Assembly (NCBI RefSeq): GCF_964204865.1
Contig: NC_135259.1
Span: 9,238,001-9,302,000 of the forward strand
DNA length: 64,000 nt
Direction of reading: 5' to 3'
Source of the DNA: Styela clava
Lineage: Eukaryota
The position numbers and the translations under genes were made by a program. This document shows positions 1-64,000 of this stretch, one piece after another (the stretch's first letter is position 1; each line of letters begins with the position of its first letter). The notes below the pieces were generated by a model. It was not told the DNA's origin. It made no database searches and was given only the letters and a program-made list of their open reading frames with translations.

Positions 1-212
1 ATAAAAATATTTGGCAAATATTTTCAATGTTGCCTTTTAGTCTAACTTCAGCGAGACTGGAGTGACCGAAAGGGTCGTATAGAGTCTATTTACAAGTAAA
101 TTGCATATCAATATAATTCGAAATAACAAAGTTGTATTGCAAAAAGTATCAGTATGTCATTTCATATGTTTAAAAGTTTCATATGCAGAAAACGGGATTA
201 TTGCATCCCCGT

Positions 213-3200
213 TTAGCTATTGGTACTATTTTCATATTCTATCTCGTAGTCACTGTCATCTTCGCTGAGCAATTCTCGATGTTTTGCTACCAAAGAATGT
301 TGCATTTCCCAAGGTTTCATATAATCGTTTGTTTCCTGAATGTTAAAATATATACTATTTAAAACGACCAGGTAGAGCCGTCCCAGAATCTTCGGTGATA
401 TATGATGCCATCATCCCAGCAATCCTCTACCCCACATGCAAGATTTCAGGCTTTTAACGACATCGTACTGTCGGGACCTGGTTACAGAAACTACCATTTC
501 ATTCAGCCCTGCACGTCTCGTCGATTCCCTTGCTTGAATGCTATTTTAATGTCCAGCCGTTTGTAAGCTACACCCAAACGGACAGACCTATAGCCATAAT
601 GAACGAGAATATTGGTCTCATAGAGAGGAGATCCAATAGCATACTTCATACATTTGTTATGATGTGATAAACTATAAGAGATGATATTGAGCTAAGAGTA
701 ATGGAAGTGAAAAGGGAGTATGCAAGAAAAGAAGCATTTATGTCTTCCAACCTAATCGAACAATATTCAAAACGAGAACATCGGTCGGAGACCGAAGACT
801 TATCGATCTTAGATCGGTAATTAGTTAATAACTCGCTAATTATACGACATAATTAACCCAAAATCGATAGGCGTCTGGTCCGAGGTAAGGTGCATGCACA
901 TGCACAATTTGGAGCAGATTCAACCACGCGTTCGTGAGATATCGCGTTCATCTAACAGACACACACACACACAGACATACAAATACCTATCAATATACTT
1001 ACCGATCTTAAGATCGATAAGTAATAATAAAAAATAAATGATTATTTAAAAAATGACTTACCGTAGGAGAACACATAACTTCATAGTCTTCCATATCATC
1101 CGTTAAAGATGAAATTTGCTCACGTAAAGGTAGTATATCTTTTGCAAATACATAGATAGATTCACTTGTTTTAGTTGTATCAGAAGCAGTCTTATTGTGA
1201 TTGTTCACAACAGCAGTCAGCGTCATGTCGTAATTTGGATTAGTCATACTTCTTACAGATTTTTTCTCCGAGATACCCTTATCTTTGACGATTGGTGGTT
1301 CGTGATAAGTGCCAATTTCTGCTAAATTCAATATCGAAGGATCAATTATTTGTTTTACCCTTGAATCAATGATAGGCGGATACTTTTCTACACGAGAGTT
1401 TGCATCTGGTCGAAAACTTTCGTGCATTTCACGAAAGTCATTTGCTTTTTGCCGCTGTGTAACATCTTTAAATTGTAAATCCTTTAAATTGTATTGCATT
1501 TGGGACCATGATTTCGAAATATCTGAATTAACAGTATGAAATATATTCTTAGGAAGTACGTACAGAAAAATATTAGATAAAATTCTTTGGGTAATCGCAT
1601 TATGAACGAAATGCACATATTTGTCATCAGAATTTTTTTTCATCAGCATAAAATAATAAGCGGCATATAATCATAAACTAAGATGTATAAGTTAAAAATT
1701 ATTTGTTGTTGATTGGTGATATCACATGAATTTACTGAATAATGTTTCTAAAATTAATGTAAAATGTTATAAATTAAGTACCGTCGTTTAAACTCTGATC
1801 ATTCAATTCGGTTTCCTGATATTTTACATCGGCATGCATTGGTGATAACGGTTTTATAGCGGATAGCATCGTCCTCTGCTCTTCAATTAGAGCATGCAAC
1901 TTGCTCTCTGACACGCTTTTTCTCGAATTTCGTTTCTTCTCTACAAACTCTTTCTTCATTCTGATAGAATCGCTGGGCGACAACGACTGCTCTCCGACAA
2001 CATTATTGCTATTATTTCCGTTATAAGTTTGCAGAGGTTGTTGTTTATATCGATGCGGCTTTGGAGGACGTTGTGGTATATCAACGAAATCAAAACTTTC
2101 TTTTTGAAGACTAGGTGATTTGGGGGGTCTCGGTGGTGGGGTTGGGCTATCAGATAAGTACGGCTGTTTTGGCAATGTTGAACAGGTCGGTTGGGATATT
2201 GACGTCTCCAAATTATTCGTTGACCATGATTTTTCATATTCTTTGGGACGCAATGCAAATTCTGGCGATTGGGGTGCCTGCAAATATCGTTAATATGTAA
2301 ATTCAATTGAAGCATTATAATTGTTTCATGATTGTCTGGTAATCTCAATATAATAACAACGGCTCATTCCCCAAATACATTGGATATACTTTTTGACTGG
2401 CTAGTTCGCACTCTTGCATCGTAATATTGTATTGAGTTTAAATTCTAAAATGAATCGAAATTGTATCTAAGTTACACAGTATCATAAAAGGTTATCTATT
2501 TATGAAATTAAAAAAGGATTTATAGAACTTACATCACTACTATATCTCCTTGGGCATTTTTTAAGTCGGTGAAAGTCTGAGTCACTGATCTGTTATATAA
2601 AGCATTTTCATTTCAACAATATAAATTTAATAATAAATTTCTGTTGACTACGAATGTCAGTATTGGCGAGGGTTGAAAAAAGGATACGATAAAGATTTTC
2701 CTATTCAAAAGGATATATATATATATATATTCAATAGAAGGTATGGCGATAAAACATGTACTTTTGCATACGGTCACAAACTTTCACAGACGGCAACGTT
2801 AAAAAGACATTTGCGTTCAGATTGCATGGCATGACATTCACTGGCTTGCCATTGAAGTATAAGCTGAATTGATAATACGAATACTCCGAGTCTCGTGGAT
2901 ATTTGGAATACACAAAATATGAAAAGTCTGATCGTTAATTACAAAGATTGAGAAGGCTGTTTAACCTTGATAAGAATGGCATGTGTATGATTTAAGTCGC
3001 AAAATAATTAAAGTGCACAATTCGGCAATGAATATAATGATTATGGGCATTACGCAGTAGTATTAGTTTATGTCACATTATAAGAAAACTTGGGTGATCT
3101 AGACATTAAAACTTACGAATTCCACTGCTGGAAGTTGTTTCATCAAATCAAACGACGCAGGACGATCAATTTTGTGCGAATCCGGCTCCAAAGCTTGTAC

Positions 3201-6200
3201 GGACAGGTTCGTTCGAAGCAATGCCATTTCAAACGGCTTCTCAGATAGAATTTGACTTGTTGGCGAAATTATATCAACTATCAATGTAGTTTCTGAAGAG
3301 AAGTTGAACTGTGTTATAATCGTAGCTGGAGTTAAAGTATACAACCATAAAAAACTTCAGAAAGAATGTGAAGACAAATAGTTACACCAAGTTTATGTGC
3401 ATAGTCAAAGAATTGAATTGAAGAGCTAAAACAACGCAATGTATCGCTTATTGATAATTAGTGATAATATTGAATACGGGCGATGGCGCAAAAGAAATGC
3501 AGGCTCGAGGTTTGACATTTTAGGTTTTATTTGGTCCCAATTCAGTTGCTCACTTGTACACTTTTAACGCCAATATGATCACGGTACGGGATGCGGTGGC
3601 AAAATCGCTATCTTCGACAAAAAATAAACCATAATTTTCTTTGTTACCTGTGACCACTTCTAAAACAGTTAAAGTTTGTCGTTTTGCTAACTGGTCATAG
3701 CCAAGAGAAGAATCGCTGTTTGTAATTTGTACTTTGCACGGCAGGGTTGCATTCAATAAATTTTCTACTCTTGTTACAGGTGTACCCAGACCTTGGGGCA
3801 GTCTGAATGAAACGTAAGTGTTATAAATGTTCATCAGTCTCTAGTTGTGTAGTTGTGCAATATAAATTTTCATCCAGGAAGTTTCAGATCACAGTAACGT
3901 TAATATGGGTGATTGGGAATTCCGAGGTCAGTTTCTCAGGAAAGGTCTCATCTAGTCTAGAATACTAAAAATGTTCCTCAATTCGTTGTGTTCATACAAC
4001 TTAAATAATCCCAGTCTCAGCACAAATTTTCACAATTGTTAACTGCAATAGAATGCTAGTATTACTTACACCTCGTCTACACGATTGGCTAAATCAACAG
4101 GCATTAAAATAAATAAATAAAATGTCAAAATCCATATTACATTTTCAAAGTTCCTTGGTATGATGTATCAACTAAAAATTTCTGTGAGCGAGAGCAACAC
4201 ATCACGAATTTCTTTGAAGTTAGTGCGCGATATACGACAATTCTGCTTCCTTCCAGTATATTGGTCTGTGTAACAAACAGACAAAATGAGTTGTTGAAAT
4301 TGTTAAGGTAGAGTAAATTAAGTAAATTAAATTGAAAGATATACAAAACTGACGCAGAACAAAAGCAGGGTTTTCATGGTGGTGATACCAACGAAGTTTT
4401 CTGGTTTTTCCGATTTTTTGGAGACATTGTGGTATTTGTGGGCAGTATGGCTGGGACCTAGCGAAGATATTTGGATGAAATATTACTGAAAGTGTTTTTC
4501 TTCCCCTCCGATGAAAAAAATATTCATTGAGGTGAAATGGAATATCACAATATATCAATGTATGAATTTAATGTTTTGTCGCTCACTTTCACACAGTTCA
4601 AACTGAAGCCATTGGCATCATAGTTTAGATGTGAATGATTAGCTAGACAATCTGCGCAGCTATTTTAACCATGTATACATAAATATACACAAACAAAGGT
4701 TTTATTTGCAGTACGTTGAGTTCTGATTGCATCATTAGATGTTAAACAAACGAATTCAGTAAACTAAAACGATTGCCTAATCTAATATATATAATGACTA
4801 TTGCAAATGAAATGATTTTTACTGCTTTGCCATATTGTGAAAATCCTATTGAGATTTCCAATTTGAAGTTTACAAAGACAAGGTCAGACACCAGAAAGAT
4901 AATCATTTAACAATACTTTATATTTAATCGCACTGAAAATGCACTTTGTACGAAAATATAGGCTAAGGAAGAAACTTAAATATGGCAAAAACCTATGCTG
5001 GTCAACTACTGGGAAGGGGGACCCGTGATTAAGTATAACGGTATTTAATACAGAAGACAGAAAAAAAGAAAATTATATTATTAAAAAGGTGCGCAATTTT
5101 TGATGACATCATCGCTACACAAAACGAATCCTATAGAGATCAGAGAAATTTCTGAAATTTATAAAAGTAATAATCACTGCAAATTGGTCAAGTAGGTAAA
5201 AAAAAACGATTTTTTTCACAACAACAACAACAATTTTAACAACAAAAACAAGATAATAACATCTGTATCTACAAAAGTAGGAATTTGAGCACTCAAGTAA
5301 GGTAACCAACTAACCATATAATCAGAGCATCGCAAAGGCACAGTAGCACTGAATACAGTGCCCAAGAGCATAGCTTTGTTTGCTTTAGGGGGCCATACCT
5401 TAAATCTAGTAGAAGCCAAAAGACGTTTTTTATTCAGGTCACTGCAAAATGTTATCCACTCGTTAGCTCGAGGGCAAACGGAGCGAGAAAGGAATAATAT
5501 GAGAATTTTCGCCGAAATCTACTTGCAGTGGGTGATCTTTATAAGATCCTAGCATTACATATTATATGTGCAAGACTGGGAGAGTATCATCATATGATGC
5601 CCGAAAAGTATAACGATAAAGGCCATATTTCGATGTAGTAAAACGTATTAAAACTCTGTACATCAATTTAGGACAATTTCGCCAAATATACCTGCTGTCT
5701 TAGTCCGGTAGAAACTGTACCCGCTGTTACCATAAGCAGTAGGGGTTCTCCTATTTCTGTTACAAATTCGAGCGGGAGTTCATTCAGTGGGCCAGAGAAT
5801 ATTTCAGCAGCACTCAAACCTCGTGATTTTTTTCTGCTCAATTCACTATACATTGATTCAGCAATAGACGCTTCGTCAGCAGATATAACTTGTATCTAAA
5901 AGACAATAAGGAAGTGTTAGTTTCAAACGTGATCTCTTACGCCAAAGTAATGTTTGTTAGGAAGATTGTTTGAAACAAGCAACAAGGTAAACCAATTATT
6001 TCCAAATGTGCAAGTCTTATTTCTTACATACAAAACTTCTGACTGGTTCTGGATTACTTTTATCTTTGAATGATTTTTATAAACGGCTTGAATGAGAATT
6101 CATCGACTTGGCAAAGTCACAAGCTCACTGGATGACAAATAAAGCGCCTGGACTTTCACCTCAGGTGGAATGAGTATATTGAGAAGTATAACTAGTTTTG

Positions 6201-9200
6201 TTATTAAAACTGAGTTGAAGGCCGTGTCATTTACTGCCATGCTAATGCAAATATTTATTTGGGGGAGCTAAAGTATATCTACTTTTAAAAAATCAAACAA
6301 CGTCATTTTAAAAATAAAACAGAAACAAATAATTTGAAGTTTGCTTGTTATCTGAATGTAACACAGTAGTCATCAGAAAGTTTTGTTGGTACTCATGAAA
6401 TTACAATTAAACCCATGCATGTAAATTTGTCTTTCACGCATTTTTTTTTTATTTCATATCAACTTTATATCATTGTTCACGATTTTGTTCAAATAAAAAG
6501 TGAAGTTGCCTCTCAATATAAGATTTACCGGGTACAAATATGAGATTACTTAGTATAGTTTAATACATCAGACAATTTGAAAATCCTTGTTATTAAAATG
6601 ATGATAAAACCTTCCCTCTACCAATAAACTATTACCTGGTTGTTCAATGTTCATTTTGCCGTCAGAAATGATTGGGACATTATTAAACAACCGAATTATG
6701 TTGTAATGCTTTATTAGTCAACTCGTATAAAAAAATAATTTCTCTGAAAAGCCAAACTAAATATGTGAACAATAGTGGCTAGATATTTTTGGATATTGAA
6801 GCGAATATCTTCTAACGGTTTTTTTTGTTTGACTTTTTATAAATGGGAGTTTATTTGAATAATCAAATGCCATTGGCAAACAAATATCATAAAATGATTT
6901 TTATTGTAAAATCTACAAAAATATTTCAACCAACCATTAGCTTTGCTGATTCTGGCAAGAAGAATTCTTTCGAATCAAACATAATATTTTTGATCCTAAT
7001 CTTTTGAAATGGTTTTAGAAGTAGTTTTTTATCCCACCAAGTAGGGGGTATTAAGCTACGATCCTCTGAATTCTTTGGTGTAATGTTTTCTTCAGCTTTG
7101 ATTCTTCCACTACAAAAACAAATAACTGAAAAGTTCAGACCCACTCTGTTTTTACCCAGAACATCTCAAAGAGACATTTTCCTGCTTGTATAGGCTTGTT
7201 CTTACACGACGAATGATTGCCAAGTGCGCGTTGAATGTTTAATTTATTTTATTTGTTATTATTAAAAGTTATTCGATGAAAAATTACAAGTATCTCACTA
7301 GAAACAATTTTGAAAAATGGAAGAATTCAAAAGTACGAAAATATTTGCCTGATGGGTTGTTGCTTATTCTTTTTGTCTTTCTTCTTTGCGCTGGGCTTGT
7401 TGATGATATCATAATCTTTGTAAGTGACTTGTGAACATAGTTTTACTCTAAAAAGATTTTTTTATTTAGATTTGTTTCAACCGTTTCACAAACTGTATAG
7501 GTAATAGGTGATATATATTATATTCGGCGTTTTAGGTATTATATATAATATTTTTTCTATAATTTGTATGAGAATTACTATTCTGTAATTTTTACCGTTT
7601 TCACGGTAAATACTAAAAGGAGTAAACTCATTATTATAATGAATCAGTCATGTGCATACCGCTCAGCCAATTTAAATGATTTGCACTATATTATGCTTTC
7701 CAGTGACTACATAAATACACTAAAATATTGTTATCCTTACGTAAATGGTGGCCGACCCGGTTTCCAAGCTCTGACAAACTCTCGTGCACTCAATCCATCT
7801 GGTGTACCTGTCGGGGAAATAATTAAAATGTATAATCTACGGCAAGCATTTCATGTGTCATATTTCTACTTTAATCATTATTCAATGAATGCTTGATGAA
7901 AACAATTACATGGAAACTAATATTAAACTGAATAATAAAAATGGTGAAATTCAACGTGAATATTCAATATCAAATATTTACCAAGTTTTTAGTGACCTAA
8001 AATCTCAGTACCTCAAGCTCTCGTTTCGCGATTTATTTTATATTCGGTTTGTAGATGAGCAAAATTATAAACAAATATTGCACACGATTGGCGTATAAGT
8101 AAGCGATCATAATTTTGGAATCACAGCACTCTGCTTGGAGCAAATTATCACAATGATTGAAAGGAAAATTCGAACAGCTTTCATATACAGATAACTTACT
8201 TTTGAAGCAGTCACTGGGCACTTGTTGAAAAAGTACGTTTATTGATGCAGGAAGGAGAAACTGACCTTCTGTTTTCATTGAACGAACACTCAATATTTCA
8301 TTTCCTGTTAGTGTGTCTTGCACCTTAAAATAAATAAATTACCACCTTTTGAAGTACATTTTTGCATAATATATGACATCTTCCTAGGATTAATTCTACG
8401 GTGATGCTTGTACAGTTGTATTCAATTCTTCAATAAGTTTAGTTTAAAAATTCGCGTTTAAATTACACTGACTTTTGTAAACTAGGAAGTGACATGGGTG
8501 TGTTTATATGAACAACACAATTGCTGTTATTTATGTAAAGTTCTCTATAGGACAGCATGAGATTATATACCTGGTCAAGAATCTCCAATCTTTCCCTAGC
8601 TCGTACAATTTTGTCGTGTAGAAGGATATCAGTCATTGGATAAATCACCCTATTTACTGCCGGAAGAGTGTCAAGAACATCTTGAACTGATTGGAAAATA
8701 TGACCAATCGGGTACGTTGGACAAAGAAGGAATTTTCCGTTGTATTCCAGTGGCAATACAATTTCCAAGTCGTCTATATTTTCACTCGCTGATTTCCATT
8801 CTAGAGGAGTTGAAAGTCTTCTTTCTTTTTTCTCATATTCATTGACAGTTAGACCTAAATCACCAGCGCATTTGTTAAATTTGTTATTTTAATCGAGAAT
8901 ATTTTAATATTAGCTTTTCTGCGTGAAAATGATATTGAACTGTTTTTGTAATATATCAAGCTAACTAAAATTCAAATACCACTTTTTGTAAGGTTCGCAT
9001 AAAATACAGATTTAAGCATGAAATTTAACGTTTTTCTTCACATTGATTTCACTATAATCCAAAAAAAATCAATTCTGCTTAATACGCTTAAATCAAGTTA
9101 TTAAAACATTCAATAAGTTGACAAATATGTTGGTTAGGTACTGGACAATGAACATACTGGCTTCCTACAGAATTTTCGATTATGGAAATAGTTTTCCGTC

Positions 9201-10705
9201 CTATTTTGACACTGATTGATATAGACATAGATAATGACAATGTTGGTATGGACAATATATCTAATAATAGGGTTGTACTGTAAAATATGGTTCTTTGTCT
9301 CAAGACGTGCAATGCCACACAGAATTCCTTACTTTAATTTTGTCAATGTAAGAGAGTCTCAAACCCAACAACTCAACAGTGCATAAGTGTAAAATTATAT
9401 TGCTGAATACTATATATATGTATATATATACATATACAATAGAATAACTACAGGGTAACTCAAAAAAACAGAACCTATAAGTTTGTTACTGACTTATACA
9501 AAAATGAAAAAATTCATTAGATTTTATTTATGCTTCAATTTTTGTTTGGGCATAATTGTATCCAAAAGTTTAGGAATATAAGAAGCTGCGAACAAAAGTT
9601 ATGTTCTATCTAGAATATGTTTTGAATAACCTAGGCATAGGAGAATTTCTTGCGTTGCGAAAAATTATCAAATCATTCACACACTCTATGAAAATTTTAT
9701 GAGTTTCGTTGCAATTGCAGTTTTGAATTCATCTATTGTTTGGGAAATGTTCTGATACACATTTTCCCTCGAATGCCCCCACATATAAAAATTTGAGGTG
9801 TTCAAGTCCAATGACGCTCTCTAGCCAGTAAAGTACGTGATTTGATATGGAGGGGTTTGCCCTGTCTTCCTGGGACCACTAATCAACCAAATCGATCCCT
9901 CTATACTTGGTCGTTCAAATGATGCCCAGCACTTTCTCAGTGCCGTCAAATAATGTTCCATACTCGCGCTTTAATTTCGTCTTCAAACCACTATGGATCA
10001 GTTATGCAGTGTTTGGAAATTGCTTCCCATACTGCACACTGTACTGAGTGTAACGTTTTTTGTATGTAATCAAAATTTTTACAATCGACATACCCAGGCA
10101 GCAGAAAGTGCAATTAAGCAGAAAGCTGAGTGGGTAATTGAAAATTTTGATACAAGTCTGTCTCCTATGCATAAGAGAAATTTTGAACAAATTCTAGAGA
10201 GAACATAACACAAACAGAAGTTCAAGTGAAAAAAAAAATCAAATAATTCATTCCATCATCACGGAAGTAACTAGAAAATTCATGGGTTCCTTTTTTATGG
10301 GATTTATCCTGTATATAAAGTCCACATATTTGACCATCACTTTCTTGTTTTAAAAAGAGTAAAACAGTAAGTTGAATAATCTCAACATGCCTCAATAAAA
10401 ATGGAAATAAATATCATAACCTACCGACTGCTTGGCGCTTCAATGATATTTCATCGGTGCTGATTTCGTGAATAAATACCTCGTCGCCCGATCTCACATT
10501 TGGAACGCTGGGCTCGGCAACAATGACTTTTGCATGAATGGGCCTATTTGATTCCTGCTTTGCTCGATATTCGAACTGCCAAAAAATATGCAGATAAATC
10601 ATTCTTAAATTTGTTATCATGCTATTTATTATAATCTTATGGATCAATTTGTTAAAAACCTACCACTTCTTCCCAGGTGATAACTCCTTTTCTCGACGCC
10701 TTCAT
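213..10705 (-). CDS. Tandem CABIT-domain signalling adaptor, THEMIS/GAREM family (THEMIS-like architecture), ~916 aa, 15 coding exons
   Basis: Phase-consistent GT-AG exons on the minus strand: 10705-10664 (MKASRKGVITWEEV), 10575-10425, 8800-8571, 8323-8200, 7807-7741, 7109-6935, 5895-5692, 4265-4141, 3802-3554, ~3425-3388, ~3325-3117, 2589-2533, 2277-1782, 1522-1062, 335-213 (TAA). CABIT-like segments include EIVLPLEYNGKFLL...FQSVQDVLDTLP and GQFLLPASINVLF, with a second copy FLVDTSYQGTLKIL...TRVENLLNATLPCKVQI. PPPRPPK lies at ~2120-2140. The junctions around 3325-3425 are the least certain. Confidence 0.8.
768..1026. mobile_element. Short non-autonomous Helentron/HINE (DINE-1)-like interspersed element in an intron
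   Basis: Asymmetric subterminal inverted repeat acttatcgatcttagatcggtaa (798-820) versus ttaccgatcttaagatcgataagt (999-1022), a small hairpin tcggtc-gga-gaccga (781-795) and an internal (CA)n tract (~958-975); no TSD seen. Confidence 0.5.
5086..5175. repeat. Dispersed repeat fragment, related copy at ~23506-23605
   Basis: aaggtgcgcaattt..tgatgacatcatc..acacaaaa..gatc..aaattt.tgaaat.tataaaag.aataa is shared between the two loci. Confidence 0.5.
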
Positions 10706-10849
10706 GGCAAGATATACTGCATTGAAATTGAGTTCAAAAATAGACCAGGATATTAAATCGATTGAAAACGTTTACTATGGTATAAAAAGTCTGCCAAATA
10801 CGTTTAGCTATACGAACGGATATCGAAACTGAATAAAAAAAAACGATTC

Positions 10850-11287
10850 CACTCTGGTATGCTATCTCTACGTCTTAAAACTACTCTGGTACGTGATATC
10901 ACTTGCTTAACGTGATCTCCATCGCATACCAAAGTGGAACCAATTGGGGTATAAGTTTAATCTGGTTCCATTTCATTCGAACCCATAATTTGAACCCATG
11001 ACATTTGCACCTGCATGCTATTGCACCTATGAAAATTTGCACCTACGGATATTTGAACCCATACCAATTACCAACCCTAACCCATGAATTTAAGCACCCA
11101 CATATAGCTTAAACCCGCGGATATACGGGTGCAAATGTATGGGTTCAAATGTGCTGTCACCGCTTAATCTCATCAAGACATTCTCATAGAATTCAGTTAC
11201 TAACTCTAACACTGTCATGGTTGGTTTGGGCCTAGGTTAATACTGATATCACTGAGATCCCACACGCTGAGATCGAATACCAGAGTG
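10850..11287. mobile_element. MITE-like element containing a nested insertion
   Basis: Terminal inverted repeat cactctggtat (10850-10860) / ataccagagtg (11277-11287); TSD not resolved. Confidence 0.45.
10964..11161. mobile_element. Nested GG...CC MITE with internal tttgaaccc/tttgcacc repeats and a CCTAACCC motif
   Basis: Flanked by near-identical gtttaatct (10955-10963) / gcttaatct (11162-11170); the left-arm repeats are mirrored by gggtgcaaatg and gggttcaaatg on the right arm. Confidence 0.55.
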
Positions 11288-13823
11288 ACACAAGAAACTT
11301 TTATAGTTGTCTATCTTGCACTGATACACATACATATTAATACAATATCAGTTCATTTTAGGATTTTATCGCTTTCCTTGATTGGCCACACACTGGGTAC
11401 GCGGTGATGTGAGAATTAGTCGGTTTTCTTCATTTTTACACGTGTGGTAGTAAAAATAAGTTAGTTCTCTCAAAAGCTTGCGTGATTCAAAATCTAGTGT
11501 AACTGCTGTGACTCATTGAACTATCGTGTCACTATTGTGTGCAGCCCATTTACATTGCCATGCAATGTAGTTGTCTAAAAAGTAAGCATAATTCCCCTCA
11601 AGTAGGCAATTTTTAAAATGAAGTCATCACTAGCGTATTGTGTGATGTTACATGAATGGCTTTCTGTGCGGTGGGAATTTTTTCATAGTATCACATATCT
11701 AGCAAACCTGATGTTGAACCAAAAGCGAAATCACGCATTATTCTAAACTTAAATAACTGCTGTATTAATGCAAAAATACCGAAGATGATCTGCAAATAAT
11801 AATATTGCATTACAAATCGTATTTGCATTTATTATATATTACATCCTATTTACGAATAAATTTTTTGATAACATAAAATATCACATAATGACTGGCTACA
11901 AAGAAAGCTAAAGGATGATACTTTGTTGTGTTGGCCTCTGCTGAGTTTTAAATATTTAACCCTACCAATATTGTTCTATCCATCTAATAATTCCACGCTA
12001 TAACCTCAAAATATGCATGAATGTGGCAAAAGCAAGAATGATTTTTGTTACCGTAAAACATTAGCAATAATCAGAAACAATCTATAAAAATACGCTATAT
12101 TGAATTTCATTTGCGAACGGATTATACAAGCAGAAACTGAAAATTTGTGGCCCATATTCCTGACAAACCATCCTGCCAATAATATTCCTACTTATACGAC
12201 AGTGTGAATTATCCAAAACTTATGATAATACATTTCTCTGAGCATATGTCTCGAAAGTTATAACAAAGACGGAACTCCCACACGACAAGTAGTCTATTCT
12301 GCGACGCATCATATCTCGTCGCACGTCTGAATTCCCGATGTTAACCGGAACTGAGTTAGCTGGTGGTTTCTATGTGCTCACAAGACGCTTATAAATAGAC
12401 TGAAAGGTTCGTACTGACTGAATCAATGCTTCAATGGCTTCATCTTGCTACGGTTGGTTGCGCTGTTCAAATATTTCTGTGTAACTAAGGGTATCCATTA
12501 TTTTATAGCTGACTAGATGTCATGTTACGAACGCATTATCAATTGTATAATGATTTGTATGAAAATTTATTATTGGTTTTCTGTCGCTCTGCCTGCTGTG
12601 GTGTGTGTCTCAAGTTACATTTCAAAATCAAATATATATATCATGACGGATAAATCATTATTAACATATTATCTTAATTTGATATTACATTCGTTGCCCT
12701 TTCGTCTGCTACAATTTGAGAACATAGTTCTTTTGTATCAAAATTGGATACGTATTGCTCATTATCCACTTAGGTTGAACTGGTTAAAACATTGTGGATT
12801 GTTCCAATGAGTTTCCGGATTTTAATGTAAATCTTCGTCATCTATATCAAATTCATAATCAGTATTATATAGTTCAATATGGGTTAAAAATATACAGACT
12901 ATAATATATTTTGTTCAGTTATATACTTATATTAATATATATATAGAAACTACAATATAGTTAAATTTACATGTAGAAAATAGAAGACTTCATTTCCGGA
13001 ATAAATACATATTGTTGTACCTGTAGTAAGCTCTATACGAGAATATGAAAAATCGACCATATATCATTTCGATACTTAAATAATAATTCCTATTGAATAT
13101 TAATTTTAGTGAAAAAGTTCCAGAAAATATTTTAAATAAAACATTGCAATTGCTATTCAATCTCTAACGTAGAACATAAAAAAAGAATAATTGCCATTCC
13201 ACAAATTAAAAAGTAACCACATCTGTATTTGGTACATCTTAATTTGCGTATTTACTTGTTTCGACGTCATTATTTAAGGATTCAAGAAGTGCCTGGCAAA
13301 TCATCGTCTGGCAAATCATCGGAGTTTCCAATTTTTTACCAAGCTTTTAGGATTCCTCATAGTTATTGTACTTATGATCACTTCAACTTTTTCATCACAA
13401 TGTCTAAAAGACAGTTCTAGAAAACACAAGAAAATAATGCCAAAATGGTTGTAAAAGAAAAGGGAGATGCTTATGAATTTTCTTTGAAAAATTCCAGATC
13501 AAGCAATGTTCAAACCTGCTTAAGCTCATGTTCTTTTCATTTATATTTTTTTTTTCATATTTAGTTGAAGTGACGTTTACTAAATATCGGATTTGTTAAT
13601 TTTGCCCCGGATGAACAAAATCCGCCAAGGCAAATTTAATGTTTCATAATGTACAGCTATTGTAAATAAAAATATTATCCCAATGCTTTTTTGCTGATGG
13701 CACTGTAAAAAATTCAAAGTACATATAGAAAACAATGGTTACTTCTACAGCGTGGAAATTACTGCATCAACAGTCAGTATAGTGATAGAGCAAGTGTTCC
13801 CTTTTTAGTTTAGAAGCGAGAAA

Positions 13824-14156
13824 AATGAATCTATGTAAGTTTTTGACAATGTTTATATTGTGTATTGATTATAATATTTCATATTTTACTAAAAATAAAT
13901 GTGGAATTTTCATGCAAAATCACTTGGAATTTTTTCCATATTCATTGACTGACCAAATTTCTATTTGAATATCTATGGTAAATTCAACAATGAATCAATG
14001 TAAGTTTTTGACAATGTTTGTATTGTGTATTGATTATAATATTTGATATTTTACTAAATATAAATGTGGAATTTTCAAGCAAAATCAGTTGGAATTTTTT
14101 ATATATTCATTGACTGATCAAATTTATATTTGAATATCTATGGTAAATTCAACAAT
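13824..14156. repeat. Two-copy 165-bp tandem duplication
   Basis: tgaatc.atgtaagtttttgacaatg...ggtaaattcaacaa starts at 13826 and again at 13991; the copies are highly similar. Confidence 0.95.
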
Positions 14157-14677
14157 TTCATTTTAAATCTATTGAAGTACGAGCGATTTAGTCTTACAAT
14201 TCCTAATTTAGAATGTCATTGCGACATATAGTTGTTTGCAAAAAGAGCAAGAAACGCGTCAAGAAACGCGTGACACGTTTTCTTTTATCAATTGTTTTGA
14301 ATTATATGTAATATTGAGAACGAAAAAAACATAGAATTTCGTCACTCCAATTGATATGTTTTGTGTATCGCACTCATTATTCTTGGGATGTAATAACAAA
14401 TATGAAGTGAATTAATTAAATTGAATTAAATAGATAACTGAAATCTCAAACAAATATATATTTATATGATCCAGTCAGGTTTCAGTTGTATCGTGAAAGT
14501 CACTCACAATTAAGCCTAGAGGTACAACATGCATCTGAAGCACGTTCGCTTCTCACTGAATATGACATACTGCTTTATGACAGATACATACAAAACAATG
14601 TTACCTTTTTGCGGTTATAATCCGGTTAAATTGGCAGATGAAGCCTGTACTGTGCATGTATACTGTGAACGATCACT

Positions 14678-16633
14678 ATGTTGGAAGTTTTTGGATATAC
14701 ATTGCTGGTCATTCTGATAAATTTTACAAAAAACTGTGCGTCATGTGGAGATACACAGTGTATCAATATCAATTGGACGAAGGTAATAGCTATATATAAA
14801 AATAAAATAAAAAGATAGATATTTGTACTTGAAGCCATTTTTGCACTGATATAGATTCAAATAGGAGTAAGTTAATTTTAGATGCAGAGTTCTCATGCTT
14901 TCGATCATAAACTTTGATTATATTTATTCAGATTCATGAGACGCAACCATGGTACGATGTTATAGATGTTCCAACTCCTGAAAAGACCGTAGGTTGCTGG
15001 GACTTCGTTAACTTCACATTTACTGAAGGCGGCAGCTCTTTAAAATTTACCACGAAGGAAATTAAATCCGGGTGAGTAGTTGGTTATACAGAAGAAAAAA
15101 GTCGATTATGGCATTTTCTGAAGATAGAAAATTAACTTTTATCATGAAATTATCCTTTTATCGTTCTATGTATATAAGATTTATTGATATCACATCTTAA
15201 TAAAGCCAGTTGAAACAGCTCCAAAGATGAGCTACAAAAGATAAATATTTAAAGCTTTACCAGCACTTATTTGAGCCACAACCCTCTGTATCTGACAGTA
15301 GACAAAAGAAGAACCTCCTGAAGTATGCGCACCAAGATGGCGCACATCCTGAACTCAGGTTGAGTACCAGGTTAGGGTTCAGGTTATGCGACATCTTGGT
15401 GCGCATACTTCAGGAGCACCCAAAAGAAATATATGACGTTAGTCTTCAAACTTCCATCGTATTTGTTGAACAATAATAAGCTTCTCGATATTTTAAGCGA
15501 AGAGCATGATCTTCACCTCCAGAGAAAAGAAAATGATTGCAATTACCATATACAAAACAGTGATAGTAAGTTAAAATATTTTGATGAGTACAACGTCAAC
15601 GGAATTGATTTTTTTGAAAAATTGTAGAACCGTGAAAAAATAAAAAATTTCATTATTTAAATTATTTTATTGTATTTTAATGCAGAAATCACTACACTTC
15701 ACGCTTGCCTATAATCATATAATATTGCTCATACTGGATATGCATGTATGCATCATATATTTTCTCAGGCTGCATCTTGAAATTTAATATTATTTCTGCA
15801 GAAAGGCAGTTTAAACAGATTTATCAAGAATTCAATCAGGTACAATCGGTTTCAACATCAATTCAAGGTTGGTAGATGTTATATACTCTTTGCGTCACCA
15901 TCGGAGAATAGTTGTAAAACCTGCAATCAAGACTCAATCAGAGTACTTACAAACAAAAACAACAAAATTGAATTTGTGAAAAACTTTGAAACAATTTAAA
16001 ACAGAATTTTCAAAATTTTGGAATGCAAGCGATGGAACTAGTGGTGCAGAAACCCATTTGCGTTTGTTATTGGACACGAAATGTACATATAGATCGTTTT
16101 GTTGTGATGTTGTTGTTAGAATTATTTTTCATTTTATTATTGTTATTTTCAGATATTAACGTAGAAGCGCAACAAAATTTGGAAGCGGGATTTTCGTTCA
16201 TCACTGACTACCAAAATTACTTTATTATAATTAATTGTCTTGAAAAAGGTAAATTATGCATACAAATTTTAGTAAATATTGCTAACCCTAAGTCTGCAAT
16301 GCCAAATTTTAAAAAAGTTTAATAAATACTATTAATGTATTTTTCTTTTGTTAATTGTGCTGTACTAATTAATGGTGGATCTCATTGTTGCAAATATATT
16401 CGAATTTTTTTTTAATAATTTCTCTAGATACTTCGCCAATAAAAATTAACTCATCGTGCATTTATTTTAAAGATTGGACAGCCTTTGTGAAAGCAAGAAC
16501 TCGTCAAATCACTGCACTCCAGCTTCAAATGATCTCAGATGCTTTGGTCAATCGTGGTTTTTACTCCCCAATCATGACATTGAAAAATTTATGTGTTGAT
16601 ACAAAGGACCAATCAGATTTGGTTATTGTTTAA
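14678..16633 (+). CDS. Secreted lipocalin/calycin-family protein (ApoD-like, divergent), ~211 aa, 6 exons
   Basis: Phase-consistent exons 14678-14782, 14932-15071, 15498-15565, 15802-15867, 16153-16248, 16473-16633. Signal peptide MLEVFGYTLLVILINFTKNCAS; SCR1-like INWTKIHETQPWYDV; SCR2 ITDYQNYFIIINC; SCR3-like AFVKARTR followed by a C-terminal helix and a terminal Cys. Confidence 0.75.
15311..15420. mobile_element. 110-bp hairpin MITE with 8-bp TSD in lipocalin intron 2
   Basis: 25-bp inverted repeat ctcctgaagtatgcgcaccaagatg / catcttggtgcgcatacttcaggag; TSD caaaagaa at 15303-15310 and 15421-15428; internal gttagggtt. Confidence 0.85.
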
Positions 16634-17414
16634 AGAATTAGAATTTGCATTCAGAAATTTTCATTCGTGAAAGTTAAATTTATTACTTTACTTTTAAAAT
16701 GATATTCAGCTGCATTTTTTGAAACAAATATATTTGCCTGATTTATTGGCATAAATATTTTATTGAATTAATTATCGAAAAATCGGTTTTGGGTTTGAAC
16801 TTTCAACTTGATTAGTAATCGATATGTCGGTACATTATCATTTATACACCAGTCAATTTGATCGAACTTCCATCGTAGAAGCCATGGTTGGAGATAACCT
16901 ACTGCTTATTTATGCTGCAACGATGGTTTGAACACTCAAATAGAATTAATGCTGGCAGATAATTAAGTGCGGTCCCTTGCAAAATCTACTATTAGTCTGA
17001 CCCTGAATTAGTCTCAATTTCACTAATTGCTAATGTTATTGATGTATAGAAAGATTTTGCTTCACGGATGCTTTATAAACTATTCCTTATATAACTATCT
17101 GTTCAGTGTGATATATGGGAAGTTTATAACATTGTTGTCCATGCCGATAGTGTTTCCCGGACTTTCCGGTTTCCTTTACCAAACACACAGCTCTGTTAAC
17201 CCATGATGAGAACCTCTAAGGACGAAATACCAATAATCCAGTATTGTAACTTGGATAACACGAATTCTCACTAAAAACAATACTTTTTACTTGACATTCA
17301 AAAAACATATAGTGCTATGTAGTTTTATTAGAAACATTTTTTTATAATTTTCAGAAGTTCACATGAAAAAGTGTGATTTGACTAGCAAGTTATTGCTTTT
17401 ACTTAAACTAAAAT

Positions 17415-20400
17415 CTACATTTTTGTTTCCGTATAGTAATCATTTTCTTCTAACGTTTTACCTCCTTTCGTGTGATGCCGTTTCGCTTCTATTATCATTG
17501 CTCCGAAGAATATTGCGTTGGATACTGTGCACCCAAGTATCAAATACATAACATTGAAAGGATCTAGTTGAAATAAGAATCCTCCAAACGGCAGAAGTAT
17601 CATGCTACCCAAGGCTTGTCCTGCTGAGAATATAAAAATGTAATGGCCAGACATATTGGTGTATTGTGAAGTCCACGAAACTCCAGCAGGGTAGATTGTT
17701 GCTTGAAAAAATCCGAATAGGAATGTTACAGCCCACGTGATGCCAGCCACCCACTCTCCAAATATACATACAATTATCATAGAAGCTATAGTTCCACACA
17801 AGTCTACAATAATTATAGTCTTTGGTTTGAATTTCGTCATCAGATATATTCCAACCAAACGTCCAGATCCAAATCCAAGCCAATAGAGAGAGTTTATCCA
17901 CGTTCCGTTTGTAGGCTAGAAAAGAGAAATAATGTTTTGTTTTTAAACTAAATGTAACAAGATTTTAGCTAAAAGGCAGTAAAAAGTATACGGTTCAGAC
18001 TGAAAAAGACCTGAAAAGGGTTATATCTTATTTCAAAAATGGTCAAAATATTGAAGTAAAAATAAAACACCGTGTTACTTTTCATATTTCTATACTTTTA
18101 TTTTTAATCACATTGTGTCAAGTCAATAATATTTTTATAAAATAAGGGGTGTCTCAAAAGTAAGTATACACTTTTAATTTTGATTTACTTTTCAGGTACT
18201 CATCATAGAGTGTTTATTTCTTCATAAAACTTAGTATGGATAAATGGTAAAATTTTGGTATTGTTTGCATTTTTCATCAACCCGTAGAATGACAAGAAGA
18301 TTACCCCCAAGAAATGACGTGCAGGATTGTTGTTTGGCAAAAAGCATATAAATCGGTAAGGAAAACTCAGCGCCTCTTTAACGGAGAATTTAGAATTCAT
18401 TCGGCTCTGAATGTTTTTCTCAGAGCGTCTTCCTGATATTTATGTATCAACTACAGATCCAGTATCCATAAATTTACGATGAATTGCATGTATTGTTCGT
18501 CGTGTAGGGGCCAAATTAATTCCAAATTCTCTGTTAAACAGTTTGCCTTACTGATTTATAGGCTTCTTGTCAATTTTGCACCTCATTTCTTGGGTTGTTC
18601 TCCTCGTCATTCTGTGGGATGATAAAGAATGCAAACAATTCCTAAATTTTACTACTCATCCATACTATGTTTTCTTAAGAAATGAACGCTCTATAATGAG
18701 TACCCAAAAGGTGAATCAAAATCAAAAGTGTATACTCACTTTTGAGACAACCTTTATTTTAATAAAATACTAATTATCCTGAAATATTCCAACTTTTATA
18801 TTTACCGTGAAGCATAGTTCCGAGCAAATTGAAACCGAATAGATATAGCTTTGATAAGCAGTCTCTCCAGCCACACAAAAAAAGTAGTAGATGCATACAA
18901 GAATAAATAGAACAAGAACTTTTGATACTCCTTCTTCTTCCCGATCTTCTGTTACTTCATCTTTAGTTTCCCTGAACCCGATTATTGATAAATTAAATTT
19001 TCAGTTAATAAAACATAAAGATATCAGGAAAAATATTTGAAATTGTGTAACAAATTTGTTTTCTAAGTTAATTTCGATAAGTTAAATAAATTACAGCACT
19101 TGCATCCATATTTGCCTCATTTACACTTCTATGCGTATATGGGCAAATAAAATATTATAGTCTCGAGTGGATGTAATAAATTATGAATGCTTGAGGTACG
19201 TATTAATGACCACACAAAATTTTTAATCATAATCAAAAAATAAGTTATTTCTAAAAAGTCTTCATCTATCATTCGAGCTTGTAATCAAAGTTTGTATTCT
19301 CATTTAATGAAAGTAATTTAGAAATTCGGATACATATCGTTTTATTACCATCGAGTTATTTTTAAAAGCATCTACCTGACTCGATCTTCCACTTTCAACA
19401 ATCCCAACACAACAAATATTATAGTAACAACCACAAGAACAACTCCACATATTAGATATGACCAAACAATTGGATTGACCCCGCTCGTTTCCGCATCTGT
19501 CGACTATCCATAAAAAAAATTGTTTGGTATCATTATAATAGCACGTCAATATAAGACGAATGATATATATTTGTTATATTTAATTCGACTAATGAGATGG
19601 AAAAGTTACAAAAAATTGAACTATAAATCCAGCTTTTGTTAAAAAGATAAAATGAAGAAAAAAGTTCACTGACGCGAACTTACCCCATAATTTGGTACTG
19701 TGCTGTTATTTGCTATTGTCTGTACAATTTTGCAATTGTCGCTATCTTCAGGACATATCTCTTGCTGGTCTTGCTCTTTCAGAAATGGTTGTGCTACGTG
19801 AAAAAAAAACAATAATAACAGGTACACTTCTGGCTAATTCATTATAAAATAACGTATTGAAGAATATTGTCTTGTAGAAAATACACGATGTTACTTTAGT
19901 GGAATTTTCTTTTCTTTTTCCTGCACAAACTTTGACTCTCAACGAAAAAATATTTTTCTTCATTTTATATATGTAAATGATAATGTTACATTTACTTTGG
20001 TTCAATATATTAATTCGAGTTTATTTCTCATTTAATTGTTCAGCTCAATTAAAATTACTTCTTTGAAGTTTCTATACCGAGTATATATAAATATCATATT
20101 ATATTACCTATCAGAGGGGCAAAAAACGCTCCCACTGCTATTGTAAAATGGTATGCTGCAATATGTGGTCTCGATTTTTCTTCTCCCCAAATTTGTAAAA
20201 CCAATGCTTGCATTCCTGTGAAGTATAGTCAGTTTTTCTTACTTTTGAAGGAGTATACGGAAAATACTGCGGAATTTACCCCAAATCTGAGTTTGCAAAT
20301 TGTAAAGTATTACAAATTTTGTTCATTTCTCAGATTAGTTGAAAATGAATAGGATATTTTTATTCAGTTAACCTATTTTAACTGGATGAATTTAAAAATA

Positions 20401-21912
20401 TATTCAGAGTTAAAAGATTGTTGCACTGGCCAGTTCTTCTATCCACTGTTTATGGAAGACAAAATACTTTAGTGTCGCCAGAATGTATATTGGTATAGGG
20501 TTAAACTAAAATTTATCAAATAATATTATTTTTACCTGCATCCAAATATCCGAATGTTATGCCTCCTATTAACACGACTACGACAAGTAGCCATAGATCA
20601 ACGACCCATGGTGTTGCAGTTACCATCAATGCCAAAAGAAAGCAGGTCGCACCTATAGAAACAAATAGCAAAGTTTCAAAATATGTGTATTCTGTGAGCC
20701 ACGTAACCCAGGTCAATATAACACACTTATACTAAAAAGTTTTCTTTTGACCGAAATCAATTCAATACTTAAAATCTTAGAATATCGAGATTATATTTCT
20801 CATTCCACGACGAAAAGAAACGTAAATGATCTATTACTTGATCTATTTTTACACATGCCCTATACATGCAGCCTGTAAACACTTGCAGGCATTCGCTTTC
20901 TAAATTACGATCCAACGGTACAGATTGTTGCTGTTTGTTCTAACTGATGCAATAGAGATAGCCTCGATGTGGTGTGTAATTGTTTCGCTCAAAACAGAAA
21001 ACTTGGATGTCAACCTGTTTAGTCTATTAAACTTGCCAAAAAGTGAGAAGTTAAATGTTATAGTTTCTCTTGAATAATAGAAGCACCCTTTCGATACATG
21101 GTCGAGAAAACTCACATTATGTATCTTCAAAGGAAGTTGTAGTTATGATATCTGTTCCAGGCGAAAGACTATCATCTATTACATCTTTTAAAGGTACAAA
21201 ACTTGAAAATACATTCAAATTTTGAAAAAGTTTTTATTCTTTTTTTAGCGTAATACTGGATGCAATTGTCAAAAATATATTTACCAAAACTATACACAGC
21301 GTTCACTCTTTTCATTATAAACCCGGTAGCGATTCCTCCTGCCAATACGCCAGCAGATCGACCAGCAAATAACCATGATACTGTGCTAACCTCTTCGCCA
21401 ACGTTATCCGCAAGAGAAAGAAGTGTTGGTCCGTGTATGGAGATAAAAAGTCCCTGTTTCGACATGTTGAAAACATTAAATCAAAATATTGCAAATTTTG
21501 CCATCGACTTTCAAACAGAGCCTTGTCAAACCTTACTGGTATCAGAACAAATTATCATTGCTTACTTAATTATAAAAACCAAATTCAATATCGAAACAAA
21601 ATTTTACATGAATGATACGTTTGAATAGAAAAATTCAGAATAAGAATATAATCAATTATTCAGAGGTTCGAATACTTCATTTGTCAGTCATTACCGCATT
21701 ATGTATATACAAATGACATTTACCATAAAATAAAAACTATAACTTTGAAATTAGTGTATTTTTGAAAATTTCAGATAATTTCTGCATGGGACATATGTGA
21801 ATCAAGAACATTATATAAATAGCTTGTTCACTTTATTTTTTCCTATGTTGTTACTCATGTTCGTCACTTATTTCTTAGTATTGTTATACATATTTATGCA
21901 TACATCATAAAT

Positions 21913-21951
<39 letters not shown>

Positions 21952-22446
21952 CAACCATAGATATCACAAAATAAAAAATAAACATCTCACACTTCCGATT
22001 CTTGCCAACGAAATTGCCATGACTAGAGACCAAACCCATCCCCAGTGTGTTTTCAAGTCATTTCCGTTTTCATCTGTTTTCCCATCTTTATCAGATGAAG
22101 TATCTTAAAAAAGAGCAGCGTGATTCACCAATTCAATAAACCATAAATACATTTGACTTATTCGAAGCGTGTGATATGTACAGAATAAAAACTTAGGATA
22201 TATATGTATATGAATATTAAGCATGCTTTGTTTTAGGTGGAATTTTTACCAAGATAAAACTGAATTGATACAATTATAGAATATACTGCATTGATAGCGA
22301 CCATCACTACCTCTTTATTAAACTGGCACTTCATTTAAATATCATCAATGGAACTGTCATAAACAATTCAGAAAACTACATTCTGAATTTAGTGGAGTTA
22401 TCGGGGGTAAATAATACAATCAAAACTCACTTTTTTGTGTGTCCAT
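17415..22446 (-). CDS. MFSD4: Major facilitator superfamily transporter, MFSD4 / sodium-dependent glucose transporter 1 (NaGLT1)-like
   Basis: Phase-consistent exons 22446-22431, 22103-21991, 21453-21285, 20691-20536, 20215-20108, 19793-19684, 19503-19376, 18971-18806, 17915-17415. Family motifs GPTLLSLA, GRSAGVLAGG, LQIWGEEKSRPHIAAYHFTIAVGAFFAPLI, YWLGFGSGRL and FQATIYPAG, plus many hydrophobic TM segments. Confidence 0.9.
18145..18754 (-). mobile_element. Internally deleted Tc1/mariner-superfamily transposon in an MFS intron
   Basis: ~55-bp TIRs (aggggtgtctcaaaagtaagtatacactttt / aaaagtgtatactcacttttgagacaacctt) flanked by TA; minus-strand relic RRTIHAIHRKFMDTGSVVDT*ISGR matches the N-terminal HTH region (FxxTGSVxDxxRSGRP) of Tc1/mariner transposases. 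Confidence 0.85.
21917..21950. repeat. (TA)n microsatellite
   Basis: About 17 TA units seen directly. Confidence 0.95.
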
Positions 22447-25400
22447 TGTTTGCAATCCGTGTTATATGAAATTATTATGGTAGTTAAACTAGAATAAGTA
22501 AATTAATATTAAATCCCATTGAAAAATATCATTACAAAATCTTAAAAATGGGAGAAGATATGCAAACGAAAACAAAGTTTTAACTTTAGTAGATGTAAAA
22601 GTGACATACATCGTACGTTTGTTTCACTTATCTCCTATACCCGCTATGCACTAGCATAGTTCGTGACTGACTTTCCCTATGCGATTTTGCATTCTGACTT
22701 AAATGAGATTATCATGTTTATTTAAATTAAATGAGCAAATATCATAATACCCATTCCTAGAAATTCAAAATATTATAGTCACAAGGGAAATTGTTACGGT
22801 TCTTGATGACTTGCAGCACTCTTTCAATCCAAACTCCCATGAGGTCATTTGTCTGATTATCTACAATAAATTTTATTACAATAGCAAGATGCCGTGATTT
22901 AATTTAATCATGTAGTATGCCACAACGACGAATTCTTTTCGTCATTGAAACTAATCATTGCATTGCACTACAACTATAAAACTCACGACGAATCCCCAAC
23001 AATGAACAAACTTCCGAGCACACATATTAATAGTGAAATATTACGAGAATATAACAATGCCTATACATGCAGGTTTGGCAAAGATGGCTTTTATGTTTGA
23101 CTAGCATGAGTCAATATTGCCCTATGGTTGGAGTGTTTGGAGATGTTGAATCTTGTTATATAAGCCAGTAGGATAAGATAATCAAAAATCAATGAAAAAT
23201 TCGGCATGGATTTTGACGAAAATATTTTACACGTGCCAGTCACAGTCCTATATTGCGACGAGTATTTTCGGCCCAGGTATTATCTTTCATTTTAGGCTCT
23301 AACATCTGTTTCACATTCCGTTTCTATTAAATATCAACTCCAACACTTCGGCAATCATGATTAAAATATAGGAGAGCAATGCTTAAATATACGTAAACGA
23401 AGTAATACGGGTATGCAATCTGCCACAGTAGACTACCGGTATCGCAGTCTTCACGATTTCGCCTGGCCACGAGATAGCAACGAATTCGAACCAGGAACAG
23501 CAACAAGGTGCGCAATTTTCAATTTTGATGACGTCATCCCACACACAAAATATTAATCCCACAGATCTCACAAAAATTTTTGAAATATATAAAAGCAATA
23601 ACGACAAATACAGTTTTTAATCTCTAACCACTGAACTGAACACATTCTTCCGGTCACTTAGGGCTAGTTTAAGACACAAGTAAATATTTTAGTCTAATGA
23701 ACATAGCACCTAATTATTGCAATACAGCTCTTTTTTTGGCCCTTCTATTAATCAGCAATTAATGAGTATTGTATGGATCACCTCAAAAGAGATTTCAAAT
23801 GCTTCATACATTATAGTTGGGAATGCACCAAATATATTGCCTAGTTATCTATCCATAATTCAAAAATTTTCATAATAATGTCTGTTTATTATCTTCCAAT
23901 CACTGTGGAGTCAGTTGGTTATTGAAAATACTTTACCGAGAATTTTCAATATTGTCTCGAAGCATATTTGTTCAACGAAAATGAATAAGGCAAAATGGAC
24001 AAACATGATAATTCAAACAACAAGTATATAGATAATTTAAGATAAAGCTTGAAATGTTTTCTTGTTTCCGTGAGTAGATTTTAGAAATTTTTTATCAGCA
24101 GCTCGTATTTAGTCAACGGGTAGTGATGTTATTACCACAAAATATCAATTAATTTTTGTTGGTGCTTGAATCTCCACCAGTTAATGATTGAAAAACTGCT
24201 TCGTTTACGTATTAATTGTCTCCACGCTGTCGCCATATGAAAATATTTAAGTGAATAGCAAATATTGGTTTGGCGATGTGTCCGTATTCTTCAATTTGTT
24301 TAAATATATGCACAGAATTGCTTGCGTGTGCAGTAAATTTCAAAGCGTTTTGTAACAATAGATAAGCTATTCACAGCTGAATGCTCATGCATTTTCGAGC
24401 AAGCGAATCAGGCAATGATCTCTTAAAAAACATGCGTGACAAAGTGAATCAAAGTGGGTATTGCACTAATTGTTTAACGATCTATAGATTCTTAAAATAA
24501 AATAAAAAGCAAACAAGAGATTATGTTGTTTGAAGCTGATTACACAGTTCGCATTTTATCAACCGATATATGCTTAACCAGCAACTGTGAATGTTAGCTT
24601 ATCAAAATGCCCTTTTAGAAGCTATTTTTGAATTCACATAATTGGCAGCTTTGCGCAGTTTAATTTTTCCACCCTCTAATTCTCAGCGATATTTAGATGT
24701 ATTCCCGATAATTCAAACGATATAAACGCCTAATTCAACTTTAGGTTGATAGTAATCATTACAAAATAAGTTGGTTCTGGTGAAGGCACGCTACTCGTAA
24801 ACTTTAATTCTTCAGCTTATAGTGACGTTCGCAAGAGTATGTTAGGCGCTATTAACGGCTGCACAACTTTGTATAACAAAGAAATACACGATACTTATAG
24901 TTTTGAATATGAACTGTTAAATGGAATACCAATCCCCACATCATACCGCTTTTCTCAAACTCCTGTACAAAGAGATGCGTCTTTTCCGACGAGCTACTTA
25001 GTTTATTCTTCGAAAATTCATCATAAGGATACAACGAGGCCTATATTTTTTTTTTCTATTGTATGTGGTCAATTCATTACTTTAAACATCGTTCCTCAAA
25101 AACTACCCTTCGAAACACAAAAGAAAATTGAATCAAGCATTTGAGCTTTATTTTCTACATTTATTTCATACATCTATCACCGGTAATGAAAACACCAAAT
25201 AAACTATTCCAAACAACGTTATATCTGTGACTTGTCAGAAGCAGAAATGAATAGATGTTATTATACTTGTTTGAAATATTTAACGAAAAAATCAAACTTT
25301 AATTGCAAGAGGCATGCACTGAATGAGTTATTTACTGGTCGTAATTATTAATTGTTCAAGTGTATTTAGCGGGGAGAAATCAAACATCATAAAGTTTTTT

Positions 25401-25492
25401 TTCTGGTGATAAGCATCTTTCTTTATCTGGTTTAAAATTAAATTCTTCACATCGTCTTGTGATGATAATGGTGATGATGATGTGTAAAACAT

Positions 25493-28400
25493 CTATTGAC
25501 AACGTCCTTTGTAGAAACGATATCTGAAAAAGGGGGAATTCACGGTTAACACAATTATATTTTCTTATAAAAAAGAGTAATCTGAAGTAAAATTCATTGT
25601 CGGAGACAAACGAGGAAGGATAAATATGACAAGTTACTTTTGCACATCTTGAGTGTAATCGACCGTTGTTGCTTAAACAGAAATTAAATGAAATACTGAG
25701 TTGATGAATTTCTTATGAGTGCTACAAGTTTCTAGGAAGAAAAATCGTTGCTTAAAATGAATTTTGATACTAAATCTCATGTTGAAAATACGCGGTTTCA
25801 ATATTTTCAAATTTCATATTACTTACGTTTCACTTAATGCGCAATGCATGCATTTATTTGCTTCACTCTGGAACAGAATCTCTCCGTCTTCTAAAAACCC
25901 TGTAGCAACGCATACTGGATCAAATTCTCTAGTACAATGTCCCCTTTTCTCCTTTTCATTGCAGTTCTGTGTCAGAAATAAATGTTTGTAAATTTTTGTT
26001 AGCCTGGATTACTGCACCTAATTGTTCCGATTCTGATTGCTTTGTAACAATAAAAAAAAACAGGAGAGACGAAAAAAACAAATATCAGACTTTGTCACTT
26101 TCACAACGTAAGACAGGAGTAAATTATCTAATTAGATATTGCTGTTTTGTGGGCTGGTACATACCAGCTGCTGTGTTTTTAACAAAATTACCAAAAACTT
26201 TTTTTTAAATCATCTTTGACTTATTGTCTGATTGAAAATAGGCCGAGGAAACCCTTGTGCAATAGATTAAATGTGTTTTATTATCTGAATTGCTTTTAAG
26301 TGTAGCAAGTTTAATAACAGTCAAAAATCTAATATCTATTTGATAATATTCAAACAATATGCAGACACTTGCGCCAGAACCCTAGGGTGACGCGGAACAC
26401 CGAATGGAAATCATTGTCCAAACAACTCTGATTATTATTTTTCGATATGCGTAATTAAGAATATCATGACTAAGGTATTGAGTAAATAGGCGCGAACGAA
26501 TATAAGAATTACGAATTACTGAGATCGAATACCATATGCAAATAAATCAAAAGTTCCATGCCAGAAATAAAAATTTAATAATAAGTATCTTACATAAAGC
26601 TCAAGGTGTTCCATCATTTCTAAATGAGAATTAAAGGAATAAAAAAATCATTAGAACAACAATACTATATTTGACATTATGCAAGCAGATTTTTCATATT
26701 AAAAATATTACGAAACAAATAGCAAATAGGTCGGGAGAAAAGGCAGTGAAAGCTATTTATTTATTGAATAGTAAAGTATTCAAATATGTTCAAATGTAAA
26801 ATATTTTCTCTGAGTCATTGCCTATTCATCATAAATTTAATCAAAATCTCTGCCTACAATTAAAAATTGTAACATTAAAAAAAGTACCTTTCTTTTTTGC
26901 CTCAATGCATTCGGCCTTGGGAACGCAAATACGTTCATTTGGACTCTTTTGCATCTGTCCTTCTGGGCACGAGCAGTAATCCCCAAACTTGCATTGAAGT
27001 GTGCAGGGTGAATTTTCTCCTTTCATATTTGGATTATCGCATGTTCCTTCACATGGTTCGCAATCAGAGTATGTACTTCCAGCAGGACACATTTCTTAAA
27101 GTAAGGTTTTGGCACATAAATATTGTTACAGAAGTATGGCAATATTTTATAGCTGATTTGAATTAATGATATGAGTTTTAATATGTCAGCCACACATAAC
27201 CACAACATGATATAAATTCCAGTATATTGATGTTTTAGAACAACATCATTACAACAATCATTAGAACAACAATATTATATTTTACATTATGCAAGCAGAT
27301 TTTTTTTATAAAAAAATATTACGAAATAAATAGCAAATAGGTCGGGAGAAAAGGCAGTGAAAGCTATTTATTTATTGAATAGTAAAGTATTCAAATATGT
27401 TCAAATGTAAAATATTTTCTCTGAGTCATTGCCTATTCATCATAAATTTAATCAAAATCTCTGCCTACAATTTAAAATTGTAACATTAAAAAAGTACCTT
27501 TCTTTTTTGCCTCAATGCATTCGGCCTTGGGAACGCAAATACGTTCATTTGGACTCTTTTGCATCTGTCCTTCTGGGCACGAGCAGTAATCCCCAAACTT
27601 GCATTGAAGTGTGCAGGATGAATTTTCTCCTTTCATATTTGGATTATCGCATGTTCCTTCACATGGTTCGCAATCAGAATATGTACTTCCAGCAGGACAC
27701 ATTTCTTAAAGTAAGGTTTTGGCACATAAATATTAATACAGAAGTATGGCAATATTTTATAACTGATTTGAATTAATGATATGAGTTTTAATATGTCAGC
27801 CACAAATAACCACAACATGATATAAATTCCAGTATATTGATGTTCTAGAACAACATCATTACAACAATCATTAGAACAACAATATTATATTTTACATTAT
27901 GCAAGCAGATTTTTTTTATTAAAAATATTACGAAATAAATAGCAAATAGGTCGGGAGAAAAGGCAGTGAAAGCTATTTATTTATTGAATAGTAAAGTATT
28001 CAAATATGTTCAAATGTAAAATATTTTCTCTGAGTCATTGCCTATTCATCATAAATTTAATCAAAATCTCTGCCTACAATTAAAAATTGTAACATTAAAA
28101 AAAGTACCTTTCTTTTTTGCCTCAATGCATTCGGCCTTGGGAACGCAAATACGTTCATTTGGACTCTTTTGCATCTGTCCTTCTGGGCACGAGCAGTAAT
28201 CCCCAAACTTGCATTGAAGTGTGCAGGGTGAATTTTCTCCTTTCATATTTGGATTATCGCATGTTCCTTCACATGGTTCGCAATCAGAGTATGTACTTCC
28301 AGCAGGACACATTTCTTAAAGTAAGGTTTTGGCACATAAATATTATTACAGAAGTATGGCAATATTTTATAGCTGATTTGAATTAATGATATGAGTTTTA

Positions 28401-28969
28401 ATATGTCAGCCACGCATAACCACAACATGATATAAATTCCAGTATATTGATGTTCTCATTTATAAATAAAACATACAGTGTAAAACCCAATGCAAGTAAA
28501 CTTAGTCAGTCTCTAAACAAGATTGTAAATCATACTTGCTTGTGCTTCCGCAATGCAAGTTGAAATCTTGACACATTCAATATCGTTTTCGCTTCTTTGC
28601 ATGTAACCCTCCGGACAAGAGCAGTAATACCCTGTCAAACAAATGAGAGGACAAGGTGCTGGGTACCCGTTCTGCAATGCTTTGAAATAACCTAAATCGA
28701 GACTGTCACATGTACCACCGCAAGGTTCGCAATATTGATTAGTTCTTCCATCAGGACACATAGGTTGACTCTCTGTAAAAAAAATCAAGATGCTGACCAG
28801 TTTGCATTACATATTTTTTGTTAATCTTGTCATATTATTTCGTTTGAGTATGAAATATGTGAAACATGGATGCTCATAACAGACATCGTTGAATTTAATG
28901 ATTTTCCATCAAATACTTACCAGCAGAAACTGAGAGAAAGAAGCAGAATGAAATTAGATAGAAATTCAT
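25493..28969 (-). CDS. Secreted multidomain serine protease inhibitor: signal peptide + 4 TIL domains + C-terminal Kazal domain, ~367 aa
   Basis: Exons 28969-28921 (MNFYLISFCFFLSVSA), 28772-28536, 28314-28108, 27704-27498, 27094-26888 (each a 10-Cys TIL domain in a phase 1-1 exon), 26-nt microexon 26619-26594, 25966-25827 (CNEKEKRGHCTREFDPVC...NKCMHC), 25523-25493 (YRFYKGRCQ*). All phases join. Confidence 0.9.
26646..28456. repeat. Three-copy 610-bp tandem repeat, each unit carrying one TIL exon plus intron
   Basis: aatcattagaacaacaata recurs at 26646, 27256 and 27866; the units are nearly identical. Confidence 0.97.
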
Positions 28970-31413
28970 CGTGTTCGTGAGAAGGCAAACTATTAGTTGT
29001 CCTTGGTTTATGAGAATTGAATAACTGAAATATGCAAAATTAAACATTTTTATTTTAAACATAAATACACTTTTTAAAAATATGATCTCATTGGTTCAAT
29101 TGATATAGAAAAGCATCAAAAGTTCTTGAACCAGTGGTAAAAATTCAGATAGAGCCACCTCGTTGTTTGAAAGTATACCAATGATGCTAAACAAGGATAT
29201 TGCAACATGTCGAATTGGCAGACAAGAGTACACAAGTCTACAAATGCTAACTGCATATAGATGCTTATATAGCTTTCGCACATCATTTCATTCCATAAAA
29301 AATCGTAACTGGTTGACACTTCTAGGAAAAGGCCAGGAAATAAATTCAGAGAAGAAAATTGAATTGTATTCAATAAGCAAAACTAGTCGTCTTTCTTTCT
29401 GACCACTTTAATTTTGAAAGAATAGAAATCGATTCACACGTTCGGGTATTAATAATATAAACCTTTTAAGTACTTCCACAAACTTCTTGGAATTTGGAAC
29501 ACTAATCTCCTGCCCTAAGAAGCGTACAATGGGCTGTCTAAGATACTATAAAGTAACAGGAAATTATAAGGATTTATGTAGTTAAATGGAACAATGGACC
29601 AGCAAATTTCTTACACTTTTTGCAAAACACTTTCAAGAATTAGAATAAAAAAGAGAAATTCTATGAGTTCATTGCGTTGTCATTTTTCTAGGAATATATA
29701 TTCAATGAATGGCTTGTGAAACCCATATTCTTAAAACCGAATCACACGACCGCTTACAATTAACTCAGCTGAAACTAATAGGTGTATAACGCTGCACTTT
29801 TTCAAAGCATGCTCAAGACAACGTCCTGATATTTCAACTGAAGGTGGCCATAGTACTAACGGAAGAGTTACAAAGAGCCAATAGCTCTCGGAAGACACGA
29901 TAAATAAAAGCAATTCAATGCGACACGTTCGCGTAGGGTTTTGTAATTCATCAATTCTAAAATAGCATCACGTTTTAAAACAAGGGCCTGTATATTTTGT
30001 ATTTTTTTTGAAATTCGTTTTGAACAAATCCCTACGTTCGCGTAACTCTTTTCGATCGGGAAATGCAATTTTAAATACGTCCTGTATTTCCAGAAAAATC
30101 AAATTTGACACAACAAGATATAGAGGAAAACATAAATAATATATTATACTGGTTTTTGTTATATTCGGGAGAAAAATGAATGCAATTGCTTGTCAAATTT
30201 TTTACACTTTGAAATAGCTTGAAGAAATTTATTGCCAGTGACGAAAGAACTTTATTTAAAATTTATTCAATTCTGCTCATTAAAAATAATAAACATCAAT
30301 ATAAAGCTGTTGAGGTTTTATATTTCGTTGAATATCACTGCAGCTTGTGGTAATAATATTTGGAATTAAAGTCTAATTAATATATTATAATGACTTTTTG
30401 AACTCAACTCACTTCTTATTGCATGTGCATTGTATAAAATACGAGGAATACGGAGAAAGTAATAGAAGATAGAGGGTATAATAGGAACGGATCAACTTTC
30501 CAATTGTTAAATTATATATATTTCCTATGTCATAAGTTGTAAATTTTCGAAGTATGAACGAGCGTTTGGTAGTATAATTCAAAGAATATATTATAATTTT
30601 ACAAATCCCTTCCGTGGAGTACTATTCCCAGACACTTGGCTGGTAGGTTGGATTCAAAAGGTTTGTATTGAACTGTCTAAAGTCTACCCCACATAACGAA
30701 AAATCGTGTTTCTTCATTAAAATACGGCCTATTGCGCCATATTAAAGTTTTGCTTCCAACCAAACATGTATCCACGGTTGCTGTTGTGTGTGATTGTTCC
30801 ATATTTAACATATTCATGAGTCCACACTCATATATATAATATTTGTTAAGCTTAGGTAATCAAAAAATGAGTCACGTTTTATATAAAGTTATTCTGATTG
30901 TTACCACACTCTACTCTTACTCAAATCTACTCATTACCATTAAACTGTATCGTTGCCGTGAGTGACCATTAATGGATTACAAAGATCAGACACTCCAGGC
31001 CTGCTCATACGACTATAGAAAAGTTGGGGTGAGAAGTAACTCGCGCGTATATTTTACCGCAACCTTAAAAAACGAATAGTACTTCACGTACAAATGTTGC
31101 TCATTTCATTTAAAACAAGCCGTTGTGATAGTACCGAAGAAGCTACGATTAGACTTAAATATACAACGCGAATTTTTAAAATAGGTAATTCGAATTTATA
31201 AAACCGAATGACATTTACGCTTCGCTGAGTGGTACCAGGGGGCACAAAAATAACATTGGTATTTAGATCACATGATATGCACATTGCATGATACACTTAT
31301 TATCGATTGGGAGTTTGGAGCCATTCTCATGTACCACGAAACGTTCTATGCAAAGAGATGCATCTTTTCTGTAGAGCTACTTTATTTATCAAAAAATTAT
31401 CATTACACTGCAA

Positions 31414-32269
31414 CAGTGGTTCTTAAAGTCGCTGGTCGCGGAAGGTATAAAAATGGGTCGCGCCAAGGTCGTCAATGCAAGGGCGATCCAAGAGGAGGTG
31501 GCCAAATATTTGAGCTGGTCCAATGTCTCAATTTATCTTCTTATCTTTGGTATTTAAAAACAATGAAATATACAGAAAGAACTGTCTTGAGTTCATTATT
31601 GCATCAAAATTTATATACCAGTCACGTGTCACGTTGTTTTATGGATGTCAGTAAACTTTCACGTGGCTTGTTGTTGTGTTGACCGTGCGGAATATCATCT
31701 CTTTGAAGCAAAATAACGAAAAATGGATCCCTTCTTTGATAATGTGAATCCTAATAGACAAGGCAAAAAGAAGCTCGCCTGCCAACATCAGCTAATTCAA
31801 GACCTAGACAGAATGTGGCTTTAGTTCGAGGCCCCATCAACGGCGAACAAAGTACAGTGAGCACACGTGATGAGTAAAAATTTGCGAGAGTGACCGAAGG
31901 CCTAGCTAGGATGTCATGTTTGCTACAAACAGCGGTATAGATAGTTGGGAACGAAGAAATAACTTTTCTCCTACCATTCGCAACCGCGTATCTATGCGAG
32001 CAATAATTTTCGCACTGACGGTTATTAAAAATAAAGGCTCGCAATCGAGCCTCGATTCGAGTGCTGACTTCCACATTGAGCTCAGTAAAATAGAGCCGTG
32101 TATGGGAGATTTAATAAATAAAGGACTGTGTCAATGTACTGTTTCTGATAAATCGTTGACTGTATTTGAGTCGCAGAAAAAATACATTTTTGCAAAATTA
32201 AGGATGGGGTCGCGAGTATTCATAAATCTTAGATTTGGGTCGCGATCAAAAAACTGTTAAAAACCACTG
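31414..32269 (+). mobile_element. Non-autonomous hAT (Charlie/Buster-type) element with a transposase C-terminal relic
   Basis: TIR cagtggtt / aaccactg; near-perfect 8-bp TSD cactgcaa (31406-31413) / cactacaa (32270-32277); frameshifted relic PFATAYLCEQ..FALTVIKNK..LSKIEP of the hATC domain. Confidence 0.85.
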
Positions 32270-32375
32270 CACTACAACGAGTCGTATATCTTTCTCATGA
32301 AACACATTACAAGACCCATGCATACTTTCAGTTGGGGGGTGACAGCATAATATTTTTAAATAATGTAGCTTTGTA

Positions 32376-35300
32376 TGTGGTCAATTCATTATTTTTTACA
32401 CCTCTGTCTCAAAAACTACACTTCGAAACAAAAAAGGAAACTGACAAATGTATATATGGTATATTTAATACTTTTATTTTATGTATTAATCATAACATCG
32501 GTCGAAAATACAGCATATATATATATATATGATTCCGAACAATGATATATCTGTTTTTAAATATCTGTGAATGGTCAAAAGCAGCAATGAATAGATGTTA
32601 TTTTACGTGTCCCAAGATACAGACTATAATTGGAGCCCCAATCAAACTTTAATTGCAAGAAACGTACACTATGAGTTGTTCAAAGATCTTTTCTCATAAT
32701 TTTATGAGTCTATTTTTAGTTATTTTTCTGGAGATAAGCATCTCTCTTTATCTGGAGTAAAATGGAATTCGTCACATCGCCTTGTGATGGTGCGTAAAAC
32801 ATTTAAGTTATTTACAACGTCCTTGATAGAAACAAAATCTGGAAAAGAGAAATTAGTGGTAACAAAAATTTGTAATATGAAGTACAATTCATTCTCGAAC
32901 CAACATGATATAAATACCATTATGATAATAAAATATACAATGGCAAATCCAATGCAAGAAAACCTGCTAAATCATACTTGCTTGTGCTTCCGCAATGCAA
33001 TTTGATTCCTAACACATTCAATATCGTTTTTGCTTCTTTGCATGTAACCCTCTGGGCAAGAGCAGTAATGCCCAGCCCTACAAACAAGGGGACCAGCTTC
33101 TTGGTACCCGTACTGCAATAATTTCAAATACCCTGAATCGGGCCTCCTCTCATGTGCCACCGCAAGGTTCGCAATATCGATAAATTTTCCATCAAGACAC
33201 GTAGGCTAAAGTTCTGTAAAATTTAAGATGCTGACAAGTTAGCATTACATATTTTTCGTTAATCTTGTCATATCATTTTATTTGGGAATGAAATATGTAG
33301 ACCATAGGTGCTCATAACATTCGTCGATAGATTTTAATAATTTTCCACTAAATACTTACCAGCAGAAACTGACAGGATTCAACAGAATTAAATTAGATAG
33401 AAATTCATCTTGTCGTTAGAAGGCAAATTATCAGTTGTTCTTTGTTTATGCAAATTGAATAACTGATATATATATATATATGAAATTAAACATTTTCGCT
33501 CTACTTTTACTTTTAGGAAGCACCTATCCTAAATCAGTGGTAAAAATTCAGATATAGCCACCTCGTCGGGTAAACGAAAAAGTATACCAATGCCAGGGCA
33601 ATGATGTTAAACAACAATATTGCGACATGTCAAATTTGGTAGAAAAGAGCACACAAATCTACAAATGCAATCTGCTTATCTTCTTTTCTGACGACTTTTT
33701 ATTCCAAAGAATGTAAATCGATTCACACATTCGGGTATTAAAAATATAAACCTTTTAAGTACTACCACATATTTCTTGGAATTTGGAACACTATACTTCT
33801 GCCCTAAGAAGCGCACAATGAACTAAGCTTAATTTGACCACAGAGTCACAGGAAATTATACTATAAATTAATAGGATTTCCGTAGTTTCGTGGTTCATAG
33901 GCACAATGAACCAGTAAATTGTGTACACTTTCCACAAAACAGTTTCAAGAATTAGAATAAAAAAGGAGAAATACTATGAGTTCATTGCGTTGTAAATTTT
34001 CTAGGAATATATATATAATGAATGGTTTTTGAACCCATATTCTTAAAAATAATTTACTCAACTGAAACTAATAAATGTATAACACTGCCCTATTTATAAA
34101 AAAAAATCCTAAAACCATGTTCTGATATTTCAACTAAATGTGGACTTAGCACTACCGGAAGAGTCACAAATAACTAATAACTTTAAATTAAAGCAATTTA
34201 ATTCAGCACTCTCGCGCAACAGTTTTTGTTCGCAAAGTGCTCTATTTCAAATACTTCCTATATGTCCAGCAAAAGTAAATTTGACACAACAAAATGTATA
34301 GGGAAAACATTGATAATATATATATTTTGGTATATTCAGGAGAAAAATTGAATGCAATCGTTTGTCAAATTTTAGTTATAAGAAATATTTTTTAAGAAAT
34401 TTATGGACAACTGGCGGATGAACTTTATTCAAAACCGATTTTGATTCTGTTTATTAAAAATAATGAATAGAAAAATAAAGCTATTAAGGTTTTATTTTTC
34501 TGTGAATATCAATGCAGCTTCTGTTAATAATATTTAGAATAAAATGTCCAATTGATATATTATAATGACTTTTTGAACTCAACTCACTTCTCATTGTATG
34601 TACATTGTATAAAATACGAGGTATACGTGGAAAGTAATAGGATATAGAAGGTATAAGGGGAGCGGTTCAACTTTCCGACTGTGCATTCAGTTATTATAAT
34701 TATTTTTCCCATGTCATAAGTTGTAAATTTTCGAAGCATGAACGGGCGTCTGGTATAGTATAATTCGATAAATACATAATAATTTTACAAATTCGACTCG
34801 TGGAATACTATTCCTAGATACATGCCATGTGGGTTGGATTCAATAAGTTCGCATTGAACTGTCAAAAATCTAGCAAAAATAACGACAAACCATGTTTCCT
34901 CAATCAAATACGGCCGATTGCGCCGTAATAAAGTTTTGCTTTTAGCCAAATCTGTGTCTACGATTGTTGTCGTGAATGATTGTTCCATATTTAACATATA
35001 CACGAGTTCACACTCATATATTAATTGTTTTGGTTGCCCAATCAAAAAAAATGAGTGACATTTTATATAAATTTATTCTGATTGTTACCACACCCCAAAA
35101 TCTAGTCATCATTATTAAACTGTACCGTTGCCGTGAGTGGCCATTCATGGATTCCAATGAGCACGCACCTTGCCCAGGCCTAGTTGGGCCGCTATAGAAA
35201 AGTTTGGATGGGAAGTAACTGGCGCGTACACCACCTCAAAAAACCGAAACGTACTTCACGTACAAAGGTTGCTTGCTTATCTCATTTAAAACGAGCCGCT

Positions 35301-35452
35301 GTAATAATGGCGAAAGATCTGAAGTTAGATTCAGATATACAACGAGAATATTTAAAAAAAAATCCGAGTTTATAAAACTGAATGACTTTTACGCTTCGAC
35401 GAGTGGTGCCAGGTGGCACACAAAATACAAGTGGTACTTGAATCACATGCAT
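32376..35452. repeat. Diverged tandem segmental duplicate of the TIL-Kazal locus (matches ~25064-25560 and ~28422-31280)
   Basis: Colinear similarity across 3' flank, last exon, first TIL exon, signal exon and ~2.3 kb of upstream DNA; the segment ~25560-28420 is absent from this copy. Confidence 0.9.
32807..33408 (-). pseudogene. Pseudogenised paralogue of the TIL-Kazal inhibitor
   Basis: Signal exon reads ATG AAT TTC TAT CTA ATT TAA (TCA>TAA); the TIL exon has an early TAG and frameshifts but keeps YCSCPEGYMQRSKNDIECV; last-exon relic FCFYQGRCK*; Kazal and repeated TIL exons are missing. Confidence 0.85.
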
Positions 35453-35679
35453 TGGTGTACTTTAGAAATCTGTGAGGGTCAAAAATATTCAAAATTGCTT
35501 CTGTTAAATTGATTTCAGTAATCAAAAAATATAGGATAAATATTTTTTTACCTTTTTGAGTATCGAACCGGTATCAATGTTGTAGCAGGACATTTTCTAT
35601 AATCGGTAATCCGTCTGCCTATAAAATATAATATGATAGATATTAGATAACAAATATACCGATAGCTTGAATTTATAGT

Positions 35680-36659
35680 TGAACTTAAAACGCCTGTCTG
35701 ACGCAAGTCTGCGAAAGCATTCAACAATATGACTCAATTCTCTTGAGGTCAAAAAATGCTCCAATAAATCTGGATTTGATTTAACTTCCATTCATTTATT
35801 TATCGTTATCGTACCTATTTATAGCTTGCAATCGTATAATATTGATTGATTGATTCACAAGGGAATTTTGTATGCGGTCACTTTTATTAACTTCGGATAA
35901 TTCGAACTAATTGATTATTCAAAGTGAGTAAACGCTTTTAAATGTTCCATGGAAACGACGGCGAAAACGTTAATCATTTATTAAAAGTAAATAATGTTCA
36001 ATTTATTTTAGTCTACTGACATCGCATATTCTTGATCTCAACCGCTGTGCTTGGTAAGCTATTTCCTTTGATTAATTTTTGTGATGTAACATGAATTTCA
36101 CATATATATCTTGTAAAGAAGATGAATACATGGTGAATATTGCAACGATAAAGCAATAGGTTTAATTGAGGTTGAAGTATGTACGTTTCTATATGAAAAC
36201 GATCAATACAGCAGGCGGCGCTATTAGACAAGTAATTTCATCTGTACACTTTTCATAAAGCGGTATAGATTATACGCTTGTATTTTATGAGTTAAATTAT
36301 TTATTCTTCTCAATTACAAAAATGTCGCAAAGTTTAGAACTCGAGTGAGCGAATAAGCAGATGGCGCTATTTGCTATTCATTTAAATGTCCATATTGTAC
36401 AAAAATCAGGTCGAAGAAAATTGTGCAAGCTTCTCACAGCGCGGTTGCATTCGTGTTTGAGTTTAAAACGCCTGTCTAAGGCAGGTCTGTCAAAGCAATC
36501 AACAATATGACTCACCTCTCCGTGGTCAAAAACGCTTCAATGCATCTAAATATGATTCTTTTGATTTAAATATTTGTTGTTATCGCACTTATTTCTAGAT
36601 TGTAATCGATTTTACTGATTAATAGAGGGATTTTATATGCGGTCACTTTCATTAACTTC
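35680..36659. repeat. Diverged ~200-bp direct repeat pair (~35680-35894 and ~36458-36659)
   Basis: Shared ttaaaacgcctgtct..caacaatatgactca..ggtcaaaaa..tatgcggtcacttt.attaacttc. Confidence 0.8.
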
Positions 36660-39600
36660 ATCACTGACGTTAGAAGAATTCTCTGAACTAAATATCCAAT
36701 TTAGAATTTAATATTATATAACTCATTCTATTTATTGGTTTATCATTTTTGTCAATCAAATCTCTTCAGGTCATCGGCTCGATCGTTGTCCTCCTCTTTG
36801 GGTGTTGTGGTGAAAAAATGATTGAAGATGGCAAACGGGGAAATTCCAATAGGGAACAATTCGTAAATGACTCAAATGTCAAGCAAACCTCAATCCCTAG
36901 AAATAATAAAACTTTTAACAGGAACTAAATGAAAAATTGTAAAACACGAGTATTTGCTGCATCCGAATCACACGCTAGGGTATCAACTGGAAATGTTTTT
37001 TTTTTTCACAAAACAGCAGCTGAGTGAATTTCGAAAATCCAATTCTTAGCGTTAATCATTGACTACCTTTTATGTATGTTGGTTCACTTATCCGCTGTCC
37101 GGCTACGGCTTTCTGCATCATCAAGTGCATGCATCTGAAAAAATAACTGGCTAACTAATCCCATGCCCGATATTGACTGGAAACCGTACGTGATGTCGTG
37201 GTTCGCCATTTGATGAAGCCGTCTTATCGACTTTCCTGTCCCCGGGGATAATAATACGTAAATCCGATCCTAATTTGTACTATTTTAAAACGACTGGCTG
37301 TTTTCCCCAAATGCTCGTTGCAAACCTAAAGGTCGCGATGCTAATCTGCACCCATGCATTGTTTGACCTTGTATCGATTTTTACGTCGACGTATTTCGAT
37401 GGTTACATAACTAGATGTTACGTTACGTCGTTCATCCATAAATTTCTCCCAAGTGTATGATATGACTAATTCCAGGAATCATTTCGTATTCATGCTATCA
37501 GTGCTCATGTCCAAAAGATTTGGTACTCGAAAACAGCAGATACCTTACCTTGTAGAAAACCGCAGATACCTTGTACAAATTTCCAAATTTTAGAAACCAA
37601 AAAGCTAGTTTCAACTAAACATTGAGGCCACGTGAAAGTGGACGTAAAATTAAGTTGAAGATCAAAAACAGCCGAAAAGTTGAGAAAACGGGTAATATCC
37701 GAATGCGGGCGACGTTCTGTTTTTACAAATATTGAACATGAACACATAGAGTGTTTGATCATTCGAATTAAAATACGAGTCTGGCTCATCTTATTATCAA
37801 TCCTGCAGCGAGTTCTTGAAATTTTTCAATACTCCAGCCAAATATAGGTGAATACTTATCAATATAACATAGCATCAACCAAACTTTCCGATCAAAATTT
37901 TAAACGACCTAAATTTCCGTGTTTACTAAAACACTTTGATGTAGGTTTGATGGGATCTAAATTATATAAGGCATCATATTTATTGCGAGAAAAAACTGGA
38001 ACTATCATCAAAAGTATATTTTTTGTACTTTCAGATAAAAATTCCAAGGGCTTAGAGAAAACATCATAAAAAGCGCAAAAGTGACCATCCGCGAAAGGTA
38101 GTTGGAGTGACCGGAAATATCCTTGTAACTTGAGAAAATAATTTATTTATCTTGCAAATATTTTGGCTATATGTGTTGCAGACATGATATTGCATAGATT
38201 CTTATTGTAAGCAGATAAATTGTAATATTTATATCATATATGTACATTTCATTCTATTTGATCACACTTTTACCAAAAATAAATATTTTCGTTTTTTTTA
38301 CCTCATTCTTTAATGCGTGGAAAAGATTATCTTCACTTTTTACATGCGGACATCAAATATAACCAATCACAAGACGTTGAATTCATATGCGAATGCAACA
38401 TTTCAAGAAGTCAACAAACCCATATATCATTTCTAATTCCAACTCGATATCAATTTAGATCGCGTAATCCCGAGTCTGCGAGTTTGAAATATCAAACTTT
38501 AAAATAGAAGGATAAGCACACCAATTGTTAAGAAGGCATCGACTCCTACGCCGCTAATAAGATACTATTTTTCGTCTCGTCACAAAGACTGCATAATCTA
38601 ACGAAGTTTTCGAAAGTAGAATGAACCTTCAGTTTTATGAATAAATTAAAGCTGTTCAAATAATAAGTCAAGATTAAGATTTATTCAATTAAGTTTAACA
38701 GTAATCAAATTTCGCAAAACTATAATATCCATGCGATCAGCGCAATAAATATCAAACGAAATAAAAATGACCTAGCTTCAAAATGAATAGGTGCAACTAC
38801 TAACAACTATCGAGTAAATGATATTCCTACCTTCTTGATTAAGTCATTTTATGCCTGTGTTTATATTAACTTCATTTATGGCATTATAAAAATAAACAGT
38901 GCAAGATAAATTATTTTGAAAACAATCAAATAAAGTTCATATTCTCTATAGATAATGGTTTCAAATATTCTAATTTGAACGGAGTTACATAGGAAAGAAC
39001 ATAGTAAGAGATCATTTTTCGTTTTAAGAAAAAAACATAACGTAACTCGTAAGTCGTCATCCAAAAACTTGATTCACGATGAGAAAATGAATGGTTTTGC
39101 ATTTTAAGGAATGCATAAAAAGCCAGGAACTTTCGATACACATAAAATACTTGCAAAAATATCGCATGCATACTTAAACTTTCATTTGGAGTATACATTT
39201 TAAATTTGACTCTCTTTCGTTTTCTACAAAGCCTATTGTGTAAAATTCCTTCAATTATTAATATCGTGGAATTTGTTAGCAAAACATGAAGCGTTACTAA
39301 ACTGAAACCACTGCGAACCATGTCACGATATTACCATATATGTGGCAAACTTCCATATTTTAATTGCAATTACCAAGTCAATTCACTGTCATAATTAGCA
39401 ACTGTTTCGTATTTGAGCATACATTTAAAGTTTAATGAATGGGAGAAGTTTATCGGCGTTCACATTTGTTTATCATATCATGAAAATTGGCCTTCAAATT
39501 TAAATGAAGTTTTGATGTTTCTCAAAAATACCTAAGAAAACATAAACAAAGCATAAACTTCGATTGAACTTTTAAATTGGTCATGAATATTATCGTAGTT

Positions 39601-42410
39601 CAAAAGTTGATCGAAAACTGCAAAATCACGGAGATCATTTGCTTCGAAGATATTGAGGTCAACAACAGGTCGAATCGGGATGTTGGCCAGTGGACATCGA
39701 GGTTTTCAACTTTTCACTTCATTATCCTGGTTTTTACCTGCGTATGAACCCTTGTTGACCGCGATACAATACTAAAGCATGGTACATAATATCTAATCCC
39801 AACTAAACCGAAGCAAACGAATTTCTATAAAAAGCTAATCATTGTGCGTGCAGATGACACGTTTCTCGGATTTGTGAAATAGTAATAAATATTATGGAGA
39901 CTTCGGAAATGGTTTCAAGTCTTGCCAGCAATAACGATAATACATAGTGATTGAACAAATTTTTTGAATTCGGTCCAGATGACGATACGTGACAATTCGC
40001 AGTGCGCAACTCCTTAATTAAGTTTAAACGTACATTATGATTATGACGCAATAAAATTAAGATTTAATAATCGATGAGAGGTTAATAGTGCATTTCCATA
40101 CTTATAAAAGTAAACGCAAAATTTGGTACAAATTGCATGTATAACAATTAAAACGAAGCATATATTAATACAGACCTCGCAAATGAAACTCCTACCGTAC
40201 ATTTTTATTGTAGAGTCAAGGCAGACCAATAGGACGGTAATTTTGTTTTAAATAAAAAAAAATTATACAAAGTTGCAAGAGAATATTTCTTTTTTTTGAT
40301 TATTCATTTTATCTTGTGGGATAACTACAAAAAATGTTTCTCTTTGGATTAGATAGTTGGTATATCACGGATACTCCTTCCGTACGAACGCGAATTGAAT
40401 AAATGTCCAGCATGCAGTTGCAAGTGCTTATCAGCAGATATAACAAATTTTTTCGTGAATGTTTCAAAACAAATATATAATTCCATAAAACAGACTTTTA
40501 GTTTTAATAGATGTTTTCATTAAATGGAACAAAACTAATTGCAAAATGTAAAAAAGGAGGTTTTAAAAAACAGTGCCAATGATAAGATGCCAGGAAGGAT
40601 TAAAATAGTACATAAACGTAATATGAACTATTTGCCGAGATTGGAATTCGGGTAGATTCTGGTTCAAAAGTTCAACAAAAATAGCTACTCATTTATATGA
40701 AAATATGAAGGTCACGATAAGGACAATAAATTACGGACATGCCACTTTTGAAAACTTCATTTGATGTGAATAAAAATGTCATTAAGCAAATCTATTTGAG
40801 AGTTCAATTTAAACGGTATTTATGTTCGAATAATAAATCTTACCAATAATAATTTTTTTTAGATATGAATTAATGCGATAATTCAATTAACGATAAGGCA
40901 AGAATTGCCTTCATGCAGATGTTTTATACAGATCGTTCCACCAAAAAAATAAAAGTTAAATAGACTGAAATATGTGCCAAATTCTCTTTTTTATATATAT
41001 TTATTTTTTTTTACATTTTCAAAGAAAACTCAATTTTCACTTGTTTTCGGCATGTCATAGACATTGCCATTGATAATAAATCAAATCGCTGCCTGTGAAA
41101 TCTTGTCACGTGACTCGGTGTTCCCTTACATAATATATGGATCGATATTTTTCAAGTCGATTGGATTTAATTCTTCCAATTGACCTGGCCTATATGGGTA
41201 ACAGACTGATCAAATGTTTTTTGTCTAAGAACAAACGGAATTGTGTATTGCCTATAGCTATAGCCCATGACTAGATCACCAATCCCATAGACGCAATTTA
41301 TTGCGACACGGCCCTTGGTGACCTTTATGTTCACATACACCATATATTTATGATGTTTCAATTTCAGAGAAAATTCATTGTATTATAATGGCAAACTCTG
41401 AAGTGTCATCAATTAATTTTTTCCAATTGTATCACGTTTGCTTGCCTTGAATAGTATTTATCAACGTCAATAACCAGGAAACCTAGGTGGAAGTGTAGTA
41501 TTAATAATTTTGGCACAATGAAGCCTGGTGCAAGCGCAAATGTCTTCCATGCAATGTTGAAGGGGTTATTTGTCAAATATTACAGGCCTAGTATTATAAA
41601 AACTTTGCTTCGTGAGTTCAATATATTTTTAGAAATGACCGCGTCCTCTGGGAGTGATTGGTATTATCAATTGTTGAGCGAATTACAAGCTAAAAAAAGA
41701 CTTTCGTTTTCAACATTCTCTCAAAGACACTATCACGTTCACAATGTATGATAAATGTCATTAATAATTGTTTACTCTTTTGAATTAAAATTCTATGAAA
41801 ATCAAATAGCCGGATCAAATAGATGTGTGTGAAACTACCGTCACGATTGCGATGGGATACAACATATTCTTCAATGCAAAACTCCAATTTCATAGTAGTT
41901 GAATGTATTCAAATGCATTTTGCAATTTCGGTACTTGAATGGCTAAATTACTGAAAGCCTTTATGAGTTTATTTTGTGTGCCAGTCATTGGGTCATGTGT
42001 GAATTGTTTACGTTTGAAGACGCTGAAATTCACTTTCAAGTGGGTCAGATTCTATTATATAATTTGTTTCAAAATATTTTATTTTATTAATATTTCACAA
42101 ATACTAAACAAATTATATGAAATAACAAGGCTAGGTTACGTGGAACGTCAGAGCATACGAACTGTTATCTCTATTGCCGTGATGAATGACCTGTGAACGT
42201 ATGCTTTTCACTCTATTTTACTTATAATTTACAAACCGCGCAACATTTTAAATAATTAGTTTTAAAATCACGTTCTTCACACAATTATAGTCTAAACGGA
42301 TGATAAATCGAGTGACCTACTGTCTTATTGTTGAACCACTGACCTTTTTATGATTTTATAAAATAATGCGTCGTTAAAAACAGAATACTATAATCGATGG
42401 CCTTTCCGTC

Positions 42411-42418
42411 TATAAAAG
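42411..42418 (+). promoter_or_regulatory. Candidate TATA box of the methyltransferase gene
   Basis: TATAAAAG 50 bp upstream of the ATG at 42461. Confidence 0.5.
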
Positions 42419-42460
42419 CGAACACGCAATGTGAGGATCGTGTATAATTCAAATACCAAC

Positions 42461-43315
42461 ATGACGAAACAACTTATCAGATCATATGAAGGAAAGGAGC
42501 TCGCGTTGGACTATCTCAAATATCGTCCCTCGTATCCACACCGAATATCAGAAACTATTATGAAATATGTGAGGTCGAACTTGCCGAATAACTCGAACGA
42601 TAAATTGGAGAATATGCTAGATATTGGGTGCGGAAGTGGACAAGCTACTACACTTTTTGCCTCCTATTTCAAGTCCGTAGTGGGAACAGATATTAGTAGT
42701 CAGCAAATTGAAGTAGCAAATGAAAATAACAATCACCAAAATATTGAATATCTGGTGGTAAGTGATGGAAAATTTCCTGTTGAAGACGAAAGCGTAGATT
42801 TTGTGAATTGTGCCACAGCTGCGCATTGGTTAAACATTCCCGAATTTGAGTCCGAGTGCCAAAGAGTTTTGAAACCAAATGGCTCAGTTGCTATTTATGC
42901 CTACTTGCAAAAGCATATAATGGATGCAGATTCAGGCGAGAACTTGAGCCTGGGAGACAAATATCGTGGAGCTGTAATGGAATTTTTTATTACAATCAAG
43001 GCGCACCCCAACAATTTCATATTAGTGCAAAAATATCAGCCGATATTTGAACAAATGGTTAATCCAACAAAAAAATGGATTGAAGACATCACTTTCAACA
43101 AGTACAGTACATTCGAAACTTTTCTCGGATTTTGGGCGACTATTGGGGAATATCAAGCCTTGATGCGAGATGGAAAGCCCAAAGTAGACCCTCTGGAAGA
43201 GCTTAGAAAAAAGTTGAAAGAAGCATGGGGATATGAAAATTGTAAAGACAGCGATATACGTCTAAAAGTGACATATGAAGTATTTATGATAGTGAGCACC
43301 AAAACGCCGAGTTAA
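42461..43315 (+). CDS. Intronless class I SAM-dependent methyltransferase (Methyltransf_11; trans-aconitate methyltransferase/DDB_G0268948-like), 284 aa
   Basis: Long uninterrupted ORF (ATG at 42461 preferred over GTG at 42431); motifs YLKYRPSYP, LDIGCGSGQAT, GTDISSQQI, ESVDFVNCATAAHWL, RVLKPNG. Confidence 0.92.
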   Translation: MTKQLIRSYEGKELALDYLKYRPSYPHRISETIMKYVRSNLPNNSNDKLENMLDIGCGSGQATTLFASYFKSVVGTDISSQQIEVANENNNHQNIEYLVVSDGKFPVEDESVDFVNCATAAHWLNIPEFESECQRVLKPNGSVAIYAYLQKHIMDADSGENLSLGDKYRGAVMEFFITIKAHPNNFILVQKYQPIFEQMVNPTKKWIEDITFNKYSTFETFLGFWATIGEYQALMRDGKPKVDPLEELRKKLKEAWGYENCKDSDIRLKVTYEVFMIVSTKTPS

Positions 43316-46016
43316 TCTGAGTTGGTATTATAACGAGAGAAGTGCTTTGTTTCCCGTATTAAAATTTAGTGCGTTCATAAGTATCATCCTAAAAGGCATT
43401 TCAATTTAACATATTTTTAATTTGATCAATACTTACATCTTTATAAACAATTTTAGATATATGTGGATAGGGATATTTATCACCATGGTATTTGTATGAA
43501 CTATTGGCTATTGTGCCAGACGATGTGTTCCATATTTGATTTATGAAGGTACTGTTTTTAGAATAACTTTTTATTACTTCATTTACTCGCATTTAAAATT
43601 ACTATTATTATGATTTTCCGTTTTCAGTGTTTATATTTTCATATTTTATGGACATTCCTATTTTTACTAACGTCGTGAGTGTAAATAGAAAATCATTACA
43701 TTAACAGTATCAAACCATTAAGTATGCAGAAATTTCCACAGATCGTTAATGACCTGGTAATTACTATGGAACTGTTCTTGTTTTTGTGTAGTGTATGGCA
43801 ATTTATATAGGTAGTATAAATACCGGAAGATGCTACAAAGTGTTAAATATTTTCATAAATGTACAATATTTATGTTCCTCTTAATAATATTCCTCAAATG
43901 TAATTTTTGTTTCAGTTTTCAATTTTGGTAATATTTTGCCGAATTTAAACAATTATCAGCAGAAATACCGCGAAGCATATTCATTAAATATACTATATAC
44001 TTTCTACTGCCACTGATCGAGTTAGTATCTTACTTGTCGCGACCCAAATTGCAATGTGTACATCAGTTTAGTAATAGCACGGAGGGCATTCAGTTTTAGT
44101 AAATTTAATTTGCTTATATATTATAAATTTAAAGCAGCGTCATTTCTTAATGAGTTTGGCTCATTAATAACATATGTACAGAACTTATGGCATTTACTTG
44201 GAATGCAGTATAAAACAATTTACATACATCCCAAACCGACGCAATCGTTCGAAAAAATAACTATATTATATATCAGAACAGAAACAGGTAAAAATTCAGA
44301 AAAGTGTATTGCTGATTGTTCCACTAACAAACAACTCATTGAGTATCATCTTTGCAACTAAAAATTGTATTGTCCGATACTTAGTTATATATACGTAGCA
44401 TAAGATACATAACGACAAATTTGATAGCGATCGATGAGCTCAAAAAATGTCAAACTATAGTTTCGGAATACCGAGATTAATATGTAATGCCCTTTGTAAT
44501 TTATTCCTATGTAATTGTGAATTGTCTAGTACAGGACAAGGTGGCATTGGTTAGAAACCAATATTGTCACGATTCAAACAATATGTCTGCAATCACAGAC
44601 AAAAGAGATCAATAAAGTTCATTTGTGGATAAGTGGAAATAACCCCTTCGCATAATTGTTTGTTATTAATAGCATGTACACCTTAATAGTTTAAGAAGAT
44701 TCGGAATTAGTCAGTAGAAGTGTCAATTTCCATACCAAAACGTGAATGGAAGGACAATCACAAAAAGCAAAAAAATATATTATAAGTACATTATACTAAA
44801 ACAAATATTTTTCGGAACATTTTTAGACATACAGGGTGTTGAAAAAGTAAGGCAAAATTAACAGAAGTTACGATGAAATGCTACTTGAAACATTTACCGA
44901 CTGACACCTCTTAACAGTATTGAATTTAAACATTTCACAACAGCCGTTTTTTAACAGTTACTATTTTAACGTTGCTATGACGAAAAACTTTACTTTAATT
45001 TTGTGTAACTTTTTAACCTGTATGTCTAAAAATGTTGTGCGGTGTTCGAGATTAGAGCATAAAGCGACCAGATTTCCGCGCAATGGATATTCTCCGACTA
45101 TTTTAATATTTTGAGAGTATTTTCGCAACTTGTCGCGTATAAACTGGTCTACTTTTTTAACCTCGTTCTATTTTCTCAAAATATTCAACCATTTTCTAAA
45201 ATAGACAGTCAATTTCCAAAGGCTCAGTTCATCTCGTTTCCCAGGCCTTAAATTTTTGGGAACACAGTACTGAGTCTTTAATCTCAACAATAAGCTGAAT
45301 GATTGGGATTCTTAGAACAGCAGGAAAAGGGAATTTGTTGAATACATCGGCAAATCTGCCATTCAATGCATTTTCAGGATGCAAATTGAAATCTAACCCA
45401 GGGGCGGACACTTTCCATAATTTGGGGGGGGGGCGAACTTGGATCGCCTACCGAAAAACACCGCGCTGTGTATCGTCACGTACCAATAACCTGCCGATGT
45501 CAGTCTCTGAGCATTAGAATGTCATTTTGCTACTCATATATCGCGTACATAGGCTGCTTCGCTTGGACACGGAACTACTTGCGCGTCACTGAACCAATTT
45601 CTTGAATTCCGGGAGAATTAGCCCACGGCTCTTGCTAACAAACAGAAACGACAAATTTGAGGAGTCGTATTGGGCTATTGTTTCAATTCCTAGTTCTGCA
45701 TAAAGCGCACTAACGCTGTTTCGTAAAATTAGAAATGCAAAACAAGGTAACTAGCTATTGCGCGAATTTTTTCAAAAAAATGTAACCAGGGAATTATCAT
45801 TTGACTAGTAAAATTGCCATTATTGTCGATTTATTAAATCATCATTTGAACTCGTAATAACATTCAGGATTCACGCAAAGACTTTGCAGGGTTTTTATTC
45901 ATAATTTAACACGAAAGTAAACAGGCACAAGTTCAGGCACGAGATTTTCAAAAAAAAGGGGGGGGGGTCAAAATTCCCATCGGAAATCGGTCGGAAATTC
46001 CCATCGCCATCTGTAA

Positions 46017-46655
46017 CAGTCACCGCGATTACGCGCTCGTTGAAAGTGTCGCCTTCTTAAGCGTTTAATGATTTTTCTGTCGGGTAAAATATCCAATCCA
46101 TGACAGCCACGAGATTCTTAAATGTCCTTATATATTAATTTAATTGTGTGCAACTTAACTCGCGGTTGCGACTTCTTACGTCCAAACAAAAATATTACGA
46201 CACTAAAATACCACGGCGATCTGTAGACATAAAAATATAAGATAAGCTGCCTGATGTATTCAATTTTATCACGTACTCGTTATCACGAACTCGTTATCGC
46301 AGTTACAAAAATCTCGATATCTGATATAAAATCCCATATAGTACAATTTTACTTCATACAATGAAAATACTTATAAAGTATACTAGTAAATTAAAAATAC
46401 AAATTCAACGCCCCGAAATCCACGCCGAACAGTCGCCGCAATTACGCCACTTGTTGAAAGAGCCGACTTTTCAATGAAAAATGATTATTCACTTGTGCAA
46501 AGTAATCAATCAAAGACCGATACCGGCATATTTAAAATGTCTTGATTTATTAATTTAATTGTCTTCAATTTAAACTGCGTTTGTGTCGACAAAACAAGAG
46601 CCACACTAAAACACCACAACAATCCGCGGACATAAAAATGTGTGGTAAACTGCCC
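46017..46655. repeat. Diverged direct repeat with ~410-bp period inside a repeat-derived region
   Basis: cagtc.ccgc.attacgc..gttgaaag.g.cg at 46017 and 46431; tattaatttaattgt at ~46132 and ~46548; cactaaaa.accac..gacataaaaat at 46201 and 46604. Confidence 0.7.
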
Positions 46656-48269
46656 GTTTATATATTGTTCTGATCCGTATTTTTGCTATTTTGCGAATTC
46701 GATAAATTTGAGATGTACTTGTAACACTGACTCCGCTTAATCGCAATGTTGCCATTCCGATTATTTTTAAAGATAAAACCATTCGAAAAATCCGTAAATA
46801 TTCTGTCAATTCTCACGGAATAAAATTTATTTCAGTACAATAAAAATTGATCGAATATACTTTAAATATCTTATATATCATCACAACCCGGGAAAAAGTC
46901 GCGTTCTCAGCCTTGTTCAATGTTAACACGAAAATTTTCGACGTCAATTTAAGTAATGGATAAAAAGGCAAATCCCGCCCACAATTAACCGTGTTTCGAT
47001 TTTAGTGACAAAATGTTTTTATGTCTGCCGCAGGCACACGAAATTTTGCGATTTTCGATGCCTAAAAAAGCGTTTTTAGACTGTCGCGGGCCTCAACAAA
47101 ACTTATATTGTTTACGGTTTTATTTTTAGTATTTTATATTGCCGCCTTTCAATCAAAAAATACAGGTCTCGGATTTTATTCCTTCATTTGTCTTTAGAAT
47201 CTCACCGCCGATGAACTTATAAGAATTCTCGCCGGGCTCATAATTTCGTGCTAGTACAGAAATAAAATAATTATCATAGTCATCGTGTCACAAATTTGTG
47301 GAAAATTTGTGATTTAGAGAGAATAAACGCCAACGTAAAGGCGTTTACGGCCTAAATAACAGGTCACAATGATGGAAACAATTGGCGATTTCAGCAAAAG
47401 GCAATTGCACGTGTTATTGGCGACTTATTCGGTTTTCAAAAATAATTCAAAAGATAGTTCCTGTGGCCTGGAAAGTCGAATAAGCGTATACGCTACGCTA
47501 CGCTTATTCGACATGTAAATGCTTTGATATTTGCCCGCAAATTATGCTGGGCCTTACACGAAATCCATAACGTTAAAATATACGTCCAGCGGTGAAAATT
47601 GTTTATACCAAGTTTAAATCTATTTAATGTTTTAGCGATAATAATTAATTGCTGTAAATGTAATGAAATACAGTTTGCCTCTTTCACTTCTCTCGCAAGT
47701 GCCAACAATAACACTATTGAAAGATTTTGACAATGAGAAAACCATATTAAATTGTACAAAAATGAATTAGTTGTGCAAGACCGTGGCGTGTGATCGTCGG
47801 TGCGTTTGAAGAAGGAGTACTACCCGTGCGGGCGCGCATGTTTCACAAAAATGTGAGGTGCTCCGAAGGCGCGCTGGTCCACTTGACGTCAGATCATATT
47901 GGAAGATATTCTGAACTTGGATAATTATTACATAGACTGCCGCTACGCTACACATCTAACAAAAACGCTATTGTTGCACCATAGTTACATGATGTTCAAA
48001 GTATGTAGATATTGATCGAGAGTAAGTACTACAAACTAGAGCTGTTGTTCAGCTTTTCGTGTTACGAGTATTTCGTGTTGTAAAAGTGAAAAATTATATC
48101 AGGGGTTCCACAATAACAAAAAGGTTGAAGATCACTGCTTCAAATGTCGATCAAGAATTTTATGTAAATTATCATCTGGTTCTTGTTTGGGACGCCCCCA
48201 AATTACAATATCATCAAGTATAGCCTACATTTAACACCTTCAAGAACAGATACCATTATCTTTTGAAAG

Positions 48270-50530
48270 GCACTAGGAACAGTGGCTATATTTTTATTGC
48301 CTACTTTTTGCTACCGCCCGTGACTCACGTTGGTGTAAATTTGGTTTTAGAGATCTTAAACATCTTTCCGAGCGTACCAGGGATCATCAATCTTCTATGG
48401 AGCATCTGGACAATGCAGTAAAATACCGAACATTCGGAAATGTTAATATTGCAGCACAGTTGGATGAAGGACGCGCGGTTTCTATTCGTCGGCACAACCA
48501 AACGTCGAGAAAAACCGCCATGTTCTAGGTCGATTGATAGATGTTTTGAAGTTCATTGGTTGTCACGAGCTGTCCCTCCGTGGGCACGATGAACGGGCTG
48601 GCTCTTCTAATAGAGGGGTATTTTTGGATATGGTGGAATACACCGCATCCCTAGATACAGTATTGAGAGATCATCTTGACGCCGCAACTGTTTCGAAAGG
48701 GACATCTAAGGATATCCAAAATGATTTGCTCGACTCAATGTATAAAATGTATTTACAACATTTAGCTCTGGAAATTGGGAATTGCCAGTTCCTTTCGATT
48801 CAGTCTGACGAGACAACTGACATCACGTGCGTTTCCCAACTGGCTGTGATTTTTCGGTTTGTGAAAGATGGTAAACCTACCGAGATATTTCACAGCTTTG
48901 TACCAATCGTTGATCGCACGGCTTGCGGGATATCGGCTGTACTGAAAGAAGTGTTAGAGCCTTACAACGCGAAGTCAAAATTGATAGCTCAAACTTATGA
49001 CGGCGCGGCAGTCATGAGTGGGTCGAAACATGATGTTCAAGTTTATATAAAAGAAGATTTACCTTATGCGCATTTTTTACATTGTTATGCACACCAATTT
49101 AACCTCGTTATTAAAAATATGTGTCTTGATACTCTTGATACCCCTCTCGTCCGTATATTTTTTGCAAATGTTTCGGGGTTTTCTTCATTTTTTTTCCGTT
49201 TCGCCGAAGCGCTCTGACCTCCTTTGCCAGATATGTAGCCGCCGTCTCCCAGCTTGTGCACCAACACGTTGGCACTTCCAATCACGCGTGGTGCAGGGCG
49301 TGTCCGAAATTAGGTCTGAGCTCATTGAGTGTTTCAATGGCATTCAGAGCTCTCCGGTTTGGGACGAACGCTCTGTGAGGGAGGCGGTAGGTCTAAAGCG
49401 TCTGCTAGAAGATGGTGAGTTTTCATTTTTTCTCGCGTTTTTCTCCAGAATATTCTATCACGTGGATGTATTATACGGCGCATTGCAGTCAAGGCTATTG
49501 GATGGAGCGTCTGTGCAGTCGTGTATTTCAGACTTCTGCGATGCTGTATCTCGTATCCGGGAAACAATAAAATACGACGACACATGGAGTGCTTCTTTAC
49601 GCCGCGGGCAAACAACGCAGCGTTTGATTTTGTCTGCAAAGGGATGCTGTGACATTCTGGTGAATCAAATAGGCGATCGTCTGCGCACTGAACACCTTGC
49701 CGCGTTCTCTTTGATGAACCCCAAAATTTTTTCAAAATTTGCGTCAATTTCCCATCCATTTGTTGGCTACTGTCTCCAAATTTTACCCCATGATAAACGT
49801 GGGTAAATTGGAAAATGAATTGCGATGTATATACACCAATCAAACTTTTTTGAACATCACATCAACTTGCGCGCTCTATGGGTTCCTCATAGATAACACT
49901 CTAGTAACTACCTTTGCGGCGTCTGCAAAATTTTCAGCACGCTGAAGCGTAAAAAAACGTATCTCAGAAACACAATGAAGCAAGAAAGATTAAATTCCTT
50001 GGCTGTTTTATCCATTCACAGAGACGTTATTTCTGGGATGCATGACTTTAATCAGCGCGTTATTGAGCATTTTGCTTCCAAGAAACCGCGGCGTGTTGCA
50101 TATGTTCAAGCAGTAGAAGTCTAGCAGCATATATATCTATGAGTGAGCGACGCATGTCCTTATCTTTGCATTAACTTTCCTTTCTTCATAGTAACGTTTC
50201 AAACCTTATTTTAGGTTTTGTCTGCTTTCCCGAAGTTTCTGTTGATATGTCATTGTATTTATCTGGGTAAATATTGCCTTTCCTTTTGAAAGAGGTTTCA
50301 AAATAAACTATGTCTATATTCATTAATCCCTTGGCTTGGACCGGTTTCAAAGACACTTTCTTATCGTTAAAAATTGTCGCTTTTGCCGATTGGTTGTTAC
50401 CGATGGAATGGTTTTTATACTCATAAAATGATGGGAGAACGTACAGCGCTCATCCTGTCCCCGTAGATGGGGGTGACTTGGTCCCGCAGTAGCTTGCCCC
50501 GGTTGTCAAAATGACCACGCGCCGCCACTG
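48270..50530 (+). mobile_element. 5'-truncated hAT DNA transposon
   Basis: Contains the transposase relic and ends in cacgcgccgccactg (reverse complement of a cagtggcggc hAT-type TIR) at 50516-50530; no matching left end or TSD found. Confidence 0.75.
48290..50116 (+). pseudogene. Frameshifted hAT transposase (ZMYM1-like / DUF4371 + hATC type)
   Basis: TTF-type zinc-finger relic (CLLF..W...GF.DLKHL....HQSSMEH), LRGHDE, DETTD, YDGAAVMSG, HCYAHQFNL, TRW and LKRKKTYLRNTMKQERLNSLAVLSIH, spread over several frames. Confidence 0.92.
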
Positions 50531-50733
50531 CCTTTGTCCTAATGCAAAATTACACAGACGAGTTCTCAGTAGGCTACTACGTCATTAACGGGACATACTA
50601 ATTTGTGTTCGAATTCGGCAGGGTGGACTTCCGATTCGAATCTCACACAAACGTAATCCACTTTATGCAAGCGGAAGACGCCAAAAATTGTATAGAATGA
50701 AACTTTCCACAAGTTAAGCTTTGCCCACTGGAA

Positions 50734-51018
50734 GTACTTGTGGTACCAAACTATACTAGACCCCAATTTCTCTCGTTTTCTCGTCACAACGATCACGATA
50801 GGAGAGAGATCGCCGGCTTTAGCAAGTTCGTCATCGGCGGCGCAGATGATATTTCGGGCGATCGTAATTATACTTTGGCAATCCCAATGACGTGTGGTGA
50901 CGTCGTAGTGACGTAATTTTTGGATGGCATAGTCAGGTGGGGGTTAGGAATAACACATGCAAAATTCGTTATGATGCGCCCACCGGAGGTACCTGTGGTA
51001 CTAAACTATACTAGACCC
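50734..51018. mobile_element. Partial MITE related (in inverted orientation) to the 53294-53740 element
   Basis: 50764-51018 resembles the reverse complement of ~53294-53541 (atttctctcgttttctcgtc..gtgacgtaatttttggatggc.tagtcaggtg.gggttagga); the terminal segment gtac.tgtggtac.aaactatactagaccc occurs twice (ending at 50763 and 51018). Confidence 0.7.
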
Positions 51019-51054
51019 TACCAAGGCATTCTGGCATAGTTCGTAAGCTTGGTA

Positions 51055-53217
51055 CCGTAAAAGCAGGTAACTTCGGATGATTTCACTATATTATGAACAA
51101 TTTCTCCGCCGTTTATTGTTCAATTAAAGCCAAACTTGGAATATAATACATTGAAGCCTTTCTCCTCGCGATAAACTCGGTTTCATATCAATCAATACTT
51201 TTTTTCATTCAAATTATTGACTTTATTTGCCTGCCGATCTGTATTCCAAATGTTTATAACTTCGGATGGCCACTTTTCGCTTTGCGTCACTTCGTCGTGA
51301 GAGAGAAATGTCTGCGTGATCAGTGACGCGTGATAACGTCGCTGCGTAGAACTTACGACGCCGTGATCCGTTTTGCGTGTCGCACACTGACGTTCATCTA
51401 TGACGGCCGTTTTTGTGATTATTAATTCTTCCGGGTCGGCGGACATCAAAGTTTTATATATCTGGTGTACCCGTGTGTTTACATCGGCAACAGCTCTTGA
51501 AGACAAGAAGGACTGATATCAAAACCCAAATTAATTTTGTTCTGATTTAATCTTATGTGTTGGCTTTGATCTTACTTATCACCGTTTGTATACTATTAAT
51601 CGTTCGAGTTTAAAGCGAACGGTGATATTATTATCGTCGCCGAGATGGAGATATTTATTAAGACGATGATTGATGTTGTTATGCTTTGCACCCGCGATTG
51701 TGCGAATACTGAATTTTTATTTATAATAATGATTGAATAAATCGGCCGTTATGCATTTATACTTGTCATAAGGCTTTTGGTCCTGATAGCGGGTCGGACA
51801 CTAATTATAACTATTTCCCTCCAGTTTTAACTTTTTTTTTGAACAAAACAATACCCCAACGGTTATTATAGCTAAAACCGTTACCGACTAATTCACAATT
51901 TTATCTGCGGAATTTGCGAACTCAGCACTTTACTCGACGATTTTGACAGTGTCGCGCCATAATTATTACCGCTAAATGCTTCAAAATACAACGCATGTAA
52001 TAATTTTGCCCAGCCCTATTCCTGACGTTTCGCAAAACTAAACCATTTATCTCTTGACTATTCTTAATTTCATGAAAGTGCTATATCTTGCTATTATGAT
52101 CGTTTCAATACGAAACAAAAATGAGACAACATGGGACAAATGAAAATAAAAAACGGACGAATAAAATAAGTCGTGAAAGTAAAAATGGAAAACAATTTTT
52201 AATACAAAACAAAATAAAACGAATGAGAATAATAAAAAAGAAAAATGGATGATGAATTACGGTAGGTAGTAAAAGTAAAAAAAATGGAAGTGGACAACAA
52301 TATGGAACAGTGTAGCTTGTGGCCGTGTTGATAATTCAGATATAATGTATTCACAGGCAGATAGACATGAAACGGATAAAAACGCCAAAAACCTCCAACC
52401 TCCTGCTGTGTACACCTGTGCAGAGTTTCATGCTCACCTGTGCAACATTCTACTCTTAATATATTATCATCGCCGATCGTAAAACCTTGTCATTGTGATA
52501 GTATAGATACGCGTATCTGGCTGTTCATCAGCCTTACGTATCAACAACATCTATACGGTCGAAGAATGCCGAAATGTTAACACACAAATTTAATGTGCAT
52601 TAATCGGATTCACAATAAATAAACAGCATATGACCGGGGCTATAATTAAGTTTTTGTAGGATTTGGTGACGAGGATCAGGTAGGAGTTTTCACTTTATAT
52701 TTAACTACACGTGGCGCCACATAGTCTGGCGTTCAAATGTCGCAGCGAGTTACGCACGAGCTACGCAATGTGACGTCGGCCTTAAATGGAGCGAATTTGA
52801 ATCACGTTGTTGACGTCACGTTCAGCGTAAGCACCGTAACGTCGATATTTTGACGAAATTTTTAAATCAAAATAATATATTTTACTTGAATCTCGTACGA
52901 CATCTCGTGATCACTGTAATTTTCCTTGTACATTGTGTATGCCCTCTAGCGATTGACGGTCTTTTAGTGAAGTTAGCGTCGATAGAAGTCGCTATTTTAG
53001 CCGCTCAAAAGCGAGGTGTCAATTTTTGGCAAAAAGGTGATTTTTTGTGTCAAAAAATAAATCCTATTAGGCGACTGAATATGATAAGAGATTAAGATAT
53101 ATATGGACTCTCTATAGAAACTGCCAGAAGCAGAATATGACGTAATTTAGTCGAGATATAAACGATTGAAAATTTCATCCGAAGTTATAAACCATCCGAA
53201 GTTACCTGCGTTTACGG
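51055..53217. mobile_element. ~2.2-kb non-autonomous TA-target (Tc1/mariner/pogo-type) transposon
   Basis: TIR ccgtaaaagcaggtaacttcggatg / catccgaagttacctgcgtttacgg, TA on both sides; extra subterminal copies of taacttcggatg at ~51257 and ~53176; no intact transposase. Confidence 0.85.
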
Positions 53218-53293
53218 TACCGGTAATAGAAAGGTTTCATGATATCCAACGGTTTCAGAAGCTCTTTGTCAAACCCCTAAACATCCTCCATCC

Positions 53294-53740
53294 GGGTCTC
53301 GTGTAGTTTCGTACCTAACGTACTTCTAGTAGGTGTAGCATAACAATTTTCTGACATGCCAATTGCCAATCCTAACCCTCACCTGACTACGCCATCCAAA
53401 AATTACGTCACAACACGTCATAGAGCTTGCCAAATACTCGTACGATCGCCCGAAATAGCATCGGCGCCGACGATAAAGAACTGACTAACGTCAGCGATCT
53501 CTCTCCTATCGGGATCGTTGCGACGAGAAAACGAGAGAAATGGCTGCTCGATTTCGGGTTCTCGTCTGCGCGTCTTGGATGACAGTTCGCATAGTTTGAA
53601 GGGCTCTATTACGTCACTGTGACGTCGTAGTGACGTAATTTTTGGATGGTGGGGTCAGGTGGGGGTTATGATTGACATGTGAAGAAATTGTATAGCTACG
53701 CCTAGTAGAAGTACGTTAAGTACGAAACGACATGAGACCC
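53294..53740. mobile_element. 447-bp GG...CC MITE with long imperfect TIRs and 8-bp TSD
   Basis: gggtctc.tgt.gtttcgtac.taacgtacttcta / tagaagtacgttaagtacgaaacgacatgagaccc; TSD ctccatcc at 53286-53293 and 53741-53748; cctaaccc at 53371. Confidence 0.9.
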
Positions 53741-54538
53741 CTCCATCCTGCCATCTGATTCCAGGGGTTCGATTAAACCCGGGTCACTGGGTTCAGAAAC
53801 ACTGCTTCAAGTGCTTCCGATACAGCGATAGCAGGATACGGTAGGGAGCCATCATAAATCTGTAAATGGCAGTTTCATGGTACCGTAATCGAATGGCTGA
53901 ATGGGCCCTGCCAGATTGAGTTTTCGTAAGAAGTGAAAAACGTCCCAAGCAAATTAGGTATGCGGTCCTTGTTTTGATATCAAGGCAGATTGAGGAAAAT
54001 AGGAAAATATTTTAAAGAAATAATAATCCCCATATTAATTTCTTTGACAACTTGGACTTGCTGCAGTTCAGCAGTTGCAGATTTAGATAATTCAGTTATT
54101 TTTCACCCCATCTGCTCGTCTTTTTTGCTGTTTTTCATGAACAAATTGTGTTGATCTTTCATGGGAATGTAGATCAATAGATGTTAATGACCACAGAATG
54201 TAATGAAAGGCGAAAGCCTCTTGTTGAAATCGGGATGTAAGGTTCAATCATTTCCACCATAGTTCCGTAGTTCATTGTTTTGTTATAGTCTATCCTATTG
54301 CAGTATTGGATTGTCATAGAATCAGCCTTATTCATTCTCTTTTCACAAGATGGGATTGGTGGGGTACGGTAACTGTTTCATCAGACTGCAAGATAAGAAA
54401 AAAGCATTAACTTAAGTATTTTTCAGAGACTAATACTACAGGACTACAGGTTAAACCAAATGTACTACAGTACTAGTACGACTAACTGTGCCACCCTGTT
54501 CATAGGCAATACTATAATGTGATATAACAAATGTCAAT

Positions 54539-57500
54539 ATGGGGAATGGATCATCAAAATTACCATGGCGTCGGGACAATGCAAAAAAGACCATGAAAGT
54601 CAAAGCTACCCATAGATCCAATAGCATGTCCGGTGCTGTAGATTCAGACAGAAGAGGATCAGGGATGCAAAGAGTATGTATACGTTTATACTCTAGTTTG
54701 GTCTAGTCCTTCCTCCTTTAACTTATCATTCAAGTTTTTTGTATATATCATATATGTGATAATAGAATTACGGTTAAGTATTACTGTTTTACAAATTCAA
54801 TTTAGTTCAATGTTTTATCAGAGCAAAGTTGGCCATGTGTGCAGTTTTTATCAATGCTGACAATTGTGCTTGTCTGAAGAAAGAGTCTAGAATGAACTTT
54901 TATTTCACTATTTTAGCATATACATTAATATATGCAAGTTACATATAATACATTGTTTTTCATTGTTCTTACCAATCTTGCACGCTCCAATCAAATCACA
55001 CAGTACTACAGAGTTTTGGCTTTAGCCAATCGAAAATCTACAAATTTGGATTATGGGGGAATTTCAATGTGAGACTTTAGAACCATTATTAAAGAATTCA
55101 TAAATCAATCATTTTTTTCTATGTTTTGTGAATTTGGCACCATTCTAATATTAGTCAGAAAACTCAGTTTTGCTAGGTTGTAAATATCATCATAAGAATT
55201 GACGTTAGGCATTGAACAAATTTGTAATTGTATTCATCATCTCAAGATTTCAAAAATTTTCACCAATACCATTTTGTTGGGATTCATATATAAATTTCTA
55301 ATCTTTAACTGAGGCCACTTTTATCATTTTATGTCAATAATAATGGATCTATTGCGTAGGTTGTAAAATGTTGTTTACTTTGGAGTATTATGACAACCAG
55401 GTATCTTTTTGTCCAGCCAACTTTTATATGCGTGTGGTTTCATATTCTTTATGGATCAGCAATAAGCCAGCATCAATGTATTTATTGAATATGATCAAAC
55501 CTAAACTTGTTATACAAATATTGGTTCATGATAAATTTCATTTGTTTAAATATGAAAAATCAAGCATGATTACTGATGATTCTTATCGCTAGGAAGTAAT
55601 CTATTTAGGTCCATGTTTGGGAGTTTCATTATTCAACCACCCATTTTTGTTGTCAGTCCCTGTACTTGTACTGCTATGCTAAGTAATTTATATTAATTGA
55701 TGTTTCTATTCTATTCCAAACAGACGTGAAATATCCTATTGTTAGTAGAGGAAATAACCATACACGCCTTATTCAAACTTAATATAAATTTTCTTTTGTT
55801 AAAAGGGGATATTTCACCCATCCGCCGTTTCATCTAATTATTTGTATCTTGCCCTCTTGTATTAAAGGTTGCACACCCCTGGTGCAGCAGGGCACACTAA
55901 TTATATTTTTGTGAATAATATTCCTACTATTATATATTACTGATTGAAGCTTTTTTATCATCATTGTAACTAGCCATAATTTGAGCGATTATTTTCGTTT
56001 CTCATTTCAATTGCACTTATTTACCATGCACAGTGCTGTATTGGCAAATTATTTTATTTATTCTTCATTCTTAGAGGTGACTTGACCAAATTCTATGCTA
56101 CGCTATGATTTTGTGTTGTAATTTCATTTTTTTTTTAAATAATTCTAATATTTGTTTTCAGGCCATGACAGATGGTGCTCTCCAGGTCAATTTTAAAGAG
56201 AGTTCATTTCTTGAATCTGTGGATCAAAAATTGAATGGAATATCATTTGATTTAAAAATAAATGACCTCAATGGTAACGCAATGTCCAATGCAAGCAATA
56301 ATACAGATGGAAGCGGTTTGACTCTCCTCCCTACTGTGCAACGAAAAAATTCTGATATCAAGGTTTCTAAATACAGAGATACAATTTCTGATTTAGAATT
56401 GTACAATCTTATTATTGCTGAAACATGGCAAGGCCACCCTCAGATTCATGATACTGGATACTTGCTCTTGCTAGATTGCAGGTAACTTCCTAATTTAAAT
56501 TATGGTTATAATTAGAGGTAGGCACTTAGTATATTTATCAAAAATTCGTTACGTACATGTTGAGGCGAAAGGCTTTATTAATAGAGTTTATATGACCATT
56601 CGCTCCAGCCGATTTAAATTAAAAACATATTTACCTATCTTTGATTAGAAATTTTATTCGAATTTGTAAATCAATAACCACTAGAAATTAATGACTATTT
56701 TTTGGGGAATATAAATAGATCAGGAAATATTTTCACATTTCGAATATAGCATATAAGACAACTAAAGGTCTTAATTTCCAATCATAATGTTTTCTTTCTA
56801 TTCATCTTATTCTCATGTTGTTGAAAATGTAACCTCTGTACTACATTTCTGTATAGCCTTCCTTTTTATTTTTGACTACTTGTCAAAATAATCTTCTTCA
56901 AATTCATACACTGCCAGATTGAACAATATATCAATGGTAAATTGAAATTTTTGTAGGGAAAAATCTGAGTACGAAGCTGCACATATCATCACGAGTCGCC
57001 ATCATTCAGCTTTGTATTCAGAATATGGACTACTCATGCCAAGTCAACTCAAGCTTTTTCAGATTATTATTTTGTGAGTACATGAGCGACATGCCATCTT
57101 CATTTCACTCATATTTGTACAGGAAATTGATCAATCTAGAAATAAAATGTCAATTTCTGACTGAATATTTTGTATTTTTTTTAATTATACTCAATTAGCA
57201 TGCTGGAATGTTATAAATGAATTAAAACTCTTATAAAAAAAAAAAAATTTTTTGAATGTAAATAGGGTGCAACTAAGTTATTATATTATAAATCATTATT
57301 GTGATTAATTACAACATAACAATAGATTACTAAATAATGTTTTTATAGTTGTTTATTTAACTCGTATTTATCAACTTTGTATGGTATTTGAATTCATTTT
57401 ATTCTATAACTCCATTTTCGATTTTTTTTTGAAGTATTCAACCCTTCTGTATGCATCATACTTTTCAAAGTTTCAATGAAATGTTTTAAAATAATCAGGT

Positions 57501-59292
57501 ACAGCAATTCATCTTTCTGCAAAAATATTCTGGAGATAAGTAAGAAATTATCAGAAGACGAAGTTGAACATTTTCTTCTACAAAGCGGTTCATCACAATT
57601 TTTTGAAAAATATCCATTTTTATCTACTCAAGGACATTATTTAACCAGTGATATGAGAAACACATTACAGGTATATAGGTTTTTATCAAAACAGATAACA
57701 AAACATTCCATAGTCAGATATTTTATCAATTCTTCATTGGTTTATAAACATATTCGAATTCTGTATTGTATTTTCTTTTTCTTTCGATAGTTTTTGTCGC
57801 TGTTTTTAATGATGGCTAATAATATTGAAAATTTGATTCTCCTATATTAAGATATATTCGAGTCTGTATTGTTATTGTTTTGTAACGAATTACCCTTCTG
57901 TTTTAGGCAAATCCATAGTTTCATAATTGTACATATCCCAAATAGTATAGCTCAGGGTGGTCCAAGGTTGCAAGATTGAAGGGCTGTATTGACAAGTACC
58001 GATAACGACCTCTCAAATCGATCACAGGACGTCATTCCCATAGGCCTTGTTTTGACAGTTTCAATTACAACCTTGAAATTTCGTGATTTTAGCAAATATC
58101 ATTCTCGACATTGGTATTAGGAGAAGGGTTTGAATCTCGTAACCCAACTCCAGCACGGGACGTGTTGCGGCCCGCATGCTAGGGTTCGGACCACCTTGGT
58201 ATAGCTGGTAACATGCTGGTTGAGTGAAACATGGTCGTTGCTATATATCTGTAAAATTAAATTTGTACGCTTTGTTTAATAAATACCATTCGGTTCAGAC
58301 CATGCCATCAGAAATTCTACCAGGACGATTATACCAGGGTAATGCAAAACATGCATTGGATTCATACATCATAACATCGCTAGGTAATTATCGAAGTTTT
58401 AATCATGTTACTCTTAATTTTAAAATATCCAAGTGGATCTATTTTGCAGCAGAATTTTGGTAAATAACGAACAATCACAAAATTTAGCATAAATCATGTT
58501 TTACATATAACATTGGTTAATTTCACAGAAGAGAAAAAATATTATCTACCTCAATCTTTTGAAGCTCAGAATAGAACCTATTTTGGTTTTGGTTTTCTGG
58601 ACTTCTCTATTCAGTTTAGTCTAGGTATAAATATTTTTGATCGAAAGTAGGTACTTCATTGAAATAGACCCATTTTTTCATCAAGATCCATGGATATTGA
58701 ATAAGTTGACCAAATGAAAGAATTGAATCAGCTGTAAATCAATGTTTGTATACTAGTTGGCTTCAGAATGAATGCTTGCATTGCCTTCTTTAAATGAGTC
58801 TGTCATATACCTTCTATTTCAGGTATCTCACATATTGTTAATGTCACTCTGGAACATCCAAACAGATTTGAAGATACTGTAAAATACTTGCGGATTCAAC
58901 TTGATGATCGACCTCAAGTTGACCTTCACGCTTGGTTGCCAAGAACCAGTGAATTTGTGCAGTCAGCTATTGGTAGAGTGAGTATTAAAAGTCAAACAAC
59001 TGAAAAACATGAAAATGGAAAAGACTCCGGTGACAATCGAACTCCTGGTGATGTGAGCAGTAAAAAAGAAGTAGTACTTGTTCACTGTAATTTAGGTAGA
59101 AGCCGCAGTTCCACTGTAGTTTTAGGATATCTGATGCAAGCGTGTAGGATGACTCTGAAAGATGCAAGTCGATTACTAAAAGACTGCAGACCAACTGTCC
59201 GCCCTAACATCGGTTTTCTTGAACAGTTACTGCAATATGAAAAAGAGGTGTTTGGTAAAAATGTATCTGATTTGAATGATCTGCCTTTTTAG
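54539..59292 (+). CDS. STYXL1: Rhodanese (CH2) + dual-specificity phosphatase protein, MK-STYX/STYXL1-like but with an intact catalytic motif, ~432 aa, 6 exons
   Basis: Phase-consistent exons 54539-54673, 56162-56481, 56957-57073, 57499-57670, 58299-58383, 58823-59292. Rhodanese part ELYNLI..DTGYLLLLDCREKSEYEAAHIIT..KYPFLSTQ; DSP part PSEILPGRLYQG, ISHIVNVT, IQLDDRP, VLVHCNLGRSRS, GYLM, RPTVRPNIGFLEQLLQYEK. The symbol marks family resemblance; orthology is unproven and exon 1 is the least certain. Confidence 0.88.
57953..58198. mobile_element. hAT-type MITE with perfect 8-bp TSD in a phosphatase intron
   Basis: TIR cagggtggtcc / ggaccaccttg; TSD gtatagct at 57945-57952 and 58199-58206. Confidence 0.9.
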
Positions 59293-60590
59293 GTTATAAG
59301 TACAGTTCATTTATGCTTCTGTTTAAAAACCTTAATAAAATTTCATAACTGAAAAAAAAATTTCCGCTCAAATTTATATAATTTGTACAGCATACGCGCA
59401 TTCTTGGTTTCACCACAAACATTGGTACCACAAAGGCCTTCCTGGTCTCCCTGATATGCTAAATTTTTGTTCTAATCAAAACTGAAAGAAATAACTGGTC
59501 ATTCTTCAGAATTTTGAATCCATAAATCGAAGCTCAAAAATTTCATGTTCAAACTAAGGATTTTAAATAGCAGATACATTGTGTCAAATACTACATAGTT
59601 GGACTTGGACACACTCCATTGTAACAATATTTTTTATACCAATGCATAATGCGCACTCCTTTTTCGGAAGACTAAATTTGACATTGGAAATTTGTATTAT
59701 ACATGGAGAAATACTCATTTTGAATCAGAAATTTTTCACTCATGCATACATAATATGTCCACGTTTTCAACAATTTTTTTTATATTCATATCAGTAGTAT
59801 CACTGTTAGCAATGTTTTTATTTGTTACTGTTTTGTTTTTTTCACTTTAGTTCCATTTGCACATGCAGTAATTTTTTTTTATTCTTCAAAGAATATCACT
59901 TTATATACTTAGTGGACTTACTAGTGATCTTTATATATAGCAATATGTCTGTTGGTACGTTTTTTTATTTCCACCCATAATATCTTGGTCAATTTACATT
60001 TCAAAGTTTCGTCAGTAATGTGTCAACTCTATAAATAGCGTTTTGTTGATACATTCGGTATTTAATTTTAACCAATCCTTTTTCTTTTCCAAAATTTTTT
60101 CCCATCTGGTCTGCAATCTTTCCTTCCATGTTATTTCTTTAATCTGCTTGTGTTCTGTTTTTGGCTCAAGTTGTTTTGTGCAATTATTCAGTAACATAAA
60201 TATTACGTTAGACTCGTGTATGTCATTCCAAAATGCTGAAGCACTAATACTAAATAATCTGATTTTAGACTAGGTTATCACAGTAATCAATTTTTATGTT
60301 AATTTAAATTGCTTGGTGTTAATTTAGATTATGTTTCTAGAAATTGGAAGTAAACTCTAAAATTAAATAGCATGGTAGTACATTTTTAGTACATATGTGA
60401 TGGAAAGATGATAAGATGCCATAATAAAGCAGTAAATAGTACATACAAGTGTTTCTTTGCCAGTATGGATATGACAAAAAAACATTTGTTTCAACTAGCT
60501 ATAATGCAAAATGTACAATTCATGCCAAGTAGATTTAATTATTCAACAGAAAAACACGAAAAATCAGTTCTGGTATTTAAATTAGTATTT

Positions 60591-60839
60591 TTATTGTGAT
60601 TTTGCCGCTTTAAGAAGATCTTTGCCCTTGCTGATAAACCCATCATTGCATGACATATGAAACATCAGTTCAGCTTTAACGAGATTAAAGTTTAGTTTGT
60701 TTTTACTGTTGGTCCAAAGCGCATTCATATTACTAAACACTCTTCCACAATTAGCGTTTGACACTGGAATTGACAGGACAAATGACACAAGACGTAAGAG
60801 TTGTGTATCGCCTGGCTGCCGTGTAAAAAAGAACTTCAC
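60591..60839 (-). pseudogene. hAT transposase C-terminal dimerisation (hATC) relic
   Basis: LVSFVLSIPVSNANCGRVFSNMNALWTNSKNKL matches the hATC consensus LxIPxSNAxxERxFS. Confidence 0.75.
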
Positions 60840-61169
60840 CCATATATTTGAACGTTAAGCGTAAAATTTCAGTGCGAACCTTTTTCATCGCACATCTTCT
60901 CACAATTTACCGCAGTGAAAACTTAAGCCTGACCATTCAATGTCATTTTTAAAAGCAAGTGGGGTTATGAAAAACGAATGGTCATAATCGTACCATTTGT
61001 GTAAGTATGACAAACCACGTTGAAAGTTAGCCCAGCCCGGGACACTGGAAGCCAAACGTCAATTCCGGGACGGTTGGTAGCACTATCCTTGAGGCGTCGA
61101 CGCGCTCGGGGGTTCGAGCACCGAATTTCCGTATTTTCACTAGAATTTCTTGGTCGACTAGCCAAAGAG

Positions 61170-62340
61170 GTACCTCACGGAAAGAAGGATAAATCAGAAA
61201 TATTTTACATACTAAACTTTTGAAATGATAGGCCTCTGATGTTTCCAAGTGTTTGGGTATTTGACAAACCAAACTTATCTTTTTAGTGTGTGCATTGATG
61301 GTGCTCCAGCCATGCTTGATTCTAACTCTTTATTGGCTCCCCTGGCAAAGCAGAAAATACGCAAATCCAGGTAACGCATGGCATGATTTGGAAAAACGGC
61401 ACTGGTATTTGAAACCACCTGGAAGAGACTTCACTGGCATTGGTCTATCGCAGTGTTTTTCAACCGGGGTGCCGCGGCACACCGGTGTGCCGTTAAATAT
61501 TGTCAGGGGTGCCGTGGGAAATTCTCCAAGTTGTGTGTCTATGCGGTGTAGCGTCCGGCAGAGTAATCGTGTGGTACTGTTCTATATCAGACCGTGGCAG
61601 CATCTGGTGGCAATTTTTGTATTTGATTACTATTCAAGATGTCCAATTCAACATCTTTCTTCAATGTTAAAAATCTTATATTTACAATATAACACTTATA
61701 TTGTGAATATTAGGTATTTTTGCCATATTTTCAGCTGGTGGTGTGCCGCGGGATTTTCTCACTTAAAAAAATGTGCCTTGGCTCGAAAAAGGTTGAAAAA
61801 CACTGGTCTATCGTGATAAAAGTCCTTAAATATTTAAAAAGCTTAGCGCTCAAAACTCACCTCTGCGGAAAGATTTGACAAGATATGGATGATGATCATA
61901 ATGCACTTCTATATTACGATCGAGTTGGTCGGCTATCAAATGGAACGTGCTCTTCTGTTTTTCGAATAAGGCGATGAAGTAGCCTAATGTTGGATTTGAT
62001 TGTTCAAAACTTGTTCTATTGTCAACATTTGGCGGAAACAGATATTCGTGGTTCTCATCTTGTTGGCATATTTGAATATTACATTAACTAAACATAAAAA
62101 TGCAAATAGCAAACATAAAGTACCATAATTGTTCACACTGATGCCATAAAGCTCATGATAGGGAGACAATTTATTGTTTCGCCGCTTGGTGGAAATAATT
62201 GGAGGATGTTCCTGAAACAATTCAAGAAGAATTTATAGCATCAACAAAACTTATGCAAAGGATGAATTTAATACCTGGGTTAAAATGCAATCACATATAT
62301 ATCAGAATACATGCTCTGAATATTCAGATTCCGTTTTCTT
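61170..62340 (+). pseudogene. Highly decayed Charlie/Buster-type hAT transposase
   Basis: Fragments VCIDGAPAML (~61286), VIKVLKY..ALKTHL (~61813) and DDHNALLYYDRVGRLSNG (~61891) recall DGAPAMxG and HxxLLxHxxVRWLSxG; interrupted by the MITE at 61451-61805. Confidence 0.65.
61451..61805. mobile_element. hAT-type MITE with perfect 8-bp TSD
   Basis: TIR cagtgtttttcaacc / ggttgaaaaacactg; TSD gtctatcg at 61443-61450 and 61806-61813. Confidence 0.95.
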
Positions 62341-63059
62341 CGGTTTCGTCACGGATAATCTACTACTTCACTAGACATTAAACAGCAAGTCAATCGAACA
62401 ATTCGTTTTTTATTAGTCATTCAGGAAAACCACAATAAAATTGAAGCAAGAGAGATCACGAACTATTTGTATATATATATTAATGCCGGATGAACAGGAT
62501 AACCGCCAGATGACCATTTGGTCTACTTGTCAGCGGCAACCTTAAAATAGCTTAAAGGAAATACAGATAGTAGCCTATTATATATTATTTATCTGTGTTA
62601 ATTGTGTTCATTTTAGACAACCCTACCCTTTAGAAATGGAATATCATAAAATATGTTGAAACCCACGATGACGTAGGCGCTACTCGTCAGTCGTCACACA
62701 TGAAGCACAATAATGGCCAGTAAGAATTAACATCAGACCCTCAAAGGGTTTTTAGCACACAGTACGGTACCACGCTTTATATTTTTAAAATGTTGTAATG
62801 TAATTAGTTAGAATAGGGAAAATACGTTGAACATCGTTTTCACATCCAAACTTTATAATTTATTAGGCATTTATTTATTTGCTATTTGTATTTATACGAT
62901 GTCAAGTGGATAGGAGGAAAAAGTAGAGAAAAAAAACATAAAATTAAGGATTCCCTAAAATATAAAAGAAAATTTCCTATTTTTATGTTCCAAATATCTA
63001 AACTGTAAATTAGACAGCTCGTAGAGCTACATAAGTATGATGTACCGCGATTTATATAT

Positions 63060-64000
63060 AGTGCGGCGGGGGAGGATGGCCCCCCTTATTATTTATATTT
63101 TGAAAATTATCTATATTTCGATAACCTTTCTTTGAATATTCCCAAAACTTAGCCAGTACATACATAAAGGGCTAAACTCTATATCCACATGGCGGCGTCC
63201 GCCAGTCGCCAACCATTGCAACAGCACAAACGTTTTTATGCAAAAAAAATGAGGGGAAGTTAAACATATGGTCGGATATGACGGACATGTGATAAAATCG
63301 CATCAAAATACTAAAAATGCTTTCCGTTTCTCAGCAGAATATCAAAATAAACAATGTATTAGAATTTTTTTGGCCAATTCGAAAATTTCCCCTATGTCCA
63401 TCTTACCCCACAAATTTTTGAAGTTGTGAAGTTTATTTTCTTTTTTCCTCCTAGAAGCTGCAACTTTCTTAGACGAGCTAGATGAAATTATTTCTACAAG
63501 CGCTGTAGCTTTCTTTGACAAGCTAGATGGCATTGTTTTTGCGAGAGCTGACAGTTCGGCTACATATTTCTCACTAGTTAATACTCTAACTCCCGTCTGA
63601 ATGGCTTTCTTCCTTCGCTTCTTGGCTCTCTGAGTGGCCACTGGAAGAGGAAAAATATCTTCAAATGATTCATCTGATAAACTGGTGCTATCAGGTTCTT
63701 TGCTATTTTCTTGCCTCAAAGAATCACAAATTTTCTCGGAAGCTAACTGAACTCCTGATGAAGTTCTACTTGACTTCGGTAGAGAGCAGCATGGTTCACC
63801 AGTGACACTTTCTACCTGTGTCGTGGTGTTAACTTCATGAGATGGTATGTCGTAATCTCTATTTGTTATATTATCTGACTCACCAGATCTCACTATTGCT
63901 GGCGCAAATGCATGCTCTGGAATTTGCTCAATATCAAGTGGATACAGACCAGTAACACAGAAAGATGTTACTGCGTTGCCGACTGTGTCAACTTTGTAAT
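63060..64000 (-). mobile_element. 3' end of a pogo-like (DDE_1) transposon, running off the window
   Basis: Open frame from the window edge: YKVDTVGNAVTSFCVTGLYPLDIEQIPEHAFAP (typical post-DDE motif) then a basic KKRRKK..RVLTSE segment, stop at 63342; TIR-like agtgcggcgggggaggatggcccc next to TA at ~63058-63085. Confidence 0.7.

What the first reader, a model, noticed from the sequence alone, without database searches (positions are those of the whole stretch)
1782..10705. THEMIS-type architecture (CABIT-CABIT-PPPRPPK) in an invertebrate-looking genome
Seen: two successive CABIT-like modules followed by PPPRPPK (~2120-2140) and a second PQRPPK (~2059-2076), with no SAM domain visible. Established: vertebrate THEMIS has two CABIT domains and a PPPRPPK motif that binds the GRB2 C-terminal SH3 and links to SHP1 in thymocyte selection, whereas GAREM has one CABIT plus a SAM domain. 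Inference: a THEMIS-like GRB2/SHP module that does not depend on T-cell receptors, possibly acting in haemocytes.
Basis: partly seen in the sequence, partly recalled or inferred. Interest (0 to 1): 0.72.

Follow-up and report, generated by a model that had tools for sequence, protein, structure and literature searches.

The report
Sea-squirt THEMIS relative, one domain headless
This spliced sea-squirt gene encodes a protein with the two-domain layout of the T-cell protein THEMIS, but its second domain lacks the inserted 'head' piece; it likely works as a GRB2-binding signalling scaffold, which would mean the layout is older than T cells.

Summary
A 15-exon minus-strand gene (CDS 10705-213) encodes an 844-aa protein identical to a RefSeq Styela clava 'uncharacterized' model; 13 of 14 introns are spliced in RNA-type contigs. 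It has two CABIT-matching modules, two PxRPxK motifs at the stated places and no SAM. Three corrections: (1) the gene runs two exons beyond 1782, adding a tyrosine-rich tail; (2) module 2 is not a whole CABIT: it lacks about 80-90 residues that map to the SH3-like head of human THEMIS CABIT2 (346-438), which the Ciona orthologue keeps; (3) there is no tyrosine at the Tyr34 (SHP1) position, and the PxRPxK motif lies about 45 residues further from the CABIT2 helix than in THEMIS. Profiles of the tunicate proteins find human THEMIS (E 1.5e-7), and the Ciona model aligns to THEMIS over 475 residues. Likely a GRB2-bound docking scaffold. Binding, SHP regulation, haemocyte expression and orthology (no tree possible) are untested. 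No paper found describes it, but the founding paper could not be read. The scan earlier noted sponge CABIT-SAM genes, not this architecture.

The parts
213..10705 (-). Whole CDS, 15 exons, 844 aa; identical to RefSeq XP_039261471.2 (LOC120337672, Styela clava, P0003)
10664..10705 (-). Coding part of exon 1 (aa 1-14); the RNA-type contig extends about 150 nt further 5'
10425..10575 (-). Exon 2 (aa 15-64), N-terminal core of CABIT1; no Tyr at the THEMIS Tyr34-like position
8571..8854 (-). Exon 3 (aa 65-159), best Pfam CABIT stretch
   Evidence: (E 3.5e-4 for the open frame)
8200..8323 (-). Exon 4 (aa 160-200), end of the CABIT1 head; the CABIT cysteine is not kept
7741..7807 (-). Exon 5 (aa 201-222)
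7349..7447 (-). Exon 6 (aa 223-255), lysine-rich insert in CABIT1; followed by a GC-AG intron
6935..7109 (-). Exon 7 (aa 256-314), C-terminal part of CABIT1
5692..5895 (-). Exon 8 (aa 315-382), linker and start of module 2
4141..4265 (-). Exon 9 (aa 383-423), N-terminal half of the CABIT2 core; matches human THEMIS up to about residue 345
3803..4140 (-). 338-nt intron at the place where the CABIT2 SH3-like head is missing; no remnant of the Ciona head found in it
   Evidence: spliced in 3 of 3 RNA-type runs, 0 of 1 DNA-type run; tblastn and translation
3648..3802 (-). Exon 10 (aa 424-475), C-terminal half of the CABIT2 core; matches human THEMIS from about residue 439
3117..3292 (-). Exon 11 (aa 476-534), rest of the CABIT2 core
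2533..2589 (-). Exon 12 (aa 535-553), predicted helix in register with the THEMIS central helix; K544-K545 and R548-R549-Y550 against human R544-R545-Y546
   Evidence: register read by eye
1782..2277 (-). Exon 13 (aa 554-718), proline-rich region and a predicted helix at aa 677-692
2119..2139 (-). PPPRPPK, motif 1 (THEMIS-like, followed by S-P-S-L; human has H-P-S-V)
   Evidence: kept in unnamed relative P0009
2059..2076 (-). PQRPPK, motif 2, followed by Pro (RxxKP as in Gab-type GRB2 ligands)
   Evidence: P0009 has PPPRPPKP here
1062..1318 (-). RefSeq isoforms use upstream acceptors (845 and 912 aa)
213..335 (-).
   Evidence: RefSeq identity and GT-AG ends, exon match; not tested with reads

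Best explanation
The gene encodes a spliced, THEMIS-related protein with one whole CABIT module, a second module that lacks its SH3-like head, two PxRPxK motifs and a tyrosine-rich tail, and it likely works as a cytoplasmic scaffold that binds the C-terminal SH3 domain of GRB2. Shown: gene structure, splicing, domain order, missing head, motifs, and GRB2 and SHP2 genes in the genome. Inferred step 1: GRB2 SH3C binds the PxRPxK motifs; because the head that steadies the motif in THEMIS is gone and the motif is displaced, binding likely leans on motif 2 (RxxKP, Gab-like) more than on the THEMIS three-site clamp. Inferred step 2: GRB2's SH2 domain would carry the protein to phosphorylated receptors or adaptors, where its tail tyrosines would be phosphorylated and dock SH2 proteins. 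Inferred step 3: any effect on SHP2 would not run through a Tyr34-type site. Inferred ancestry: the CABIT tandem is shared with vertebrate THEMIS and the head was lost later on the Styela line.
For: Splicing: 13 of 13 listed intron joints in runs X1 and X2, 11 of 13 in X3, 0 of 13 in the DNA-type run X10; one 3,224-nt contig of X2 carries all 13. Pfam CABIT over cut-off for the whole protein and for module 2 alone. Profiles of tunicate-type proteins rank human THEMIS first in the PDB: E 1.5e-7 (A2), 2.4e-4 (A3, best stretch without the proline motif), 8.6e-4 (A1); module 2 lands on CABIT2 each time. The gap maps to human 346-438; the head purified as a soluble unit is 347-436 (10.1101/2024.10.01.616165, section 7). 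Ciona LOC100183904 is collinear (BLAST E 2e-23; z 35 and 12 for the two modules) and keeps an insert of about 80-88 aa with a Cys and an FP...G.F motif. ESM Atlas: THEMIS is the first hit for Styela (0.93; TM 0.40, 389 aligned, aa 6-600) and for Ciona (0.91; TM 0.49, 475 aligned). Modules 1 and 2 are not detectably alike, so the tandem is old. Both motifs are kept in unnamed relative P0009 (z 17.8). Two GRB2-type genes and one SHP2-type gene lie in the genome.
Against: No tree and no binding test. Single-sequence searches of Styela or Ciona against the PDB do not find THEMIS. Module 1 against THEMIS CABIT1 is not significant (-0.9 to 0.6 bits) and fell out of register. The PDB hits cannot separate THEMIS from GAREM, as no GAREM chain appeared among them. 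The Styela Atlas structure hit is under the bar for a name. Ciona has no exact PxRPxK and no basic pair at the R544/R545 register, so GRB2 binding is not evidently conserved across tunicates. The THEMIS proline peptide alone does not bind GRB2 (PMC13381594, section 8), and deleting mouse aa 411-434 in the CABIT2 head abolishes binding (PMC3931654, passages). The full PxxxRxxKP pattern is absent. The single tail tyrosine motifs are no more frequent than in shuffles (P 0.07-0.54); only the acidic context is mildly enriched (P 0.027, overlapping counts).
Confidence: 0.62

Rival explanations
1. Convergent layout: a single-CABIT (GAREM- or Serrano-type) gene duplicated its domain and lost SAM in tunicates independently of vertebrate THEMIS; it may still bind GRB2, but is no THEMIS orthologue.
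For: Module 1 does not match THEMIS CABIT1 significantly. Atlas ranks arthropod and other CABIT clusters at the same feature score, 0.93. Single-CABIT proteins also carry a proline-rich sequence (PMC9250082, passages). Module 2 is spread over five exons, while mouse Themis2 encodes CABIT2 in one exon (PMC4082722, passages).
Against: Module 2 matches CABIT2, not CABIT1, and the match runs on through the central helix into the proline motif. The Ciona model aligns with THEMIS over 475 residues, i.e. across both modules. The two modules are not alike, as a young duplication would make them.
Confidence: 0.22
2. One reading: a fully THEMIS-like constitutive GRB2 clamp that tunes SHP phosphatase in haemocytes.
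For: Helix and basic residues in register with human R544/R545; motif 1 nearly identical to the human one; SHP2 and GRB2 present; Styela has a haemolymphoid region with transcriptome likeness to thymus (PMC10980280, passages).
Against: CABIT2 head missing; motif 52-56 residues from the basic pair against 9 in human; no Tyr34 counterpart, a residue described as conserved in species with adaptive immunity (10.1101/2021.12.21.473566, passages); no tissue data.
Confidence: 0.12
3. The missing head is an artefact of annotation, assembly or exon skipping.
For: The gap falls exactly on an intron (4140-3803); contigs drop rare splice forms and 7 joints were not shown.
Against: Direct exon 9-10 joint in 3 of 3 RNA-type runs from three studies; the 338-nt intron has stops in all three frames and no likeness to the Ciona head; the Ciona protein finds only this locus in the genome; unnamed relative P0020 is short at the same place.
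Confidence: 0.03

Closest known systems
Vertebrate THEMIS / THEMIS2 / THEMIS3 (human THEMIS, PDB 9iaz, 9i3p, 9uou)
   Same: CABIT-CABIT-helix-PxRPxK-disordered tail, no SAM; two proline motifs; collinear match of module 2, helix and motif.
   Different: CABIT2 head (human 346-438, with Cys413) absent; CABIT1 cysteine not kept; lysine-rich insert in CABIT1; motif about 45 aa further from the helix; no Tyr34 counterpart; 290-aa tail with 12 tyrosines; 15 exons.
Ciona intestinalis LOC100183904 (XP_018667756.1, 808 aa, uncharacterized)
   Same: Collinear orthologue candidate, about 25% identity, both modules, same insert in module 1; this locus is its only match in the Styela genome.
   Different: Keeps the CABIT2 head and both cysteines; no exact PxRPxK but a degenerate one right behind the helix and a PxxPxR motif; no Pfam hit at E up to 1.
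GAREM1/GAREM2 and invertebrate CABIT-SAM proteins (Serrano-type name recalled, from no call)
   Same: CABIT family, proline-rich region, GRB2/SHP context (PMC4082722, PMC9250082, passages).
   Different: One CABIT plus SAM; here two modules and no SAM.
Gab1/Gab2-type docking proteins
   Same: RxxKP motif for GRB2 SH3C (PMC13381594, section 8) and a tail of tyrosines (general layout recalled).
   Different: No PH domain found by Pfam; CABIT modules instead; analogy only.

Membership tests
CABIT-domain superfamily (PF12736) | Pfam CABIT score over the curated cut-off | tested here: met
   41.4 bits whole, 26.8 bits for aa 331-555, cut-off 24
CABIT-domain superfamily (PF12736) | Core pattern with the conserved cysteine (as given in PMC9250082) | tested here: not met
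   0 strict matches in Styela, Ciona and P0020; Ciona keeps the cysteines, Styela does not. The review says these cysteines are dispensable for THEMIS function.
CABIT-domain superfamily (PF12736) | CABIT fold (two-barrel core with inserted SH3-like head) | tested here: inconclusive
   Own models too poor (pLDDT 42 and 35); Atlas models align to THEMIS at TM 0.40 and 0.49
THEMIS family | Two tandem CABIT modules | tested here: met
   Two CABIT-matching modules in one spliced ORF; the second is incomplete (next row)
THEMIS family | Complete CABIT2 including SH3-like head with Cys413 | tested here: not met
   Gap equal to human 346-438; present in Ciona
THEMIS family | PxRPxK motif behind CABIT2 | tested here: met
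   aa 601-606 and 621-626, but displaced by about 45 aa; absent in exact form in Ciona
THEMIS family | No SAM domain | tested here: met
   Pfam on 3 of 3 isoform lengths; tail pLDDT under 50
THEMIS family | Basic hotspot pair R544/R545 on the central helix | tested here: inconclusive
   K544-K545 and R548-R549 in Styela by eye; Q-N in Ciona
THEMIS family | Tyr34 phosphosite for SHP1 | tested here: not met
   No Tyr in aa 18-70 of Styela or aa 1-71 of Ciona
THEMIS family | Groups with THEMIS1-3 in a tree against GAREM and Serrano | not testable with these tools
   No vertebrate or insect CABIT sequence was returned as a usable protein
THEMIS family | Binds GRB2 SH3C; modulates SHP1/2; leukocyte expression | not testable with these tools
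   Needs experiments; runs carry no tissue labels
GAREM family | Single CABIT plus C-terminal SAM | tested here: not met
   Two modules, no SAM

The most novel reading that the evidence does not exclude
The THEMIS scaffold (CABIT1-CABIT2-helix-proline motif) already existed in the common ancestor of tunicates and vertebrates, before T-cell receptors, LAT/LCK-type wiring and the Tyr34 site; tunicate copies are overlooked because they are nearly invisible to Pfam. Styela carries a natural head-less CABIT, showing that the SH3-like head is a removable module, and has shifted GRB2 binding from the THEMIS clamp to a Gab-like linear motif.
Probability: 0.45. Interest if true: 0.72.

Novelty: new variant of a known kind. 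Interest (0 to 1): 0.55.

Why it matters
The papers read describe tandem CABIT only for the mammalian/vertebrate THEMIS genes. A tunicate counterpart would date the scaffold to before adaptive immunity and make its ancestral, TCR-free job testable in Ciona, a tractable animal. The Styela protein is also a natural version of the deletion that the CABIT2 crystal paper proposed (head inserted into a core), so the pair Ciona (whole) / Styela (head-less) tests directly what the head does and whether the core folds alone. It is not a new kind of system, and function is unproven.

Tried and rejected
Complex prediction of aa 1-635 with Styela GRB2 SH3C was not available; no verdict. AlphaFold2 models from shallow alignments were poor (pLDDT 42.4 and 35.4); Foldseek gave no match at E up to 0.001 and VIA-align no Z of 5 or more; THEMIS was not among the rows shown. 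Aa 361-505 matched interdigitated tandem Tudor domains at Z 4.6, rmsd 3.1, 96 aligned, which fits a two-barrel core but is a middling score and not counted. Word-based homologue searches returned only the protein itself; the full HMMER scan returned 6 proteins, all tunicate or unnamed. Genome search with PF12736 found nothing, not even this gene, and no control rang, so it says nothing on GAREM-type paralogues; protein searches found this locus only, plus one weak hit with stops. Metagenome scan with P0020: 68 pattern hits, 0 confirmed. No listed RNA holder is on record as RNA. Exon-level Pfam found CABIT in 1 of 17 frames. Module 1 versus module 2 comparisons were all null. Supplement searches for THEMIS/GAREM/CABIT or the gene ids gave 0 hits in PMC12212465, PMC9953650 and PMC10980280; these tables may use other gene ids and the two large files appear cut near 4 million characters, so this is no evidence on expression. 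Rejected: confusion with ascidian s-Themis/v-Themis self-sterility genes (listing); that these are unrelated proteins is recalled, from no call. Weak PDB rows at E above 0.03 were taken as chance.
Full report
1. The gene. The finding lies on the minus strand. Contigs of three RNA-type runs from three studies show 13 introns, 12 GT-AG and one GC-AG: 13 of 13 joints in X1 (one placed 2 nt differently) and X2, 11 of 13 in X3, 0 of 13 in the DNA-type run X10. That these runs are RNA is the tool's guess, but the joints are canonical and in frame. One 3,224-nt contig of X2 carries all 13 joints, so the model is not two genes. The frame does not stop at 1782: exon 1318-1062 follows, and a last exon 335-213. 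The last intron was not tested with reads; it has GT-AG ends, and the 15-exon translation is identical to stored protein P0003, RefSeq XP_039261471.2, 'uncharacterized LOC120337672', Styela clava. The RefSeq contig length equals that of the window's contig. All 14 matches of the protein in the genome lie at this locus.

2. The motifs. They are the only PxRPxK in the window's six frames; two arose in 1 of 100,000 tail shuffles. An unnamed 127-aa fragment, P0009, keeps both motifs and the helix behind them (z 17.8, 0 of 500 shuffles), which points to selection. Pfam finds no SAM in any isoform length.

3. Two modules, the second head-less. Pfam CABIT scores 41.4 bits on the whole protein (best stretch aa 94-186) and 26.8 bits on aa 331-555 alone (best stretch aa 436-515, profile 168-246; cut-off 24). 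A scan of 1.84 billion proteins gave 6 hits at E up to 0.001, among them Ciona intestinalis LOC100183904. Ciona is collinear in both modules but has an extra 80-88 residues in module 2 with a cysteine and an FP...G.F motif. Profiles built from these proteins find human THEMIS first in the PDB (E 1.5e-7, 2.4e-4, 8.6e-4). The gap exists in the profile by construction, but where it falls on THEMIS is informative: residues 346-438, against a head of about 345-457, soluble as 347-436, in the crystal paper (10.1101/2024.10.01.616165, sections 7 and 11, which speculate that the head is an insertion). In Styela the gap coincides with the 338-nt intron 4140-3803, spliced directly in 3 of 3 RNA-type runs and without any remnant of the head. 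Unnamed P0020 is short at the same place, perhaps with other borders.

4. How close to THEMIS. For: ESM Atlas puts THEMIS first by features and by structure for both Styela (TM 0.40, 389 aligned, under the bar for a name) and Ciona (TM 0.49, 475 aligned, over the bar). The profile match runs from the CABIT2 start through the central helix into the proline motif; by eye Styela V532-E533...I535...F540-H541...K544-K545 is in register with human V532-E533...I535...Y540-Y541...R544-R545, and R548-R549-Y550 follows. The two modules do not resemble each other, so the tandem is old. Against: module 1 versus CABIT1 is not significant; single sequences do not find THEMIS; the PDB hits include no GAREM to compare; other CABIT clusters tie in feature score; Ciona lacks an exact PxRPxK and the basic pair; no tree could be built; my own folds were too poor to test the structure.

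5. Mechanism. In human THEMIS, GRB2 SH3C is held by the motif, by R544/R545 on the helix and by both CABITs; the CABIT2 head steadies the motif; the motif alone does not bind and has His where Gab-type ligands have Pro (PMC13381594, sections 7, 8, 12). Tyr34 phosphorylation drives SHP1 association (same paper; 10.1101/2021.12.21.473566, passages; PMC13320886, abstract and introduction). Styela has no head, its motif 1 is 52-56 residues from the basic pair instead of 9, its motif 2 ends in K-P, and it has no tyrosine in aa 18-70. The genome holds two GRB2-type genes, whose SH3C exon matches human GRB2 best, and an SHP2-type gene. My reading (inference, 0.62): a GRB2-bound docking scaffold using linear motifs more than the clamp, brought to phosphotyrosine sites by GRB2's SH2 domain, with tail tyrosines (NPxY748, Y797xxM, Y723/Y809xxP, Y838xN; motif labels recalled, singly not above chance) as docking sites.

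6. What is known. The family is known to reach cnidarians, with tandem CABIT described for mammalian THEMIS1-3 and CABIT plus SAM for GAREM (PMC4082722, PMC9250082, PMC3931654, passages). Searches: CABIT+THEMIS+invertebrate 0 papers; CABIT+THEMIS 28, CABIT+GAREM 14, 'CABIT domain'+evolution 6, none on tunicates by title or abstract start; the listed rows had no THEMIS mention; one search listed the self-sterility Themis genes; one search was noise. Johnson 2009, which surveyed the family, and Paster 2013 were not held and I saw nothing of them; the former or its supplement may already list a tunicate protein. The database already tags the Styela protein with PF12736, while Ciona has no Pfam hit.

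7. Verdict. A real, spliced gene of THEMIS-type layout in the sister group of vertebrates, with a clean natural loss of the CABIT2 head. It works likely as a GRB2 scaffold; it fails two THEMIS features (whole CABIT2, Tyr34), so I file it as a THEMIS-related variant, not as a member. Interest 0.55.

Noticed in passing
P0011 (Ciona LOC100183904): Apparently a complete two-CABIT protein that Pfam misses entirely (0 families at E up to 1) yet aligns to THEMIS over 475 residues; a better candidate for the ancestral form than the Styela gene.
   Followed up: partly
P0020 / P0008 (unnamed, JGI/IMG): 559-aa relative that also lacks most of the CABIT2 head and ends right behind the helix, with no proline motif; organism unknown.
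   Followed up: partly
L033:3632-5022 and L034:1158-7883 (G000:C1, about 7.70-7.72 Mb): Two GRB2-type genes lie next to each other on opposite strands; their C-terminal SH3 domains are 52% identical and differ in the RT loop.
   Followed up: partly
window 7110-7348: GC-AG intron supported in 3 of 3 RNA-type runs.
   Followed up: yes
window 1319-1522: Alternative acceptors in RefSeq isoforms add 1 or 68 aa before exon 14; the listed joints show only the 844-aa form, but X1 and X3 have some depth in this intron.
   Followed up: no
window 769-1030, 9591, 10988-11152: High-copy repeats (very high contig depth and many loose ends), including one inside the last intron and one just upstream of the gene.
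   Followed up: no
window 17415-17915 (-), 42416-43315 (+), 58798-59292 (+): Neighbouring coding frames: an MFS transporter exon, a single-exon class I methyltransferase, and a dual-specificity phosphatase exon.
   Followed up: partly
window 48468-49806 (+): DUF4371 transposase-like sequence in two overlapping frames, probably a broken DNA transposon.
   Followed up: no
window 26955-28353: Dispersed repeats at about 610-nt spacing seen as recurring tblastn noise; Tandem Repeats Finder (period limit 500) did not list them.
   Followed up: no

What the first reader, a model, noticed from the sequence alone, without database searches (positions are those of the whole stretch)
54539..59292. MK-STYX/STYXL1-like protein with an intact phosphatase active site
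Seen: the spliced product has ELYN, D..YL.LLD.R.K.EY...H.IT, Y.FL.TQ, P.EI.PG and a C-terminal QLL..EK...G, and its signature loop reads VLVHCNLGRSRS (59074-59109) with an acidic D-loop (IQLDDRP). Established: vertebrate MK-STYX has this rhodanese+DSP layout but is a pseudophosphatase (FSTQGISRS in place of HCxxGxSRS); active MKPs carry a basic KIM cluster in the rhodanese domain, which I do not see here. Inference: this is a catalytically competent member of the STYXL1 lineage, useful for working out what the pseudoenzyme's ancestor dephosphorylated. The motif comparison is from memory, not from an alignment run.
Basis: partly seen in the sequence, partly recalled or inferred. Interest (0 to 1): 0.75.

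Follow-up and report, generated by a model that had tools for sequence, protein, structure and literature searches.

The report
Sea-squirt STYXL1 gene, active site intact
This is the sea-squirt version of STYXL1, a cilia and sperm-tail protein that is a dead phosphatase in mammals; here, as in nearly all non-mammalian relatives sampled, it keeps every residue an active phosphatase needs.

Summary
Window 54539-59292 (+) is a six-exon gene. Assembled contigs of three runs from three studies carry all five GT..AG joints, including the exon with VLVHCNLGRSRS. The exon products lie in order on a rhodanese-like plus dual-specificity-phosphatase family profile.

That family runs from choanoflagellates to ray-finned fish, and NCBI names several members STYXL1. 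Of 46 aligned members, 45 keep HCxxGxxR[S/T]. An invertebrate-only profile hits mammalian STYXL1 best among solved structures, both full-length (207 bits against 157) and with the rhodanese part alone (59 against 46). A model of the Ciona orthologue superposes on axonemal STYXL1 at TM 0.82-0.83. A two-domain tree puts the window's exon 6 on the family side at 97/98.

Limits:
- AU tests do not quite reject an MKP grouping (p 0.052 and 0.080).
- No tetrapod STYXL1 could be put in a tree.
- Activity is only inferred.

The gene has no KIM, whereas the same genome's canonical MKP has one.

Verdict: a real, expressed STYXL1-lineage gene that is probably catalytically active. An intact site is the rule outside mammals, so this is a new member of a known kind. 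Its likely setting is radial spoke 3 of cilia; that is inference.

The parts
54381..54673 (+). Exon 1: 5' UTR (contigs reach back to at least 54381) and the start of the reading frame at 54539, MGNGSSK... (45 codons), a consensus-like N-myristoylation start (Gly2, Ser6, Lys7)
   Evidence: Joint 54673|56162 in X1, X3 and X6; in-frame stop nine codons before the ATG; 31 of 46 family members start MG and 30 have S/T at residue 6
56162..56481 (+). Exon 2: low-complexity linker, then the start of the rhodanese-like domain with ELYN (56396-56407) and YLLLLDC
   Evidence: Joints; matches family profile positions 107-146; own-genome six-frame hit to the rhodanese-only profile at E 0.06
56957..57073 (+). 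Exon 3: rhodanese-like domain, EKSEYEAAHIITS...; no basic KIM cluster
   Evidence: Joints; profile positions 148-183; own-genome hit to the rhodanese-only profile at E 2.5e-4; KIM control
57499..57670 (+). Exon 4: end of the rhodanese-like domain (FFEKYPFLSTQ) and the inter-domain linker
   Evidence: Joints; profile positions 196-242
58299..58383 (+). Exon 5: first strands of the phosphatase domain (MPSEILPGRLYQG...)
   Evidence: Joints 57670|58299 (X1, X3, X6) and 58383|58823 (X3, X6); profile positions 248-274
58823..59292 (+). Exon 6, coding part: the rest of the DSP domain and the family-typical C-terminal tail ending DLPF; stop at 59290-59292; the 3' UTR runs on to at least 59700
   Evidence: Pfam DSPc E 2.7e-26; profile positions 276-400, 175 bits; contigs X3 and X6 reach 59700
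58894..58914 (+). D-loop IQLDDRP; the second Asp (58906-58908) aligns with the invariant general-acid column
   Evidence: Alignment; invariant D
59074..59109 (+). P-loop VLVHCNLGRSRS; nucleophile Cys codon TGT at 59086-59088
   Evidence: invariant H, C, G, R columns; no variant listed here in four runs
58981..59067 (+). 29-residue hydrophilic insertion between the helix and the strand that lead into the P-loop; Ciona has a shorter one, modelled at low confidence
   Evidence: Gap in the profile alignment; the pLDDT 64 block in the Ciona model

Best explanation
The gene is the single tunicate member (pro-orthologue) of the STYXL1 / MK-STYX lineage. It is a 432-codon, six-exon, transcribed gene. 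Its product has three parts: a probably N-myristoylated, disordered N-terminal stretch; a non-catalytic rhodanese-like (CH2) domain without a MAP-kinase docking motif; and a C-terminal dual-specificity phosphatase domain with a complete cysteine-based catalytic set (general-acid Asp, HCxxGxSRS).

Shown: gene structure, transcription, domain order, intact motifs, family membership.

Inferred:
- It is an active phosphatase working by the usual two-step thiol-phosphate mechanism.
- It sits on radial spoke 3 of motile cilia and sperm flagella, like mammalian STYXL1, which the papers read here describe as a stalk protein of that spoke bound to CFAP91 and MORN5.
- It would therefore act there as a resident phosphatase, whereas the mammalian protein keeps only the scaffold role.

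Its substrate is unknown. Classical KIM-mediated MAPK docking is unlikely.
For: - Splicing and expression: all five GT..AG joints in contigs of runs from three studies.
- Domains: DSPc at E 2.7e-26; exon products lie in order on the family profile; orthologues pass Pfam's Rhodanese and DSPc cut-offs.
- Family: the nearest full-length protein is Ciona intestinalis P0002, 59% identical over exon 6. Named members run from choanoflagellates, sponge, cnidarians, bryozoans, annelid, brachiopod, rotifer, urchin, hemichordate and amphioxus to ray-finned fish.
- Link to STYXL1, by sequence: the invertebrate-only profile scores 207.0 and 205.4 bits on bovine and mouse STYXL1 over almost the whole chains, against 157 for the best DSP-only chain. 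The rhodanese-only profile scores 59.2 and 58.0 bits on STYXL1 against 46.4 (DUSP10), 42.8 (DUSP16) and 42.5 (DUSP6), and only the STYXL1 alignment takes in the ELYN helix. Sturgeon 'STYXL1' has mammalian STYXL1 as its best solved hit.
- Link to STYXL1, by fold: the AlphaFold model of the Ciona orthologue (pLDDT 76.5; residues 1-80 disordered) is best matched by 9fqr_Xs and 9d2f_H at TM 0.82 and 0.83 over about 300 columns.
- Trees: with the DSP domain alone, tunicates plus family form a clade at 83/94. With two domains, 41 family rows including the window's exon 6 separate from 8 outside rows at 97/98, in 97% of 200 bootstrap trees.
- Single copy: the window locus is the best own-genome match to the family profile and the only match to the rhodanese profile.
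- Catalytic set; 45 of 46 aligned members keep the loop.
- No KIM here, while the same genome's MKP has one.
- Radial-spoke role of STYXL1: passages read in PMC11779644 and bioRxiv 10.1101/2025.05.19.654877. Knockout phenotype and CCT binding: PMC10761714.
Against: - Exon 6 alone scores higher with DUSP21, DUSP18 and DUSP14 (71-66 bits) than with STYXL1 (44 bits).
- The Ciona protein alone has DUSP16 on top (72.5 bits against 63.0).
- The exon 2 product alone finds nothing real among solved structures, and exons 1-5 give no Pfam hit singly.
- AU tests do not formally reject tunicates grouped with the MKP-like rows: p 0.080 on the DSP domain and p 0.052 on two domains.
- In a quick two-domain tree the tunicates joined one long unnamed row, P0029, at 98. 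I dropped that row before the careful tree.
- Only one outside row carries an MKP name (oyster DUSP4).
- No tetrapod STYXL1 was in any tree. Intron positions and synteny could not be compared.
- The tunicate rows have changes at family positions: M for the near-invariant W, SG for GG, and a 29-residue insert next to the P-loop.
- No activity, localisation or tissue data exist for this gene.
- A Tetrahymena study found no STYXL1 orthologue, so the spoke role is not universal.
Confidence: 0.7

Rival explanations
1. It belongs to the STYXL1 lineage but works, like mammalian STYXL1, only as a scaffold or binding protein. The intact motif would be retained without meaningful turnover, for example because the tunicate-specific insert or other changes block the pocket, or because it only traps substrates.
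For: The known functions of STYXL1 need no catalysis, and CCT binding is through the non-phosphatase region. STYXL1 is described as a structural stalk protein of radial spoke 3. The window gene has a 29-residue insert beside the P-loop and tunicate-specific substitutions.
Against: The H, C, G and R of the loop and the Asp are invariant across 46 members (45 of 46 match the full HCxxGxxR[S/T] pattern) spanning choanoflagellates to fish. That is hard to explain without selection on chemistry. The insert lies in a loop that is disordered in the Ciona model.
Confidence: 0.17
2. It belongs to an old rhodanese+DSP family that is not the ancestor of tetrapod STYXL1. The fish and invertebrate 'STYXL1' names would be annotation carry-over, and the tetrapod gene would have arisen from an MKP.
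For: NCBI's names for family members disagree: DUSP16, DUSP16-like, DUSP2-like, DUSP5, 'MAP kinase phosphatase with leucine-rich repeats', 'probable rhodanese domain-containing...', and STYXL1. No tetrapod sequence was in my trees. No synteny or intron test was possible.
Against: Both the whole profile and the rhodanese-only profile, built without any vertebrate, rank mammalian STYXL1 first. The N-terminal ELYN helix and the C-terminal tail (..G..xTDI..) align only with STYXL1. The two-domain fold superposes at TM 0.82-0.83.
Confidence: 0.08
3. It is a canonical MAP-kinase phosphatase (the Ciona orthologue carries the name DUSP16) that dephosphorylates MAPKs.
For: It has the same rhodanese+DSP layout. 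The Ciona protein's best single-sequence solved hit is the DUSP16 catalytic domain. AU tests are borderline (p 0.052 and 0.080).
Against: There is no KIM, whereas the genome's own MKP has LMLRRLKANKLPL. That MKP's DSP domain is split by an intron near Pfam position 68, while the window gene's runs unbroken from about position 25. MKP rhodanese domains score 13-17 bits below STYXL1 with the family's rhodanese profile. The 97/98 split separates the family from the MKP-like rows.
Confidence: 0.05

Closest known systems
Mammalian STYXL1 / MK-STYX (solved chains 9fqr_Xs, bovine sperm 96-nm axonemal repeat; 9d2f_H, mouse respiratory-cilia radial spoke 3)
   Same: Rhodanese-like domain plus a DSP domain that ends at the C-terminus. 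Shared ELYNxLN helix at the start of the rhodanese domain, no KIM, a shared C-terminal tail, and a retained D-loop Asp. It is the best solved match of the family profile and of the Ciona model.
   Different: The mammalian loop reads F-S where this gene reads H-C (alignments). The mammalian chains start about 10 residues before ELYN and so lack the roughly 120-residue N-terminal stretch with the MG start. This gene has a 29-residue insert before the P-loop.
Non-tetrapod family members annotated as 'STYXL1' or 'probable rhodanese domain-containing dual specificity protein phosphatase' (Ciona P0002, amphioxus P0010, urchin P0076, sturgeon P0209 and others)
   Same: Same layout, MG start, intact HCxxGxSRS, and 66-75 residues from the Cys to the C-terminus (67 here). 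Tunicates and ray-finned fish share G-R-S-R-S in the loop.
   Different: The window protein and Ciona are long branches. They have SG or nothing in place of the GG(F/Y) motif, M or W at the near-invariant Trp, and extra loop residues.
Canonical MAP-kinase phosphatases (DUSP1/4/6/10/16; own-genome example at G000:C10:15439370-15447876)
   Same: Rhodanese-like CH2 domain followed by an active DSP domain; similar DSP scores.
   Different: MKPs carry a KIM (LMLRRLKANKLPL in the own-genome MKP), lack the ELYN helix (their alignments start at profile position 22-25), have C-terminal extensions beyond the DSP domain, and place an intron differently within the DSP domain.
Atypical DUSP14 / DUSP18 / DUSP21
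   Same: These are the best single-sequence solved hits of exon 6 (71-66 bits). Their similarity extends into the tail (..lFgkN..). DUSP21 is also modelled in the sperm doublet-microtubule entries 8otz and 8iyj.
   Different: They have no rhodanese domain and fall in a separate, well-supported clade (100/99) in the DSP tree.

Membership tests
STYXL1 / MK-STYX lineage | N-terminal rhodanese-like (CH2) domain followed by a DSP domain that ends the protein | tested here: met
   Exon products lie in order on the family profile. DSPc hit. There are 67 residues from the Cys to the stop, against 66-75 in 45 family rows. Orthologues pass Pfam's Rhodanese and DSPc cut-offs.
STYXL1 / MK-STYX lineage | Closer to STYXL1 than to any other DUSP (family profile against solved chains) | tested here: met
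   The invertebrate-only profile scores 207.0 and 205.4 bits on STYXL1 against 157 for the next chain. Rhodanese-only: 59.2 and 58.0 against 46.4.
STYXL1 / MK-STYX lineage | Closer to STYXL1 than to any other DUSP (the window's own pieces, singly) | tested here: not met
   Exon 6 scores 71.4 bits on DUSP21, 67.9 on DUSP18, 65.7 on DUSP14 and 44.4 on STYXL1. Exon 2 gives no real hit. This is expected if the mammalian protein has drifted, but the single-sequence test fails.
STYXL1 / MK-STYX lineage | Groups in a tree with proteins named STYXL1, apart from MKPs and atypical DUSPs | tested here: inconclusive
   83/94 on the DSP domain and 97/98 on two domains, with fish, amphioxus and urchin 'STYXL1'. 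But AU p is 0.080 and 0.052 for the MKP grouping, one long row was dropped, and no tetrapod STYXL1 was in the trees.
STYXL1 / MK-STYX lineage | Two-domain fold and domain packing as in solved STYXL1 | tested here: met
   Tested on the Ciona orthologue, not on the window protein: TM (target-normalised) 0.82 and 0.83, rmsd 3.5 over 313 and 295 columns. The next hits cover the DSP domain only.
STYXL1 / MK-STYX lineage | Pseudophosphatase signature (F-S in place of H-C), which defines the mammalian protein as 'MK-STYX' | tested here: not met
   The loop here reads VLVHCNLGRSRS. The mammalian chains read ..VFST.GISRS in the alignments. This is a feature of the mammalian state, not of descent.
STYXL1 / MK-STYX lineage | Shared intron positions or neighbouring genes with vertebrate STYXL1 | not testable with these tools
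The window's neighbours are a methyltransferase and transposon remnants.
STYXL1 / MK-STYX lineage | Radial-spoke-3 stalk location, binding CFAP91 and MORN5 | not testable with these tools
   Known for mouse and bovine only. No localisation data exist for tunicates. A Ciona cilia/sperm proteomics paper has no 'phosphatase' in its main text, and its supplements are closed.
Canonical MAP-kinase phosphatases | Kinase-interaction motif (cluster of Arg) in the rhodanese domain | tested here: not met
   The window reads ...HIITSRHHSALYSEYGLL... at the place where the own-genome MKP reads ...LMLRRLKANKLPL.... Only 5 of 46 family rows have any RR in that span.
Active cysteine-based dual-specificity phosphatases | HCxxGxxR(S/T) P-loop and a general-acid Asp about 30 residues upstream (about 60 here because of the insert) | tested here: met
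   these are invariant columns.
Active cysteine-based dual-specificity phosphatases | Measured Cys-dependent phosphatase activity | not testable with these tools
   This needs a bench assay.
Atypical DUSP14/18/21 | DSP domain alone, no N-terminal rhodanese domain | tested here: not met
   Exons 2-4 encode a rhodanese-like domain. These proteins form a separate clade.

The most novel reading that the evidence does not exclude
Outside tetrapods, STYXL1 is a working, N-myristoylated phosphatase built into radial spoke 3 of motile cilia and sperm flagella. It would be an axoneme-resident dual-specificity phosphatase placed beside the spoke's AKAP14/PKA module. The mammalian pseudophosphatase would then be a stripped-down remnant that lost its His-Cys pair and its myristoylated N-terminal stretch and kept only the scaffold role. 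The tunicate gene, and its fish, urchin and amphioxus orthologues, would be the way to find what that phosphatase acts on.
Probability: 0.3. Interest if true: 0.65.

Novelty: new member of a known kind. Interest (0 to 1): 0.4.

Why it matters
STYXL1 is studied almost only as a 'dead' enzyme. The one dedicated evolutionary study I read (PMC8907265: outline, one section and searched passages) covers 347 vertebrate species down to ray-finned fish. In the passages I saw, it does not mention that the fish proteins keep the catalytic His-Cys pair.

Papers from 2025 place mammalian STYXL1 in radial spoke 3. Together this turns 'what did the ancestor dephosphorylate?' into a concrete question about phospho-regulation inside the axoneme, answerable in tractable animals with external sperm (sea squirt, urchin, zebrafish).

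The gene itself is ordinary for its family. The value lies in the family-wide pattern.

Tried and rejected
Getting tetrapod STYXL1 as a stored protein failed three times.
- The search with anchovy STYXL1 returned only fish, amphioxus and distant proteins.
- The search with alignment A1 was cut to 8000 candidates and returned family members and other DUSPs.
- The search with the rhodanese region of P0042 returned only the query.

As a result no tree holds a tetrapod sequence.

Other steps that led nowhere, and results that weaken the reading:
- Single-exon Pfam scans of exons 1-5 gave nothing.
- Exon 2 against solved chains gave only a chance hit at E 1.4.
- The DSP-only trees resolve the family only moderately.
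- Forcing tunicates together with the MKP-like rows was not formally rejected.
- I had labelled five rows 'MKP-like' by layout alone. One of them, P0029, has a rhodanese domain plus two DSP domains, no KIM-like Arg pair, and DUSP19/15/22 as its best solved hits. It joined the tunicates in a quick tree and was dropped.

Rows dropped:
- One search left out 14 of 168 proteins whose DSP match covered fewer than 100 profile positions.
- One search used 90 hand-picked rows of those 155, plus two own-genome frames.
- Searches used 49, then 48, hand-picked proteins plus exon 6.

Neighbouring genes gave no synteny clue. Rfam found nothing in the repeat-bearing introns.

Literature:
- Searches found no open paper that discusses catalytically intact STYXL1 orthologues. 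The phrase 'rhodanese domain-containing dual specificity' occurs in none.
- Chen, Dixon and Manning 2017 (Sci Signal) is not held.
- The supplements that could bear on this are closed and unseen: Supplementary Fig. 1A of PMC10761714 ('conserved from elegans to humans') and Supplementary Table 6 of PMC11779644.

Here I showed only that the nearest relative is Ciona.

Full report
WHAT IS THERE.

The window is A+T-rich eukaryotic DNA with 0.29-0.42 G+C. It lies at G000:C13:9238001-9302000 of a 377-Mb assembly. I showed only that the nearest relatives of this gene are ascidian.

VLVHCNLGRSRS sits exactly at 59074-59109. Exon 6 alone is a Pfam DSPc match at E 2.7e-26, 92.4 bits against a cut-off of 33.5.

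IS THE SPLICED MODEL REAL?

I laid contigs of four public runs on 54300-59700.
- Runs X1, X3 and X6 come from three studies. The tool guesses they are RNA, and the spliced contigs show it. They carry the joints 54673|56162, 56481|56957, 57073|57499 and 57670|58299; X3 and X6 also carry 58383|58823. All have GT..AG ends.
- Single contigs of 2303 and 1835 letters run from the 5' UTR (54381 or 54436) through all exons to beyond 59700.
- Run X10 covers the introns evenly and shows no joint, so it serves as the DNA control.
- No variant is listed inside the P-loop codons. An in-frame 3-base deletion allele at 56324 is seen in X3 and X6.

The exon lengths add up to 1299 nt, which is 432 codons plus the stop. 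The ATG at 54539 is preceded by an in-frame stop nine codons upstream within the transcribed first exon, so the MGNGSSK start is sound.

WHAT FAMILY IS IT?

A full HMMER pass of exon 6 over 1.84 billion representatives gave 14037 proteins at E up to 0.001, and 4 at E up to 1e-30.
- The best full-length hit is P0002 (59% identity, 374 aa), a Ciona intestinalis protein. NCBI calls it variously DUSP16, 'MAP kinase phosphatase with leucine-rich repeats protein 1' or 'probable rhodanese domain-containing dual specificity protein phosphatase'.
- Below it come many proteins of 290-520 residues that share one plan: often an MG start, a variable stretch, ELYN-type helix, YxLLxDxR..Y..HIxTA, GGFxxF..YPFLCT, YPSxIL..LYxG, ITHIVN, a D-loop, VLVHCxxGxSRS, PNxGFxxQL, and a tail ending about 67 residues after the Cys.
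- Named members are: choanoflagellates (Hartaetosiga), a sponge (Oscarella), cnidarians (Nematostella, Clytia, Hydractinia), bryozoans, an annelid (Owenia), a brachiopod (Lingula), a rotifer, a sea urchin (Lytechinus), a hemichordate (Glandiceps), amphioxus, and many ray-finned fish including gar, bowfin and sturgeon.

The window's exon products match the invertebrate-only profile A2 in order: exon 2 at positions 107-146, exon 3 at 148-183, exon 4 at 196-242, exon 5 at 248-274 and exon 6 at 276-400.

In the window's own genome the locus is the best match to A2 (174.7 bits) and the only match to the rhodanese-only profile A3. The other DSP loci I opened look like DUSP19, DUSP12 and PTPMT1 by their motifs (by eye, not tested further), and one is a canonical MKP.

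IS THE FAMILY THE STYXL1 LINEAGE?

I could not obtain a tetrapod STYXL1 as a stored protein. The link to the mammalian protein therefore rests on solved structures.

1. Profile A2 (27 invertebrate sequences, no vertebrate) scores 207.0 and 205.4 bits on bovine and mouse STYXL1. The alignment runs from profile position 117 to 398-399 and from residue 7 to the end of the chains. The best other chain, a DUSP1 catalytic-domain fusion, scores 157.0. That comparison favours two-domain chains, so I made a second test.
2. A rhodanese-only profile (A3, 17 invertebrate stretches) again ranks STYXL1 first at 59.2 and 58.0 bits. The MKP rhodanese domains score 46.4 and 45.9 (DUSP10), 42.8 (DUSP16) and 42.5 (DUSP6), and CEP41 scores 35.5. 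Only the STYXL1 alignment starts at position 3 and includes the ELYN helix.
3. Sturgeon 'STYXL1' has mammalian STYXL1 as best solved hits at 102.6 and 102.2 bits, against 89.0 for DUSP5.
4. An AlphaFold2 model of the Ciona orthologue has mean pLDDT 76.5, with residues 1-80 disordered and the two domains mostly above 90. Foldseek matches it best to 9fqr_Xs (bovine sperm 96-nm axonemal repeat) and 9d2f_H (mouse radial spoke 3), at target-normalised TM 0.82 and 0.83 over 313 and 295 columns. All further hits cover the DSP domain only.

Results that point the other way:
- Exon 6 on its own prefers DUSP21, DUSP18 and DUSP14 (71.4, 67.9 and 65.7 bits) to STYXL1 (44.4).
- Ciona alone has DUSP16 on top at 72.5 bits against 63.0.
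- Exon 2 alone finds nothing.

The mammalian protein is reported to be fast-evolving (PMC8907265 abstract). Single-sequence ranks are therefore poor guides here, but the failure is recorded.

TREES.

On the DSP domain (92 rows, 161 columns, careful search):
- The window's exon 6 joins P0003 and Ciona at 99/80, then P0038 at 93/91.
- This group is sister to the main family, and the two together form a clade at 83/94.
- The oyster DUSP4 row, the DUSP14 clade (100/99), the DUSP19 clade (with the own-genome L001 frame) and the Slingshot rows lie outside.
- The tool warned that the bootstrap had not settled.

With both domains (49 rows, 298 columns; exon 6 fills 42% of them):
- 41 family rows including exon 6 are split from 8 outside rows at 97/98, in 97% of 200 bootstrap trees.
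- Rooted on the outside rows, the order is choanoflagellates and sponge, then cnidarian-containing groups, then bilaterians. Amphioxus, ambulacrarians and fish fall together (80/96) and the tunicates lie nearby without support. This is broadly species-like, as expected of a single-copy gene.

Caveats:
- AU tests of 'tunicates plus the MKP-like rows' give p 0.080 (log-likelihood 42.3 lower) and p 0.052 (15.9 lower). The rival is disfavoured but not formally rejected.
- The long row P0029 joined the tunicates at 98 in a quick tree and was removed. It has a rhodanese domain plus two DSP domains and is not an evident MKP.
- Only one outside row carries an MKP name.

ACTIVE SITE AND KIM.

In alignments of 26, 27 and 46 family members, the His, Cys, Gly and Arg of the loop, the D-loop Asp, and the PN..F..QL..E motif are invariant columns.
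- 45 of 46 members match HCxxGxxR[S/T]. The remaining one has Gly after the Arg.
- Of 69 fish entries, 66 have the loop. The three without it are truncated or mis-joined models that lack the region, not substitutions.
- The window gene has all of these. Its second Asp of LDD (58906-58908) aligns with the invariant Asp, and its Cys codon is 59086-59088.
- The mammalian chains read F-S at the His-Cys place while keeping the Asp and the GISRS (alignments). This agrees with PMC8907265 (introduction passage).

The same genome's MKP on contig C10 reads LLLDCRGNEEYRSGHIKGAYNIILPQLMLRRLKANKLPL, while the window gene reads LLLDC(R)EKSEYEAAHIITSRHHSALYSEYGLL at the same place. That MKP also has an intron inside the DSP domain near Pfam position 68, which the window gene lacks.

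Tunicate peculiarities are a 29-residue hydrophilic insert before the P-loop strand (58981-59067), SG in place of the GG(F/Y) motif, and Met at the near-invariant Trp.

N-TERMINUS.

31 of 46 aligned members start MG, and 30 of those have Ser or Thr at residue 6. The window gene reads MGNGSSK. From established knowledge of N-myristoyltransferase preference (Gly2, small residue 3, Ser/Thr6, basic 7-8), this predicts N-myristoylation. I recall the rule; no predictor was run.

The mammalian chains begin about ten residues before ELYN. They therefore lack this stretch as well as the His-Cys pair.

HOW IT MOST LIKELY WORKS.

Shown: a transcribed gene for a rhodanese-like plus DSP protein of the STYXL1 family with a complete catalytic set.

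Inferred from the DSP fold and its invariant residues: hydrolysis of phospho-Tyr and/or phospho-Ser/Thr through a Cys-phosphate intermediate, with Asp as general acid.

Inferred from what is published on mammalian STYXL1:
- In mouse it lines the proximal stalk with MORN5 on CFAP91 residues 580-620, near AKAP14 and the PKA regulatory subunit (bioRxiv 10.1101/2025.05.19.654877, passages).
- Knockout mice are male-infertile with flagellar defects, and the protein binds the CCT chaperonin through its non-phosphatase region (PMC10761714, passages).

All named members of the family come from organisms with motile cilia or flagella (my own knowledge of those taxa). I therefore consider an axonemal, spoke-3-resident phosphatase the most likely role. 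This step is inference only. A Tetrahymena study found no STYXL1 orthologue (PMC12399478).

NOVELTY AND VERDICT.

The gene is a normal member of a family already present in public annotation, under inconsistent names. What seems under-appreciated in the open literature I could search is that the intact catalytic site is the rule for STYXL1 orthologues outside mammals. The vertebrate-wide study PMC8907265 includes ray-finned fish, yet the passages returned for 'fish', 'cysteine' and 'active site' do not mention it. The phosphatome paper of Chen, Dixon and Manning could not be read and may already say so.

I file the finding as a new member of a known kind, with moderate interest. That interest comes mainly from the link to radial spoke 3.

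Noticed in passing
window 55838-55882 and 57953-57984 (introns 1 and 4 of the gene): There are two short high-copy repeats. Summed contig depth is about 200-800 at the first in all four runs, and 69 at the second in the DNA-like run, with many loose ends on both sides. No Rfam family reaches gathering score in 55600-58300.
   Followed up: partly
window 56324: An in-frame 3-base deletion allele in the low-complexity part of exon 2 is seen in the contigs of X3 and X6 but not in X1 or X10. Many further single-base differences lie between the runs and the assembly.
   Followed up: no
window 42431-43315 (+): An unbroken 294-codon frame encodes a class I SAM-dependent methyltransferase (Methyltransf_11, E 6.6e-22). 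It looks like an intronless gene upstream of the phosphatase gene.
   Followed up: partly
window 48534-49806 (+) and 60591-60839 (-): These are remnants of hAT-type transposons: DUF4371 (E 8.6e-16) inside the G+C-richer block at 48-54 kb, and a hAT dimerisation region (E 3.2e-5) downstream of the gene.
   Followed up: partly
G000:C10:15439370-15447876 (locus L004, - strand): This is the genome's canonical MAP-kinase phosphatase, with a textbook KIM (LMLRRLKANKLPL), a long Ser/Pro-rich linker, and a DSP domain split by an intron before the P-loop exon.
   Followed up: partly
proteins P0050 and P0096 (one search list): These are family members with a full family-type rhodanese domain (113-114 bits against profile A3) and an extra C-terminal extension of about 220-245 residues after the DSP domain. 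They are nested inside the family in all trees. Their source organism is unknown.
   Followed up: no
public annotation of family members: One orthologous family carries at least seven different NCBI product names (DUSP16, DUSP16-like, DUSP2-like, DUSP5, 'MAP kinase phosphatase with leucine-rich repeats protein 1', 'probable rhodanese domain-containing dual specificity protein phosphatase', STYXL1). One Lytechinus pictus accession carries STYXL1 in version .1 and the rhodanese name in version .2.
   Followed up: no
solved structures 8otz, 8i7o/8iyj and 9fqr: The best single-sequence relatives of exon 6 include DUSP21 (with DUSP18 and DUSP14). DUSP21 chains are modelled in the sperm doublet-microtubule entries 8otz and 8iyj, and STYXL1 in the axonemal entry 9fqr. 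At least two DSP-fold proteins therefore sit in mammalian sperm axonemes.
   Followed up: no
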